Below are positions 1-64,000 of a stretch of DNA of 64,000 nucleotides, one piece after another. Both the position numbers and the translations under genes were made by a program. Below the pieces are notes generated by a model. The model saw only the letters and a program-made list of their open reading frames with translations. It ran no database searches and was not told where the DNA came from. Position 1 is the stretch's first letter. Each line of letters starts with the position of its first letter. This DNA is from an uncultured Chroococcidiopsis sp. (GTDB lineage: Bacteria; Cyanobacteriota; Cyanobacteriia; Cyanobacteriales; Chroococcidiopsidaceae): contig CAXTYC010000010.1 in NCBI GenBank assembly GCA_964248365.1, positions 64,001 through 128,000 on the forward strand, written 5' to 3'.

Positions 1-1
1 G

Positions 2-1135
2 GATACTCAAGGACGAGAATATCTAGATTTTGTGGCGGGGATTGCTACTTGCACTTTGGGACACGCTCATCCTGCTTTGGTAGAAACGGTAACGCGGCAA
101 ATTCAGACTTTGCACCACGTTTCTAATTTGTACTATATTCCCGTGCAAGCTGAGCTAGCCAAGTGGTTGATTTCCCATTCCTGCACTGATCGCGTGTTCT
201 TTTGCAACTCTGGGGCGGAAGCAAATGAAGGAGCGATTAAACTAGCTCGGAAGTATGCCCATACAGTGCTAGGAATTCAGCATCCTGTGATTTTAACAGC
301 GAATGCTAGTTTTCATGGCAGGACATTGGCAACGATTACGGCAACAGGTCAACCAAAGTATCAAAAAGATTTTAGTCCCCTAGTGCCTGGTTTTCATTAC
401 GTACCTTATAACGATATTGCCCTCCTCAAAGAAGCAATTGGGGAACTAGATGAAGGCGATCGCGCAGTAGCGGCAATTCTTTTGGAACCGTTGCAAGGCG
501 AAGGTGGTGTAAGACCAGGAGATATAGCATACTTCCAGCAAATACGCAAGATATGTGACGAAACTGGGATTTTACTTATCCTAGACGAAGTGCAAGTCGG
601 AATGGGTCGCAGTGGCAAGCTTTGGGGTTATGAAAATTTGGGCATTGAACCAGATATTTTCACCAGTGCTAAAGGCTTAGGCGGTGGTATTCCGATTGGT
701 GCTATGATGTGCAAAAAGTTCTGCGATGTCTTCCAAGCCGGAGATCATGCCAGTACATTTGGCGGAAATCCCTTTGCTTGTGCAGCAGCTTTGTGCGTGT
801 GTGAAACGATAGAACGGGAAAATCTTCTGCAAAACGTGCAATCACGGGGCGAACAGCTACGGAATGGCTTGAAGGCGATCGCAGCCAAATATCCCAGTCA
901 AATTACCGATGTACGCGGCTGGGGTTTGATTAATGGTATGGAACTAAATGCAGACATTCAGCTAACTGCTGCTGATGTTGTTAAAGCTGGCATAGCTGAA
1001 GGCTTGTTGCTAGTACCAGCAGGACCAAAAGTAGTTCGCTTTGTTCCACCTTTGATTGTTAGCGAAGCAGAAGTTAATACGGCATTGCAAGCAGTTGAAC
1101 GAGCAATGGCATCTGTAATGCGCGTAACCGTATAG
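2..1135 (+). CDS. argD: Acetylornithine aminotransferase (class III PLP), 5' end outside window
   Basis: Frame open from base 2 (DTQGREYLDFVAGIA); motifs FCNSGAEANE, SFHGRT, DEVQVGMGRSG, AKGLGGG, HASTFGGNP. Confidence 0.9.
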   Translation, partial: DTQGREYLDFVAGIATCTLGHAHPALVETVTRQIQTLHHVSNLYYIPVQAELAKWLISHSCTDRVFFCNSGAEANEGAIKLARKYAHTVLGIQHPVILTANASFHGRTLATITATGQPKYQKDFSPLVPGFHYVPYNDIALLKEAIGELDEGDRAVAAILLEPLQGEGGVRPGDIAYFQQIRKICDETGILLILDEVQVGMGRSGKLWGYENLGIEPDIFTSAKGLGGGIPIGAMMCKKFCDVFQAGDHASTFGGNPFACAAALCVCETIERENLLQNVQSRGEQLRNGLKAIAAKYPSQITDVRGWGLINGMELNADIQLTAADVVKAGIAEGLLLVPAGPKVVRFVPPLIVSEAEVNTALQAVERAMASVMRVTV

Positions 1136-1168
1136 TTTTGATGCTGACGTAGTAGGCGGCGAACAATA

Positions 1169-1202
1169 CAAAAAAGCCCGTTTCACTTCTTGTGAGACGG
1201 GC
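1169..1202 (-). terminator. Intrinsic terminator-like hairpin between argD and the intI remnant
   Basis: GCCCGTTTCAC-ttctt-GTGAGACGGGC stem preceded by an A-run (U-tract on minus strand); may be bidirectional. Confidence 0.55.
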
Positions 1203-1223
1203 AAGTTATTATCCAGGGCTTTT

Positions 1224-1640
1224 CGATAAATTAGTACCGTAAAGTAGTTTAATAAGAAGTTGATAAACACCCGATAATTGATTAAAAATTGCTAAAACTT
1301 ATGGCTTTATTAAAATAGTTGTTATATCTCGATTTTGCTTTGCCCTGACTGCATCAACCTTTAAATCTAAATCTTGTTTCAATACCTCTTTATATAAAAA
1401 TAGAATGGCATGGAAGTGCTTGATTTTGATTCGATTCAGCTACGTTTTCATTGAGGGCTAGATGGGTGAAAAAAACCTCTTTTTCCTTACCTCCCATATC
1501 CTTGGGATGATGTTTGTCATGAAAAAGAATGTATCGCCGAATTCAGTTAATATAAGTTTTTTTCTGTTTGGTAAGAATAATGCTTAAGCCGAATTAAGTC
1601 TTGCAGTTGCGGCACTCAGCTTTTTCGGGCGTTATTCCAT
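1224..1640 (-). pseudogene. intI: Integron integrase remnant (N-terminal SAM-like domain to Box I), frameshifted and truncated
   Basis: Manual minus-strand translation across frameshifts: ME*RPKKL..QLQDLIRLKHYSYQTEK.TYIN*IRRYILFHDKHHPKDMGGKE..FFTHLALNENVAESNQNQAL.HAILFLYKEVLKQDLDLKVDAVRAK...VLAIFNQLSGVYQLLIKLLYGT; typical IntI N-terminus, ends at the LLYGTGLR box. Confidence 0.85.
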
Positions 1641-1702
1641 AGAGTGATATCTAGAATTTATCTGTATAATGCTCTAATACAGTTGTTATTTAGAAAAATT
1701 CT

Positions 1703-1723
1703 GGATAACACCAATAGTTATGT
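1703..1723 (+). other. Putative attI site
   Basis: ATAAC-accaata-GTTATGT inverted core pair ~70 bp upstream of the divergent intI start; GTTATGTGGC (1717-1726) complements GCCGCATAAC (2417-2426) with one mismatch. Confidence 0.65.
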
Positions 1724-1827
1724 GGCTTAAGTTCAGCAGTTGTGGCAGTAGTTTGAATGTTATGTGTGGATGTTCAACATCAAAGCGAATCTTAGACTCA
1801 AGATAACAGTGCATACATTGGTAAGGT

Positions 1828-2406
1828 ATGGGAGCAGACATATACATCTACGCTGAGATTCGGAAAGATGATGACTGGGAACCTGTACCTGAACCTGCTG
1901 TTTCAAGGTCTAAGAAAGTTCCTATTGACTCAATCAATCTTCCTTGTACTCGCCCATATCGATTATTTGTCATGCTTTCAGGCATTTATCATCACGCTGT
2001 TTTAGGCGTGGCAAGACCTATTTCAGAGCTACGAGGATTTCCAGATGATATGAATGCTGTTTACAAAGAGTATTTTGACCAACACGGTACAGGAGTTGGA
2101 CGTTCTTAGTTAATGGTTGGAGAAATCATTAATTACAAGTGGGATAGTGAGTTTGTGATGTATAGAGCTTGTGTTGATAAGAAGTACGCTCCGCTATTTC
2201 ACGAACGTTCTCCTTTCCCTGATGCCTTTCCAAAGGGCGCTTCCATCTATCACACACAACAACCTGGTACTGTTTAGGTTTCGTGGAAAAGTAGTTGTCG
2301 AGAATTTGTGAACTTAGACCACGAAACCTGTTTAGAGGACTTCATTGAGGAGTTACTAAAGCTAGGAGATCCAGATAAAGTAAGGATTATTTTTTTGTTT
2401 CTTTAA
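1828..2406 (+). pseudogene. First integron cassette gene, hypothetical protein with two in-frame TAG stops
   Basis: Frame continues past TAG at 2107 and 2275 to ...LLKLGDPDKVRIIFLFL*; bounded by attI and an attC R'' box 11 bp after the stop. Confidence 0.7.
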
Positions 2407-2416
2407 GTTGAGATAC

Positions 2417-2450
2417 GCCGCATAACAATCCCGTTGCACACTGACCGCAT
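2417..2450 (+). other. Left half of an attC site (R'' and L''), right half lost
   Basis: GCCGCATAAC-aatcccg-TTGCACACTGACCGC; followed at ~2461 by a repeat element instead of L'/R'. Confidence 0.6.
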
Positions 2451-2460
2451 CAAGTGAAAT

Positions 2461-2558
2461 TTCTAGGCAAGCCACCCATGCCCACGATTATCAGAAAGAG
2501 CGGGCAGGGGTGGCAAACCCCTTCATCTACTGTTCACGAATGTTTTAGGATTGCTATA
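2461..2558. mobile_element. REP/MITE-like element copy 1 (ends CTGTTCACGAATGTTTTAGGATTGCTATA)
   Basis: Same terminal ~29 nt at 38104-38132 and 63457-63485; internal GCCACCC..GGGTGGC hairpin. Confidence 0.7.
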
Positions 2559-2816
2559 TAATAATGAACCATTCTACAATGGTCTATGTATTACTATTTA
2601 TGCTGCTGATTATATCTGCTCTCATCAAGGTAAGTAGATTAGGACGAACTCACTAGATGATCGAACAACACTTGAACAAGCATATTATCAGCAAAATATT
2701 CTTATCACGCATTAAGATCACTTGAATGTGGTTGATGATAAACTCCTAACTCTATAGCAAATCAAGCATCTATCCAATTTTTTAAAAGATGCGCCAGATA
2801 ACGTTTTTGCATATAT

Positions 2817-3072
2817 TGGAAAATGGGTATATTGAAAAGAGGTTTACGTGAACTTGGCTTGTCGGAAGATATGCCCCGCGTTGGCTGGCAAAGAGGATAC
2901 TATCGCTGTCCCCTAGCTCAGAACTGGAAGGAATATCTGCTGGGAGACACAAATCGAGTAGTATGGCGAGAGTTTACAAAAGAGAGATTTGGTAAGCTAC
3001 TGGCATGAACGGTGGGTTGCTCCAAGACTGGATATGCTGCAAACCAATTTGGAATTAGAACCTATTTTGTAG
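2817..3072 (+). pseudogene. C-terminal fragment resembling Druantia DruA (DUF4338), frameshifted
   Basis: WKMGILKRGLRELGLSEDMPRVGWQRGYYRCPLAQNWKEYLLGD...(+1 shift in AG run ~2985) LVSYWHERWVAPRLD; resembles the DruA C-terminus as recalled, not searched. Confidence 0.5.
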
Positions 3073-3153
3073 AATTTGCCAAACTTTATAGGATAAATCA
3101 TATCTTGCATGGCTCAGGTAGAGGGGGTATTGTGTTTAACCTATACTTAGGTT

Positions 3154-3570
3154 ATGCCCAGGTTAGACATCATCCATGACGCTGTAAAAAATGCACTGAT
3201 AAAGGACGGCGGGACGATTACAGACGATCCCTACATAATTCAGTATCGAAGAACAACGTTGTACGCTGATCTTGGTGCTGAACGCCCTATTGCGGCTGAA
3301 CGCAATGGACAGAAGCTTATCATTGAAGTCAAAAGCTTCGTTGGCGCATCAAAAATACAAGATTTGAAAGAAGCTCTCGGTCAGTACGATATCTATCGCT
3401 ATCTTTTAGAGGTAACAGCGCCAGAGCGCAAACTTTATGTTGCTGTCAGTGTAGTCCCTTATAACACCTTTTTTAAGCAGGACGTGGTTCAACTCATTCT
3501 TAATAGACACCAACTTCCACTCATTGTCGTAGACATAGAGGTAGAGGAGATTACGCAATGGATAAATTAA
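3154..3570 (+). CDS. xisH: XisH family protein (PD-(D/E)xK-like fold)
   Basis: HDAVKNALIKDG..ITDDP..ADLGAE..IEVKSF..ALGQY signature. Confidence 0.92.
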   Translation: MPRLDIIHDAVKNALIKDGGTITDDPYIIQYRRTTLYADLGAERPIAAERNGQKLIIEVKSFVGASKIQDLKEALGQYDIYRYLLEVTAPERKLYVAVSVVPYNTFFKQDVVQLILNRHQLPLIVVDIEVEEITQWIN

Positions 3571-3902
3571 CTGAGTATCCCAAGCTAATCAAACGTATCT
3601 TGGCGGAATATATAGAATTGTGTAACCGCCGTTCCGACCGAGACATCGAAACATTCTTGATTGTAGATGAGCTAAAGGGTCACTATATTTGGATGAACCT
3701 TGGTTGGCAAAATGGCGATCGCATTACTGGTATGACAGTTTACGTTCGTATTCGTGATGGTAAGTTCTGGATCGAGGAAGATTGGACTGAAGATGGCATT
3801 GCAACTGATCTAGTTCGTGCGGGTGTTCCCAAGGAAGATATCGTGTTGGCATTCCACGAGCCTAAGATGCGGCAGTACACCGATTTTGCCTCTGCGTCGT
3901 AG
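3558..3902 (+). CDS. xisI: XisI family protein
   Basis: MDKL..Y, GKFWIEEDWTEDGIATDLVRAGVPKEDIVLAFH; overlaps xisH stop. Confidence 0.92.
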   Translation: MDKLTEYPKLIKRILAEYIELCNRRSDRDIETFLIVDELKGHYIWMNLGWQNGDRITGMTVYVRIRDGKFWIEEDWTEDGIATDLVRAGVPKEDIVLAFHEPKMRQYTDFASAS

Positions 3903-3912
3903 CAGTTGTACA

Positions 3913-3999
3913 GGCTAACAACCCATTGGAGCGGACGGACGAAAGCCTTCGGTATCGTGGCATAAGGCTGTCTACCGCCGCTCATCTGTGCCGTTATGC
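3913..3999 (+). other. Complete attC recombination site (87 bp)
   Basis: R'' GGCTAAC, L'' TG(G)AGCGG(A)CGG pairing with L' CCGCCGCTCA leaving two extrahelical bases, R' GTTATGC; starts 11 bp after xisI stop. Confidence 0.85.
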
Positions 4000-6096
4000 C
4001 GCAGCTAAGCCACTATGTCTGAGTAAAGGCTCGGTACTCGGTTCGCGTCCTCGGAAGGACTTAAACACCTCCATCGGGTGTTTGCTACCACCCAAAGCCA
4101 GGACGGTTTCGCGGAAGCGCTTACCAGTAGCAGTTATAGCCTGAGAATCTTCCAAGCCAGCTTCTTCAAAAGCACTGAAAGCATCAGCGCTTAATACTTC
4201 AGCCCACTTGTAGCTGTAATAACCTGCGGCATAACCCCCCGTAAAGATATGCCCAAACGAGCATAAAAATGCATCTTCTGGTAGAGGTGGCAAGACAGTA
4301 GTTGTTTTAGCAATGCGGTTACGCACATCATTCACACTTTCACTACTGCCTGGTTGATAGCGGTGATGCAGTTCTAAGTCAACTAAGCCAAAGTGTAACT
4401 GTCGCAGCATAGCACTACCACTCATATAATTACGAGCAGCCAACAGCTTTTGATAATAATGTTCTGGCAAAGTTTCACCTGTTTCGTAGTGCTTCGCCAT
4501 TCCCAGCAATGTCTCGCGGTGGTAACACCAGTTTTCCATGAACTGGCTGGGTAGTTCGACGGCATCCCACTCGACATTATTGATTCCGGCTGCTCCTGCG
4601 TAATCTACCTTAGTCAGCATATGCTGCAACCCGTGACCAAACTCGTGAAATAGAGTTTCCACCTCTCTGAAAGTCATTAAGCTGGGCTTACCATCTACTG
4701 GGGGTGTTTGATTACACACCAAATATGCTACTGGTTTGCGGGTAATAGTTGTGCCATCGGTTGTAGTAATTTTGGCACGACCGATGCAATCATCCATCCA
4801 AGCGCCGCCACGTTTTTCGGCTGGACGACTGTAGGGATCTAAGTAGAAGTAGGCGATCGCTTCCCCTGATTCGTCAGCAATTTGGAAATACCGCACATCC
4901 TCGTGCCATACTGGAGCTTGACCATCGGCAGCAGTAACGGTAACACCAAAAATCCGCTTTACTAGGTCAAACAACCCATTTAGCACTTGGGGTAGAGGGA
5001 AGTAAGGACGCAGTTCTTCATCACTAAAGGCAAATTTTTCTTCTCGCTGGCGTTCAGCCCAATAGCTAACATCCCAGTGCTTGAGATCGTTAGCTTCCGG
5101 TGCGCCTTTAGATGCAGCAAAGGCTTTTAGCTCCTCAAACTCTTTTTTAGCAGCATCATAACTAGCACGGCGCAGTTCTTCATGTAGCGCCTCTACTGCG
5201 TCATAACTAGGAGCCATTTTACTAGCTAAGCTTAATTCAGCATAGCTGTTAAAGCCAAGTATATTTGCTTCTTCCTGACGCAGTTGTAAAATTCGTTCAA
5301 TGATTTGTGTATTATCTAACTCACCGGATGAAGCGCGGCTGATGAAAGCCTTATAAAGTTTCTCCCGTAAATCCCGACGTTTGCTGTGTTGCATGAAGGG
5401 ACCATAACTGGGGAAATCTAGAGTAATCCGCCAGGGACCATTTTCAGCAGTGGCATTTTCTTCACCCGCAGCACGAGCAGAAGCAGCAGCAAGACTGAGT
5501 AGGCTGGGGGGTAAACCGTCGATTTCGTCTTTGTTTGTCAGAGTAAGGCTAAAAGCTTTAGTAGCGTCTAAGACGTGGTTGGAAAATTTAGTAGAAAGTT
5601 CTGCTAATTCTAGCTGAATGGCGTTGAAGCGATCGCGCTTCTCTCCCTCCAAACCTACACCCGAAAGTTCGGCATCTCTAATCGCTGCTTCCACAATTCT
5701 TTTTTGGGCATCTTCTAGGCTATCCCATTCTTTACTATCCCGCAGCGCCTTAAAAGCTTCATACAGTGGTTTACTTTGATTGAGCTTATTGTAGAATTGC
5801 ACTACTTGGGGTTGTACGGTTTCGTAAGCCGTTCGCAATTCTGGGCTATTCTTCACACCCATTAGATGCCCAACTATACCCCAACTCCAGCGTAGGCGAT
5901 CGCTCAAGCGGTCTAGTGGCTCTACTAAGCCGCTCCAAGTGGGTTGCACTTTTGCCTCTAATTTGCTAAGTTCTGTTTCTAATTCTGCCAGCAGCTGCGT
6001 CATCGCTGGCTCAACGTGTTCAGGCTTAATGGTTGCAAACGGTGGTAGTCCCTCACCAATCAGCAACGGATTATCAGTAACTGTGCTTACACTCAT
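3994..6096 (-). CDS. prlC: Oligopeptidase A (M3 family)
   Basis: HEFGHGLQH zinc motif, EKRGGAWMD, WDAVELPSQFMENW, GYAAGYYSYKWAEVL. Confidence 0.95.
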   Translation of the reverse strand: MSVSTVTDNPLLIGEGLPPFATIKPEHVEPAMTQLLAELETELSKLEAKVQPTWSGLVEPLDRLSDRLRWSWGIVGHLMGVKNSPELRTAYETVQPQVVQFYNKLNQSKPLYEAFKALRDSKEWDSLEDAQKRIVEAAIRDAELSGVGLEGEKRDRFNAIQLELAELSTKFSNHVLDATKAFSLTLTNKDEIDGLPPSLLSLAAASARAAGEENATAENGPWRITLDFPSYGPFMQHSKRRDLREKLYKAFISRASSGELDNTQIIERILQLRQEEANILGFNSYAELSLASKMAPSYDAVEALHEELRRASYDAAKKEFEELKAFAASKGAPEANDLKHWDVSYWAERQREEKFAFSDEELRPYFPLPQVLNGLFDLVKRIFGVTVTAADGQAPVWHEDVRYFQIADESGEAIAYFYLDPYSRPAEKRGGAWMDDCIGRAKITTTDGTTITRKPVAYLVCNQTPPVDGKPSLMTFREVETLFHEFGHGLQHMLTKVDYAGAAGINNVEWDAVELPSQFMENWCYHRETLLGMAKHYETGETLPEHYYQKLLAARNYMSGSAMLRQLHFGLVDLELHHRYQPGSSESVNDVRNRIAKTTTVLPPLPEDAFLCSFGHIFTGGYAAGYYSYKWAEVLSADAFSAFEEAGLEDSQAITATGKRFRETVLALGGSKHPMEVFKSFRGREPSTEPLLRHSGLAAA

Positions 6097-6442
6097 GAAT
6101 GTTATTTAGGTCGCTTTTACTTTCACGATAATGAAAGTTGGCGACTTTTGCCGAGTGTTGAACACCGTAAGCAGATGGCTGTTAGCGGTGTTGGATAAAA
6201 TTAGAATGATCTTATTTCACGCAAAGACGCAAAGGCGCTAAGGAAAACAAAGGGTAATTTGAGTAGATGGGTAGGGTGTGTTAGGCTTTGCCGTAACGCA
6301 CCAGTGCTGAGGTTAAGGGTGCATGACGAGTAGCTCAAATCGCACCCAAAGTTTGTGCAACTTAGCTGCTAGCTTTTGGGTTGTCGGTATTTGTGTCGCT
6401 GTTGTCGGTTTGGATGAGCGAGAATAAGGAATTGCTCTTTAG

Positions 6443-7822
6443 CTATACAAATATTTTTACAATTTTAAGGTCATCTGGCTTTGATTCATACTCATCGCTT
6501 TGAATTGCTTCTAAAAACTTGGTAGAAAACCTTGATTTGTCCTTCATAAAATCTTCAAACATAACCAACGGTAAGTAGGTCGTCTGAAATAAACAGCGAA
6601 CCGTGTGTTGGCGGATCTGTTATGCAGCAAGGGTTATCTATGTTGACGGTTCGCTGTTTATTTATGACTTTGTACTTAGTAGTACGCTTTCAACTTCTAC
6701 ATCATCCTCATTGAAGATAATCGTCTCAAATCTAAATCTATAGCCAGACCATCTGATAGTAGGTAGTCTATCTACTGCGTCCTGTAAGTATTTTATTATG
6801 TTGTAAGTTTTTGGATCAGGATTTTTCTGCCCCTGCTCTACCCACCAATAAACATTGTGCCTAACAAAGTGCTTCCCATTTCCATTAGTACATACCTCTA
6901 TTTCCACACCGTCTACAAACAAAAACTGACGAGACATTTCTCTAGCTTCGCCTTCTGGCATTGGTTCTAATTCCTCCCAAGGTTCGACTTCAATAAAATC
7001 TTTATGCTTTTGCTGCTGATGTTTGACTGTAAGCTCTATCGCAATAGGATCATCTTCTAATGCACCTAGACTTGAAGCGTCTTCCTTTAGCTCTGGTGTA
7101 TTCTCTATAATTGTTTCTAGCTGCTTGCGACTAAAAGCCATCAGCTCTACACCTGCTACCGTCCGACGAGTCGCATCATGCATAAAATCGACTAATCCCT
7201 GAATCGGAGCTAGGTCTATTCTTATACCGTTGTACTCGGTTTCCCAATACCCAAATTTACCTAGAGATTTAGGATCTGTGTGGTATTGTTTCCACTTCAA
7301 AGAGCTAGCTTTTTTATTGATGTTTCTTAATGCACTGCGTATGCTACCTGATACACCGCGCTTGCCATACACGGGGTAAACTAAATATATTGTCGGCGGT
7401 TCTTCTTCAGCAATTGGGTTAAACCCAAATACCATAACATTCAACTTGGTTAGCTGTTGAAGGCTTTGTTGTAAAGCTATTTCAACTGAAGTTATTTTTC
7501 TAACTGGTACTACTACTTTTGACCAATTCAGCGGCGGCTTGTATAATTTTATAAACTGATCTTCGAGATTTGAGAGAGTATTGATATCATTACTACAAGT
7601 TATCCAGCTAATACTAACGCGGTCTTTTCGATTAAACCTTTTTAGCTGGTTAAATCTGTGGTGCTGTCTCCAACGCTCAACTAAGTTGACTGTTCTACCA
7701 ATATAAAGAACATGACCTTTACTGTCAGATACAAAGTAAATGGCTGCACAATTGGGGAGATTATTTCTGTCTAATAAATAAACTGATGGCAAGTCAGACA
7801 ATTTGATGTTTTCTAATAACAT
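6443..7822 (-). pseudogene. GIY-YIG nuclease-domain protein with 3' end interrupted by a MITE
   Basis: AIYFV..VLYIGRTVNLVERWRQH..LEDQFIKLYKPPLN; removing 105 bp at 6574-6678 restores frame ESVLL-PLVMFEDFMKDK.. to a TAG at 6443. Confidence 0.75.
6572..6678. mobile_element. 103 bp MITE with TA target duplication (IS630/Tc1-like ends)
   Basis: TA|AGTAggtcgtctgAAATAAACAGCGAACCGT ... ACGGTTCGCTGTTTATTTatgactttgTACT|TA; 18 bp perfect internal inverted repeat. Confidence 0.85.
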
Positions 7823-7936
7823 CAGTGCATTAAGTTTATGTTATTTCTTGGTAGCTCAAGAGAAAGATGAGTACAACAAAACACGTAGCTAATAATTTGT
7901 GCTGAGAAATAGTAGCTAACCGCTAATTGCTAACTG

Positions 7937-8443
7937 CTAACTGCTAACTGCTAATAATTGATCGATATCTAGTAGAAATATCGTCATCGCTGTTTCCATT
8001 GTTGGAATTACAGCCACATGAGTAGCGAAACCAAATATATCAGCATTGCGGTAGGAATCTGGCAAAACTCGAATGCAGGATAATGCTATTTCCATTAAAG
8101 TGGGAACGGAGCCAACTGGAATGCCATAAAGTTCGCTTTGTCGATTTTTAACAATCATCAAGTAACTGTTTTTAGATGCATCTTTGATACTGCTAGATTG
8201 GAATAATCGTTTATGCAAATCAACAACAGTCACCTCACGATCGCCCACATGAGCAATTCCTACCCCATGTAGCCCACTACCATAAACGGTAGTTTTTGGC
8301 AATACTTTAGCAATATTGTGAATGGGCAAAGCTAACTTAATATCGCCCATTTCAAACATAATTACTTTAAGGGAATTTACCGCCTCTTGGTTATTAGCCT
8401 GCCTAGAAGCATTTGCTTTTGTTTTAATTAAGGCACTTTTCAT
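7937..8443 (-). CDS. cheW: CheW-like adaptor, last gene of the taxis cluster
   Basis: LALPI..V.KVL..GIAHVGDREVTVVDL..YGIPV; directly downstream of cheA. Confidence 0.8.
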   Translation of the reverse strand: MKSALIKTKANASRQANNQEAVNSLKVIMFEMGDIKLALPIHNIAKVLPKTTVYGSGLHGVGIAHVGDREVTVVDLHKRLFQSSSIKDASKNSYLMIVKNRQSELYGIPVGSVPTLMEIALSCIRVLPDSYRNADIFGFATHVAVIPTMETAMTIFLLDIDQLLAVSS

Positions 8444-8505
8444 AATTTTTTATCCTTTGTCATTTGTCAACAACTAATTACCAATTACCAATTACCAATT
8501 ACCAA

Positions 8506-11500
8506 TTAGCGTGAAAGAGATACCTGACCTCTGGTGGGAGCATCCTGGGTTAAGATATTTTTGATCGCTGCCAAAAATTCTTGTTCAATATAAGGCTTGG
8601 TAAAGTAGTGTTTAGCGCCCAAATGCATTGCTAGCTGACGATGTTTCTCACTGCTGCGCGAGGTGAGCATTACAGTGGGAATTTTTGACATTTGCGGGTC
8701 AGTACGACGATGGCTAAGAAACTCAAAGCCGTTCATGTTCGGCATTTCTACATCAGAAATTATTAATTGAATGTTGGGATTTTTCTGCAATTGATTAATT
8801 GCTTCCCGACCATCTCGTGCTTGCAAAACTTTGTAGTCTGCTTTTTGCAGAGTGAGAACTAAAGTTTGCCGTACAGTGATCGAATCATCCACAACTAGAA
8901 CGGTGGACACATTGATTGACGCGGGTAACGCAGCTGGGATAGTGTAATCGCCCTCCTCTGCTAAATCAGCAATTGGTAAACTAGGCACAGAACCTACTCC
9001 AGTTAAAGTCTTAGTTTCGCCGAAGAAGGCGTTAAGTAACCCAGCAGCATCAATTACTGGGATTAGACAACCATCGCCCAAAATAGTACAGCCGTAAACA
9101 TAGCTAGGAGGCGCGATCGCAGCCCCAAAAGGTTTAATTACCAATTCTTGCTCAGTCACTAAACGATCAATTTCTAAAGCAAGCATTTGATCCTCTTGTT
9201 CCAGTAACAATATCGGGGCTGCCCAGTCATCAGGGGTAGGAACTGCACTCAAAACTTGGCTGGGCGGAGTTTCTGGCAGAGGGCAGGCATAATTGAGTAA
9301 TTGGGACAAGTGAAAGGTAGGTATAATGTGTCCTTGCCAGTGCAAAAACCGCTTACCAGCAGACTGCTTGATTTGATCGGGTTGAGGAATCAAAATTTCT
9401 ACAATGCTGTCAGAAGGAAAGGCAAAAGCACTAGAGCCGACAAAGCAAACCAGTAACTTAGCAATCGATAAAGTCAGGGGAATGCGTAAAGTAAATACAG
9501 TGCCTTCTCCTGGTTCAGAAGTGATGGTAACGCTACCCTTAAGCGATCGCAATTGATCGCGCACTACATCTAGTCCCACTCCCCGTCCAGACAGTTGACT
9601 AACTTGACTTGCTGTAGAAAATCCAGGCTCAAATAGAAATTCGAGTAGGCGCGACGGTTCGGCGGTGTCTGCTTGTTCAGGTGTCAATAGTCCCATCTTT
9701 ACAGCCTTAGCGCTAATACGCTCCAGGTTGACACCTCGACCATTATCTCGCACCTCAATGATCGTTTGACTGCCCTGGTGATAGGCACAAATTTCAATTA
9801 TGCCTTGCTCTGATTTGCCTTGTTTAAGACGATCTTCCGGCGTTTCAATTCCATGATCGAAGGCATTACGGACTAAATGCACCAAAGGATCGTTGAGCTT
9901 TTCCAATACTGCCTTATCTACTAAAACCCCCGTACCACTGAGTTTAAGTTCAACTTGCTTTTGATACGACATAGACAAGTCGCGCAACATTCGTGGAAAG
10001 CGGTTAAGAATTTCACTCAAAGGCAGCATTCTTGCCCACATCAAGTCATCTCGCAAGTGACCAAGCATTTGGCGTTGTCTTTCTAGTGTCTGACTTGACT
10101 GTCCGGCGAGTAAGACAACGTCAACTACGGTTTCTTCGAGTTGCGCCATTTCTTCCAAGGTTGTTTGTACTATGGAGTGTAATTCTCCATAGCTATCCAT
10201 TTCCAGGGAGTCAAAGTTAGTTTGACCCCATGCGATCGCTTCTGTAGGTGAGCTTGATACTACATTGTAGATATTCTGTTCTGTTTGACTGTTTGTTGGC
10301 GCTAATTGGCGATGTTTATAGCTTTCTGGATTTACTACTATTTGATCGGAAAATTCACGCAACATTTGACCAATTTGCTGAAATTTGCCAAATTTACGCA
10401 ATAACTCCTGAATAAATGCTTGTAACTGTTCGTTTTGCAGGGCAAGGCTATTGCGGTTAATTGCCAATTCGCCGATCAAATTATTCATCCGTTCTAGCCG
10501 TTCTAAGTCAACTCGGACGGAAAGCCCAGCGGTAGAAGTCTTAGGAGCCGAACTAGCTTCGGGTTTTGAACTTGTGGTGTTCGTTTTATTATTAGTTGGA
10601 GCAGAGACTAGGTCAGCCTTGGGTTGCACACTAGGCAAATGAGGAATTGCAGGAACTATAGCAGACTTAGAATCAGCTGGAGTAGTAATATCGTTTATGG
10701 GCGGTAAGTTATTAAATACCTGCTCGATTGATTGAAATGCTGAGGAATTATTTTGGCTATTATTTGGTGATAAGGAAGAATCGGCTGGAGTAGCTGAACC
10801 AGGATTTGCAGCTGTAGGCTCGTGGGAGAAGTTAAAGCTGCCAAAGACATCATCTAAAGAAGGAATAGAGCTAATTGCTTCATCATTAATCGGAGCAGCA
10901 GAGGTATTCGGCTCGGTTGAAACTGATTCTATTACCTGGGCGTTAAGTATTTGTGGCTCCAGATCTGAAAAGACATTAGCTAGATCTAGCGGTACTGTTG
11001 TCGCTGGCTGGGGTGCGATCGCACTCGTTAGAAACGTGCTAGGATCATTATCACTAATTGGCTGGGTCGAACTAAAGACACCAAAAATATCATCTAGCGA
11101 GGGAAGAGTAGAAGCTTCGGCAGTAACAGAATTATCGTTTGGTGGTTCTGTAAATGTGGGTAATTCATCAAATGTTCCTAAAGAGCCAAAGACATCGTCT
11201 AGGGATGTGAGAACATTAGCTTCCAGTCTTGGTGTTGATGCTATTGCTAATTGTGCAAGATCGGTCGAGGTAGTACCGCCACTTGTGCGATCCCCAGCCA
11301 TCACAGCTTGTCTACCAGCCTCAAAATCAGCTAAAGCTAGTTGTGTAATTTGCAAAGCTTGCTCTGGATGAGCCTCAAGTGCTGCTAAGGCTGACTGCGC
11401 GATCGCGCCAAATCCAGGCAAGTTCAACATCTCAGCGATGCCAGTAAAAACCTCTACTTGCGCCCGCAATTCTCCGGCTATTTCCTTGCCTTGTGGCTGG

Positions 11501-12021
11501 GCTAAAACAGCTTCAAGCCGTTTTAGTCCCTGAGCGACATCTACCTCAAAGATAGACAATGCAATATCTACCCCCAAGTCAATTGAGCTAGGAAGGGAAT
11601 CCGCCCCCTTGAGAAATTCTCCGATTTGGGCTTCTATCTGAGCAAACACAGGTTCTGCTGCTGTCATTGCCCGATCTGTATCGAATTGACCAGTATCGAT
11701 CTGCTCCATCAAAGGGATACGGAGACAGTCGTAAGCTGCCAGCAACAAGCCTTCTACCGAGTCATCAATTTCGAGTTCTTCGTTATGAAGCCCCTTAAAA
11801 ATATCTTCTAGGCTGTGAGCTAGAGTTTTAATCGTTTCTAGCCCAACACTAGCTGCTCCTCCCTTAATTGAGTGGGCAGCTCGCATCATGTTATGAACTT
11901 TGGCTGTACTGCGCTCTGTTTTTAGCGTCAGTAACTCTTCTTCAATTAGCTGTAGTAGCTCTGGGGCTTCTTGGATGAAGAACTGATAAGCTTGGTCGCG
12001 TATATCAGAGTCAATTGCCAT
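8506..12021 (-). CDS. cheA: CheA-CheY hybrid kinase (PixL/TaxAY type): HPt, long linker, HATPase, CheW, REC
   Basis: MRAAHSIKGGA, HLVRNAFDHGIE, FSTASQVSQLSGRGVGLDVV, C-terminal VVDDS..DVEMP..KP. Confidence 0.95.
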   Translation of the reverse strand: MAIDSDIRDQAYQFFIQEAPELLQLIEEELLTLKTERSTAKVHNMMRAAHSIKGGAASVGLETIKTLAHSLEDIFKGLHNEELEIDDSVEGLLLAAYDCLRIPLMEQIDTGQFDTDRAMTAAEPVFAQIEAQIGEFLKGADSLPSSIDLGVDIALSIFEVDVAQGLKRLEAVLAQPQGKEIAGELRAQVEVFTGIAEMLNLPGFGAIAQSALAALEAHPEQALQITQLALADFEAGRQAVMAGDRTSGGTTSTDLAQLAIASTPRLEANVLTSLDDVFGSLGTFDELPTFTEPPNDNSVTAEASTLPSLDDIFGVFSSTQPISDNDPSTFLTSAIAPQPATTVPLDLANVFSDLEPQILNAQVIESVSTEPNTSAAPINDEAISSIPSLDDVFGSFNFSHEPTAANPGSATPADSSLSPNNSQNNSSAFQSIEQVFNNLPPINDITTPADSKSAIVPAIPHLPSVQPKADLVSAPTNNKTNTTSSKPEASSAPKTSTAGLSVRVDLERLERMNNLIGELAINRNSLALQNEQLQAFIQELLRKFGKFQQIGQMLREFSDQIVVNPESYKHRQLAPTNSQTEQNIYNVVSSSPTEAIAWGQTNFDSLEMDSYGELHSIVQTTLEEMAQLEETVVDVVLLAGQSSQTLERQRQMLGHLRDDLMWARMLPLSEILNRFPRMLRDLSMSYQKQVELKLSGTGVLVDKAVLEKLNDPLVHLVRNAFDHGIETPEDRLKQGKSEQGIIEICAYHQGSQTIIEVRDNGRGVNLERISAKAVKMGLLTPEQADTAEPSRLLEFLFEPGFSTASQVSQLSGRGVGLDVVRDQLRSLKGSVTITSEPGEGTVFTLRIPLTLSIAKLLVCFVGSSAFAFPSDSIVEILIPQPDQIKQSAGKRFLHWQGHIIPTFHLSQLLNYACPLPETPPSQVLSAVPTPDDWAAPILLLEQEDQMLALEIDRLVTEQELVIKPFGAAIAPPSYVYGCTILGDGCLIPVIDAAGLLNAFFGETKTLTGVGSVPSLPIADLAEEGDYTIPAALPASINVSTVLVVDDSITVRQTLVLTLQKADYKVLQARDGREAINQLQKNPNIQLIISDVEMPNMNGFEFLSHRRTDPQMSKIPTVMLTSRSSEKHRQLAMHLGAKHYFTKPYIEQEFLAAIKNILTQDAPTRGQVSLSR

Positions 12022-12238
12022 ATTTGTAGAAAGGGAGTAGTTCGTTTTGGAGTAGGGAGCAGAGGGGCAGGGGGGCAGGGGGGACTCCGAGTCCCCGGTT
12101 CCGAAGGAACTGGGGATAGGGGGGCTTCGGGGTCATTCGCGTAGTGGGGTTGGGGGGAAGAGGGGAAATTAACTTTTCCCTTTACCCTTTTCCCTTTTCC
12201 CTTCCTCTAGCCTCTAGCCCCTAACCCCTAGCGCTTAA

Positions 12239-15200
12239 CTAATTAACTTTGAATTGACTAGCACTAGTTTGCAGTTCTTGCGCCAGTGCTAGCAGTTCCT
12301 TAAATGAGGCTGAAACGATTGTTGCATCGTTTGAGGTTTGACTAGCACTTGCTGCTACATCAGTCATAGCAACAGTCACAACTTGTGAAACTTGTGATTG
12401 CGCTGCTGCTGCTTGGCCGATCGCTGCCACTGATTCACTAATTTGTTGGCTAACAAAGGTAATTTTATTCAGATTCTGACGAGTCTCATCTACTAATTTT
12501 GTTCCAACAACTACTTGCTCTTTACCAGCTTCCATCGCTGCCACCACTTCGTTGGTTTCTTTTTGAATGTTTGCGATCAAATTTTCGATTTCTGCTGTTG
12601 CTTCGGCTGATTGACGGGCAAGAGTTCGCACTTCGTCGGCTAATACAGCAAATCCTCGCCCTTCATCCCCAGCACGAGCTGCTTCAATCGAAGCTTTCAA
12701 TGCTAGCAAGTTGGTTTGAGCTGCAAATCTGCCGATCAAGCTCACCACTTTAGAAATCTTTTGTGAAGATTCACCCAATTGCTTGACTTTTTTCGATGTT
12801 TCTGTTATACTTTCCCGAATTGCCATAATTCCATCAACGGTGCGGTTCATTGCCGCATCCCCAGCTGCTACTGTCGTAGTTGCCTCCTGGACGGCTGCTT
12901 CTGCTATGGCAGCACTTTGCGTCACTGCGCGAATCGAAAGAGACATTTCTTGAATTCGATCTAGTGTTGATGCAATTTCTTCGGCTTGCCGTAGTGCTTC
13001 AATAGACAGTTCTTGTACTGCACCTTCGTTGCTGGTGGTGGTGGATGTGACTTGTTGTGCCGCTGCTTGCACTTGGCTGACAATATTGCGTAAGTTGTTA
13101 ATCGTGGCGTTGTAGGAGTCAGCGATCGTACCAATTTCATCTTCAGTCACGCTGGCACGGATAGTAAGGTCGCCTTTATTAACAGGGTCAACTTCCATCA
13201 GCAATTCCAAGGCGCGACGCTGGAGTAGTTCTTTGGCACTCTTTTGCTGTTCGAGTAGGTGGAAGCGATCTAAAGCAAGTCCCACTTGCGTGGCAAGCTG
13301 GGCAAATAAATCAATTTCTGCCTGTTGCCATGCTCTTGGTGCAGAACACTGATGGGCGATCAATAAGCCTAGTAGCTTTCCTGCTTGCAAAATTGGTGCT
13401 ACTAAATTGGCTTTAACCTCAAATGGTTCAAGTTGTTTGATGTGACACGGGGTTAGACCTGCTTTGTAAATATTCTCAGTAGCCCCGATGCGACCTGCGC
13501 GATACTTTTCTACATATCTATCAGCAAAACAGGGATCGGCAATTTTGGCTCCTAAAGCGCGAGGGAAACCACTGGCAACAGATTCAGCAATTACAGTGCC
13601 TTGCCAATTTTCATCAAAGCTGTAAACGACGACGCGATCGCTATTAATTGCTTTTCGGATTTGGGAGACAGCAGTATCAAAAATTTCTTTGGGTTGTGCT
13701 GTTTGCGCCAGATGTACAGTAATATCTTTAATCATCTGTGCGCGCTTGGCTTCTGTTTGCTGCTGTTCTAGTAAGCTCTCTCGGTCTAAAATCAGTCCCA
13801 GTTGACTTGCTAACTGTCGCAGAAAATCGATTTCTGACTGCTGCCACTCATGGGGTGCATTGCAGTGATGGGCAATTAGCAAACCATAAAGTTGGTCGTT
13901 TTTTACAATTGGTGTTACCAAATTGGCTTTGATTTGCAGTCGTTCCATTAACTTTTGATGCTCAGGGTGGAAACCCGCACTCATCACATTATTTGTAGGA
14001 ACGACACGACCTTTTCTGTATGCTTGTATGAGATCATCTCCAATACAAGAGTCTTCAATTTTGTCATTCAGAGCGCTCCGCCAACCAGGTAGCACAGATT
14101 CATTGGCAATGTAGCCGCTCCAGTCTAGGTTGAAGCGATAGATGACTACTCGCTCTACCTTTAGGAGTTCTCTAGCTCCTGTAAGTGCTTTGTTGAAAAC
14201 AGATTCCAAGCCTTGAGAGTCATTTGTACCGGAATTGCCAATATCAGCAAAGAATCTAGCTCGTTCTGCTTCGAGTTGACGGGCTTCCAGGTTAGCCTCA
14301 ATATTAGCCGCCATCTGATTCAATTCTTGGGAAAGAATGCCAATTTCGTCATGACTGTGGGTGGTTTCTAGTCTAATACCTTCTTCTCCGACTCCGACAG
14401 CTTGAGCAAAACTAGCTAAACGTTTCAATGGGCGAGAAAATGAGCCAGCAATTGGAATACCAACTAGACCAACCAACAGCAATATACCTCCCCCAATGCC
14501 ATAAGCTGTGAGTTGCTGATTTCTTAAGCTAGTATCTACTTCCTTGAGAGACTGACCGATATAGGCTATGCCTACAGGCTTTGCTTGGTCAGGATTGAGT
14601 TCCTTTTGATGGTCATACAAGGGGCTATAGAATGTTAGATACGGCTGACCTATAATATTTGTTTGACCGCTAAACTCTTGCCCCTGATTGAGGACTTTCT
14701 CTGCTACCTCTCTGGCAACCCGCGTTCCCACCGCCCTAGTTTTACCGTCTGTGTAGGGAACATTCGTAGCTACCCGCCAGTCGTGAGCAAATACAGTCGC
14801 ACTAGGTAGTTTGTAATTTTGCGAAAATTTGTCCACTAAGACGTAGTTGCGGTTTTGCACTGCCCCTACGATGACAGTTCCCACTAGCTTATTGTTGATT
14901 TTGATTGGATAAACAGCCATAGCGACCAAGCCTACTTTTCCTCGGTCAGTGTCGTAAGTTCCTTCGGGGAAGGGTTGCTTGGATTGAGGTAAGTCCTTAG
15001 TAGGTTGTGGTCGCAAACCGATATCTGCCTGTTTCTCTAACCCTAAACGTTGGAGTGATTCTTTTTTCAGCAACTCCATACCAGCTAAAGGGCGTTGAGT
15101 TTTTAATGTGTCTTTCACAATTGGAATATCTGCTAAGTTAATCCCTACTGGTAAAGATACTGGGCGATATTTTGGCTCGGTTAATTCTTGGTTATTCTCG

Positions 15201-15757
15201 GCTGGTAGAGGTGGATTACTAGAAAAATCCTCTGCCAGAATTTGAATATCCTGAGCAACTGTTCTACCCTGAGCATCAGTGAAAATTTGAAAGTTTTTGT
15301 TGCTCTGAGGCTCTCCACCATTTTGGATTGCGAGGAAATTTTGTAAAAAGGCACGACGGGCAGATACTTCACTAGGATTACTCAAATCGATTTTAGTAAC
15401 TTCTATTAGCTTAGCCAGGTTCTTTGCTTGTGATTGATTTTCTACTTGTGTCCCAAGAACATACTCTTTTTTAAAGGCTGTCCCGTCCTTTTGTAGAGAT
15501 TCTTTTAATGTTTTCAACTGATAGTCTTTATTAAGAGTAACTAACCCTTGGGTAACAGCAATCGTAGGCAGGGCAGCACTAATCATTAAAATAAGAGTGA
15601 GTTTAGTACGAAAGTTTAGGTGATTCCAAGGTTGAGTCAGGGACTGTAAAAAAGAAGAAGGCTTACTGGGTTTTTGTTGTGGTGGTAACTTTGATTCTGG
15701 TAATTTTGGATCTGAATTTGATACTTGGATAGGTTTTTTGATCGGATAATCTAACAT
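12239..15757 (-). CDS. pixJ: Phototaxis MCP 2: TM, Cache-like periplasmic domain, HAMP, two CBCR GAFs, MCP signalling domain
   Basis: GAF1 DSCIG/HPEH, GAF2 [36 protein letters not shown]; start chosen at ATG 15757 (track starts at GTG 15781). Confidence 0.85.
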
Positions 15758-15804
15758 GGCGGTTACTCTAAAACTTTTCACTTCAAAGCGGGAACTTGTC
15801 TTGT

Positions 15805-15966
15805 AGGGGCTGGGGGCTAGGGGCTAGGGACTAGGGGAGGACAAGGGGACAAGGGGACAAGGGGGAGATGGACAAGATAAAGAATTCACTATTGTGACTA
15901 CTGACTACTGACTACTGACTCCTTTTCCCTTTTCCCTTCTAACCTTTAGCCCCTAGCCTCTAACCC
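15805..15966. repeat. STRR heptamer tracts (representative; also ~8478-8506, 12050-12232, 35170-35200, 47478-47535, 52745-52785, 59040-59270)
   Basis: (GGGGCTA)n, (GGGACAA)n, (GACTACT)n, (AATTACC)n, (TTCACAC)n, (TTCATCC)n. Confidence 0.8.
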
Positions 15967-18900
15967 CTAACTAACTTTGAATTGACTGGCGCTAGTTTGC
16001 AGTTCTTGCGCCAGTGCTAGCAGTTCCTTAAATGAGGCTGAAACGACTGTCGCTTCGTTGGAAGTTTGATTTGCGATCGCCGCTACATCAGTCATCGTAG
16101 TCGTCACCATCTGTGAAGCTTGCGATTGTGCACTCGCCGCCGTTGCGATCGCACCTACTAATTCACTAATCTGTTGACTGACTGAGGTAATTTTGAGCAA
16201 ATTCTGGCGCGTTTCATGCACTAGTACGGTTCCCGTCACCACCTGTTCTGTACCAGCTTCCATCGCCGCTACTACTTCGTTGGTTTCTTGTTGAATATCC
16301 TTCACTAGACTTTCAATTTCGGCTGTAGCTTCTGCTGATTGACGGGCTAGTGTTCGCACTTCGTCAGCAACGACAGCAAAACCGCGTCCTTGTTCTCCAG
16401 CATGAGCAGCTTCAATCGAAGCATTCAGCGCTAGCAAGTTGGTTTGGTCGGCAAATGTACCAATCAGGTTCACCACTTTGGAAATCTTTTGCGAAGATTC
16501 GCCCAAACGCTTGACTTTTTTCGATGTTTCTGCTACTGTTTTGCGAATTGCCATCATTCCATCTACAGTGCGGTTCATGGCTGCATCCCCTGCTGCTACT
16601 GTTTGCGTAGCTTCTTGTACCGCGGCTTCTGCTTGCTGGGCGCTTTGGGTTACTGCGCGAATCGAATTCGACATTTCTTGAATTTGATCTAAGGCGGCTC
16701 TAATTTCTTCGGTTTGCCGCAGTGCTTCTTTAGAAAGTTCTTGGACTGCACCTTCGCTGCTAGTGGTGGTTGATGCTACTTGTTTTGCCGCTGCTTGCAC
16801 TTGGGTAACAATTTTCCGCAAACTGTTAATTGTGGCGTTGTAAGAGTCTGCGATCGTACCAATTTCATCTTCTGTCACATTGGCACGGATGGTGAGGTCG
16901 CCTCTACTAATTGGGTCAACTTCCATCAGCAGTTCTAAAGCGCGGCGTTGGAGTATTTCTTTAGCACTCTTTTGCTGTTCCAGCAGCATGGCGCGCTCAA
17001 GGGCAAGTCCCACTTGTGTCGCCACCTGGGAAAACATATTAATGTCCTCTTGCAGCCAAGTCCTTGGTGCATTACACTGATGGGCAATCAATAAGCCCAA
17101 AAGTTTCCCGTTGCGCATAATCGGGGCGACTAAGTTTGCTTTAACCGCAAATTGTTCGAGTTGGGCAATGTGACAATCAGTTAAACCAGCATCATAGATG
17201 TTTTCGGTAGCTTGGACACGACCTTGAGTATATTTTTCTACATACCTATCGGCAAAACAGGGGTCATCAATTTGCGCTCCCAGTGCTTTGGGAAAACCAC
17301 TGGCAACGGATTCAGCAATTACTGTACCTTTCCACTTGTCATTGAAACCATAAACGACGACGCGATCGCTTTTAATCGCCCCGCGAATTTCAGCAACAGC
17401 AGTATCTAAAATTTCTTGTGCCTGAATACCTTGCGCTAGTTTGAGGGTGATATCTTTAATTTGTGAGGCACGTTCAGCGGTAGCTTGTTTTTGTTCTAAG
17501 AAAGATAAGCGGTTTAAGATAATACCCAGCAAAGCTGCCAGCTGGGTGAGAAAGTTAATTTCCCCTTGCTGCCACTCATGAGTTTCTGCACAATGATGGG
17601 CAATTAGCAAGCCAAATAATTGGTTATTTTTGAGAATTGGTGTTACCAAATTGGCTTTGATTTGCAGTCGTTCCATCAAGTTTTGGTGTTCAGGGTGAAA
17701 ACCCGCACTCATCACGTTGTTGGTGGGAACGACACGACCTTTTCTATAAGCTTCTATCAGGTGTTTACTAATACAAGGATCGTTGATTTTGTCATTCAGA
17801 GCGCTCCGCCAACTAGGTAGCACAGATTCAGCCGCGATGTAGCCACTCCAGTCAGGGTTGAAGCGATATACGACTACTCGATCTGCTTTGAGGAGTTCTC
17901 TAGCTCCTCGTACTGCCTTATTGAAAACAGACTCTAGTTCTTGAGATTGCTGATCCTTTGCTGAAGCGATAGCAGAAAGGAAGTTTGCCTGTTCAGTTTG
18001 GAGTGCTTGGCTGCTGACGAGGTTCTGCAACTGAATTGCCATCTGGTTAATGTTTGACCCCAGAATTGCCAGTTCGTCTTTACCTGCTACAGCAATGCGG
18101 GTATCAAGTTCGCCTTGACCTAATTTTTCCACCGCATCAGCAGCAGCTAGGATGGGACGAGTGGCTCGGTTTGCTAGGTAAGCAGCTACAGCACTTACTA
18201 CTAATGCTGCTATTCCAGTTCCAATTGCCAAAGTCAGCAGCAGTTGTCTCTGTGGTTCAAATACAACGAGTGTGTCTGCGCTAAGAATTACATCCCAGTT
18301 TAGATCTGGTAAACCTTCTAGTTTTTCAAAAGGCGCGAAGGTTATTAACTGTTGATGATTGCTACTTTTTTCTATTCCTATTACCGAATCTACCTTATTT
18401 CCTTGTTCCAGTTGCTCAAAATTGGGTAAATGTTTCTTAGCTTCTTTACCTATGTCATCTTTTTCCGTAGCTGCTAAAACTTTCTTAGACTCGTCGATCA
18501 GATAGTATTGGTTGTCATTGGTCTTGAACGATCGTAGTAGCTGTTCAAAGGCTTTTATAGGCATACGCGCTCGCGCTATGGCAATCGTTTTACCAGTAAT
18601 AGGATCTTTAACAGGTGCGGCGAAGAAAATGCAGACATCTTTTGTCAGTACTGAAACTTCTTCGGTAATTACAGGACGACCAGTTTTAAGCACTTGCGAA
18701 AAATAATTTTGCTCTTTAAGTTTGCCATTGGGAATAGGCTTCCCTTGGGACTGAGCAATTACGTTGCCATCGAGATCGAGAACGGCAATGCTTTCATAGA
18801 CACTGTAAGCTTGTATAACGCGGTCTAGGATTGCTTGTTTTTCCTGAACGGATGTTATCGCCGCTAATTTAGGATCGCGGAACACTGAGTAGTTAGCCAC

Positions 18901-19356
18901 TACCTGAATATTTCCAAACCGCTCAAACATAATGCGGTTAACTAGATTTGCTATTTGAGCGGCACGCTCTTGTTGTACTTGTTTAATTTGCTTAACAACC
19001 GCTTGGTTGGCAAAGTAATAAGCTGTTGCCCCGACCGCTACCACTGGGATTGTACCAATAGCGATCGCGGCAAGCATTGCCTTTGTTCTTAAGCGCATCC
19101 CTCCCCAAAAGGATGACTGTTTGATCGCTGGAGATGAATGCAGTGCTGATTCGTCGTGTCGATAAGAGCCTAGTATTGTAGTTGGTTTTTCTAGCTGTGG
19201 CGATAAGAGCGTTGATTGTGGTGTTTGAGTATCAGATAATTCATCCCCTTCGGAAGTAGAGCTAGTAGAATGACCGTTGGGAGCATTTGTATATTGTTTA
19301 GTATTAGAGTCATTCATATTGTTATGACCGGAAGATTTGGGAGATATTTGAGTCAT
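15967..19356 (-). CDS. pixJ: Phototaxis MCP 1: TM, dCache-like domain, HAMP, two CBCR GAFs, MCP signalling domain
   Basis: GAF1 DPCIS/HPEH, GAF2 [38 protein letters not shown]. Confidence 0.88.
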
Positions 19357-19437
19357 AGGAGAAAGAGTGATAGCTAGTTGTTTGGGAGTTACTTAGGCAC
19401 TATGAATAAAAATGGCTAAGAAAAAAGAAATCTTTAA

Positions 19438-20007
19438 TCAATTTTTAGGCTGAGGCATACCAGCAATGATGGAATTACCATCCAAAACCACTAAGATTTC
19501 GCCGTTGGATTTCAGCCAATATCCACGTAAAAAAGGCACTAACTGGGGAGTGACAGCAGACAGCGGCGGCGATTGAATTTCATCAGGATTGCACCATTCC
19601 ATGTCTTCTAATCGATTGACCAATAGCCCTAGAGTTTTTCTACCTGTTTTTTGGCTACTTTGGTTTTTGTCTGAAGCCTGCCCAGTGCTATGAATTACAA
19701 CTGCCGTATAATTTGAGCGGCTAGTTGCCTGTTGGTGCAAAGGGGTAAGTCCGATCAAGTGACCTAGATCTACTATCCATAGAATTTCACCCCGCCAGTT
19801 ATACACACCCATCACCTCTGCTGGCATCTGCGGAATTGGCACAACAGAGGCAATAGGTATAGTTAGCACTTCTGTCATCTGTTGCACTGGTAACATGGCA
19901 GCAGTATCAGGTAGTAGGTGAATTCGCAAAAATTGCTGTCCAACCTGCGCTGTTTGTGCTGCACTTAACGGTCCTGCTGCTGTACCCCTGGTCAAAAACT
20001 CCAACAT
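19438..20007 (-). CDS. cheW: CheW (PixI type)
   Basis: VVPIPQMPAEVMGVYNWRGEILWIVDL; LVPFLRGY. Confidence 0.9.
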   Translation of the reverse strand: MLEFLTRGTAAGPLSAAQTAQVGQQFLRIHLLPDTAAMLPVQQMTEVLTIPIASVVPIPQMPAEVMGVYNWRGEILWIVDLGHLIGLTPLHQQATSRSNYTAVVIHSTGQASDKNQSSQKTGRKTLGLLVNRLEDMEWCNPDEIQSPPLSAVTPQLVPFLRGYWLKSNGEILVVLDGNSIIAGMPQPKN

Positions 20008-20070
20008 GATCGCGGATCTCCTAATGCTGCTGGGGAGCGAATGCGATCGCGCACACGCTGCCCTCGTGGC

Positions 20071-20436
20071 TTAATTTTTAATTAGTTGCTTAACTGTTTG
20101 CAGTAGTGTTTCTTGATCGATTGGCTTGGTAATATAGGCATCTGCTCCTTGTTTCATGCCCCAAAATTTATCCATTTCACTGCCTTTTGTTGAGCAAAGC
20201 ACGACTGGAATTTTGCTTGTTTCTGCTTCAGCTTTGAAATCGCGGCATAGTTCAAATCCACTTCGACCAGGTAGTACAATATCCAAAATGATTACATCTG
20301 GTTTTTGGCTACTAATTTTGGCACGGGCTTCTTCTCCGTTATTGGCTGTCTGAACACTTAAACCACCACGTTGTAAGCAGCTAGCGATTACTTGCATCTC
20401 GGTTGTCGAATCGTCAATAACTAAAACTGTACTCAT
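20071..20436 (-). CDS. cheY: Single-domain CheY/PilH-like response regulator (PixH type)
   Basis: VIDDS..LDIVLP..CSTKGSEMDKFWGMKQGADAYITKP. Confidence 0.9.
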   Translation of the reverse strand: MSTVLVIDDSTTEMQVIASCLQRGGLSVQTANNGEEARAKISSQKPDVIILDIVLPGRSGFELCRDFKAEAETSKIPVVLCSTKGSEMDKFWGMKQGADAYITKPIDQETLLQTVKQLIKN

Positions 20437-20548
20437 GACATTAACCTCAAAAAAATAGAAATTGGCTAGGATAGGCTATGACTCAAAGGAGTCAAAATTC
20501 ACCGCGGCGATAGATAAAACAGCTACACTAAACAAGACGTTTTGTGGA

Positions 20549-21718
20549 TTACTCACTCAAGGAGTTGCTGTTTAGATATTTGTGCGTTATTGATAACACT
20601 GTTTCTGCATCTACTGGTTTGCTCAAGAAATCTGAAGCACCGACAATTTTGGCTCTAACTCGGTCGATAATGCCATCATTTCCGGTCAGGATAATGATAG
20701 GAGTAGTACGGAATGCAGAAACTTTTCGTAATTGGCTACATATTTCATATCCATTGGTATTTGGCATGACTAAATCTAAAAAGATCACATCGGGTTTACG
20801 AGTTAATAAACCTGCGATCGCCCTGAGTGAATCTTGAATTGCTACAAATTGGTAGCCATTTGATGTTAAAATTTGTTCCATACTTTGACAAACTAAAGGG
20901 CTATCATCCACACAAGCAATCAAAGGTCCTGAAGCCGCAGCAGTACTGCCTGGTGGTGCTGTAGGAGATTTGGCAGAGATTGGTGCAGCTAAATCAGGAA
21001 TATTGATTAACTCCACTAAACCCGCTTGAATGTAAGGCAGTAGGGAACAAGTTACATCTTTAACCTCTCGATTCATTACTACAGCCAAATCCCGCAACGT
21101 GCGTTGTCCATCCAGTAATTTGGTAAGATTTTGGTAAACTGCTGGTGAAACTTGTTGCTGTAGCTGTTCGCGCTGATTAATTACTAACGCTTTGTTGGGA
21201 GAGCGATCGGCAATATTAGCTTTTTGCCAGCTTTGCCAAATCTGCTGTACTTCTGTTAGTAATTGCCCAGGATCTAGCAATACTAATTGTGGCAATGATG
21301 TGTTTTCTGGCTTGAGATAATAATTCACTTGTATTGCTTGAGTGACATCAAACAATACTTCAGCAACAATAGCGGCAATCATTTTTCCCGCTTGCTCTCT
21401 AGTTATTTGTTGCTGTTCTACCCCTGCATACAACAATTGACATTCCCAACATTCAGATGTAGCCGATGAGTTAGAAAGAATGGCAGATAACTTTAGCTGT
21501 TGAAGATCAATTTGAGGGCAGTTTATCTTCAGCTGTCTGAGCCAGCGCCTAACTGGATGATTACCGCCTGTTGCATACAAAATCCGACCAAGAAATAGAT
21601 AAATAATCCATTCTTGATTTCCTGGTCCTTTCAGTAAAAATTGCCCAGTAAATCTATCTTGCTTTAAAGCAGCGATTTGACTGATAAAATCATTAGTTGC
21701 AAGTGGTTCCGCCATCAT
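20549..21718 (-). CDS. pixG: PatA-family response regulator (PATAN + REC; PixG type)
   Basis: FTG..W..YLFLGRILYATGGNHPVRRW N-terminus; C-terminal IACVDDS..DLVMP..DRVRAKIVGASDFLSKP. Confidence 0.88.
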   Translation of the reverse strand: MMAEPLATNDFISQIAALKQDRFTGQFLLKGPGNQEWIIYLFLGRILYATGGNHPVRRWLRQLKINCPQIDLQQLKLSAILSNSSATSECWECQLLYAGVEQQQITREQAGKMIAAIVAEVLFDVTQAIQVNYYLKPENTSLPQLVLLDPGQLLTEVQQIWQSWQKANIADRSPNKALVINQREQLQQQVSPAVYQNLTKLLDGQRTLRDLAVVMNREVKDVTCSLLPYIQAGLVELINIPDLAAPISAKSPTAPPGSTAAASGPLIACVDDSPLVCQSMEQILTSNGYQFVAIQDSLRAIAGLLTRKPDVIFLDLVMPNTNGYEICSQLRKVSAFRTTPIIILTGNDGIIDRVRAKIVGASDFLSKPVDAETVLSITHKYLNSNSLSE

Positions 21719-22932
21719 AATACCAGTTATTTTACTTACATTTATTTTGGGTGAATACTAATTTAAATAAACTGGTTATTGCTCAAGGATTAGATTTTAC
21801 TTCAATCGATAATGATGTTTTACTTCTTGAGATTACCAAAATTTTAAAAAAATCTGTTTGCAAAAGTAGGAATAAGGAGGAGCATTAAACTAAAGAAACA
21901 ATGAAGAAAGCAAAAAATCCTGAATTTAAAATCTGACAAAAGCCTCGTCTTAACGTCGCATTGATCATGGCATCAGCTTAATTAAGCAAGTAACCGTATG
22001 AATACTGAATTTGTTTGACCTAGGCAGAGTTTACGTACGTATGAGCAGGGGTTTATTATTTACTTAAAAAAGTGTTTCAAAAGGAATAAAGACAATCTTC
22101 AAAGCCTATAATAATCAATGCTTAGGCTTATAGAACTAGCATCCTATTAACAGTTACAGCAGGGGTAGCAGTAAGAAATTAGACTTATTGCAAAATTGAT
22201 TTTTCTTCTGGGTAACAGGAAAGTAACTCTCCTTCCCACGAGGTCTACCTCTTGACTTCCTATCTGTGTGGAAAGGGAGTAGGTGTGTCCTTCCAAGACT
22301 TATCCGCCCCATGTTCATACTCCAGCCCAAGCGCGATCGTCATTTGATGACATCATTATTTAGAGTCCTTGCTGGCGTGGACTTTTGCTATTAGCGAGGG
22401 CTTAAGGCGCAGCTAAGGAGGAGCGTAATGTATATTTGCTCAAAAGTAATGTATAAAATTTGCCCAAGGGCTTAAGTAAGAACAACGCCTATGCTGCTAG
22501 CACTGGTAGCATAAGTTAGTAATGCATCCGCAGCTTGGTGGGATAAGCTGCTCATGCATTTAAGCTGCATTCAATGGACGGGCTTTCCTGCCCATCCCAC
22601 AACAGTTAGATCATAAATATGGTTATATCAAAAACTTTTAACCAGGTAAACCAAAACAAGCTTGTAGAGCAAGTAATAGCCAGCAGTTTGACTAAATTTA
22701 TAAGTGATATTATAATTTTCTTCTGAAGCTGCACATTCACTGTTATAGGTACGTAAACCTTGGGGAGGTAAGTACTTACTTACAATGAGAGTGAGTTTAA
22801 CTACAAGTTTTGAGTATTTTGAGTATATTTTAAGTCTTTACTTAGCCTTCACGCTATCACTATTATATTAGCAGAAATATTTACTAATTTTTTAAATTGA
22901 TAACTGTATATTTACTGTGTCTTTACATTTCG

Positions 22933-22972
22933 TTAGCTAAGTGCATATTAGGATTAATATGCACTTAGCTAA
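22933..22972. promoter_or_regulatory. Perfect 18 bp inverted repeat upstream of the polysaccharide operon
   Basis: TTAGCTAAGTGCATATTA-ggat-TAATATGCACTTAGCTAA, 88 bp before the rfbF ATG; function unknown. Confidence 0.45.
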
Positions 22973-23060
22973 ATGAAGGCGTTTGCTCACTCACACAACA
23001 GTGGTGACGGAATCTACCAAAAATACAAACTAGTCTGGTAAAAAATTTCGAGGTAACCAC

Positions 23061-23834
23061 ATGAAAGCCGTAATACTTGCAGGAGGGCTTGGCACTCGTC
23101 TTTGCGAAGAAACCACTGTTAGACCGAAGCCTATGGTTGAGATTGGCGCTAGACCCATTCTATGGCACATCATGAAAATCTACTCAGCCTATGGCATTAA
23201 TGATTTTATTATTTGCTGCGGTTACAAAGGATACATAATCAAGGAATATTTTGCTAATTATTTTTTACATATGTCAGACGTGACGTTTGACATGAGATTT
23301 AATCAGATGAATATTCATTGTGGCTATGCAGAACCTTGGCGAGTCACACTGGTAGATACAGGTGACAAAACCATGACTGGTGGACGGCTCAAGCGAGTAA
23401 GAGAACACATCGGTAATGAAACCTTTTGTTTTACCTATGGCGATGGTGTCAGCAGTGTGAACATAAAAGATTTAATCGAGTTTCATAAACAGCAAAAGAC
23501 TTTGGCAACACTAACAGCAAGCCAACCACCAGGACGATTCGGTGCAATCTGCTTGTCACAAGAGCAAACTAAGATTACCAGCTTTCGTGAAAAGCCAGTA
23601 GGAGACGGTGCTTGGGTAAATAGTGGTTTTTTTGTGCTGGAACCAGAAGTTATTGACTTTATTGCCGATGACTCTACTGTTTGGGAACAAGAACCTTTGC
23701 AAAAGCTAGCTAATATGGAGCAACTGTCAGCTTACAAGCATACTGGTTTTTGGCAACCTATGGACACTTTACGAGATAAGTGCTACTTAGAAGACCTTTG
23801 GAACAGCGATTATACTCCTTGGAAGGTATGGTAA
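23061..23834 (+). CDS. rfbF: Glucose-1-phosphate cytidylyltransferase
   Basis: [59 protein letters not shown]. Confidence 0.95.
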
Positions 23835-23882
23835 TTGTTTTTGCCACCTGGTATCAACTTCAGTTTGATGGATGACATTCTC

Positions 23883-25097
23883 ATGTATGATTTTGCAATT
23901 ATAGGCGGCGGAATTGTTGGTCTTGCTAGCGGTATGGCTGTAGGTAAACGCTATCCTAATGCACGAATTTTAATTTTAGAGAAGGAAAGTAATTGGGCAT
24001 ATCACCAAACTGGAAATAATAGCGGTGTAATTCACTCTGGTATTTATTACAAGCCTGGGAGTTTTAAGGCTAAGTTCTGCCGTGACGGTAGTCGTTCAAT
24101 GGTGGAATTTTGCCAGCAATATGGTATTGATTATGAAGTTTGCGGTAAGGTAATTGTTGCGACGGAGGTTGAACAACTGCCACTACTAGAAAATCTCTAC
24201 AAAAGAGGTTTAGAGAATGGCTTGAATGTTACTAAGATTAGTGCAGAGCAAGTTAAAGAAATTGAGCCTCATGTTAGTTGTCTAGCAGGCATCCGAGTAT
24301 CGACAACTGGAATTGTTAACTATAAACAAGTTTGTCAGAAATACGCTGATTTAATTAAATCTCAAGGCGGCGATTTGCGGCTCAATACTAAGGTTGAGAA
24401 GATTAGCCAAACCAGTACAGGTACTGTATTGGAAACAAACAATGGCACGTTTGAGACTCGCTTTGTAATTAATTGTGCTGGATTGCATAGCGATCGCATT
24501 GCTAAATTAGGACAAGTCGATCCGCAAGCTAAGATTGTGCCGTTTCGCGGTGAATACTATGAATTAATACCAGAAAAACGTTATCTTGTCAAGACGCTAA
24601 TTTATCCGGTTCCCAATCCTGCCTTTCCGTTTTTGGGTGTCCACTTCACTCGGATGATTGATGGTAGTGTCCACGCCGGACCAAATGCCGTACTGAGTTT
24701 GAAGCGTGAAGGATACAAAAAGACTGACTTCGACCTACGGGATTTTACTGAAGTTATGACTTATCCTGGTTTCTGGAAATTGGCAGGTCTCCACGCCCAG
24801 GAAGGAATTGGGGAAATCATTCGTTCATTTAGCAAAGCTGCTTTTGTGCGAAGTTTACAAAAGCTAATTCCAGAAGTAAAAGCAGAAGATTTAGTTCCAA
24901 CCCATGCTGGGGTAAGGGCGCAAGCGTTGATGAGCGATGGTAAGTTGGTAGACGACTTTTTGATTGTTCAAGGTAAGAACGCTACTCATGTATGTAATGC
25001 GCCGTCGCCTGCTGCTACTTCTTCACTGGAAATTGGCAAAGCGATCGCCGCCGCCATTCCCGAACAATCCCATCTTGAACCAAGAGTAAAAGTATAG
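23883..25097 (+). CDS. lhgO: L-2-hydroxyglutarate oxidase-like flavoprotein
   Basis: YDFAIIGGGIVG, HQTGNNSGVIHSGIYYKPGS, PFRGEYY, PFLGVHFTR, NAPSPAATSSL; start set at ATG 23883. Confidence 0.9.
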   Translation: MYDFAIIGGGIVGLASGMAVGKRYPNARILILEKESNWAYHQTGNNSGVIHSGIYYKPGSFKAKFCRDGSRSMVEFCQQYGIDYEVCGKVIVATEVEQLPLLENLYKRGLENGLNVTKISAEQVKEIEPHVSCLAGIRVSTTGIVNYKQVCQKYADLIKSQGGDLRLNTKVEKISQTSTGTVLETNNGTFETRFVINCAGLHSDRIAKLGQVDPQAKIVPFRGEYYELIPEKRYLVKTLIYPVPNPAFPFLGVHFTRMIDGSVHAGPNAVLSLKREGYKKTDFDLRDFTEVMTYPGFWKLAGLHAQEGIGEIIRSFSKAAFVRSLQKLIPEVKAEDLVPTHAGVRAQALMSDGKLVDDFLIVQGKNATHVCNAPSPAATSSLEIGKAIAAAIPEQSHLEPRVKV

Positions 25098-25109
25098 GAA
25101 TTTACACAG

Positions 25110-26132
25110 ATGAAAGTATTAGTAACTGGAACAGAAGGTTATCTAGGCTCATTGTTGCCACCAATTTTAATGCAGCGTGGGCATGAAGTAATAGGGGTAG
25201 ATACGGGCTATTACAAAGTTGGTTGGCTGTACAACGGAACTGAAGTTACTGCTAAAACCCTAAATAAAGACATTCGACACATCACGGCTGAAGATTTAGA
25301 AGGCGTAGAGGCGATCGTTCACATGGCTGAACTATCGAACGATCCCACCGGACAACTTTCGCCCAATATTACCTACGACATTAACCATAAAGGTTCAGTG
25401 CGCTTGGCAACATTAGCTAAAGCTGCTGGTGTGCGGCGTTTTGTGTATATGTCTTCTTGTAGTGTCTATGGCGTTGCTACCGAGGGAGACGTTACCGAAG
25501 AAACTCCAGTCAATCCACAAACAGCTTATGCCGATTGTAAAACTTTGGTAGAGCGCGATGTGATGGCAATGGCAGAGGATAATTTCTCGCCCACATTCTT
25601 ACGCAATGCTACTGCTTTTGGGGCTTCTCCCAGAATGCGTTTTGATATTGTTCTAAATAACCTAGCAGGACTAGCTTGGACTACCAAAGAAATCAAAATG
25701 ACGAGTGACGGTACGCCTTGGCGACCACTAGTTCACGCTTTGGATATTTGTAAAGCAATTGTTTGCACATTGGAAGCACCGCGCGACATTGTGCATAACC
25801 AAATTTTCAATGTAGGCGATACCGCCAACAATTATCAAGTAAAAGAAATTGCCGAGATAGTTGCACAAATCTTTAAAGGATGTCAATTAACTTTTGGGCA
25901 AAACGGTGCAGATAACCGCAGTTATCGAGTTTCCTTTGAGAAGATCAACAAAACTTTACCAGGATTCAAGTGTGAGTGGGACGCGGTTCGTGGTGCTAAG
26001 CAGCTATTTGACATATTTACTCTAATTGATATGTCAGAAGAGACTTTTTTCTTTAGGGGTTTTACTCGCTTGAAGCAACTTGAGTATCTAATTCGCACTG
26101 CGCAAATCGATCAAGATTTCTTCTGGAAATAA
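25110..26132 (+). CDS. NAD-dependent sugar epimerase/dehydratase (extended SDR)
   Basis: GTEGYLG, HMAELSNDP, SSCSVYG, YADCK, RFDIVLNN. Confidence 0.9.
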   Translation: MKVLVTGTEGYLGSLLPPILMQRGHEVIGVDTGYYKVGWLYNGTEVTAKTLNKDIRHITAEDLEGVEAIVHMAELSNDPTGQLSPNITYDINHKGSVRLATLAKAAGVRRFVYMSSCSVYGVATEGDVTEETPVNPQTAYADCKTLVERDVMAMAEDNFSPTFLRNATAFGASPRMRFDIVLNNLAGLAWTTKEIKMTSDGTPWRPLVHALDICKAIVCTLEAPRDIVHNQIFNVGDTANNYQVKEIAEIVAQIFKGCQLTFGQNGADNRSYRVSFEKINKTLPGFKCEWDAVRGAKQLFDIFTLIDMSEETFFFRGFTRLKQLEYLIRTAQIDQDFFWK

Positions 26133-26336
26133 ATAGAAATAGTTAGCCTCTATCTCTAAAGTGCGCTGGCGAAAGTGGAATTTATTTTCAGTTATCTTGC
26201 ACTAATAACTAATAAGGCTCCGCCTTAACGATCTCGTTTCTAAGCTGAGCTTAGAAACGAGAGCAAAGAGGTTATACCTCCTAGCTGTGCAAGAAGTGAT
26301 TCGTGCTATTCATTAAATCAGTAGGAAACATTAAAT

Positions 26337-27614
26337 ATGAGTAATCAGTGTCGTTTTTGTAATAATCAACTCAAGTATACTTTTGCTGACTTAGGAACAT
26401 CGCCTATAGCCAATGACTATTTAAATCCCGAACAGCTCCTGCGGGCAGAAAAATTTTATCCACTCCATGCATACGTTTGTGAGAAATGTCTGTTGGTGCA
26501 GCTAGATGAAGTTGAATCCCCCGATCACATTTTTGGTGATGGTGACTATGCTTATTTTTCTTCCTACTCGGATAGTTGGCTAAGACACGCCAAGGCATAC
26601 ACTGATCTAATGGTAGAAAGGTTTGGATTTAACTCTAATCATCGAGTGATTGAAATTGCTAGTAATGATGGTTATTTGCTGCAATATTTTCACGAAAAAG
26701 GAATTCCAGTTTTAGGGATTGAACCTGCTGCAAATACAGCCAAAGTAGCGGCAGAAAAAGGTATTCCAAGCTGGGTTAAGTTCTTTGGGGTGGAAACAGC
26801 AAAAGAACTGGTAGCGGAAGGAAAAACAGCAGATTTATTGTTGGGAAACAATGTATTAGCTCACGTTCCTGATGTGAATGATTTTGTGGCTGGGATGAAA
26901 ATTGTCTTGAAGCCAAATGGTATTTTGACAATGGAGTTTCCCCATTTGTTGCAACTGATGCAGCAAAATCAATTTGACACAATTTATCACGAGCATTTTT
27001 CCTATTTTTCATTCTTAACAGTAGAGAAAATTTTTGCGGCACATGGTTTGACAATATTTGATGTAGAGGAATTACCAACTCATGGCGGTTCTTTGCGGAT
27101 ATATGGCAAATATAATGATGCGATCGCACCTGCAATTAGTGAACGAGTAACAAAATTAAAAGATAAGGAAACTTCTTTTCTTTTGCACGACGTGGAAACT
27201 TATTTAACATTTGGGGAACAAGTAAAAGCAACCAAACGTAAACTACTAAGTTTTCTAATTGAAGCGAAAGCTCAAGGGAAAGCGATCGCCGCTTATGGTG
27301 CGCCAGCTAAAGGCAATACCCTACTGAATTACTGCGGTGTTGGCACAGATTTTATTGACTATACAGTAGATCGCAGCCCCTACAAACAAGGAATGTTTCT
27401 CCCTGGAACTCACATTCCCATCCTGCATCCAGATCAAATCCGCTCCACTAAGCCGGATTACATACTAATTTTGCCCTGGAATCTCAAAGAGGAAATTATG
27501 AGCCAAATCGCATATATTGCTGACTGGGGCGGTAAATTTGTAGTACCAATTCCCTATGTACAAGTATATGACCCCTCGCTACAATTTAACATACAGCCTT
27601 TATTATTGAAATAG
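26337..27614 (+). CDS. NDP-hexose C-methyltransferase (Zn-binding, SAM-dependent)
   Basis: CRFC..CEKC zinc site, EIASNDG, FDTIYHEH, THGGSLR, YGAPAKGNTLLN, ILPWN. Confidence 0.9.
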   Translation: MSNQCRFCNNQLKYTFADLGTSPIANDYLNPEQLLRAEKFYPLHAYVCEKCLLVQLDEVESPDHIFGDGDYAYFSSYSDSWLRHAKAYTDLMVERFGFNSNHRVIEIASNDGYLLQYFHEKGIPVLGIEPAANTAKVAAEKGIPSWVKFFGVETAKELVAEGKTADLLLGNNVLAHVPDVNDFVAGMKIVLKPNGILTMEFPHLLQLMQQNQFDTIYHEHFSYFSFLTVEKIFAAHGLTIFDVEELPTHGGSLRIYGKYNDAIAPAISERVTKLKDKETSFLLHDVETYLTFGEQVKATKRKLLSFLIEAKAQGKAIAAYGAPAKGNTLLNYCGVGTDFIDYTVDRSPYKQGMFLPGTHIPILHPDQIRSTKPDYILILPWNLKEEIMSQIAYIADWGGKFVVPIPYVQVYDPSLQFNIQPLLLK

Positions 27615-27647
27615 ATTAACCTCAGATCTTGCATCTGGCTTGATTGC

Positions 27648-27735
27648 TACAGCAATCCGCGCATCATTGGTGAACAGTAGATGATGTAGGGCATTGCCCA
27701 TCGAATCTGATAATGGTGGGCAATGCCCACCCTAC
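27648..27735. repeat. REP/MITE-like element, inverted copy of the 2461/38050/63409 family
   Basis: TACAGCAATCC..GTGAACAGTAGATGA..CTGATAATGGTGGGCAATGCCCACCCTAC. Confidence 0.6.
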
Positions 27736-27878
27736 TATAAATTAACTTGTCACCAAAAAATAGAGGCTTTGCCTCATTTAAAAAAGGGAAATAAAGCCCA
27801 ATTATCTTAATTAACTCATCTACAAGTTAATGACTAAATTACTAATGTAAACAAACGTTTTGAGATAAAAATTGATTT

Positions 27879-28421
27879 ATGTTATTTACTGAAACTACTC
27901 TTAAAGGCGCGTTCATTATTGACATAGAGCAGCGAGAAGATCATCGCGGCTTCTTTGCTCGAACGTTTTGCGCCCAAGAATTTGTCGCCTACGGTTTAGA
28001 AGTAACTAATGCCCAGTGCAGCATCGCCTTTAATCGTAAAAAAGGCACAATAAGAGGTATGCACTATAATGCTGAACCTGCAACAGAGGCAAAGTTAGTT
28101 CGTTGTACTCAAGGGGCTATCTATGATGTGATTGTAGATTTACGTCCTGACTCTCCCACTTTTCTAGCTCATATTGGTGTGGAACTAACAGCTGATAACC
28201 ATCGATCGCTATATGTACCGGAAATGTTTGCTCACGGCTACCAGACGCTGACAGATGGGGCTGAGGTTGTATATCAGATGAATAAATTCTACACACCAGG
28301 TTACGAGCGGGGCTTGCACTATGACGATCCTATGTTAGGTATAGAGTGGGCGCTACCAGTAAGCGAAATTTCTGAAAAAGACTTGAACTGGCAATTTTTG
28401 GAAACAAGTATCATTAAGTAA
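27879..28421 (+). CDS. rfbC: NDP-4-keto-6-deoxyhexose 3,5-epimerase
   Basis: DHRGFFAR..GTIRGMHY..KLVRCTQGAIYDVIVDLR..FAHGYQTL..SEKD. Confidence 0.92.
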   Translation: MLFTETTLKGAFIIDIEQREDHRGFFARTFCAQEFVAYGLEVTNAQCSIAFNRKKGTIRGMHYNAEPATEAKLVRCTQGAIYDVIVDLRPDSPTFLAHIGVELTADNHRSLYVPEMFAHGYQTLTDGAEVVYQMNKFYTPGYERGLHYDDPMLGIEWALPVSEISEKDLNWQFLETSIIK

Positions 28422-28462
28422 TGACGGTATAAAATTTACTGTTGAATACAGGAGCTAGCAGG

Positions 28463-29404
28463 GTGAATAATACGATTTTCTTCGATTCTAGCCATAGTGA
28501 TGAAGCCAGACGTGAGCAAATATACAACGGACAACTGTTCGTTTACTCACCTTGCAAGAGCGCGATCGCAATGTGTGAGTTTGCTCGTGAATTGGCACAA
28601 TCCGCTTTTGCCCCCCTACATCCAACCGAAGCACAGCATCACCTACCAGTCGAAGAGTATGCAGCAATTTTGGCTGAACTCAAGCCGAAATTTATCCACC
28701 ATCCCAAGTCAAAGCAATTTATTCAGGGAATTCTGAGCGAGTTGGGATGTGATTTAGAAAAAACATACTTCGACGTACCGCGTTTGCGTACAGCAACCAG
28801 TGACAATTATCTCACCTCTGGCATCGCCTATGCCTTCCATCCCCATCGTGACACTTGGTACTCGGCTCCCCCCTGCCAGTTAAACTGGTGGTTCCCAGTT
28901 TATGACGTTGAGCCAGATAACGTTATGGCTTTTCATCCCCGTTACTTCTCCCAGCCAGTGAAAAACGGTTCTAGCGGCTACAACTACTACGAATGGAACA
29001 AAGAAAGCCGCAAGAACGCAGCACAGCATATTAAGAAAGATACACGCAAGCAACCACGAGCCGACGAGCCGATGGAACTCGATCCACAAATTCGGATCGT
29101 GAGCAAAGTTGGTGGTATAACGCTTTTTTCTGGTGCTCAGATGCACTCCACTGTACCTAACACTTCTGGACGCACACGCTTTAGTATCGATTTCAGAACA
29201 GTGCATCTTGATGATGTGGTAGCAAAGCGGGGCGCACCGAATGTTGACTCGGCTTGTACGGGAACTGTTTTGCGGGACTTCTTGCGTGGTACTGATTTTG
29301 CTCACATTCCCGAAGAAATAGTCAAACTCTACGATGATGGAAATCCGATAGATGGTGTGCTGGTGTTCGATCCTTCTGTGCTTTCCCACCCTGTCCGCAC
29401 ATAA
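28463..29404 (+). CDS. Hypothetical protein, putative Fe(II)/2-oxoglutarate dioxygenase
   Basis: HPHRDTW (HxD), QLNWWFP, MHSTVPN..RFSIDFR (distal His, RxS); GTG start after AGGAG. Confidence 0.6.
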   Translation: MNNTIFFDSSHSDEARREQIYNGQLFVYSPCKSAIAMCEFARELAQSAFAPLHPTEAQHHLPVEEYAAILAELKPKFIHHPKSKQFIQGILSELGCDLEKTYFDVPRLRTATSDNYLTSGIAYAFHPHRDTWYSAPPCQLNWWFPVYDVEPDNVMAFHPRYFSQPVKNGSSGYNYYEWNKESRKNAAQHIKKDTRKQPRADEPMELDPQIRIVSKVGGITLFSGAQMHSTVPNTSGRTRFSIDFRTVHLDDVVAKRGAPNVDSACTGTVLRDFLRGTDFAHIPEEIVKLYDDGNPIDGVLVFDPSVLSHPVRT

Positions 29405-29498
29405 GCCGTCGGGTGCGTTAGAAACGCACCTTTAGCCTCGTATCCCAGGCATCGCTGTGGGAACGAGAATGTAGTGCAAGATATCAGGTAGACAAAGT

Positions 29499-30293
29499 AT
29501 GGCAAGTAATAACCATGATCAACAGCAGGAAGTTATCGCCTTGATACCAGCAGGGGGGCAAGCAACGCGCATATCTCCTTTGCCTAGTAGCAAAGAGTTG
29601 TATCCAATTGGGTTTCGGTATCACGAAGACGGTAGCTTAAGACCTAAAGTGGTTTCTCATTATTTACTCGAAAAGATGCGACTGGCTGGTATTCGTAAAG
29701 CTTACTTCTTGCTGCGTCCTGGTAAGTGGGATATTCCAGCCTATTTTGGCGATGGCACATTTTTAGATATGCATCTAGGTTATCTAGTTGTGCGCTTGCC
29801 TTTTGGTGTTCCTTACACCTTAGACCAAGCATATCCTTTTGTCAAAAACGCCATAGTAGCTATAGGCTTTCCTGATATTCTTTTCTCTCCTGATGATACC
29901 TTCAAGCGGTTATTGGCACGTCTTGCCGCCGAAAGGGCAGATGTAGTTATTAACTTATTACCGTTTGAGCATCCCCACAAAGGCGGAATGGTTGATTTCG
30001 ACCAAAAGGGGCGAGTGCGGCTGATTGTAGAAAAACCGGAGCAAAGCGATTTACGCTACAGTTGGTGTGCGGCAGTGTGGACACCAACCTTTACCGAGTT
30101 TATGCATCAGTATTTAGCTGCAATTGAAGCCCTGCGATCGCCTCATCGGCGAGAAATACCGATTGGAGATATGATTGGGGCAGCAATTGACAACGGTTTA
30201 CTCGTGAGTGCCGAGCTTTTTAATGATGAACCCTACCTAGATATTGGCACACCAGCAGACTTAGTAAAAGCAGTGCGCCGCTTTACTCCTTAA
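29499..30293 (+). CDS. Sugar-phosphate nucleotidyltransferase (RmlA-like)
   Basis: LIPAGGQATRISPLPSSKELYPIG, VEKP, YLDIGTP. Confidence 0.85.
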   Translation: MASNNHDQQQEVIALIPAGGQATRISPLPSSKELYPIGFRYHEDGSLRPKVVSHYLLEKMRLAGIRKAYFLLRPGKWDIPAYFGDGTFLDMHLGYLVVRLPFGVPYTLDQAYPFVKNAIVAIGFPDILFSPDDTFKRLLARLAAERADVVINLLPFEHPHKGGMVDFDQKGRVRLIVEKPEQSDLRYSWCAAVWTPTFTEFMHQYLAAIEALRSPHRREIPIGDMIGAAIDNGLLVSAELFNDEPYLDIGTPADLVKAVRRFTP

Positions 30294-30417
30294 AATCCAA
30301 ACGTTACTCCCTTTGTGTCCAAAGAATATTCATTGACACAACAAGGCAAGCATTGGCAACCTGGGGGAGAATGATAAATTACAAATTACGAATAGCTTAA
30401 TATATAGGACTTGAGTC

Positions 30418-31761
30418 ATGCTGCAAGAAACACTTAAAACTCTTAGTTTGCCGCAACTGAAAAAAGATATCGAATCTCAAGATATTGGGCAGGAAATATA
30501 TAAACTGGTTACAGATTTCTATCCTATTTGCCGCAGTATTACAGGTAACGGAGTTCGAGAAACTCTGAGAATTATTCAAGATTATATTCCTTTAAAAATA
30601 CATGAAGTTCCTACAGGAACAGAAGTATTTGATTGGGAAGTACCAAAAGAGTGGAATATTAAAGACGCATACATTAAAAACTTAAAAGGTGAGAGAGTCG
30701 TAGATTTTAATAAATCTAACTTGCACGTAGTTAACTACAGTATGCCTGTAAACAAGGTAGTGCCTTGGGAGGAATTAAAAACACATATTTTCACTCTACC
30801 AGATTATCCTAATCGAATTCCTTATCGCACTTCATATTACAAAGAAACTTGGGGCTTTTGTTTAAGTCACGAGCAATTTTTGGCAATGCAGGATGCAGAG
30901 TATGAAGTGTGTATCGATTCTACTTTAAAACCAGGTAATTTAACATACGGCGAGTATTACTTAGAGGGAGAAAGCCAAGATGAAATTTTAATATCTTGCC
31001 ATATCTGTCATCCATCCCTGTGTAATGATAATCTTTCAGGTGTAGCTCTAGCTACACTATTGGCTAAACATTTAAGTCAGGTTTCACCCAGAAGATACTC
31101 TTATCGATTTATCTTCATTCCTGGCACTATTGGTTCTATCACTTGGCTTGCTTTAAATGAACATAATGTTCACAAAATTCAACATGGTTTAGTGTTAACT
31201 GGTGTCGGCGACGCTGGCAAATTTACATACAAAAAAAGCCGTCGAGGGAATGCAGATATAGATCGGGTAGTTATTTATGTTTTAAAATCTTCTGGTCAAG
31301 AACATCAAGTTATTGACTTCTTTCCCTATGGCTATGATGAACGCCAATATTGCTCACCTGGGTTTAATCTGCCTGTGGGTTGTTTTATGCGATCGTCTCA
31401 CGGTCAATATTCTGAATATCACACTTCGGCAGATAACTTGAGTTTTGTACAACCCCAGTATCTAGCTGATTCATTCTCACAATGTTTATCAGTTATAAAT
31501 ATTCTAGAAAATAATCAAATTTACTTAAACCAAAATCCTAAATGTGAGCCACGTTTAGGAAAAAGAGGGCTATATCGAGCAATTGGCGGTCATGCAGAAG
31601 AACAAGTTAATGAACTTGCTTTGTTATGGGTGCTGAATTTGGCTGATGGTGAACATACTTTGCTAGACATTGCCGAACGGTCAAAGTTTAGTTTTGATGT
31701 GATTAAAAAGGCAGCAGATGCATTGTTAGAAACTGGATTATTAAAAGTAAAATTAGAATAA
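30418..31761 (+). CDS. DUF4910-type protein (M28 peptidase-like fold with C-terminal winged helix)
   Basis: PICRSITGNGVRETL..FDWEVPKEWNI..HICHPSLCNDNLSG..YGYDERQYCSPG..EYHTSADN..CEPRLGKRGLY. Confidence 0.85.
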   Translation: MLQETLKTLSLPQLKKDIESQDIGQEIYKLVTDFYPICRSITGNGVRETLRIIQDYIPLKIHEVPTGTEVFDWEVPKEWNIKDAYIKNLKGERVVDFNKSNLHVVNYSMPVNKVVPWEELKTHIFTLPDYPNRIPYRTSYYKETWGFCLSHEQFLAMQDAEYEVCIDSTLKPGNLTYGEYYLEGESQDEILISCHICHPSLCNDNLSGVALATLLAKHLSQVSPRRYSYRFIFIPGTIGSITWLALNEHNVHKIQHGLVLTGVGDAGKFTYKKSRRGNADIDRVVIYVLKSSGQEHQVIDFFPYGYDERQYCSPGFNLPVGCFMRSSHGQYSEYHTSADNLSFVQPQYLADSFSQCLSVINILENNQIYLNQNPKCEPRLGKRGLYRAIGGHAEEQVNELALLWVLNLADGEHTLLDIAERSKFSFDVIKKAADALLETGLLKVKLE

Positions 31762-32687
31762 TGAGCAATCCTTTTGAGCAATTGTTAGGAAAAAGAGTAT
31801 TGATTACAGGTGCAAGCGGATTTTTTGGCTCTCATTTATGCGCTCGCCTGTGCAAAACTATAGAAGTACACGCTGTTTCTCGCACACAAAGATCCACCTC
31901 ACAAGGTGTGCAATGGTGGCAGGGTAACATGGAAGATATTCAGGTAGTGCAAAACCTGTTTCAGACAGTTAAACCTGATGTGGTTTTTCATCTATCTGGG
32001 ATGGTGACTGGGGCGGCTGGTTTAGAACTTGTGTTGCCTACTTTTAATAGTTTGCTGGTAACTACTGTCAATTTATTAACTGTAGCCGCTTCCCATAGGT
32101 GCGATCGCATCATATTGATCGCCTCTTTGGAGGAACCAGAACCCGGACACAATGAAGCAATTCCTTCTCCTTATGCTGCTGCTAAGTGTGCCAGTAGTGC
32201 CTACGGTCGGATGTTTCATCAACTCTATCAAACACCTGTTGTTCTGGTGCGTCCCTTTATGACCTATGGACCTGGGCAAAACGTACGCAAGATCATTCCT
32301 TCGGTAACGCTGTCTCTGCTACAAGGTGAAGCACCTCTTCTCGCTAGCGGACAGCGACAGGTTGATTGGATTTATATTGATGATGTAATTGATGGACTAA
32401 TTGCCGCAGCAGGTATGCCTAATGTTGAAGGCTGTACTTTTGATTTAGGGTCAGGCATCCTAGTGTCTATTCGCTCAATAGTACAGCAACTAACAAACTT
32501 AGTCAACCCACAAATTCAACCTTTGTTTGGTGCTTTACCGGATAGACCAGTAGAAAAGGTGCGGGTAGCAGACACAAGTTATACACAGGACAAATTAGGA
32601 TGGCAACCTTTAATTTCTCTAGAAAAAGGTTTAGAAACTACAGTGAATTGGTACAAACAACAACTAGCAACTGTAAGTATTCATTAG
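31761..32687 (+). CDS. NAD-dependent sugar epimerase/reductase (SDR)
   Basis: TGASGFFG, SPYAAAK, RPFMTYGPGQ; TAATG coupling to the previous gene. Confidence 0.88.
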   Translation: MSNPFEQLLGKRVLITGASGFFGSHLCARLCKTIEVHAVSRTQRSTSQGVQWWQGNMEDIQVVQNLFQTVKPDVVFHLSGMVTGAAGLELVLPTFNSLLVTTVNLLTVAASHRCDRIILIASLEEPEPGHNEAIPSPYAAAKCASSAYGRMFHQLYQTPVVLVRPFMTYGPGQNVRKIIPSVTLSLLQGEAPLLASGQRQVDWIYIDDVIDGLIAAAGMPNVEGCTFDLGSGILVSIRSIVQQLTNLVNPQIQPLFGALPDRPVEKVRVADTSYTQDKLGWQPLISLEKGLETTVNWYKQQLATVSIH

Positions 32688-33088
32688 ACTAGCTTTTAGT
32701 GTCTAATACGGCAAATATTAAAAAAAACATCATTGACAAAACAGCATCAAGGTTGTTTTCATAATTGAATGATCTGAAAATCAATTTTTCAGAAAATCAA
32801 GCATCTGAATAACAAAGTAATTCCCAGCTAACCCATCCTAAAGATAGAGCCTTTGTCTGTATTTCATCAAAGACGATGTAGGAAAAGATGACATTTTCTA
32901 GTCCTACTGACTGCTGTTAAAGGTAATATCAAATTAGTGTATCTACAGTGTAGGTAGGGAAAGCGCTCTACCATCAGACCAATTTCATTGTATGTAGCAT
33001 CCTCGACGAGGATTGACATCATTAGCAACAAGCTATGTGAGGAGAATTTCTTACCCCTGAGGCAGACGATACCAAGAAGTACAAATCA

Positions 33089-34270
33089 ATGAAAACATCT
33101 TTTCATAACAACAAAATTATTAGCTTTCTGCTGTTCACCCTTCCAGCTGACGGTGTATGTCGCGTCATCCTCAACCTGGCAAAGAACTTGGTAGAACGTG
33201 GTTTGAAGGTAGATATTGTCGTCTTGAAAGCAGAGGGAGAGGCTTTAGCATGGATACCCCTAGGTGTGCGAGTTGTAGAACTAAACACCCAGATGCAGGG
33301 TTATCGTAAAATATTGTTCTTATTCTCTTTAGTACGTTATCTGCGCTCCTTTCAGCCTGCAACCCTGGTAGTTTGTAGAGACGACATCAACTTCGGTTCA
33401 ATAGCTAAATATCTGGCAATGGTTAGTACGCGGGTGATATTAACTAGTCATCTCAATCTGTCTCAGTATCTCGAATACAGCTGTGATGATGTAAAAAACA
33501 GCTTCACAGCCTATCTATTGAGACGGTTTCTCTGGTTTTACGGTTTGGCTGATGGAATTATTGCAGTTTCCCAAGGTGTTGCAGATAGTCTAGCAAGTAT
33601 TGCAGGTCGCCCTTTAAAGCAGATTCGCGTGATTTACAATCCCGTCGTAACGCCAGAAATGTTGGCACTCGCCCAGCAACCATTAGATCATCCCTGGTTT
33701 GCACCTGGGGAACCTCCAGTTATTTTAGGGGTAGGGCGTTTACAAGCACTGAAAGATTTTCCCACTCTGATCCGAGCATTTGCTTTGGTACGGCAGCATA
33801 TACCAGCTCGACTAATGATCTTAGGCGAAGGTGAAGAACGACAAAACCTTGAAACCCTAATCGACGAATTGGGCTTAACATCCGTTGTCGCATTACCAGG
33901 CTTTGTTAGTAACCCGTATGCCTTTATGTCCAAGGCATCAGTTTTGGCAATGTCTTCTGTGTGTGAAGGTTTTGGGAATGTGATTGCGGAAGCTTTAGCG
34001 TGTGGTACTCCAGTAGTAAGCACAGACTGCCCAAGCGGTCCTGGTGAGATTTTGGAATATGGTAAGTATGGCAGTTTAGTCCCACTTGCAGATCCCCAAG
34101 CTCTAGCTGAGGCTATTGTGACTACGCTTACTAGTGCAACAGACTCGGAAGCATTACGGCAACGAGCTAAAACTTTTTCAATAGAAACTGCTGTTGATAG
34201 CTATCTAGAAATATTAGATTCTGATTATGAGCAAAAAACTGTAACACCTAATACCTATATCAAAGTTTAA
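33089..34270 (+). CDS. GT4 glycosyltransferase
   Basis: GVGRL..KDF..EGFGNVIAEALACGTPVVSTDCPSGP. Confidence 0.9.
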   Translation: MKTSFHNNKIISFLLFTLPADGVCRVILNLAKNLVERGLKVDIVVLKAEGEALAWIPLGVRVVELNTQMQGYRKILFLFSLVRYLRSFQPATLVVCRDDINFGSIAKYLAMVSTRVILTSHLNLSQYLEYSCDDVKNSFTAYLLRRFLWFYGLADGIIAVSQGVADSLASIAGRPLKQIRVIYNPVVTPEMLALAQQPLDHPWFAPGEPPVILGVGRLQALKDFPTLIRAFALVRQHIPARLMILGEGEERQNLETLIDELGLTSVVALPGFVSNPYAFMSKASVLAMSSVCEGFGNVIAEALACGTPVVSTDCPSGPGEILEYGKYGSLVPLADPQALAEAIVTTLTSATDSEALRQRAKTFSIETAVDSYLEILDSDYEQKTVTPNTYIKV

Positions 34271-34389
34271 GCTAAGTAAGGTATGAGCGTAATGTTTTTC
34301 GTGCAATAAGCCTTACTGGCGTACTAGATAAATCCTCGCACGAAAATCCTCATTTTAGACCATAAAAAATTGAGTAACTAACTTGCATT

Positions 34390-35154
34390 ATGGACAGCAA
34401 ACAAGTTTTTAATAGGTTACGAGTAAACTTAGGCTGTCACCTACGAAACATTACCTCTTATATATTGTTTCAGTTGATTTTATCTGGCAAGAGTCGAACA
34501 CTTGCTCCCAGTCGTAAGTCAGCAATCGTGTTTTCTCCCCACCAAGATGATGAAACTTTAGGCTGTGGTGGCATGATTGCTCTTAAACGTCAGTTAGGAA
34601 TACCAGTAAAGGTCGTTTTTATGACTGACGGACGGTATGGCATACCTAAGTGTAAGCCAGAGGAAGTAATCAAAATTCGCGGCGGGGAAGCTGTTGCTGC
34701 TCTGGGTACTTTGGGAGTTACGCCATCAGAAATTCACTTTTTCAATTTAGTGGATGGTGATTTGGCAATTTTACCTGCTCAGCAACGTCAACAAACGATA
34801 GATAAGTTGTCTCAATTGCTACAAACTTTTGTGCCAGAAGAAGTTTACGTTCCCCATTACAAAGACTTTCATGACGATCATGAGGCTACCTACAAGTTGG
34901 TGCGTGAAGCGATCGCCACTTCTGGTATCAAAGTAGAATTGTGGCAATATCCAATTTGGTTGTTGTGGCAAAATCCCCTATCTCTTAAACTAAACTCGCA
35001 AGACATTGCTGGTGCTTATCGCCTAGCTATTAATTCTGTTCAAACTCAAAAACATCAAGCGATCGCTTCTTATAAATCACAAATTCCTGGTTTAACAAGG
35101 GGCTTCTTAAAGCGTTTCTTTTCTCCCTATGAGCTATTTTTCAAAAATGAGTAG
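34390..35154 (+). CDS. PIG-L/LmbE family deacetylase
   Basis: SPHQDDETLGCGG, DFHDDH, YKSQI. Confidence 0.88.
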   Translation: MDSKQVFNRLRVNLGCHLRNITSYILFQLILSGKSRTLAPSRKSAIVFSPHQDDETLGCGGMIALKRQLGIPVKVVFMTDGRYGIPKCKPEEVIKIRGGEAVAALGTLGVTPSEIHFFNLVDGDLAILPAQQRQQTIDKLSQLLQTFVPEEVYVPHYKDFHDDHEATYKLVREAIATSGIKVELWQYPIWLLWQNPLSLKLNSQDIAGAYRLAINSVQTQKHQAIASYKSQIPGLTRGFLKRFFSPYELFFKNE

Positions 35155-35441
35155 CTACTTATGATAAAAGCTATTAGCTGTTAGCTATTAGCTTTTAGCT
35201 TTTTGTACGAGTGTCCGAAAAACGACTAATAAAGACAATATACAATATTTCATTGCTCAAATGAGATGAGATGGCTGGAGATGTAGCGTAAACTTACTAT
35301 TAGTGATGGACGTTTTGAGATAATTTATATAAAATATTAGATGGGTGTAAATAGAAACAACGCTATTTATTACAGTCAAACCTATATCCATTTTTACCAC
35401 ATTTAACCCCTAGGAATCAACCACTCCTATTTAGATATCAA

Positions 35442-36608
35442 GTGGAAACTTATATAGATAATTCTACTAAAAAAGCTGCAGACATTGCGTGTGTAGGTAT
35501 GGGTTGGTTTCCAAAAACGCCAGGAGGACTTGATCGCTACGTTTATGAACTCACCCATAATCTAGCAGCAGGTGGCGATCGCGTTGCCCTATATGCCCTC
35601 GATCTACCATCCGCTGCACCCAACGAGCCTGTTGAACTAATTAATTTAGCAACGCCAGATAGTCCTCTCTGGCAACGGCTATGGTTAACCAGGAGAAACT
35701 TTTCTCGTTTTCTGGCAGTTAAACCAGATGCAATCAACTTGCATTTTGCTTTATATAGCTTGCCATTATTGTCTCGTTTACCTGATAAAGTACCAGTTAC
35801 TTTCACTTTTCATGGACCTTGGGCATTAGAAAGTGAGAAAGAGGGAGAAAGTAAACTAGCTGTGTTTTTGAAGCGGCAGCTAGTGGAAAAAACAGTATAT
35901 CGTCGCTGCGATCGCTTTATTGTTTTAAGCCGCGCTTTTGGGAATATTTTGCATCAAGAATATCAAGTTCCTTGGAGCAAAATTCACATTATTCCTGGTG
36001 GAGTCGATTTAAAACGATTTCAGCCCAATTTATCTCGCCAACAAGCCCGCCTTCAGCTTAACTGGTCTTGCGATCGCTTTATCGTATTTGCCCCGCGACG
36101 CTTAGTTAACCGCATGGGTTTGGACAAGTTGTTGCTTGCTATAGCACAAATCAAGTCCAGAATGCCCGATATTATGCTTGCGATCGCAGGCATTGGACGA
36201 ATGAAGCAGGCGCTAGAACAACAGGCTACTGATTTAGGGCTGAAAGAATACGTCAAATTTCTGGGTTTTTTACCCGATTACCAGTTACCCATAGCCTACC
36301 AAGCTGCCGATCTTACTATCATGCCTAGCCAGTCTTTAGAAGGATTCGGATTGACATTAGTAGAATCCTTAGCTTGTGGAACACCAGCTTTGTGTACTCC
36401 TGTTGGCGGTATGCCAGAAATATTAACTCCTTTCTCTCCTAATTTGATCACCTCTGACCAAGAAGTAGCAGCCATTGCTGAGAGACTAGAACAACTGATA
36501 ACAGGGCAGATACCATTGCCTTCTAGAGCAGCCTGTCAACATTACGCCGCCACACATTTTGACTGGCACAAAATTGCTTTGCAGGTTCGCCAAGTTTTAT
36601 TAACCTAA
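35442..36608 (+). CDS. GT4 glycosyltransferase
   Basis: GGLDRY, FHGPWALE, RRLVNRMG, EGFGLTLVESLACGTP. Confidence 0.9.
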   Translation: METYIDNSTKKAADIACVGMGWFPKTPGGLDRYVYELTHNLAAGGDRVALYALDLPSAAPNEPVELINLATPDSPLWQRLWLTRRNFSRFLAVKPDAINLHFALYSLPLLSRLPDKVPVTFTFHGPWALESEKEGESKLAVFLKRQLVEKTVYRRCDRFIVLSRAFGNILHQEYQVPWSKIHIIPGGVDLKRFQPNLSRQQARLQLNWSCDRFIVFAPRRLVNRMGLDKLLLAIAQIKSRMPDIMLAIAGIGRMKQALEQQATDLGLKEYVKFLGFLPDYQLPIAYQAADLTIMPSQSLEGFGLTLVESLACGTPALCTPVGGMPEILTPFSPNLITSDQEVAAIAERLEQLITGQIPLPSRAACQHYAATHFDWHKIALQVRQVLLT

Positions 36609-37063
36609 ATCAGGCAATTATGCTAAAAAAACACCTATCAATTGCTATATAAAATCACAAATTTTATGATAAAATAAGTGATAATTTAAATAAATAATAT
36701 TGCTTTACGAAAATTTTGTATTCAGCCAAAATTTTAAGGAAACAATGAAGAAATTGGATTTACGTAGTCTTTCGGTTGAATTTATAATACCATGAGCTTA
36801 GCTTGACGAGAGCAAATACAAAAAATATGAGCGAAAATTCCTATTTTTTAAATACCAGAAAAATTTGGTGTTTGGTCGCTCCTGCTTCAAACTAATATAA
36901 CTGATAATTTTTAGCATGAGCTAGAAAACTGAATAATCAGTTTATTTGCCATTTGTCAAATAATTAATATCTAAAAATTCGACAAACAAGCAGATAAATT
37001 TTATGTATATGCTTGTCCTAGCATCTACTTCCAAACTAGGAATTCATTATTCTGACTAGATAC

Positions 37064-37852
37064 ATGACTACATATAAGTCAAATATTATACCAATTAGCT
37101 CTACTTTTAAGCAACAGCTAGACGAGCCATTGCTAAGCTGTAAACTTAAGTGGAGACAAAAGCAGCTGTTGGTAAGCCTCAATGCGCCAAACAGACAGCT
37201 GTATCTTCCGCCGTTACCTGCATTGGAAACAGAGCAATCGTTGGTAGAGTGTTTGAAGCACTCTTATGTAAAGTTAATTCGCCTTGATCCAGCCTTGGGC
37301 GAAGTTAACTTGAAGCTTTGGGCTGATGCGTGTGAAAAAGCTAACAAAGCTGTGTTCCTGCGTTTACCTGCTACAATTAAACTAGAATGGCAGCGATCGC
37401 CTCTTGGGAAGCTGATTGCCCTACTTGATTGGATTATTGCTGCTCTATTGTTGTTGGTTTTAAGTCCAGTCATAGTAGTATTATTTTGTCTGTTACGTCT
37501 GCAATCATCAGAACCAATTTTTTCTGGTCAATGGCACGTTGGAGAGCGAGGTAAATTATTTCAGATCTTAAAGTTTCGGACAACAGTTGTTAATACCCAA
37601 ACGTTTGAAAATAAATTGATAAGTGAGCCAAAGTACATTTTAAAACGCGGCGAAAGCTCCCAAATAACAAATTTAGGTTATTGGATGTGCAAGTATAAAT
37701 TAGATCAACTGCCGCAGCTATTCAACGTGTTGCGGGGCGAAATGATGCTAATTAAACCACGTCCTCTAACTTTAGAGCAGGTAGTAAGGCTCAGCTTAGA
37801 AAAACAACATATCAATACTTTATCAGAAATTAAAGAAGCAGACAAGTACTGA
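37064..37852 (+). CDS. hepC: HepC-like sugar transferase (degenerate phosphoglycosyltransferase domain)
   Basis: WADACEKANKAVFLRLP N-domain, TM helix, GERGKLFQILKFRT, LDQLPQLFNVLRGEM..PRP. Confidence 0.75.
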   Translation: MTTYKSNIIPISSTFKQQLDEPLLSCKLKWRQKQLLVSLNAPNRQLYLPPLPALETEQSLVECLKHSYVKLIRLDPALGEVNLKLWADACEKANKAVFLRLPATIKLEWQRSPLGKLIALLDWIIAALLLLVLSPVIVVLFCLLRLQSSEPIFSGQWHVGERGKLFQILKFRTTVVNTQTFENKLISEPKYILKRGESSQITNLGYWMCKYKLDQLPQLFNVLRGEMMLIKPRPLTLEQVVRLSLEKQHINTLSEIKEADKY

Positions 37853-38049
37853 GACTTGCCAACTTAATAGAATTGAATGCACTAGTCATCAGCTAGGCAA
37901 TAAATCTAACTGACAACTTTAGCTTTGCTATATTCATTTACTAACTTGAGATCCTGCAAACAAGTTAGAATAATCAATATTTTAACTCAAATTATGCAAT
38001 AACTTAGGTTAGTAAAACGGAATTATTTATAATCAGCAAATATTAGTAT

Positions 38050-38132
38050 CCCACCCATGCCCACCATTATCAGAAGGAGTGGGCATGGGTGGCTTGCCTA
38101 GAACTGTTCACGAATGTTTTAGGATTGCTATA
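38050..38132. mobile_element. REP/MITE-like element copy
   Basis: CCACCCATGCCCAC..GTGGGCATGGGTGG hairpin plus CTGTTCACGAATGTTTTAGGATTGCTATA end. Confidence 0.7.
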
Positions 38133-38300
38133 TATCATTTGATTACCAACTTACTAGCCTTTAAAGCTTTGGGCGATGCTAGTTTATTATTTATTAGTAA
38201 TTGTTAATCCGCAGTATATAACACAGGAGAGAGTAGTTTTGATTCAAAGGCTGGACAAGTACACACTTTGGTGGTGGTTGGTAATTGAGGAGGTTGGCGG

Positions 38301-39635
38301 ATGAAAAATGTAGCAAATAGTGTCCGTTGGATATTACAAGGACGTGGTGGCACTGCTGCAACCTTACAAACTGTGCTAGCAAAAATTCTCATCCTGGCAC
38401 TCAACATGGGTACTGGAATTATTACAGCACGTTTCCTTGGACCTCAAGGGCGGGGCGAACAAGCGGCAATAATTTTGTGGCCACAGCTTTTGGCTTTTCT
38501 GATCACTTTGGGCTTACCTGCTGCTTTGCGCTACAACCTCAAACGCCACCCAGAGGAGAAATCAGAACTCTTCTCTGCTACCCTCGTGTTGAGTATAGGG
38601 CTAGGCATATTAGCTTCGCTCTTGGGCATATTATTTATTCCGCAATGGTTAGGACACCAATACTCACCAGAAGTTGTTCACGTTGCCCAGTGGTTTATGC
38701 TTACAGCACCAGTGGGGGTGTTTTGGGCAAATATGGTAGCTGCTTTGGAAGCAACTGATGACTTCACTACTGCTAACCAAGGACAGTACCTGACACCGCT
38801 TTTTACCCTACTCATGTTACTTGTGCTATTGGTAACACGGTCACTGACACCGATTACTACTTCACTAGCTTATATACTAGCTGGTCTACCTATATTTTTC
38901 TGGATATTGAACCGCCTGTGGAAACGCTTTCGTCCTCGGTGGCATAATTTAGGCATACAATATAAACGGCTACTAGGCTATGGCTTACGTGCGTATGGTA
39001 TTGATATATTAGGTACATTGGGCAACCAAGTGGATCAAGCCCTGGTTGTCGGTTTACTATCACCAACCTCGATGGGGCTGTACGTAGTAGCTCTGAGCCT
39101 ATCTCGGATGTTAGATGTGTTTCAAAGTGCAATTATTACCGTACTGTTTCCGAAAACAGCCGCTCGTCCAATCGAAGAAGTGATTGCTTTGACTGGGCGG
39201 GCTGCGCGTGTTGGTATGGCTTGTTCCCTGCTTGCTGCTATAGGTGCAATGTTGGTAGTGCCATTTTTACTACACTTGCTCTATGGTTCTAAATTTGTCG
39301 GAGCATTGCCCGTGTTCCGCATTCTGGCTATAGAAGTAGTGATTGGTGGCACAACTTGGGTTTTAGCCCAAGCTTTTATGGCATTAGGGCGACCTGGAAA
39401 TATCACAGTTATGCAGGGTATTGGCTTGGGGCTGACTGTACCTTTGATGTTAGTAATGATTCCCACCTACGGATTGGTAGGTGCAGGCTTGGCACTACTA
39501 TGTTCAACAACCATCCGCTTTATTTTTGTGCTAGTAAGCTATCCGCTAATATTAAAGGTTCGTCCACCGAGTTTACTAATTACACGCGAAGATGTGGAGT
39601 TTATGCAAAAAGCGTTTCGATTAAATAGAGGATAA
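38301..39635 (+). CDS. wzx: Wzx-type polysaccharide flippase
   Basis: Multiple hydrophobic helices; ARFLGPQGRG, D..LVG.LL....MGLY, YGLVGA motifs. Confidence 0.85.
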   Translation: MKNVANSVRWILQGRGGTAATLQTVLAKILILALNMGTGIITARFLGPQGRGEQAAIILWPQLLAFLITLGLPAALRYNLKRHPEEKSELFSATLVLSIGLGILASLLGILFIPQWLGHQYSPEVVHVAQWFMLTAPVGVFWANMVAALEATDDFTTANQGQYLTPLFTLLMLLVLLVTRSLTPITTSLAYILAGLPIFFWILNRLWKRFRPRWHNLGIQYKRLLGYGLRAYGIDILGTLGNQVDQALVVGLLSPTSMGLYVVALSLSRMLDVFQSAIITVLFPKTAARPIEEVIALTGRAARVGMACSLLAAIGAMLVVPFLLHLLYGSKFVGALPVFRILAIEVVIGGTTWVLAQAFMALGRPGNITVMQGIGLGLTVPLMLVMIPTYGLVGAGLALLCSTTIRFIFVLVSYPLILKVRPPSLLITREDVEFMQKAFRLNRG

Positions 39636-39747
39636 ATATCGGCTAGTTACTAATCTTTGAGATTTAGGTTGAGTTAAATTTAGCTCTAAACCAGTGATTT
39701 AGATGCATAACATAATATCTGATCAATTTGCTTTATGACTTAAAGAT

Positions 39748-40725
39748 ATGGTCTTATATACTGATACAGAAAAACCTTTAGTTAGTGTTATTATCCCAAC
39801 CTACAATCGCCCAGCATACCTAAAAGAAGCAATTAAAAGTGCTGTTGGGCAGACTTACCAAAACATTGAAGTCTTAGTTTCGGATAATCATAGTCCTGAA
39901 AATCCTCAAGCAATTGTTGAATCTTTTCAAGATTCACGAATCCGATTTTGGCGAAATGAAACCAACATAGGAATGTTCGCCAACGCTATGAACACATTTA
40001 AAAAGGCGCGAGGGAAGTATGTTGCTAGTCTCAACGATGATGACGTATGGAACGAGGACTTTTTAGAAAAGCTTGTTCCTCACCTTGAAGCCAATCCTGA
40101 TTTAGCCTTAGCTTTTTGCGATCATTATGTAATAGATTCGAGTGGAGTAATTGATTACTCTGCCACCGAAAGGTCTACCCGCCTTTGGAAGCGTCACCAG
40201 CTAAAAGAAGGAATTTATCAGCCTTTCTATGAAGTTGGGTTAGTAAATGCGTCTGTACCTAGTGCAGTTGCTGCTGTTATTCGCAACGATGTTGTTGATT
40301 GGGGTAATATTCCCCCCGAAATCGAACATAAATGGGATTTGTATGTAACTTATCTGTGTTGTCGCAAGGGTCTTGGAGCATACTACTGTCCAGAAAGATT
40401 AACTCGATATCGTGAACATACGCAAAGTGATACGGCAAATGGCGGAAGGCGAGATATTGAGGCAAAAATCCGAAAAGCAAAGGTCGAAATCTTTTGCTGG
40501 GAACGTTTTATGGAAGATGAATACCTACAAGAACTTAAGCCTTATTTTAGGCAGAAATGGGCGCAGGAAAATACAACTTTGGGTATTGGTTTGATGCGTT
40601 TAAGACAGCTAGAAGTAGCACGCCCTTATTTTTTACGTGCTATGAAGGAACAAAGGTTCAATTTGCGAACTATGGCAGCGCTTATGTTCAGTTTTACTCC
40701 TCCAACAATCGCTAGTCGATTCTAA
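39748..40725 (+). CDS. GT2 glycosyltransferase
   Basis: VSVIIPTYNR, VSDN, LNDDD. Confidence 0.92.
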   Translation: MVLYTDTEKPLVSVIIPTYNRPAYLKEAIKSAVGQTYQNIEVLVSDNHSPENPQAIVESFQDSRIRFWRNETNIGMFANAMNTFKKARGKYVASLNDDDVWNEDFLEKLVPHLEANPDLALAFCDHYVIDSSGVIDYSATERSTRLWKRHQLKEGIYQPFYEVGLVNASVPSAVAAVIRNDVVDWGNIPPEIEHKWDLYVTYLCCRKGLGAYYCPERLTRYREHTQSDTANGGRRDIEAKIRKAKVEIFCWERFMEDEYLQELKPYFRQKWAQENTTLGIGLMRLRQLEVARPYFLRAMKEQRFNLRTMAALMFSFTPPTIASRF

Positions 40726-40785
40726 AGAAATTGATAATTAGTGTTCCCTTGGAGCAGCAGACACGAAAATCTAGTATTCAAGATT

Positions 40786-41763
40786 ATGTATATAGATACT
40801 AGCTCACAACAGCCTTTGGTTAGTGTTATTATTCCCACCTATAATCGTCCGCTCTACCTGAAGCAAGCGATTGAGAGTGCTATTAGGCAGAAATATCAAA
40901 ATATTGAGATTATTGTTTCTGACGATTGTAGTTCCGAAAGCCCTCAAGCATTGGTTGAGTCTTTTCAAGATTCCCGCATACGTTTCTATCGGAATCCGCA
41001 GAATTTAGGGATTTGTTTAAATGTTGTAAATGCATTTAAGCAGGCAAAAGGAAAGTATGTTGCTAGTTTGAACGATGATGATATGTGGAACGAGGATTTT
41101 TTAACAACGCTTGTTCCACCCCTGGAAGCCAATCCAGATTTAGTATTATCCTTCTCTGATTATTACAATGTGTACCCAGATGGCACGATTAATGATAAAT
41201 CCACTCTATCAGATACTCGACGCTGGAAACGCGATCGCTTAAAAGAAGGAATTTATCAACCTTTCTATGAACTTGGAATAGTACACCAATCTGTATTTCT
41301 TGCTGTATCAACTGTGATGCGGCGAGACGCGATTAATTGGGATGATATTTCGCCTGAAGTTGGACCTATTTGGGATTTTTACATGACCTACCTGGCTTGC
41401 CGTACTGGGAGGGGAGCATATTACCATCCAGGGAAATTGGCACGCTACCGTGAGCATACCCAATCAGAAACACAAATTAGCGGAAAACGCAGCTTTGAAG
41501 CCAAAATTCGCAAAGGCAAAGCAGAAATTTTTTGCTACGAACGTTTTAAGGAAGACGAGAAGCTACAACAGTTGAAACCGTATTTCGAGCGGAAATGGGC
41601 GCAAGCAAATACAACTTTAGGCATTGGCTTAATGCGGTCTGGACAGATAGCACAAGCACGTCCTTATTTTTGGAATGCCTTGAAGCAACAAAAGTTCGAT
41701 TTGCGAACAATAGCGGCACTCATGCTGAGTTTTACCCCGACCTCATTAGCAAGTAAATTCTAA
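40786..41763 (+). CDS. GT2 glycosyltransferase, tandem paralogue of the previous gene
   Basis: VSVIIPTYNR, VSDD, LNDDD; same length as neighbour if started at ATG 40786. Confidence 0.92.
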   Translation: MYIDTSSQQPLVSVIIPTYNRPLYLKQAIESAIRQKYQNIEIIVSDDCSSESPQALVESFQDSRIRFYRNPQNLGICLNVVNAFKQAKGKYVASLNDDDMWNEDFLTTLVPPLEANPDLVLSFSDYYNVYPDGTINDKSTLSDTRRWKRDRLKEGIYQPFYELGIVHQSVFLAVSTVMRRDAINWDDISPEVGPIWDFYMTYLACRTGRGAYYHPGKLARYREHTQSETQISGKRSFEAKIRKGKAEIFCYERFKEDEKLQQLKPYFERKWAQANTTLGIGLMRSGQIAQARPYFWNALKQQKFDLRTIAALMLSFTPTSLASKF

Positions 41764-41820
41764 GTAGCTCCAAATTAGAGAATAAATTGTAGATGTGCCT
41801 ATACTCAAAATTTATAGTTT

Positions 41821-41879
41821 GCCACCCTTGCCCACCATTATCTAATTTGGTGGGCAATGCCCACCCTACTGCTGTTCAC
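41821..41879. repeat. REP/MITE-like partial copy
   Basis: TTGCCCACCATTATC..TGGTGGGCAATGCCCACCCTAC..CTGTTCAC. Confidence 0.55.
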
Positions 41880-41925
41880 TAGAGTAAATAACGATGATAA
41901 TTGACAATCCCTAGGAGATATAGAA

Positions 41926-42969
41926 ATGGCACTAAGAATAGGCATGGTTCACTCGGATTTGCCAGAAGAAGGTAAAAAACCTGGGGGTGTTTTTGTTGCT
42001 GTACATGAACTTGCTAATGCACTAGTTCGAGCCGGAAATTATGTCCGCTTCTATTCTCATACAGCTAAACCCAAGGATGCCATTTATGAAGTTGTAGATT
42101 TACCCCACACCAATTCAGGTACTATTAACAGGCGGATAGTTCTACCTTTCCAAATAGGTTATTTGGATTTAAAAGGATTAGATATTTTACATTTACATGG
42201 CGATGATTGGGCATTTTTGAACCGCTCTATTCCAACTGTAAGAACATTTCATGGATGTGCAATTAATGAATCGAAGTTTGCAGATAACTTAAAAGCAAAG
42301 TTAGTTCATGCAGCTTACCATCCACTTGAGTTATGGGCTAATAAACTTGCAGATTATTCGGTAGGAGTAGGAGATGATCCTGTAAAGTTATTAGGAGCAA
42401 AAGCGGTTATTCCAAATGGTTATGACACATCTTTATTTTACCCAGGACAAAAGTCGCCCACACCAACAGCAATTGTAATTGGAACTTTGAAAGGGCGTAA
42501 ACAGTCAGAACTTGCCATAGAACTACTTTTATCTTTACGTCAAGAAATTCCTGACTTAGTAATACACGCAGTAATCGATCAACCATACGACAATTCAACG
42601 GTTCAAAGCTGGGTAGGTATTTCTAGAGAGCAGTTAGCACTCTTGGTAAGAGAGTCATGGATTGGGGTATCTACAACGCTTTATGAAGGATTTGGGATGT
42701 ATTATTTAGAGTGGATGGCTGCCGGAACTGTTCCTGTAACATTCGGGAATATAGGAACAAAAAGTTTAATTCAGAATTCTCAAGCCGGAATAATTGCTGA
42801 AAATATGTCCCAATTACGTGAGGCTACATTACACCTTTTAAAAGACTCATCTACAAGAGATACATATTCAAAAAATGCTGTAGCAGCAGGCAAAATGCTT
42901 ACTTGGGATCACATAGCGCAGTCGTATATGAAAATTTATGATCAAGTGATTAGAAGTCAGGAAAATTAA
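41926..42969 (+). CDS. GT4 glycosyltransferase
   Basis: KPGGV, HLHGD, RTFHG, IPNG, YEGFGMYYLEWMAAG. Confidence 0.85.
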   Translation: MALRIGMVHSDLPEEGKKPGGVFVAVHELANALVRAGNYVRFYSHTAKPKDAIYEVVDLPHTNSGTINRRIVLPFQIGYLDLKGLDILHLHGDDWAFLNRSIPTVRTFHGCAINESKFADNLKAKLVHAAYHPLELWANKLADYSVGVGDDPVKLLGAKAVIPNGYDTSLFYPGQKSPTPTAIVIGTLKGRKQSELAIELLLSLRQEIPDLVIHAVIDQPYDNSTVQSWVGISREQLALLVRESWIGVSTTLYEGFGMYYLEWMAAGTVPVTFGNIGTKSLIQNSQAGIIAENMSQLREATLHLLKDSSTRDTYSKNAVAAGKMLTWDHIAQSYMKIYDQVIRSQEN

Positions 42970-43218
42970 AACTCGGTAGAATGACATACAAACCGTAAGT
43001 GCTATCTGCAATTTTTCTAACTATCAGAAAACAAATTTGTATCTTTTCGTGCGCGTTGGTAAGACTGGCATACTTAGCAACAAGGCTTTATCGTGAATCA
43101 AAGAGCGCTTCTGTTGAGTGTTAGACCGCTCTTTAAGCCGTAAGCTTTAATTGGCGGCTTTGCAAGAGCGCTGTTTTATAAATAGTTGAAGAAGTAGTTT
43201 TACTGTGGAGATGCACTA

Positions 43219-44697
43219 GTGAGATCTAAGCAAATACTTTACAATAGCCCACCGAAAAAGGGCGTTGGCTTTTTGCAACCCGCCCCAGCTTGGACAGCAA
43301 TACTGGCGTTAGTGCTTTTTACAGTAGCTTTCTTACTAGTAAAAGCTGGAAGCCTCTTACAGCTACTATTTCCCCTAGGCTCTCTTGCTGTAGGGGTTTT
43401 ACTATATCGGCGGTATCCTATCCTTTACATAGGCTTCACCTGGTGGCTATGGTTACTATCACCATTAGTTGCCCGTATAGCTGATTATGTAAGTAGTAGT
43501 GGAGGTGGGGGGAGACCACTGATAATAGTCACACCCTATCTAGTAACGGTCTTGACTTTTGCTACCTTTGTGCGACAGCTTCCCAAATTTTGGAAGAGTG
43601 GCTTACCCTTTATCCTAGCTTTTACAGCAGTGTTTTATAGCTTTTTGGTAGGAGTGAGTCATCATTTCGCTCCCGATAACAGTGATATCTACCTTAGTCT
43701 TGACCCAAGTTTCCTGCCATATGCACCAATGAAAATTGCTGAGTCCTTTCTCAGTTGGATAGCTTCAATCTTGTTTGGTTTTCACTTATTTGTCAACTGG
43801 CGAGATTATCCTAGCTATCGTCAGAACTTTCAGCGTACATTCCTCTGGGGTGTTTTAGTGGCGGGAGTTTATGGAATAGTGCAGTATTTGCTAGTGCCTG
43901 ATTGGGATCGATTTTGGTTTAAAAATTCGCCTGATATGCAGCTATGCTGTGGCTCACCTGAACCTTTTATGCTGCGCTTGTGGAGTACATCGAATACCCC
44001 CGCCACTTTTTCTAGCTTTATGGTGGCTGGGCTGCTGTTATTGTTCTGTAGCCCAGGCTTTTTAAAAGTTCCCGCTGCTGTAACTGGCTACTTATCGTTT
44101 CTACTGTCAGCAGTACGTATTGCTTGGGGCGCTTGGTTTGTGGGATTGCTTGCCTTAGTTGTTTCTATGAAGCCGCGCTTCCAGATGCGTTTGCTTGCGA
44201 CTGTCGTAGTGATGGTAATATTTGTCGCTTTAGTGAGTTCGGTAGAACCATTTTCCGATGTTATTGCTACCCGCTTTCAAACTTTCTCTAACATTCGGCA
44301 AGATCAAAGCCTGGGCGAAAGAGCCGATATTTATAATGATCTGCTCAATAAGACTCTTAGTGATGGTTTAGGCAGAGGAATGGGAGGCAGCAAGATTGTC
44401 GATGCTGGTATTCTAGACGTACTTTCAACTTTGGGCTGGTTTGGTCTGATTCCTTTTTTAGGTGGGAGCATCTTGCTCCTGGTCGATTTATTCCGATATG
44501 CTCAGGCTCGCTCTGATCCCTTTATGAGCGCTGCCCGCTCCATTAGCCTTGGTATGTTTATGATGCTACCTGGAACTAATACGATGATGCTACTTCACGG
44601 GATGCTTTTTTGGGCATTTGCAGGCATGGCAATGGCAGGACATAAATACTATGAGCATCAAAATACTGCTGAACTTAAGGGGAGGTCAGCTACGTGA
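43219..44697 (+). CDS. Wzy/O-antigen ligase-like membrane protein
   Basis: Many TM segments; YGIVQY..WDRFW, R.WST.N.P, LSAVR.AW, S..ER..IY, G.GMG. Confidence 0.75.
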   Translation: MRSKQILYNSPPKKGVGFLQPAPAWTAILALVLFTVAFLLVKAGSLLQLLFPLGSLAVGVLLYRRYPILYIGFTWWLWLLSPLVARIADYVSSSGGGGRPLIIVTPYLVTVLTFATFVRQLPKFWKSGLPFILAFTAVFYSFLVGVSHHFAPDNSDIYLSLDPSFLPYAPMKIAESFLSWIASILFGFHLFVNWRDYPSYRQNFQRTFLWGVLVAGVYGIVQYLLVPDWDRFWFKNSPDMQLCCGSPEPFMLRLWSTSNTPATFSSFMVAGLLLLFCSPGFLKVPAAVTGYLSFLLSAVRIAWGAWFVGLLALVVSMKPRFQMRLLATVVVMVIFVALVSSVEPFSDVIATRFQTFSNIRQDQSLGERADIYNDLLNKTLSDGLGRGMGGSKIVDAGILDVLSTLGWFGLIPFLGGSILLLVDLFRYAQARSDPFMSAARSISLGMFMMLPGTNTMMLLHGMLFWAFAGMAMAGHKYYEHQNTAELKGRSAT

Positions 44698-45827
44698 AAA
44701 TTGCTATTGTCATGCCACTGGCTGAGCAACGCGGCGGTGCTGAACAGGCGCTTTGGCATCTAATGCGGCAGGGTCAGAATCTAGGCGTAGACTGGCTAGT
44801 AGTATTCTTTGAAGATGGACCTATGGTGGGGCAAATCCACTCTCTTGGGGTGGAGACGCACATCGTTCCAGCAGGTCGCCTGCGTGAAGCGTCGCATTTC
44901 ATTGCTACAGTTACAAGAATCGCTTCCATTGCTAAACAAAGTCGTGTCGATGCGCTTTTCAGTTGGATGGCAAAGTCACACCTATACAGTAGTTTAGCAG
45001 CAATATTATCTGGCATTCCGGCGCTGTGGTATCAGCAGGGAGTACCGTCTAATAGCGGTTGGCTAGACAAAATTGCAACAATGCTTCCTGCTTGTGGTAT
45101 CCTCGCCTGTTCAAAAACGGCAGCCCAAGCTCAAGCATCTGTTCGACCGTTGCGCCCTGTCCGTGTTGTCTATCCTGGGGTGGAGCTTGACCGATTTGAG
45201 CCTGAAAAACTGCCGTCGCCCTTCGAAGTGCGGCGGCGGTTGGGTTTGCCCGAAAACGATTTTCTAATTGGCATCGTGGGTCGTCTACAACGTTGGAAAG
45301 GCATTCATGTGCTGGTGGAGGCAATGCCTAAAGTGCTGCAAAATTATTCCAACGCCCAGTGTATTGTGGTCGGTGGTAAACATGAACTGGAGCCTGATTA
45401 CCCGGCATATCTCGAAAGCCGAATTGCCGCATTGGGTGTGCAAGACAATGTAAAAATGGTTGGTTTGCAACGCAATGTCCCAGAGTGGATGCAGGCAATG
45501 GATGTCATAGTTCATGCTTCTGACTTTGAGCCATTTGGCATGGTGATCATTGAAGCAATGGCTCTAGGCAAGCCAGTTGTGGCGGGTGCTACTGGTGGTC
45601 CTACAGAAATCATTACGCCTGATATAAACGGCATCTTAACGCCTTACGGTGATGCGGATGCACTTGCAAATGCTATTGTTCGCTATCTGGACGATCCGAA
45701 TTTTGCCCAGAAGACCGGAATGGCTGCACGGCTGCGGGCGTTGGATTTCTCAACACAGTTTTACGCTAAGAACTGGGTTGAGGCAGTGCGTGATTTGTTA
45801 CCAAGTGTTTCCCCGTTCGGTCGATGA
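44694..45827 (+). CDS. GT4 glycosyltransferase
   Basis: RGGAE, VGRLQRWKG, EPFGMVIIEAMALGKPVV; GTGA overlap with the upstream gene. Confidence 0.92.
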   Translation: MKIAIVMPLAEQRGGAEQALWHLMRQGQNLGVDWLVVFFEDGPMVGQIHSLGVETHIVPAGRLREASHFIATVTRIASIAKQSRVDALFSWMAKSHLYSSLAAILSGIPALWYQQGVPSNSGWLDKIATMLPACGILACSKTAAQAQASVRPLRPVRVVYPGVELDRFEPEKLPSPFEVRRRLGLPENDFLIGIVGRLQRWKGIHVLVEAMPKVLQNYSNAQCIVVGGKHELEPDYPAYLESRIAALGVQDNVKMVGLQRNVPEWMQAMDVIVHASDFEPFGMVIIEAMALGKPVVAGATGGPTEIITPDINGILTPYGDADALANAIVRYLDDPNFAQKTGMAARLRALDFSTQFYAKNWVEAVRDLLPSVSPFGR

Positions 45828-46083
45828 AAAAAACCAAAAATCTTTGATTAATTTATGTTTTAATTTTAACTGGTGTTGGCTATTAACTACGTAAAAGCCG
45901 AACCCTATCAAATTTATGTTTATGAATGGACTTCTTGCAAAAGTAGATTTAGCCTTATCCTACGTGGTTGCTTTAATCGTCCTAATAAACTTGTGAGCTT
46001 TCATAATTCTTCTGTCTTGTGTCTTTTGTCTCCTACCATCACCCAAACAGAGCGCGATCTAGCAAGAGATCTAATGTATATTT

Positions 46084-47448
46084 ATGAATAACTTACTTAA
46101 GCTACTAAACCGATCCAAGCCTTACATATTAGCTCTGCTGGGCGCAAATGTTCTTTTTGGTTGCACTCAACAAGTAGCCGTTACTGAAGGTGTCTCTACT
46201 GCCCAGCAGACACCTTCAGTTCAAAAGAAATTACCCCAAGCAAACAAAGGGCTACAAGCCAAAAGTTCAGACTCATTTGTCGAGTTTGTGGGTGTAAATA
46301 CACATCTTACCTATACAGATACTGCCTATGGCAACTTTAATAGCATCATCAAACCCAAGTTGCGAGAATTAGGCATTCGCCACATCCGTGATGGAGGCTT
46401 CAACGATGCAACGTTCTTCAATAAAATTAAGGAACTCAACCGCCAGGGAATCAAGACAGTATTAACCTTCGCTGCCAACCCCCCAGAGGAGGTGGTTGCT
46501 ACTGCTAAAACACTTAAAGGCGCAATAGAGGCTGTGGAAGGTCCAAATGAGTCAGATTTAGAACATTTCAATTTTTCGTACAAAGGACAAAGGTTCCCAG
46601 AAGGAACCCGCACTTACCAACAAGAACTCTACACGGCGATCAAAGCCGACCCTGAAACAAAATACCTGCCTGTTGTACTGCCGTCAATGGGTTGGGGGGA
46701 AAACGCGCAAAAATTGGGTTACGTGCCTTGGGGCGATATCGGTAATATGCACAGCTACCCTAATCTCGGTAATCCCCCAACAGATGGTCTGGATTGGTAT
46801 TTCATCCCTCACGTGCGTACCATAACTGGGAAAACAAAACCGCTTTGGTCAACCGAGACTGGTTATCACAATTATATTAAAGATGACTTGGGAATTTCTG
46901 AACGGGCAGGGGCTAGATACATTCCCAGGGTATTGTTTGAGCAGTTTAATCGTGGTGTCAAGCGGGCTTACCTGTACGAGTTCATTAACCTAAATGCAAA
47001 TAAGGAAGGGAATGGACAAAATAACTATGGGTTGTTGCGAGCTGACGGCTCGCCAAAACCATCCTATACCACTATTAAAAACTTAATTTCCCTGCTGAAA
47101 GACCCTGGAAGAAGCTTTCCTTTGAAGTCCTTAGATTATAAGTTGAGTGGAAACACAACTGATGTAAAACAAACGCTGCTGCAAAAGCGTGATGGCAATT
47201 TCTACCTGGTTCTTTGGCAAGATGCGCGCAGTTGGGATAATAAGAAGAAGAAAGACATTGCAATTAGCGATCGCAAAGTAACCCTCAACCTGAATACGCC
47301 AATTAGCCAAGTTGTTGCCTATCAGCCTATCAGGTCAATTAATCCAACTTGGCGCAAGACAAACCCCAGTGGGCGAGTTAAGCAGCTATCAATAAATGTA
47401 CCTGACTATCCATTAATACTCAAGTTAGTATCTGCTCGCAAAAAGTGA
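46084..47448 (+). CDS. Putative lipoprotein glycoside hydrolase (clan GH-A-like)
   Basis: Lipobox VLFGC; GVNTH, EGPNE (acid/base), HSYP, WSTETGY (nucleophile), YGLLRADGSPKP. Confidence 0.7.
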   Translation: MNNLLKLLNRSKPYILALLGANVLFGCTQQVAVTEGVSTAQQTPSVQKKLPQANKGLQAKSSDSFVEFVGVNTHLTYTDTAYGNFNSIIKPKLRELGIRHIRDGGFNDATFFNKIKELNRQGIKTVLTFAANPPEEVVATAKTLKGAIEAVEGPNESDLEHFNFSYKGQRFPEGTRTYQQELYTAIKADPETKYLPVVLPSMGWGENAQKLGYVPWGDIGNMHSYPNLGNPPTDGLDWYFIPHVRTITGKTKPLWSTETGYHNYIKDDLGISERAGARYIPRVLFEQFNRGVKRAYLYEFINLNANKEGNGQNNYGLLRADGSPKPSYTTIKNLISLLKDPGRSFPLKSLDYKLSGNTTDVKQTLLQKRDGNFYLVLWQDARSWDNKKKKDIAISDRKVTLNLNTPISQVVAYQPIRSINPTWRKTNPSGRVKQLSINVPDYPLILKLVSARKK

Positions 47449-47542
47449 AGGTTGGTAATGGGTAATGAGAAAGGGAGTAGGGGCTAGGGGCTAGGGACTG
47501 GGGGAGAAATTATGAATTCCCTTTACCCTTTCACCTTAGAAC

Positions 47543-48992
47543 TTACTCAAAAGACTTTATCGCATCTGCAAGTATGCCAAACAATTGATCAATATGCTGT
47601 TTCTCAATAATCAGCGGTGGCGATAGGGCAATATTATCCCCAGCAGCACGAACCAGCGCCCCCATTTCATAACAGCGTAAGAAAGTCTAATATCCTCTTG
47701 CGCCAGGTTTACCAGGAATCGGTTCAAATTCAATTCCCGCTAGTAACCCCAAATTACGGGTATCAATTACATGAGGCAAACCGCGTAAACTGTGAACAGC
47801 ATCTTCCCAATAATCTGCTATTTCTTGCGCGCGTGTAAGCAATTCTTCTTTTTTGTATATATCCATTGTTGCTAAAGCCGCAGCACAGGCTACAGGATGA
47901 CCAGAATAGGTATAACCGTGATAAGAATTCAATCCCGCTTGCAGCGGCTTGCATAAAGGTTTCGTAGATATCCTCACGCACAAACACAGCCCCGCCTTTT
48001 GGCTCCTGACAAATATGGTCAGTTTTGTATTGGGATCTATCGGTTGGTGGGAGGGATAATTGACCCGTTGATTCGGGCTGACCATATTTGTCTACATCCT
48101 TTGTAACCCCCATCGGCACTGTACCGTTAGTAATACCCTTAGCTACAGTAATCATGTCTGGCACAATACCAAAATAATCTCTGGCAAAAGGTTTACCCAA
48201 CCGCCCAAATCCGGTAATGACTTCATCAAAAATTAGTAAAATGCCATGTTTGTCACAAATCTGCCGCAACCTTTCCAGATAACCTACAGGTGGAATCAGA
48301 ACACCTGTAGCCCCTGCAATTGGTTCTACAATCACTGCTGCAATGGTTGAAGCATCGTGTACGACAATTCGCTCCAACTCGTCGGCTAAATTCGCCCCCC
48401 ACTGTGGTTGTTTGCGGCTGAAGGCATTTTTTTCTAGATTATGCGTGTGTGGTAAATGATCGACTGCTGCTAACATATTGCCAAATAACTTGCGGTTAGC
48501 ACCAATTCCCCCAACAGCCGCACCGCCAAAATTTACACCATGATACGCGCGTTCTCTGCCAATTAGACGCTGACGCGCTCCTTCACCCTTTAGCCGATGG
48601 TAGGCGAGCGCAATTTTCAAAGCTGTATCTACACATTCCGATCTTGAATTGGTAAAAAATACCCGATTTATTCCACTAGGCAAAAGTTCTACCAATCGTG
48701 TCGCCAATTCAAAAGCGCCTGGATGACCCATTTGAAATGTAGGGGCATCCAGACGAGTCACCTGATCTCGCACTGCTGCTGCAATTTCTTGCCGACCGTG
48801 ACCAGCAGCGACACACCACAGCCCTGCTGTACCATCAAGGATATTACGACCATCATTTGTGGTATAATACATCCCTTCGGCTGCAACTAGCAAACGCGGC
48901 TGAGCTTTAAACTGGCGGTTAGCCGTAAATGGCATCCAGAATGCTTCTAAATCGCTAGGGGTTTGAGGGAAAGATGTCTCAACTAATTCCAT
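47543..48992 (-). pseudogene. Omega-amino acid:pyruvate aminotransferase (class III), disrupted
   Basis: FWMPFTANRQFK, DGTAGLWC, FDEVITGFGRLG; 39-codon insertion after TVPM, frameshifts near 47925 (HGYTYSGHP in another frame) and 47690, remnant SPPLII..DQLF. Confidence 0.88.
47994..48110. mobile_element. 117 bp insertion carrying a 15 bp perfect inverted repeat
   Basis: GACAAATATGGTCAG (48008) ... CTGACCATATTTGTC (48078), GG..CC termini at 48001/48099, flanked by CCCC runs. Confidence 0.8.
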
Positions 48993-49198
48993 AATCGGTA
49001 CGCTCTTGAGCTAAGTTATAGATCTCGTAACCTTTGCGATCGTAAGGGTTACGAGATGAGCCTCGCTCAGACGAGGTTTCGAGGGTCTAGTTACTAGACG
49101 CTAGCTCAGCCTCAATTTACTAATTAAACTTTTTCGAGTCCTACCATGCTAATAAAACATCGGTACGATAGTTAAAGAACAATCATAGGAGAAAGACA

Positions 49199-49795
49199 AC
49201 GGTTTACGCACGTCCTTTGGCGCGTCTGATTGAGCAGTTGCAGCGTTTGCCTGGAGTTGGACCCAAAACTGCCCAGCGCCTTGCTTTACATATTCTCAAG
49301 CGCCCAGAAACCGAAGTACAGGCTTTGGCACAAGCCCTAGTTGAAGCAAAACAGCAGCTTGGTTTGTGTTCTGTTTGTTTTCATCTATCTGCTGAACCAG
49401 TCTGTGACATCTGCCGTAATAGCAACCGCGACAACAATACTATTTGCGTTGTGGCTGATTCTCGTGATGTAATTGCACTGGAAAAAACTAGAGAGTATCA
49501 GGGCAAATATCACGTCTTAGGCGGAGTGATTTCGCCAATGGATGGAATTGGACCAGAACAGCTAACGGTTGAGGCTTTAGTGCGACGAGTCAGTCAGCAC
49601 AAACCCAAAGAAACAATTTTGGCAATTAGTCCGAGTGTGGAAGGAGAGACAACAACACTGTATGTAGGTGGATTACTCAAGCCGTTTACCAGAGTAACCA
49701 GAATCGCTTTTGGTTTACCTGTGGGTGGTGATTTGGAGTACGCCGATGAAGTGACTTTAGCAAGAGCTTTGGAAGGAAGACGGGAACTCGATTAA
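49199..49795 (+). CDS. recR: Recombination protein RecR
   Basis: [14 protein letters not shown]4 zinc finger, YHVLGG, EGETT, LEYADE; start uncertain (ACG 49199, GTT 49202 or TTG 49217). Confidence 0.95.
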
Positions 49796-49807
49796 ATTAA
49801 GAATAAT

Positions 49808-50365
49808 TTATTCATGGGTTGTACCGTCAGGCATGAGCGCCCCTTTCAGGTTTGCCCCCTGAAAGTTAGCAGCATTCAAATTAGCTCCTTCTAATTCTGC
49901 TTCTTTCAAGTTAGCTCGACTCAAGTTAGCACTATCCATAGTTGCCTGGTTTAGCCTAGCTCGCTCTAAATTTGCCTGTCTCAGGTCGGCTTGTTTGAGC
50001 AAGGATTCTTCCAAGTTTGCTCTATTAAGGTTAGCTCCTTGTAAGTTGGCATTCTTTAGTATTGCCTCCTCCAAGTTTGCCCTAGTAAGGTTAGCTTTCT
50101 CTAAGTTAGCTCCGGCTAAGAGTGCATCACTCAGCTTTGCCCCCCTAAGGTCTGCTCCTGCCAGATTTGCTCGCTCCAAATCACACCTTTCACATTTCTT
50201 TGTTTCTAGTAAACGTTTCACTACAGAACGTGCAGGTGATATAGCTTCAGAGGTTGTAGGCTGTGTAGGTGCAGACTGGGGCTGTTCGTTAGCACCACAG
50301 GCAGACACAAATCCTAACAAAGAAATAGTTGCAGCCCAATGAATGATTTTTGTTGAAATTGTCAT
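49808..50365 (-). CDS. Pentapeptide-repeat lipoprotein
   Basis: Lipobox FVSAC; LLETKKCERCDL followed by A(N/D)LxX repeats; MPDG end. Confidence 0.88.
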   Translation of the reverse strand: MTISTKIIHWAATISLLGFVSACGANEQPQSAPTQPTTSEAISPARSVVKRLLETKKCERCDLERANLAGADLRGAKLSDALLAGANLEKANLTRANLEEAILKNANLQGANLNRANLEESLLKQADLRQANLERARLNQATMDSANLSRANLKEAELEGANLNAANFQGANLKGALMPDGTTHE

Positions 50366-50440
50366 TTTAAATTCATATAAATTGAGCATTATTAGTTAGT
50401 AAGGTGCGTTACTAACCATCCTATTTTTGATTAATTGTTA

Positions 50441-52450
50441 TTATTTATTAGCGGCAAGATTGACTTGTTGTAACTGCCAAATTTTGATAGTTTTATCCTC
50501 ACTACTACTAACAAGAATTCTGCCATCATAATTAAAACTGACACAATTGATATTACCTGAATGCCCAGAAAGAGTGCCTAACAATTCTCCAGTATTTAGA
50601 CTCCAAAGTTTGATCGTCTCATCATCACTGCCGCTGGCGATAATTTTACTATCAGGACTAATGGCAACTGAATTAACATAACCTGAATGTCCAGTCAAGG
50701 TACGTAATAATTTTCCAGTTTGTAGATTCCAAATTTTGATTGATTTGTCCCAACTGCTAGAGACTACGGTTTGACCATCAGGACTAATTGCAACGGATCT
50801 AACTCTATCTGAATGCCCTGAAAGAGTGCGAAGCAATGCCCCAGTCTGGAAATTCCAAATTTTGACAGTTTTATCCTTACTTCCACTCACCAAAGTTTGT
50901 CCATCAGGGCTGATAGCAACAGACCAAACTGTGTCTGAATGCCCTATGAGGGTGCGGCGCAATGTCCTAGTTTGCAGATTCCAGATTGAGATGCTTCCAT
51001 CCCCACTACTACTGGCTACATTTTTTCCATCGGGACTAAGTGCAACTGACCAAACGTTGCTTGCTATCCCAAAAGTAGGACGGGGTTTATCAGTATTTAA
51101 ATGCCAAATTTTGATTGCCTGTTGTGTTGCATAGCTACCGCTTGTCAAGATTTGACCATCAGGGCTGAGGGCGACTGACAAAATCGCGGCTGAATCTTCA
51201 GGTAGTGTGCGTACTAACTGCCCTGTATCCATATCCCAAAGTTTAATCGTCTTGTCTCCACTCCCACTAACTAGGGTGTGTCCATCACGGCTAACCCCTA
51301 CTGTCCACACTGCATCAGTATGCCCAGTTAAAGTGTGTGCTAGGGTGACATTAGCTATCTGATTTTGCGATCCTAGAGCAATTTGGGATTGAGCAATAGA
51401 AGGGGCGATATTTGTAGCCCTTCGCAAGGTAGAATAACTCCCCAAGAATAAGCCCAAGGCGGCGATGACACCTATTGATGTCCCTACGTACAATGGCACC
51501 GCACGTTTGCTAGTTTTGGTTGTCTGATTCGTTTTGGTGGTGATAGGCGGTGGTGAAGTTGTCTCGCTAGCTATTGCGGGCTTCAAAAGATTTGGCGCAA
51601 ATTTTTCCACCAACGGTTGCAGGGAAGCTAATACTTCGGTTACACTCTGGTAGCGATCGCTAAACTGATAGCGCACCATTTGATTTATAATTGCTGCCAA
51701 TTGGGGATCTACTTCTACCAAGTGTTGCCATATCACTTCCCCAGTCTCAGCATCTTCTAGTAGCTGCGTCGGTTGCATCCCAGTTAGGGCTTGTATACCA
51801 ATCATCCCTACAGCATAGATATCACTATTCGGTCGCGGACGACCCCGACTTTGTTCGCTGGGCATATATCCCGAAGTGCCGATCGCTAGCGTCGCCGGAA
51901 TTCCTACTGCATAGTTGGCATTGGTTTGTCCTTGAGATGTAACTACTTGTGTCCAGGCTTGTTTGACACTACCAAAGTCAATCAGCACCAACACCCCATC
52001 TTTTTCTCGACAAATTAAGTTGCTAGGTTTGATGTCACGATGAATCAATCCATGAGTGTGTACTATGTGTAAAATGTTTAGGATTTCATACAATAATTCG
52101 ATGACTTGTTTTTCATTCCACCGCACTCCAGGTAACAAAATTGCATCCAACGGCTGTCCTGCGATGTATTCTTGTACTAAATAAAACTGTTGGTTTTCTT
52201 CAAAATAGTCTATTAGCTGTGGCACTTGGGCATAAGTGCCGAGTTTTTCTAGGGCAGCGACTTCTCTAGTAAATAAGCGTCGCAAGCTTGACATTGAAGC
52301 GGTCTGAGTGCTTGCTGGCAATAGGTGTTTAATGACACAAGGAGTCGGCTGATTGTGGCTAATGTCATGTGCTAGGTAGGTGTGACAGTAGCTGCCCCTA
52401 CTTAATATTTGTACTACTTGATATTTACCCTTGATGATTTCACCTATCAT
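50441..52450 (-). CDS. Ser/Thr protein kinase with TM segment and WD40 propeller
   Basis: IHRDIKPSN, IDFG, GTSGYMPSEQ, SDIYAVG; seven GH...DxTIKxW repeats. Confidence 0.93.
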   Translation of the reverse strand: MIGEIIKGKYQVVQILSRGSYCHTYLAHDISHNQPTPCVIKHLLPASTQTASMSSLRRLFTREVAALEKLGTYAQVPQLIDYFEENQQFYLVQEYIAGQPLDAILLPGVRWNEKQVIELLYEILNILHIVHTHGLIHRDIKPSNLICREKDGVLVLIDFGSVKQAWTQVVTSQGQTNANYAVGIPATLAIGTSGYMPSEQSRGRPRPNSDIYAVGMIGIQALTGMQPTQLLEDAETGEVIWQHLVEVDPQLAAIINQMVRYQFSDRYQSVTEVLASLQPLVEKFAPNLLKPAIASETTSPPPITTKTNQTTKTSKRAVPLYVGTSIGVIAALGLFLGSYSTLRRATNIAPSIAQSQIALGSQNQIANVTLAHTLTGHTDAVWTVGVSRDGHTLVSGSGDKTIKLWDMDTGQLVRTLPEDSAAILSVALSPDGQILTSGSYATQQAIKIWHLNTDKPRPTFGIASNVWSVALSPDGKNVASSSGDGSISIWNLQTRTLRRTLIGHSDTVWSVAISPDGQTLVSGSKDKTVKIWNFQTGALLRTLSGHSDRVRSVAISPDGQTVVSSSWDKSIKIWNLQTGKLLRTLTGHSGYVNSVAISPDSKIIASGSDDETIKLWSLNTGELLGTLSGHSGNINCVSFNYDGRILVSSSEDKTIKIWQLQQVNLAANK

Positions 52451-52798
52451 GGTGTAATATTAATAACAACTATCGAATTAAGAAGTAGAGTTAACTTCAC
52501 CAGGGAAAAAGGCAAGAATTTTAGCCTTGCGATCGCACTCTTAGCCTTGAAGATATAGCCCCTTTATTAACAATATGACACTTTCTTGAAGGAAGTATTG
52601 TTGTTTTTATCGCTTATCTTGTGCAAATTTTTGGAGATGATTAATTAGCTGTTAGCTGTTAGCAGGAGTGCTGGCACGCTCCTCGACAGTTTCTAGCAGA
52701 TAGTTATCTTTGTAAAGGGGTACGTCAATTGTGTTGCTACTCGCTAAAAGCTAATCGTTAATCGCTAAAAGCTAATCGCTAATTGCTATAGTGTTAAT

Positions 52799-53755
52799 TT
52801 ATTCTTCCACACGATAACCTAACTCGGACAATCGGAGGCGGGAGTGTCGCCACTTAGGTTGTACCTTGACAAATAGCTCTAGATAGACTTTGCCAGCAAT
52901 TAACTTTTGAATTTGTTCACGAGCAGCACTACCAATTGCTTTGAGCATCGTTCCACCTTTACCAATTAAAATTCCTTTTTGGGAATCGCGCTCAACATGA
53001 ATCGTGGCGAACACACGGGTAATTGTTGGTGTTTCCTCTACTTTATCAATTGTGATGGCTACCGAATGAGGCACTTCCTCGCGCGTTAGCAGCAAAATTT
53101 GTTCTCGAATTAATTCTCCCATGATAAAGCGTTCTGGCTGATCGGTTACTAAGTCAGGGGGATAGTAATATGGTCCTGGTTCGAGGCGATCGCCGATCGC
53201 TTGCTGTAGCATTTCCAAACCGTCACCCGACAGAGCTGAAAATTTCACCATTTCCCACTGGTAGGGAGCTGCTAACTGGGTATATGTACTATCTATGTGT
53301 TGAGAATCACCACTACGCTGATCTATTTTGTTCAGCCCTAAAATTACTGGTGTTTGGGTTTGACTCAAAAGTTCAACAATGTAGCGATCGCCGCCGCCAG
53401 CTTCGACCGAACCATCTACCACAAACAAAACCACATCTACCGAATCAATGGCTATTTGGGCATTTTTTACCAGCACTTCTCCTAACTGGTGGTGCGGCTT
53501 GTGAATTCCTGGTGTATCAACAAAAATTAGTTGTGCTTGAGGTGTTGTCAGAATACCCCGCAACCGATTTCGCGTTGTCTGAGCAAGTGGTGAAGTAATA
53601 GCAATTTTTTGCCCTACCAGCGAGTTCATCAGCGTTGATTTACCGACATTGGGGCGACCAATAATTCCAATAAAGCCTGATTTGTACCCAGCAGGAGCAG
53701 GCGGAATGCTTACTACTGCTGACAAGTCTGGGATATTATCATCAATCGTACTCAC
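52799..53755 (-). CDS. era: GTPase Era
   Basis: GRPNVGKS, QTTR, DTPG, NKID, REEVPH, LIGKGG KH domain; start set at GTG 53755. Confidence 0.95.
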   Translation of the reverse strand: MSTIDDNIPDLSAVVSIPPAPAGYKSGFIGIIGRPNVGKSTLMNSLVGQKIAITSPLAQTTRNRLRGILTTPQAQLIFVDTPGIHKPHHQLGEVLVKNAQIAIDSVDVVLFVVDGSVEAGGGDRYIVELLSQTQTPVILGLNKIDQRSGDSQHIDSTYTQLAAPYQWEMVKFSALSGDGLEMLQQAIGDRLEPGPYYYPPDLVTDQPERFIMGELIREQILLLTREEVPHSVAITIDKVEETPTITRVFATIHVERDSQKGILIGKGGTMLKAIGSAAREQIQKLIAGKVYLELFVKVQPKWRHSRLRLSELGYRVEE

Positions 53756-54004
53756 AAAATTAAATCCACCCTGAAATTTTGCAGCCTGCTTAAGTTTATT
53801 ATTTCGGATATTTCGGAAAATAACGAAAGATGAAGTCAAATTGTAATTACTTCAAATTGCCTCACCTTCAGTTTAATCTACAACTTGACAACGCGCCGAA
53901 GGCGCAGGAGAGCAGAGGGGCAGAGGGAGATAACATTTATTAACCTCTAGCTATAGCGCTATAGCGCTATAGCGCCTCTCGCCCCCTCACCCCTCACCCC
54001 TTTT

Positions 54005-55093
54005 ATGAAAATGGGAGAACGTAAACGAATTGGAATTCTGACTAGTGGTGGAGACTGTGCCGGATTGAATGCTGTAATTCGAGCCACCGTCCATCGCGCT
54101 GTAGGAACTTATGGCTGGGAAGTGCTGGGAATTCGGCAAGCCACTCACGGTTTGATGAGTAGACCACCTCAAGTTATACCTTTAGAAATCGAAAAGGTGG
54201 ATTCATTACTTACGTTGGGCGGCACTATTTTAGGAACTACTAATAAAGGAGATCCTTTTGCCTTTCCGATGGCGGATGGGAGTTTGTGCGATCGCTCACA
54301 AGAAATTATAGATGGCTACCATCAATTAGGTTTAACAGCAATGATTGGCATTGGTGGTGATGGTAGTATGGCAATTCTGCGTCGCCTCGCCCAGCAAGGT
54401 AATCTCAACCTGGTGGCAATCCCCAAAACCATTGATAATGATGTAGGTGTCACAGAACTTTCTATTGGTTTTGATACAGCAGTTAGCATTGCTACCGAAG
54501 CACTGGATCGATTGCATTTCACTGCTGCTAGTCATAGCCGCGTCATGATTTTAGAAGTGATGGGGCGTGATGCTGGACATATCGCCATTAGTGCTGGAAT
54601 TGCTGGGGGAGCAGATGTTATCCTGATTCCAGAGATTTCATACACAATTGAGCGCATCTGCCGCCAACTCAAAGAACGTCAGGAGCAAGGCAAGAATTAC
54701 TCTTTAGTAGTTGTGTCAGAAGCAGTACGTACAGAAGCTGGTGAGAGTGTAATGTCCACTAATCGCTTGGGTCAATCTCGATACGGAGGTATTGGGCAAT
54801 ACTTAGCTGATGAAATTTGTACTCAAATTGGTGCAGAAACGCGAGTCACAGTTTTAGGACATATTCAACGCGGGGGGACTCCTTCACCCGTCGAGCGATT
54901 GATTGCATCTGCTTTCGGTGTGGCGGCAGTTGATTTAATTGCCCAAGGAAAATATGACCAGATGGTGACTTGGCAAAAACGCCAAGTTGTGAATGTCCCA
55001 ATTGCGGAAGCGATCGCCCAATACCGCGCTGTAAACCCTGATGGGACTCTAGTTAAGACTGCGCGTGGGTTGGGTATTTGCCTGGGAGACTAA
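54005..55093 (+). CDS. pfkA: 6-phosphofructokinase
   Basis: TSGGDCAGLN, GGTILGT, IGGDGS, PKTIDND, EVMGRDAG, LGHIQRGG. Confidence 0.95.
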   Translation: MKMGERKRIGILTSGGDCAGLNAVIRATVHRAVGTYGWEVLGIRQATHGLMSRPPQVIPLEIEKVDSLLTLGGTILGTTNKGDPFAFPMADGSLCDRSQEIIDGYHQLGLTAMIGIGGDGSMAILRRLAQQGNLNLVAIPKTIDNDVGVTELSIGFDTAVSIATEALDRLHFTAASHSRVMILEVMGRDAGHIAISAGIAGGADVILIPEISYTIERICRQLKERQEQGKNYSLVVVSEAVRTEAGESVMSTNRLGQSRYGGIGQYLADEICTQIGAETRVTVLGHIQRGGTPSPVERLIASAFGVAAVDLIAQGKYDQMVTWQKRQVVNVPIAEAIAQYRAVNPDGTLVKTARGLGICLGD

Positions 55094-55372
55094 CGCGGTA
55101 AAAGTCTTTTTTTGTTTCGCGCATAGACGCGTTCGCGGCTTCTCGAAGAGTAGGCGCTAAGCCGCGATCGTTCGGACGCAAAAAGTTTCGCGCCTCCTTA
55201 TGCAAGAAGTCTATTGCATTTCTACTTGGCATTGAGCCGAGATAGGTGTAATTTCCTGTAAGATGGTCTGAAAGCTCTTATTCTGTCTGGGTTTGAAAAG
55301 TTGTTACATGAGATTCAAACAAGCCTAATTGACAACGAAAAATCAAGCTTAGTGAAGGCATCTTGCACTTTT

Positions 55373-57496
55373 TTACTCACATCTCGGCACAACCCCTACT
55401 TCTTTAATTTTCAATGGTTTTACCAGTTGTGCCACAGTCGCCACCAAGACGGTAGGTGCAACTGGTTTAGAAACGTGCATTTGAAAGCCTGCTGATAGTG
55501 CTTGCATTTGATCTTCGAGTCTAGTGTAGGCGCTTAGGGCGATCGCTGGTATTTTTCCGCCTCCTCGCTGTTGCTCTAAATCTCGCAACATCCGAATTAA
55601 TTGATAGCCATCTTCCCCAGGCATAGCAATATCGCTTACTAGTACATCAGGGTTGGACTGATCGAGGCACTTCATTGCCTCACGCACTGATTCAACCGCC
55701 GTAACATCGGCTCCTGACTGCTGCAATACAATTTTGATAAATTCACGAGTATCGGTATTATCCTCAACAACTAGCACTTGTACGCCATCAAGTCTAGGAG
55801 CTATGGGTTCAGGGCTAGAAGCTGGGGATTTCTGCCCATTCTCGCCTTTTGTCTCTTGCTTCGCATCCGACTCCAACAAAGGCAGTTGGACGGTAAACGT
55901 TGCCCCTTTTCCCTCGCCTGCACTCTCGGCACAAATCTTGCCCTTGTGCAACTCTACCAAGTGACGGACGATTGTTAATCCTAACCCTAGTCCTCCACTA
56001 GAGCGGGTGGAGGAACTGTCTGCTTGACGAAAACGGTCAAAGACATAAGGGAGAAAGTCGGGACTAATGCCTATACCTGCATCAATTACTTGAATTTGAG
56101 CATATTCGGTAACTGGTAACTGGTAACTGGTAACTGGTAACTGTCCATTTTCATCATCTATTGCCTTTTGCTGACTACTTTTTACCGTTGATAATCGCAC
56201 TTCAACCCGTCCGCCTTCTGGAGTAAACTTGATAGCATTCGAGAGCAAATTCCAAATAATTTGCTTTAGGCGTTCTGAATCGCCAGCAACTTTTGGTACG
56301 TTAGGATCGAGCGTGGTTTCGAGTTGAATTGCTTTGGTGTCGGCTTGAGGGCGTAGGGTGTCTAGTACGGTTTCAATTAACTCAAATAGGTTGACTGGTT
56401 GGATCATCAGCCGCAGTTTGCCTCGGACGATCTTGGAAACATCCAAAATATCTTCAATTAATTGCGCTTGGGATTTGGCGTTACGTGCGATCGTTTCCAT
56501 CGCCCTGGTTGTGGTAGTTTCATCAAACTTTCTATTGAGTAACAGTTGCGACCATCCCAGTATGGAGTTGAGAGGAGTGCGGAGTTCGTGGGAGATGATC
56601 GCTAAAAACTCATCTTTCATTCGGTTAGCAGCTTCTGCCTCAGCTCGTGCTGCCTGTTCTCGAATGATTTGCTCGAATACTATTTCTGCCTGCTTGCGCT
56701 CTGTGATGTCTTCTATAGTGCCAACGTGACCTAACAATTGCCTTTGATCGGAAAGTAGTGGAGATGTGCGGACGTGAACCCAATGCACAGCAAGATCGGG
56801 TGTGTAAATCCGAAATTCAGCCGAGTATACCTGTTCTCGGTAAATGCAATTTTTCCAATCATTCAACACGCGATCGCGCTCTTCGGGATGAATAATTTTT
56901 GCCCAGCCATCATACCAATCTTCCTCGATTTTGAAGCCACAAATTGCCTGACAATTTGGGTTGGTGTAGGTACACTGTCCAGTTGTATCGGTCAAAAAAA
57001 TTCCGATAGGAGAGCAAGTACTTAGTGAGCGAAACCGCTGTTCACTCTGGCTCAATTGGGCATTGATCGCTGCGAGTTGGGCTGCTTGTTGTTGCACCTC
57101 CATTGTTTTTTTGAACAGATCGACAAAGACTGACACTTTTGAAGTCAAAATCACCGGATCAATGGGCTTGTGCAAGTAATCTACTGCGCCCAGAGCGTAG
57201 CCTTTAAATACCATGTTGTCGTTGGTACTAAAGGCGGTGAGAAAAATAATTGGGGTGGAGCGCGATCGCTCTCGTTGCCGAATTAGCGTTGCCGTTTCAA
57301 ACCCATCTATCTCTGGCATCTGCACATCGAGCAAAATCACAGCAAAATCTTGATGCAATAGACACCTTAAGGCTTCCTTACCCGAATGTGCTTTTACCAA
57401 GTTTTGACCAAGCCTCTCTAAAATTGCTGACAAAGCAATCAGATTTTCGGGATGGTCGTCTACCAAGAGGATATTTGCTTTTGGTGTCGACTGCAT
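55373..57496 (-). CDS. Hybrid histidine kinase REC-PAS-HisKA-HATPase-REC
   Basis: LVDD..DVQMP; PAS/PAC; SHELRTPL; NLLSNAIKFT; GGLGLGL; SDIAMP. Confidence 0.93.
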   Translation of the reverse strand: MQSTPKANILLVDDHPENLIALSAILERLGQNLVKAHSGKEALRCLLHQDFAVILLDVQMPEIDGFETATLIRQRERSRSTPIIFLTAFSTNDNMVFKGYALGAVDYLHKPIDPVILTSKVSVFVDLFKKTMEVQQQAAQLAAINAQLSQSEQRFRSLSTCSPIGIFLTDTTGQCTYTNPNCQAICGFKIEEDWYDGWAKIIHPEERDRVLNDWKNCIYREQVYSAEFRIYTPDLAVHWVHVRTSPLLSDQRQLLGHVGTIEDITERKQAEIVFEQIIREQAARAEAEAANRMKDEFLAIISHELRTPLNSILGWSQLLLNRKFDETTTTRAMETIARNAKSQAQLIEDILDVSKIVRGKLRLMIQPVNLFELIETVLDTLRPQADTKAIQLETTLDPNVPKVAGDSERLKQIIWNLLSNAIKFTPEGGRVEVRLSTVKSSQQKAIDDENGQLPVTSYQLPVTEYAQIQVIDAGIGISPDFLPYVFDRFRQADSSSTRSSGGLGLGLTIVRHLVELHKGKICAESAGEGKGATFTVQLPLLESDAKQETKGENGQKSPASSPEPIAPRLDGVQVLVVEDNTDTREFIKIVLQQSGADVTAVESVREAMKCLDQSNPDVLVSDIAMPGEDGYQLIRMLRDLEQQRGGGKIPAIALSAYTRLEDQMQALSAGFQMHVSKPVAPTVLVATVAQLVKPLKIKEVGVVPRCE

Positions 57497-57604
57497 ACGC
57501 TTACTACGATTTTGGATTTAAACAATGAGAATAGCTAATTACCTGGTTCACTACTTTTGCCTATTATGAATTACTTATTAGACATATTCACCCTTTATCC
57601 TTGA

Positions 57605-58198
57605 CTAGCAAGTGCGAGAATATGTGGAAGAACAGACATTGACCAAGAAGGGAGCGATTTGGGGCAATGGTAAAATTCTAGCTGTTCCCACTGCCGCAAT
57701 TGCTGCATCTGGCATGATCCGGCATTTTGCTCTATCAGGTTCTTGTATAATTGTCAAGCCACCGTAAGCTTTTATTTTTGCTAGTCCTTGTGAGCCGTCG
57801 TGATTTGCTCCGGTGAGAATCACTCCAATCGCTCTGTCTCCATAGGTATCAGCTGCCGATTCAAATAATACATCAATCGAGGGACGGGCATAGGAAACCG
57901 GAGCTTCGGTAGAAAGGGCAAAGTGATCGACTTCTACTAGCAAGTGATAATCTGCTGGAGCGAAGTAAACGTGTCCAGGCATAATTGCTTGTTTGTCTTC
58001 TGCCTCTACAACCGACAATAAACTTTGCCGCTGTAAAAAAGTAACTAATTCACCGTCTGAGTCTTTGTGACGATGTTGAGCGATCGCAACGGCAAGCGGA
58101 AAATTTTGAGGTAAGCCCTTGAGAATAACTTTCAAGGCATTTAAGCCGCCCAGAGATGCACCAATTACAATAATTTTAAATTTAATTTCAAATTCCAT
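57605..58198 (-). CDS. cheB: Stand-alone CheB methylesterase (no REC domain)
   Basis: GASLGG (Ser), AQHR (His), RPSIDVLFESAA, LTGANHDG (Asp); ATG overlaps cheR stop as TAATG. Confidence 0.9.
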   Translation of the reverse strand: MEFEIKFKIIVIGASLGGLNALKVILKGLPQNFPLAVAIAQHRHKDSDGELVTFLQRQSLLSVVEAEDKQAIMPGHVYFAPADYHLLVEVDHFALSTEAPVSYARPSIDVLFESAADTYGDRAIGVILTGANHDGSQGLAKIKAYGGLTIIQEPDRAKCRIMPDAAIAAVGTARILPLPQIAPFLVNVCSSTYSRTC

Positions 58199-59031
58199 TA
58201 GGCGACCCTCCGGTAAAGCTTTTCCCGACTTGCCAAAACTTCGTAGTATTGTTCGTAGGGTGTTCTGATCAGCGTTTCCTGCTTTCCCAATCCCAAAATT
58301 CCCCACCTGCTCAAACTTTCGTATAGCAGTTTGTGAACCTTTTCTTGAAGCTGTTGGTTGAAGTAGATCAAAACGTTACGACAGAAAACGACGTTGAATT
58401 CGTTGAAAGAAGCATCCGTTACCAGGTTGTGCGGCGAAAAGACGATATTCTCTTTCAGGAATGAGCGGATAATAGCGCCCTCGTAAGCAGCAGTATAATA
58501 CTCGGAAAAAGACTTTTTGCCCCCTGCCTGAAGGTAGAGTTGGGTATACTCCTGCATTAAATGGAGGGAAAAAATTCCCGCTTTGGCTTTGCGTAATACA
58601 ACTTCATTCATATCAGTGGCGTAGATCCGACAACGGTGATACAGCCCTTCTTCAAACAGCAAAATTGCCATTGAATAAACCTCTTCACCCGTAGAGCATC
58701 CAGCGTGCCAGATGCGAATATAGGGATAGGTACGCAACAGGGGAACAACTTTGTTTCTGAAGGCAATATAAAAGCTAGGATCGCGGAACATCGAAGTAAC
58801 ATGAACCGAAAGACCTAGTAGAAAGCGCTCCATACAGGCGGGATCGTGCAGAACTTTTTCCTGAAGCCCAGAGACACTAGTCAGCTTCTCAGCTCGAATT
58901 GTGTTCCAGATGCGACGTTTGAGAGAGGCGATCGCATAGTTGCGAAAGTCAAATCCATAATAGCAATACACCCCTTCGAGCAGTAGCTGAATTTCAATGT
59001 CTTCGAGTTCATTAGGGTGCTTGAGGGGCAT
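58198..59031 (-). CDS. cheR: CheR protein-glutamate methyltransferase
   Basis: YGFDFRNY..SLKRR, VTSMFRDP, IWHAGCSTGEEVYS, FCRNVLIYF. Confidence 0.93.
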   Translation of the reverse strand: MPLKHPNELEDIEIQLLLEGVYCYYGFDFRNYAIASLKRRIWNTIRAEKLTSVSGLQEKVLHDPACMERFLLGLSVHVTSMFRDPSFYIAFRNKVVPLLRTYPYIRIWHAGCSTGEEVYSMAILLFEEGLYHRCRIYATDMNEVVLRKAKAGIFSLHLMQEYTQLYLQAGGKKSFSEYYTAAYEGAIIRSFLKENIVFSPHNLVTDASFNEFNVVFCRNVLIYFNQQLQEKVHKLLYESLSRWGILGLGKQETLIRTPYEQYYEVLASREKLYRRVA

Positions 59032-59296
59032 TGGAAAGACAAGGATGAAGGATGAAGGGTAAAGGTTGTAGGGCTTCGCCCTTGCCGAAGGCGCTTGTTG
59101 AAGGGTAAAGGCAAAAAGGATGGCAGGGGAAAGGGGAAAGGGAAACGGGGAAAGGCTGAAGGTTAAAGGATGTACAACGGAGCGTTGCCGTAGGCTAGGC
59201 TAAATTTCACACTTCACACTTCACACTTCATCCTTTATACTTTATCCTTCATCCTTCACACTTCATTTTTCCCCTAGCAAGAGCGCCCCTAGCCCC

Positions 59297-62200
59297 TCAT
59301 TTATACAGCCAAACTCGTAGCAGTGAGAGCAGTTGCTCGGTATCAACCGGTTTAGTGATATAGTCGGAGGCTCCAGCTTCGATGCACTTTTCCCGATCGC
59401 CTTTCATTGCCTTTGCTGTGAGGGCGATCATCGGTAGAGTGTTGAACTGGCTGATTTGACGAATAGCACTCATGGTTTCGTAGCCATCCATCTCAGGCAT
59501 CATTATATCCATTAGCACAATGTCAATGTCTGGATTTTGTTGCAGTTCGGCAATGCCGTCTGTGCCGTTTTCAGCGTAGAGAACCTCCATTTGATAACGC
59601 TCCAGCATACTGGTAAGGGCGAAAATGTTTCGCACGTCGTCATCGACAATTAGGACTTTCTTACCTGCCAAGATGGGATCGTTTTGCTGCAATTGCTCCA
59701 ACATCAGCCGTTGAGGAGCTGGTAGATTTGCTTGTACTCGATGCAGAAATAGGGCAGTTTCGTCTAGCAAGCGTTCGGGCGATCGCACATCCTTGACGAT
59801 AATTGTGTCACAGATGCGTCGCAGAAGAGTTTCTTCCTGCGGGTTCAACTCTTTTCCAGTGTAGACAATGATTGGCAAATAGCCTAGATTTGGCTCCTTT
59901 TTGATCTGCTCGATCAGCTCGAATCCATTCATGTCTGGTAGCCCCAAGTCCAGCACAATACAGTCAAATCGCTCGGACTTGAGCGCTTCCAATGCTGCTG
60001 CACCTGTACCAACCGCAGTGCTAGCAACGTCACTATTGCCGATCAGATCGACAATACTTTGGCGTTGGATTTCGTCATCTTCTACCACAAGCAATTTCTT
60101 TACTGGGCGTTCGACAAATCTCTTAATATCGCTCAAGGACCTGGACAGTGCTTGACTACTGATAGGTTTTTGCAAGTAGGCGATCGCGCCCTGTTGCAAA
60201 CTTCGCTGTTGCCCTTCCTCAACTGTCATGATATGAATGGGAATGTGACGAGTGCTGGGGTCGTGCTTCAGGCGATCGAGTACCGTCCAGCCATCCATAA
60301 CGGGCAGGCGAATATCTAACATAATCGCAGCAGGCTTGTATTCTCGTGCCATTGCTAGTCCCACATCGCCCCTGGTTGCCACTAGGGCTTTAAAGCCTTG
60401 CTCTCGTGCCATATCGAGTAAAATACGGGCAAAGTTGATGTCATCTTCGAGGATCAGTAGGATGCGATCGCCTGCTTGAATAGTCTCCCGATCATCCTCA
60501 ATTGCTTGATGAGTCAGCAAGAGTAATTCATCATCGCTCTGCTGCGAGGAGGGGCTAGGGGCTAGAGGCTGGGGGCTAGAGGCGAGAGGATTTTGGATTA
60601 AGTTTTCTCCCCAGATCCTCTGCTCCTCTGATCCTGTGGCCCTCTGCCCCTCTGCTCCCCCAGCTCCCTGCGGTAAGTAGAGGGTGAACGTGCTGCCCTT
60701 ACCTGGTTCACTAACTAAGCGAATCTCTCCACCTAATAATCGGGCAATTTCTCGGCTAATCGACAAGCCCAAACCTGTGCCGCCATACTTACGGCTGGTT
60801 GTTCCATCTGCCTGCTGGAATGCTTCAAAAATCACCTGCTGTTTGTCGGGAGCAATGCCAATGCCAGTATCGGAAACGGCGAAGGCGATCGCGCATTCTG
60901 CACTGTTAAGGGCTTTGTGTTCCCCACTCCAGCCGCTTTGAGACGGGAACACATTCAAACTGACAATCCCTTGCTCGGTGAATTTGAAGGCGTTTGACAG
61001 CAGGTTTTTCAGCACTTGCTGGAGCCGCTTTGCATCGGTATAGATAGCGCTAGGTAGGCGATCGTCGAATTGGACATTGAAACCCACCTTTCTTTCTTCT
61101 GCTACTTGACAGAATGTTTGTTCTATGTATATACGCAAGTTAGAGAACAAAGTTTCTTCAATTTCGACTGATATCGTACCCGACTCGATTTTTGCCAAAT
61201 CAAGGATATCATTGATCAGTGCTAGCAAGTCGTTTCCGGCAGAGTAGATAGTGCGGCTATACTCCACCTGCTTTTGAGTCAAGTTGCCTTCGCTGTTGTC
61301 TGACAGCAGTCGCGCCAAAATTAGCAAACTATTAAGTGGTGTCCGCAACTCATGGGACATATTTGCCAAAAACTGAGACTTGTACTTGGATGTCGTCGCC
61401 AGTTGTTCGGCTTTTTCCTCTAAAGCTTGACGTGCTTGCTCGACTTGGTGATTTTTGCGCTCCACCTCGCGGTTTTGCAGAGCCAGTAGCTCCGTTTTCT
61501 CTTCCAACTCCTCGTTTAGCTGCTGCAACTCATCGTAGCTTTGCTGCAACTTTTGCTGTTGCTGCTTCAATAGCTCCTCGGATAGCCGTAGTGTTTCCGT
61601 CTGTTCTTCCAAACGTTGATTGCTCTCCATCAGTTCTTCTTGCTGGCTCTGTAGCTCCTCTGTTAGAGTGCGCGACTGTTTGAGCAAGTCCTCGTTTTGC
61701 TGATATGCAATAATGTTGTTGAGTATAATGGCTATAGTTTCGCTCAGTTGATCAAGAAAGCTCAGATGAATTTCACTAAAGCATTGGAAAGAAGCAAGTT
61801 CAATTACGGCTAATACCCGATCCTCATACAATGCAGGTAGCACTACGATGTTGATGGGGGTAGCTTCCCCAAGACCAGAACTGATCTTGATATAGTTATC
61901 TGGCACTTCCAATAGCAAAATTCGCTCTTTTTCTAAAGCGCATTGTCCCACCAGCCCTTCACCCAACCCGAAAGAGTTCGCCAAATGCTTGCGTTCGCGG
62001 TAGGCGTAAGTACCAAGTAGCTTTAGACAAGGCGGATCTTCTGTTGTCATCAGGTAAAACACGCCATGTTGAGCAGAAACTAGGGGAGCCAGTTCTCTAA
62101 GGATGAGTTTAGAAACAATTTCCAAGTTTCTTTGTCCTTGGAGCATCTGGGTGAATTTTGCTAGGTTAGTCTTCAACCAGTCTTGCTGGGCGGTTTGCCG

Positions 62201-62980
62201 AGTTGTCTGCTGCAAGTTGGCAATCATTTGGTTAAATGTCTGTGCCAACACGCCAATCTCGTCTCGGCGAGAGTCAATAGCTACACTCGTATTTAAATCT
62301 CCTGCGGCAATTTTCTCTGCGACGCTAGAGACTTTTTGAAGCGGTTTAGAAATGTTGCGATTCAGGACAAAGCTGATTAATGTCAGGAGAACAAAATATA
62401 GTGGAATGCCAAACCCAATGCTGTAAGTCATCTGCTGGGCAGCCTTACTAGCTGCCGCAGAGCGTGCTTCCAACAATCTCCGTTCCTCATTCTTCATCTG
62501 CGCAATCTCACGCTGGATGGCATCCATCAGGTTTTTGCCCAGATCCAATACAACAGCCTGTGTTGCACTTTCAACTCCTCTAGTCCGGCGAATATCGATT
62601 ACCTGCTTTAGCCTTGCTATTCTCTGCTTGATTAGAGACTCTACAATGTCAAGCCGTTGCTGTTGAGTAGGGTTATCTCTAGTCAGCTGGCGTAGTTCAG
62701 TAATTTTCTGCTCAACTAGGGCAGTCACTGTCTCATAAGGTTTCAAATACTGTTCATTTCCAGTAATCAGGTATCCCCGTTGCCCATTCTCAGCATCTTT
62801 GAGCGTAGACAGCAGGTTTTCAAGTTCTGCAAGCACCTGGTAGGTGTGAGTTTCCCAGCGAGAAGTTTCTACGGTTTGAGTCGCGTTGCGGTAAACAACC
62901 AGACCAATCGTAGTAAAAATTGCCAAGCTAAGCGCAAAACTTGCGCCAATCTTTGTACCAATCCTCAACTTATTCAACAT
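59297..62980 (-). CDS. Membrane hybrid kinase CHASE3-HAMP-GAF-coiled coil-HisKA-HATPase-3xREC
   Basis: HTYQVL..DAENGQRGYLITG (CHASE3); DEIGVLA (HAMP); GEGLVGQCA (GAF); FLANMSHELRTPLN; three receiver domains. Confidence 0.93.
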   Translation of the reverse strand: MLNKLRIGTKIGASFALSLAIFTTIGLVVYRNATQTVETSRWETHTYQVLAELENLLSTLKDAENGQRGYLITGNEQYLKPYETVTALVEQKITELRQLTRDNPTQQQRLDIVESLIKQRIARLKQVIDIRRTRGVESATQAVVLDLGKNLMDAIQREIAQMKNEERRLLEARSAAASKAAQQMTYSIGFGIPLYFVLLTLISFVLNRNISKPLQKVSSVAEKIAAGDLNTSVAIDSRRDEIGVLAQTFNQMIANLQQTTRQTAQQDWLKTNLAKFTQMLQGQRNLEIVSKLILRELAPLVSAQHGVFYLMTTEDPPCLKLLGTYAYRERKHLANSFGLGEGLVGQCALEKERILLLEVPDNYIKISSGLGEATPINIVVLPALYEDRVLAVIELASFQCFSEIHLSFLDQLSETIAIILNNIIAYQQNEDLLKQSRTLTEELQSQQEELMESNQRLEEQTETLRLSEELLKQQQQKLQQSYDELQQLNEELEEKTELLALQNREVERKNHQVEQARQALEEKAEQLATTSKYKSQFLANMSHELRTPLNSLLILARLLSDNSEGNLTQKQVEYSRTIYSAGNDLLALINDILDLAKIESGTISVEIEETLFSNLRIYIEQTFCQVAEERKVGFNVQFDDRLPSAIYTDAKRLQQVLKNLLSNAFKFTEQGIVSLNVFPSQSGWSGEHKALNSAECAIAFAVSDTGIGIAPDKQQVIFEAFQQADGTTSRKYGGTGLGLSISREIARLLGGEIRLVSEPGKGSTFTLYLPQGAGGAEGQRATGSEEQRIWGENLIQNPLASSPQPLAPSPSSQQSDDELLLLTHQAIEDDRETIQAGDRILLILEDDINFARILLDMAREQGFKALVATRGDVGLAMAREYKPAAIMLDIRLPVMDGWTVLDRLKHDPSTRHIPIHIMTVEEGQQRSLQQGAIAYLQKPISSQALSRSLSDIKRFVERPVKKLLVVEDDEIQRQSIVDLIGNSDVASTAVGTGAAALEALKSERFDCIVLDLGLPDMNGFELIEQIKKEPNLGYLPIIVYTGKELNPQEETLLRRICDTIIVKDVRSPERLLDETALFLHRVQANLPAPQRLMLEQLQQNDPILAGKKVLIVDDDVRNIFALTSMLERYQMEVLYAENGTDGIAELQQNPDIDIVLMDIMMPEMDGYETMSAIRQISQFNTLPMIALTAKAMKGDREKCIEAGASDYITKPVDTEQLLSLLRVWLYK

Positions 62981-63408
62981 TATTATTTGGCATCTACTAT
63001 AGCTCTATCTATACCGAATAAGTTTGTCAGCTTGGTATAGATCCTAATTATGACAATTTTGGCTCGATAGAACCCTGCCTCAGTTGCTAAAAGCTGCTAA
63101 TGGTAGGTTTTATTATTATTGTTAGTTTTTTGCATAGTTTGATTCTTGAGGGAGTATTCCTAGTATCTCCCAGTTTTATTTTCACTTAGTCCACTGTCTT
63201 TCATGAGGAAAATGTGCCATCTACTATCTTTTATTAAGATTTGATTTAAAATTGTCAAGTTAACTTAAAGATTACTAACTGGCAATTTACAGTAAATTAA
63301 TTTTTAATTTTTCAAATTTTTACTCTTTTTCAGTAATCTCTCCAATTTCAAACCCTCAATAAATAACTAAACTTTAAGTTATCTTCTCATACATTTTATG
63401 GATTATTA

Positions 63409-63485
63409 GTAGGGTGGGCACCCACCATTATCATATTTGATGCGCTAGATCATCTACTGTTCACGAATGTTTTAGGATTGCTATA
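63409..63485. mobile_element. REP/MITE-like element copy
   Basis: GTAGGGTGGGCA..CCCACCATTATC..CATCTACTGTTCACGAATGTTTTAGGATTGCTATA. Confidence 0.65.
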
Positions 63486-63620
63486 GGTAAAAATGATTTT
63501 TCAAAAACAACTTGAAGAAGTAACAGCAGCTACTATAATTAGCTTGATAATATTTGTATTGGTATTGTTTTCAACTTGTATTTGACTTTTTTTAACAGGT
63601 AGGTAGGCAATACCCACCTA

Positions 63621-64000
63621 CTATTCATTGCTCAAATATACAATTTTATCTCTTACCCATGCTCGAAATGATTTGAGCAAGGCAATTTCCCCTAGTATTT
63701 TACTCTGTTCAACAAATCTATTTATGTCAGGCGGGGATACGAGGGGAAAGGCAAGGCTAGACTCGCACTCAACATATTGTCCTTCTACCAATTGATAAAA
63801 TTTTAAATCTCGTCCGTTATATCTCCAAAGTTCGGGAACTCCCAAGGCTGAATAAATACCAAATTTGTTAACAGAACTGTTAGTAATATCAATCTCAATC
63901 GCTAAGTCAGGCGGCAAATTTGTTTCTAAATCTAATTCTTGCCTACCTCTAACTGCAAGTTCATTTTGAATATAGTAACAATTATCAGGTTCTATTCCTC
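63621..64000 (-). CDS. Uma2 family endonuclease, 5' end outside window
   Basis: GIEPDNCYYIQN..PPDLAIEIDIT..IYSALGVPELWRY..SLAFP. Confidence 0.9.
   Translation of the reverse strand, partial: GIEPDNCYYIQNELAVRGRQELDLETNLPPDLAIEIDITNSSVNKFGIYSALGVPELWRYNGRDLKFYQLVEGQYVECESSLAFPLVSPPDINRFVEQSKILGEIALLKSFRAWVRDKIVYLSNE

Follow-up and report, generated by a model that had tools for sequence, protein, structure and literature searches.

Remains of a chromosomal integron between argD and prlC in a Chroococcidiopsis genome, with related platforms and cassettes in its family

Between the convergent genes argD and prlC of an uncultured Chroococcidiopsis sp. (assembly GCA_964248365.1, here G000, 99.97% complete in 102 contigs; contig CAXTYC010000010.1) lies a short interval of small and broken genes, which raises the question of what it once was and whether it can still recombine. 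Integrons are defined by a layout of integrase gene (intI), attI site and gene cassettes, and the original prediction, made from the letters of the 64,000-nucleotide stretch analysed here (the window), had seen such a layout in this interval. The analysis bears this out: we hold it to be a decayed chromosomal integron with a probability of about 85%, one that is eroding by deletion and is likely beyond recombining (Table 1). Neither a better match of its intI region to non-integron recombinases nor a failure of a covariance model to score its attC site was observed, and an Rfam search of the window gave nothing near threshold. The hairpin and A-run at its left end read as a putative terminator for minus-strand transcription, either of intI or originally of prlC.

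Table 1. Features of the argD-prlC interval, in window positions (a slash within a motif marks the crossover)
Feature	Position	Strand	Remarks
argD, acetylornithine aminotransferase	1..1135	+	left flank; gene starts beyond the window edge; TIGR00707 505 bits, over cut-off
hairpin (1176-1202) with A6 run at its left	1170..1202	-	stem by computation, A-run in sequence; kept in G005
residual 24 nt common to G005	1203..1226	-	last intI codons (R..LDN) or inverted platform palindrome
intI pseudogene, residues ~1-137 of ~321	1227..1640	-	broken by three frameshifts and three stops; runs to box I, short of the catalytic Arg
platform palindrome 1	1644..1670	.	right arm holds TATAAT; equal unit at equal distance in relatives
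platform palindrome 2	1685..1709	.	ends in TAAC at +69 from intI start, as in L084, L092, L186
cassette entry junction ACCAATA G/TT	1710..1723	+	crossover 1717/1718; likely secondary site between palindromes 2 and 3
cassette 1 gene, 192-codon pseudogene	1828..2406	+	TAG at codons 94 and 150; read through with X
attC1, left arm (R''-L'')	2420..2451	+	R'' box 2420-2426; arm ends at ~2451
genome-wide hairpin repeat (REP-like)	2452..2560	.	replaces attC1 right arm and cassette 2 start
nurA fragment, residues 65-150 of 410	2557..2814	+	with stops
druA-like (DUF4338) 3' fragment, residues 274-355	2815..3089	+	joined to nurA by a ~3.3-kb deletion removing herA
xisH, intact	3154..3570	+	PF08814 E 1e-51, full length
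xisI, intact	3558..3902	+	PF08869 E 3e-41, full length
attC2, complete	3913..3999	+	crossover 3993/3994; prlC stop codon forms its right half; same terminal base in G005 and metagenome alleles
prlC-like oligopeptidase A	3994..6096	-	right flank; Peptidase_M3; NF008159 718 bits, under cut-off of 927

The frameshifted IntI N-terminus proposed for the minus strand was recovered by tblastn with the integrases of relatives, which align with 1227-1633 (minus strand) in three frames, each piece being 66-83% identical to its closest counterpart and the combined E-values reaching 6e-44. Relative to the intI of G026, +1 frameshifts lie near 1616, 1563 and 1413 and stops at codons 3, 32 and 113, while homology ends at box I. 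In NCBIfam the stop-free piece 1402-1542 finds integron-integrase families only at E<=0.01 (TIGR02249, 3e-10), and it also matches Pfam Phage_int_SAM_4. The remnant lies next to the array, divergent from it, and shares 69-74% identity with integrases that exceed the TIGR02249 cut-off when full-length. The role of the first catalytic arginine is established for tyrosine recombinases, and the catalytic half of this integrase is lost, as had been foreseen: homology stops at residue 137, and the IntI-specific C-terminal insertion and the catalytic residues are missing from the remnant and, like the rest of the gene, from the assembly. Nothing in the 102 contigs of G000, between which gaps could hide an intact gene, passes the TIGR02249 cut-off, and over long stretches the best other tyrosine recombinases reach 25-27% identity; the assembly thus shows no helper integrase. 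The residual 24 nt beside the remnant are probably the last intI codons, the alternative being an inverted copy of the platform palindrome; in a comparison with 12 intI 3' ends 34 of 1000 shuffles scored as high, and with palindrome repeat 2 none of 1000 did, the latter comparison having been chosen after the fact. Other contigs carry the window's intI junction together with cassette 1 and lack 1507-1762, and a junction common to them argues that the intI deletion is old and no assembly error. Joints from 1506 to 1763 and from 1227 to 1562 occur in alleles of the locus, where deletions are common. Cassette turnover after the loss of intI, via an integrase from elsewhere, is plausible.

The attC sites are likewise much as predicted. 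The covariance model was built from 13 attCs of relatives and none from the window, and its seed sites show covariation (both sides vary in 10 of 16 pairs). It gives 3913-3999 a score of 67.6 bits (E 5e-17, bottom strand), with the two extrahelical positions described before. This site has R'', L'', L' and R' boxes, extrahelical bases and a bottom-strand hairpin, and folds at -20.4 kcal/mol on the bottom strand (z -3.0, against -2.2 for the top strand). It is the one full attC that the model finds in the 64-kb window; elsewhere in G000 there are four other model matches, two of them strong. The half attC noticed at 2417 proved to be the left arm of attC1, with 93% identity to a complete G017 attC across 40 nt; the covariance model leaves this half site unreported and a sequence profile finds it weakly (13.5 bits). 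The repeat that took the place of its right arm has 43 matches at about 35 places in G000.

The supposed erosion of the array is supported; the further suggestion that it is on its way to an integrase-less attC cluster (CALIN) did not hold, as one complete attC stands against the two or more required in the accessible text of PMC4889954. The element is past the CALIN stage and would count as a single-attC remnant. What CALINs and SALINs demand of their surroundings, no detectable integrase nearby, agrees with the genome, in which nothing lies above the TIGR02249 cut-off. The one complete attC would also be expected had a lone cassette been inserted at a genomic site beside an unrelated integrase fragment (the SALIN route), and lone cassettes do arise so in the experiments described in the accessible part of 10.1101/2022.09.11.507474. 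Yet the intI fragment, the palindromes and the first cassette stand in register as in intact relatives, and G005, with the same platform and a degenerate primary attI, contradicts such an origin, which we regard as highly improbable.

The right end of the element falls on the prlC gene itself, the G/TTA of attC2 being its stop codon read on the other strand. Comparison of the argD-prlC interval across relatives fits the integron reading: in 22 family genomes searched the prlC end was found in 19, three of which (G003, G004, G011) are empty, prlC abutting argD with a short spacer and no integron. G005 holds the same platform with even less intI, a degenerate primary attI, different cassettes (AIPR, and a TacA/GNAT pair) and the same terminal base. 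Among the matches listed for metagenome contigs, and judged by eye, at least six different attC-like arms run into 3993/3994, one of them G005-like, and at least two ends look like empty sites; a pattern scan of the metagenomes for the prlC end found 0, and a protein scan 80 loci, mostly distant. Since G005 and the metagenome alleles share the terminal base, the prlC stop codon is read as a fixed right half-site. A general preference of terminal crossovers for stop codons was also considered and rejected: 2 of about 12 loci inspected by eye have such a crossover, which, with 146 of 2516 long ORFs ending in TAAC, does not demonstrate an excess over chance.

At the left end, the question is where cassette 1 entered. 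Upstream of intI, 14 relatives have several palindromic units and then a core with a 5-bp spacer, typically TAAT AAATA G/TT; this primary attI lies 102-295 bp from the intI start, compared with 77 bp for the window's crossover. Relatives' platforms comprise 4-6 units, only the first two of which are retained in the window, and their primary attI is situated about 180 bp beyond the window's junction. The divergent TAAC-N7-GTTA site at 1706-1720, put forward as attI, is thus present and a true cassette junction, but its spacing and distance from intI show that it is not the primary attI. The TATAAT at 1665-1670 is present as well, in the right arm of palindrome 1, and may at most be a candidate cassette promoter (Pc): the arm varies among relatives, most of which do not read TATAAT there, and a promoter scan gave it no paired -35, with 10 sites found against 7.2 expected. 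The crossover 1717/1718 is a real cassette junction that takes the attI role between intI and the first cassette at a non-primary position; 1717-1726 matches the complement of 2417-2426, the end of cassette 1, at 9 of 10 bases.

In locus L200 of G020 palindromes 2 and 3 are separated by a cassette; the left side of the junction reads GATAAC ACCAACA G/TT, and behind this cassette's attC the displaced G/ATATAC, the remaining units and the primary attI are all kept. Because this cassette occupies the same junction with the displaced units behind it, the window's crossover is probably a second entry point inside the platform, the rest of which was later excised. No close empty allele shows the formation of the left junction, and its spacer ends in ..ATA G/TT like the primary attI, while unoccupied sites read ..AGG G/AT. 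A deletion scar, in which palindrome 2 was joined to the end of the primary attI by the loss of about 100-190 bp and cassette 1 had entered at the normal attI, would explain the match of AATAG/TT to the primary spacer AAATAG/TT, the reading ACCAAGG G/AT of unoccupied unit 2/3 junctions in L186, and would be one more of the deletions seen in the joints mentioned above. Deletion cannot, however, produce the nearly identical left junction of the independent L200 (ACCAACA G/TT), which keeps the displaced G/ATATAC and all further units, and a scar is in our estimate possible though the minority view.

The small genes behind the junction are co-oriented as described; apart from the intact xisH and xisI they are pseudogene pieces. 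The protein of cassette 1 has four intact homologues at 42-90% identity and matched no known family. Its Atlas neighbours lie in unnamed, largely viral clusters, which is a lead only. The stretch 2557-3902 is one wrecked nurA-herA-druA-xisH-xisI cassette of which only xisH-xisI is intact. In G000 as in G005, nothing of the cargo is intact except a terminal two-gene pair, and XisH-XisI is what we take to be a toxin-antitoxin-like pair; intact terminal pairs fit retention of such modules. Defence and toxin-antitoxin cassettes are listed as common in the accessible part of PMC8618304. That xisH-xisI generally spread as cassettes was rejected, 0 of 29 xisI loci across the order having a scoring attC and one an R'' remnant, and no paper linking XisH-XisI with integrons was found in a literature search mostly outside subscription journals.

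The intact form of the wrecked cassette, about 5.0 kb long, consists of nurA (410 residues), herA (552), druA-like (358), xisH and xisI. In Pantanalinema rosaneae (L305) it is the first cassette after a clade-type attI, in a Pseudanabaenaceae genome (L283) it lies between two attCs, and in L312 and L266/G017 an attC follows it. The nurA-herA-druA core itself occurs in many phyla, with NurA 61-92% identical (herA in 31 and druA in 33 of the 34 loci, from 44, with enough downstream DNA). A cassette form of the core everywhere found no support: an attC heuristic was positive behind druA at 2 of 33 loci, compared with 3 of 135 control windows, and outside cyanobacteria the same heuristic mostly finds no attC beside the core. 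Four Nostoc copies with xisH (L278, L279, L318, L319) gave no attC match, L278 being cut inside xisH and L321 excluded for its size; the NurA protein had no plasmid match.

As to function, phage Mu Mom is a DNA-modifying enzyme and TdpAB destroys unmodified DNA. The best PDB sequence match of HerA (L305 copy, residues 372-538; the gene is deleted in the window) is TdpA (E 7e-23), and that of NurA is TdpB, weakly (E 0.028), with PF09376 over its cut-off. The DruA-like protein matches PF14236 (E 3e-64) and the PADLOC DruA profile (E 3e-83), and its predicted model (pLDDT 87) has a GNAT fold with Mu Mom joint top (Z 9.1, 173 residues aligned); the GNAT structure matches lie within 1 Z unit, so that Mu Mom ties with ordinary acetyltransferases, and Foldseek gave no match at E<=0.001. 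The fold, with Mom joint top, suggests modification plus restriction, in which the GNAT-fold DruA-like protein would mark the cell's own DNA and a HerA motor with the NurA nuclease would destroy unmarked DNA, a model to which we give slightly less than even odds. The five-gene cassette as a whole likely encoded an anti-phage system, apparently an unnamed one; a literature search mostly outside subscription journals found no paper on the nurA-herA-druA block, which supplementary system lists could name.

Related platforms occur at many places in the family. Integrases over the cut-off occur in 7 of 27 other family genomes, and platform remnants adjoin genes for a phosphorylase, TenA, DUF1257, ferrochelatase, a Na/Ca exchanger, PrmA, an ABC-2 permease, NIF3, a short-chain dehydrogenase and others; within this one family platforms occupy more than ten neighbourhoods. 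Another remnant in G000 follows aroA and still has an intact primary attI, whereas the site is empty in G005. Monophyly of the resident integrases is rejected at three loci (AU p 4e-10, 0.006 and 8e-5, from 17 longer rows that include broken genes with gaps and two rows under half length; 3 of 33 rows had been dropped from the integrase trees for having <70 residues), and where the platform adjoins the phosphorylase gene, identity is 89-91% for the flanking gene and 68-69% for intI. These results point to replacement of integrases in place at some loci. A Kovacikia minuta plasmid bears the same platform type with two attCs and is one possible vehicle; movement by the platform's own integrase, transformation, plasmids or transposons all remain candidates. 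Of 40 relatives' loci with any trace of intI, 19 retain no more than the part up to about residue 150, plus the last codons at most; the count is biased, as the window's N-half was used to fetch some of the loci and others are truncated at contig ends.

It is conceivable that the whole platform arrived as one circle that its own integrase integrated at the prlC stop (attC with a genomic GTT), so that the prlC terminator came to lie at the left end. Consistent with this, a minus-strand terminator-like hairpin stands directly before GTTA at 1205, G000 has a related platform at aroA, a site empty in G005, a same-strand attC is found on the far side of intI in 4 of 40 loci, integrases at three loci are non-monophyletic, and the accessible text of 10.1101/2022.09.11.507474 shows genomic GWT insertion for cassettes. 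Still, 1203-1226 may simply be the intI end, G005 reads GTCA at that place, no GTT junction is common to 12 intI 3' ends, and the same pattern would result from transformation via homologous flanks or from an excision that trimmed the right flank; we consider a circle unlikely. Somewhat more doubtful again is the wider proposal that the platform is mobile: its integrase would copy intI and attI into new GWT sites such as the stop codons of convergent genes, overwrite resident platforms and shed a portable attI head via inter-palindrome sites, with a five-gene defence cassette as cargo whose Mom-like acyltransferase marks self DNA for a HerA-NurA destroyer.

For the decayed integron at argD-prlC we infer an order of events that carries no dates. 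An intI with 4-6 phased palindromes and an attI would have settled there after the split from G003, G004 and G011, the GTTA of the prlC stop serving as right half-site, and cassettes would then have been gained, the 5-kb nurA-herA-druA-xisH-xisI cassette among them. Cassette 1 may next have entered a G/AT between palindromes 2 and 3, a later excision taking the further palindromes and the primary attI, after which about 0.55 kb of intI would have been deleted. Finally, the hairpin repeat presumably broke attC1, and a 3.3-kb deletion gutted the large cassette and spared xisH-xisI.

For a chromosomal integron such a remnant is an unremarkable outcome, and a traceable lone attC descended from a full integron is of a kind missed by searches with a C-terminal profile. 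The locus adds a probable second entry site, a stop-codon half-site, replacement of integrases in place and a cassette form of a putative defence block, and through it integron transport is linked to a nurA-herA-druA block that is widespread and apparently unnamed. A second entry point within a multi-box attI, together with replacement of integrases in place, would run against what is, to our knowledge, the usual view, namely that integrons have no mobility of their own. Intact copies in named cyanobacteria are ready for a defence test, which could also reveal the role of DruA.

Several known systems resemble the locus in part. The attI1 of class 1 integrons has L and R boxes, a G/TT crossover and upstream accessory repeats (see also the figure legend in 10.1101/2022.09.11.507474). 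The platform shares these traits; in contrast to attI1, its accessory sites are 4-6 inverted-repeat units, and a junction between units took a cassette in G020 and probably here. Our literature search, mostly outside subscription journals, found no paper on a multi-box cyanobacterial attI. The chromosomal integrons of Xanthomonas likewise have intI broken by frameshifts, stops and large deletions, with frozen arrays and lineage-specific loss (accessible part of 10.1101/2025.06.18.660453, which also summarises Gillings' earlier screen). As described there, however, their intI occupies one locus (ilvD) in nearly all genomes, whereas here there are more than ten neighbourhoods and one locus can hold integrases of different clades. 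Cyanobacterial integrons and CALINs have been described (PMC4889954, as far as its accessible text goes), and like CALINs and SALINs the present element is an attC without a working integrase nearby; unlike them it has one and a half attC sites and a visible descent from a complete integron. The published pseudogene search, so far as the available CALIN and SALIN literature tells, used an IntI C-terminal profile (PMC4889954; 10.1101/2022.09.11.507474), and the window's remnant is without the part that this profile targets. Among defence systems, the three-gene layout with a HerA-type ATPase and a NurA-type nuclease, the NurA-TdpB match being weak, recalls TdpABC, a phosphorothioate system (An et al. 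2025 as cited in the accessible part of PMC12914056; PDB 8WET). The likeness is to its TdpA and TdpB parts, TdpC standing outside the comparison; in contrast to TdpABC the third gene here is a DUF4338 gene with a predicted GNAT fold, and the cyanobacterial copies add xisH-xisI and travel as an integron cassette. With Druantia type I, compared on DruA alone, the block shares that component (PF14236, PADLOC DruA), and unlike Druantia it partners the DruA-like gene with nurA and herA.

In 4 of 40 loci in related genomes (L092, L196, L201 and L274), an attC lies on the far side of intI on the same strand, or a second attI is found within the array, and these are platforms (intI, the phased palindromes and the primary attI) embedded in arrays. 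At another locus, L097, the platform is interrupted at about position 2,440 within palindrome 2, at a G|TT, and this break is possibly another secondary entry. At a second locus (L082, L083 and L091), the terminal G|TTA coincides with the stop codon of the convergent gene (DUF4335), as it does with that of prlC in the window.

The genome assembly to which the window belongs contains a second platform remnant, along with further attC or half-attC sites that lack a neighbouring integrase (see table). The first two palindromes of this remnant closely match those of the window, and attC is absent from it. The aroA site is empty in the related genome G005, whereas it carries the remnant here. G005 also has shorter ORFs at the position of the window's GIY-YIG gene.

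Features in the window and elsewhere in its genome assembly (C, contigs of the assembly)
Feature	Location	Strand	Remarks
Second platform remnant	C9 ~92,300-93,200		after aroA; primary attI intact, GNAT gene present
attC or half-attC	C20:10534-10621
attC or half-attC	C25:33649-33735		downstream of methyltransferase/restriction-like group
attC or half-attC	C34:52187-52269
attC or half-attC	C75:5318-5412
attC or half-attC	C4 ~212,420
GIY-YIG domain protein	window 6662-7822	-	upstream of prlC
Hairpin repeat family	window 2452-2560 and ~38,050		~35 copies in the assembly

Following a Na/Ca exchanger gene in four relatives (L222-L225, from G003, G001, G004 and G006, respectively), intI is reduced to its last codons, which form a hairpin immediately after the convergent gene, as if retained as a terminator.

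The nurA-herA-druA-xisH-xisI cassette has been altered elsewhere. In three Nostoc loci (L318, L319 and L321), separate deletions fuse nurA to druA with loss of herA while sparing xisH-xisI, as in the window; the L319 fusion is in frame and encodes 415 residues. In Pantanalinema rosaneae (L305), the attC of this cassette is interrupted by a 3.5-kb insert (12,800-16,390) that resembles a group II intron.
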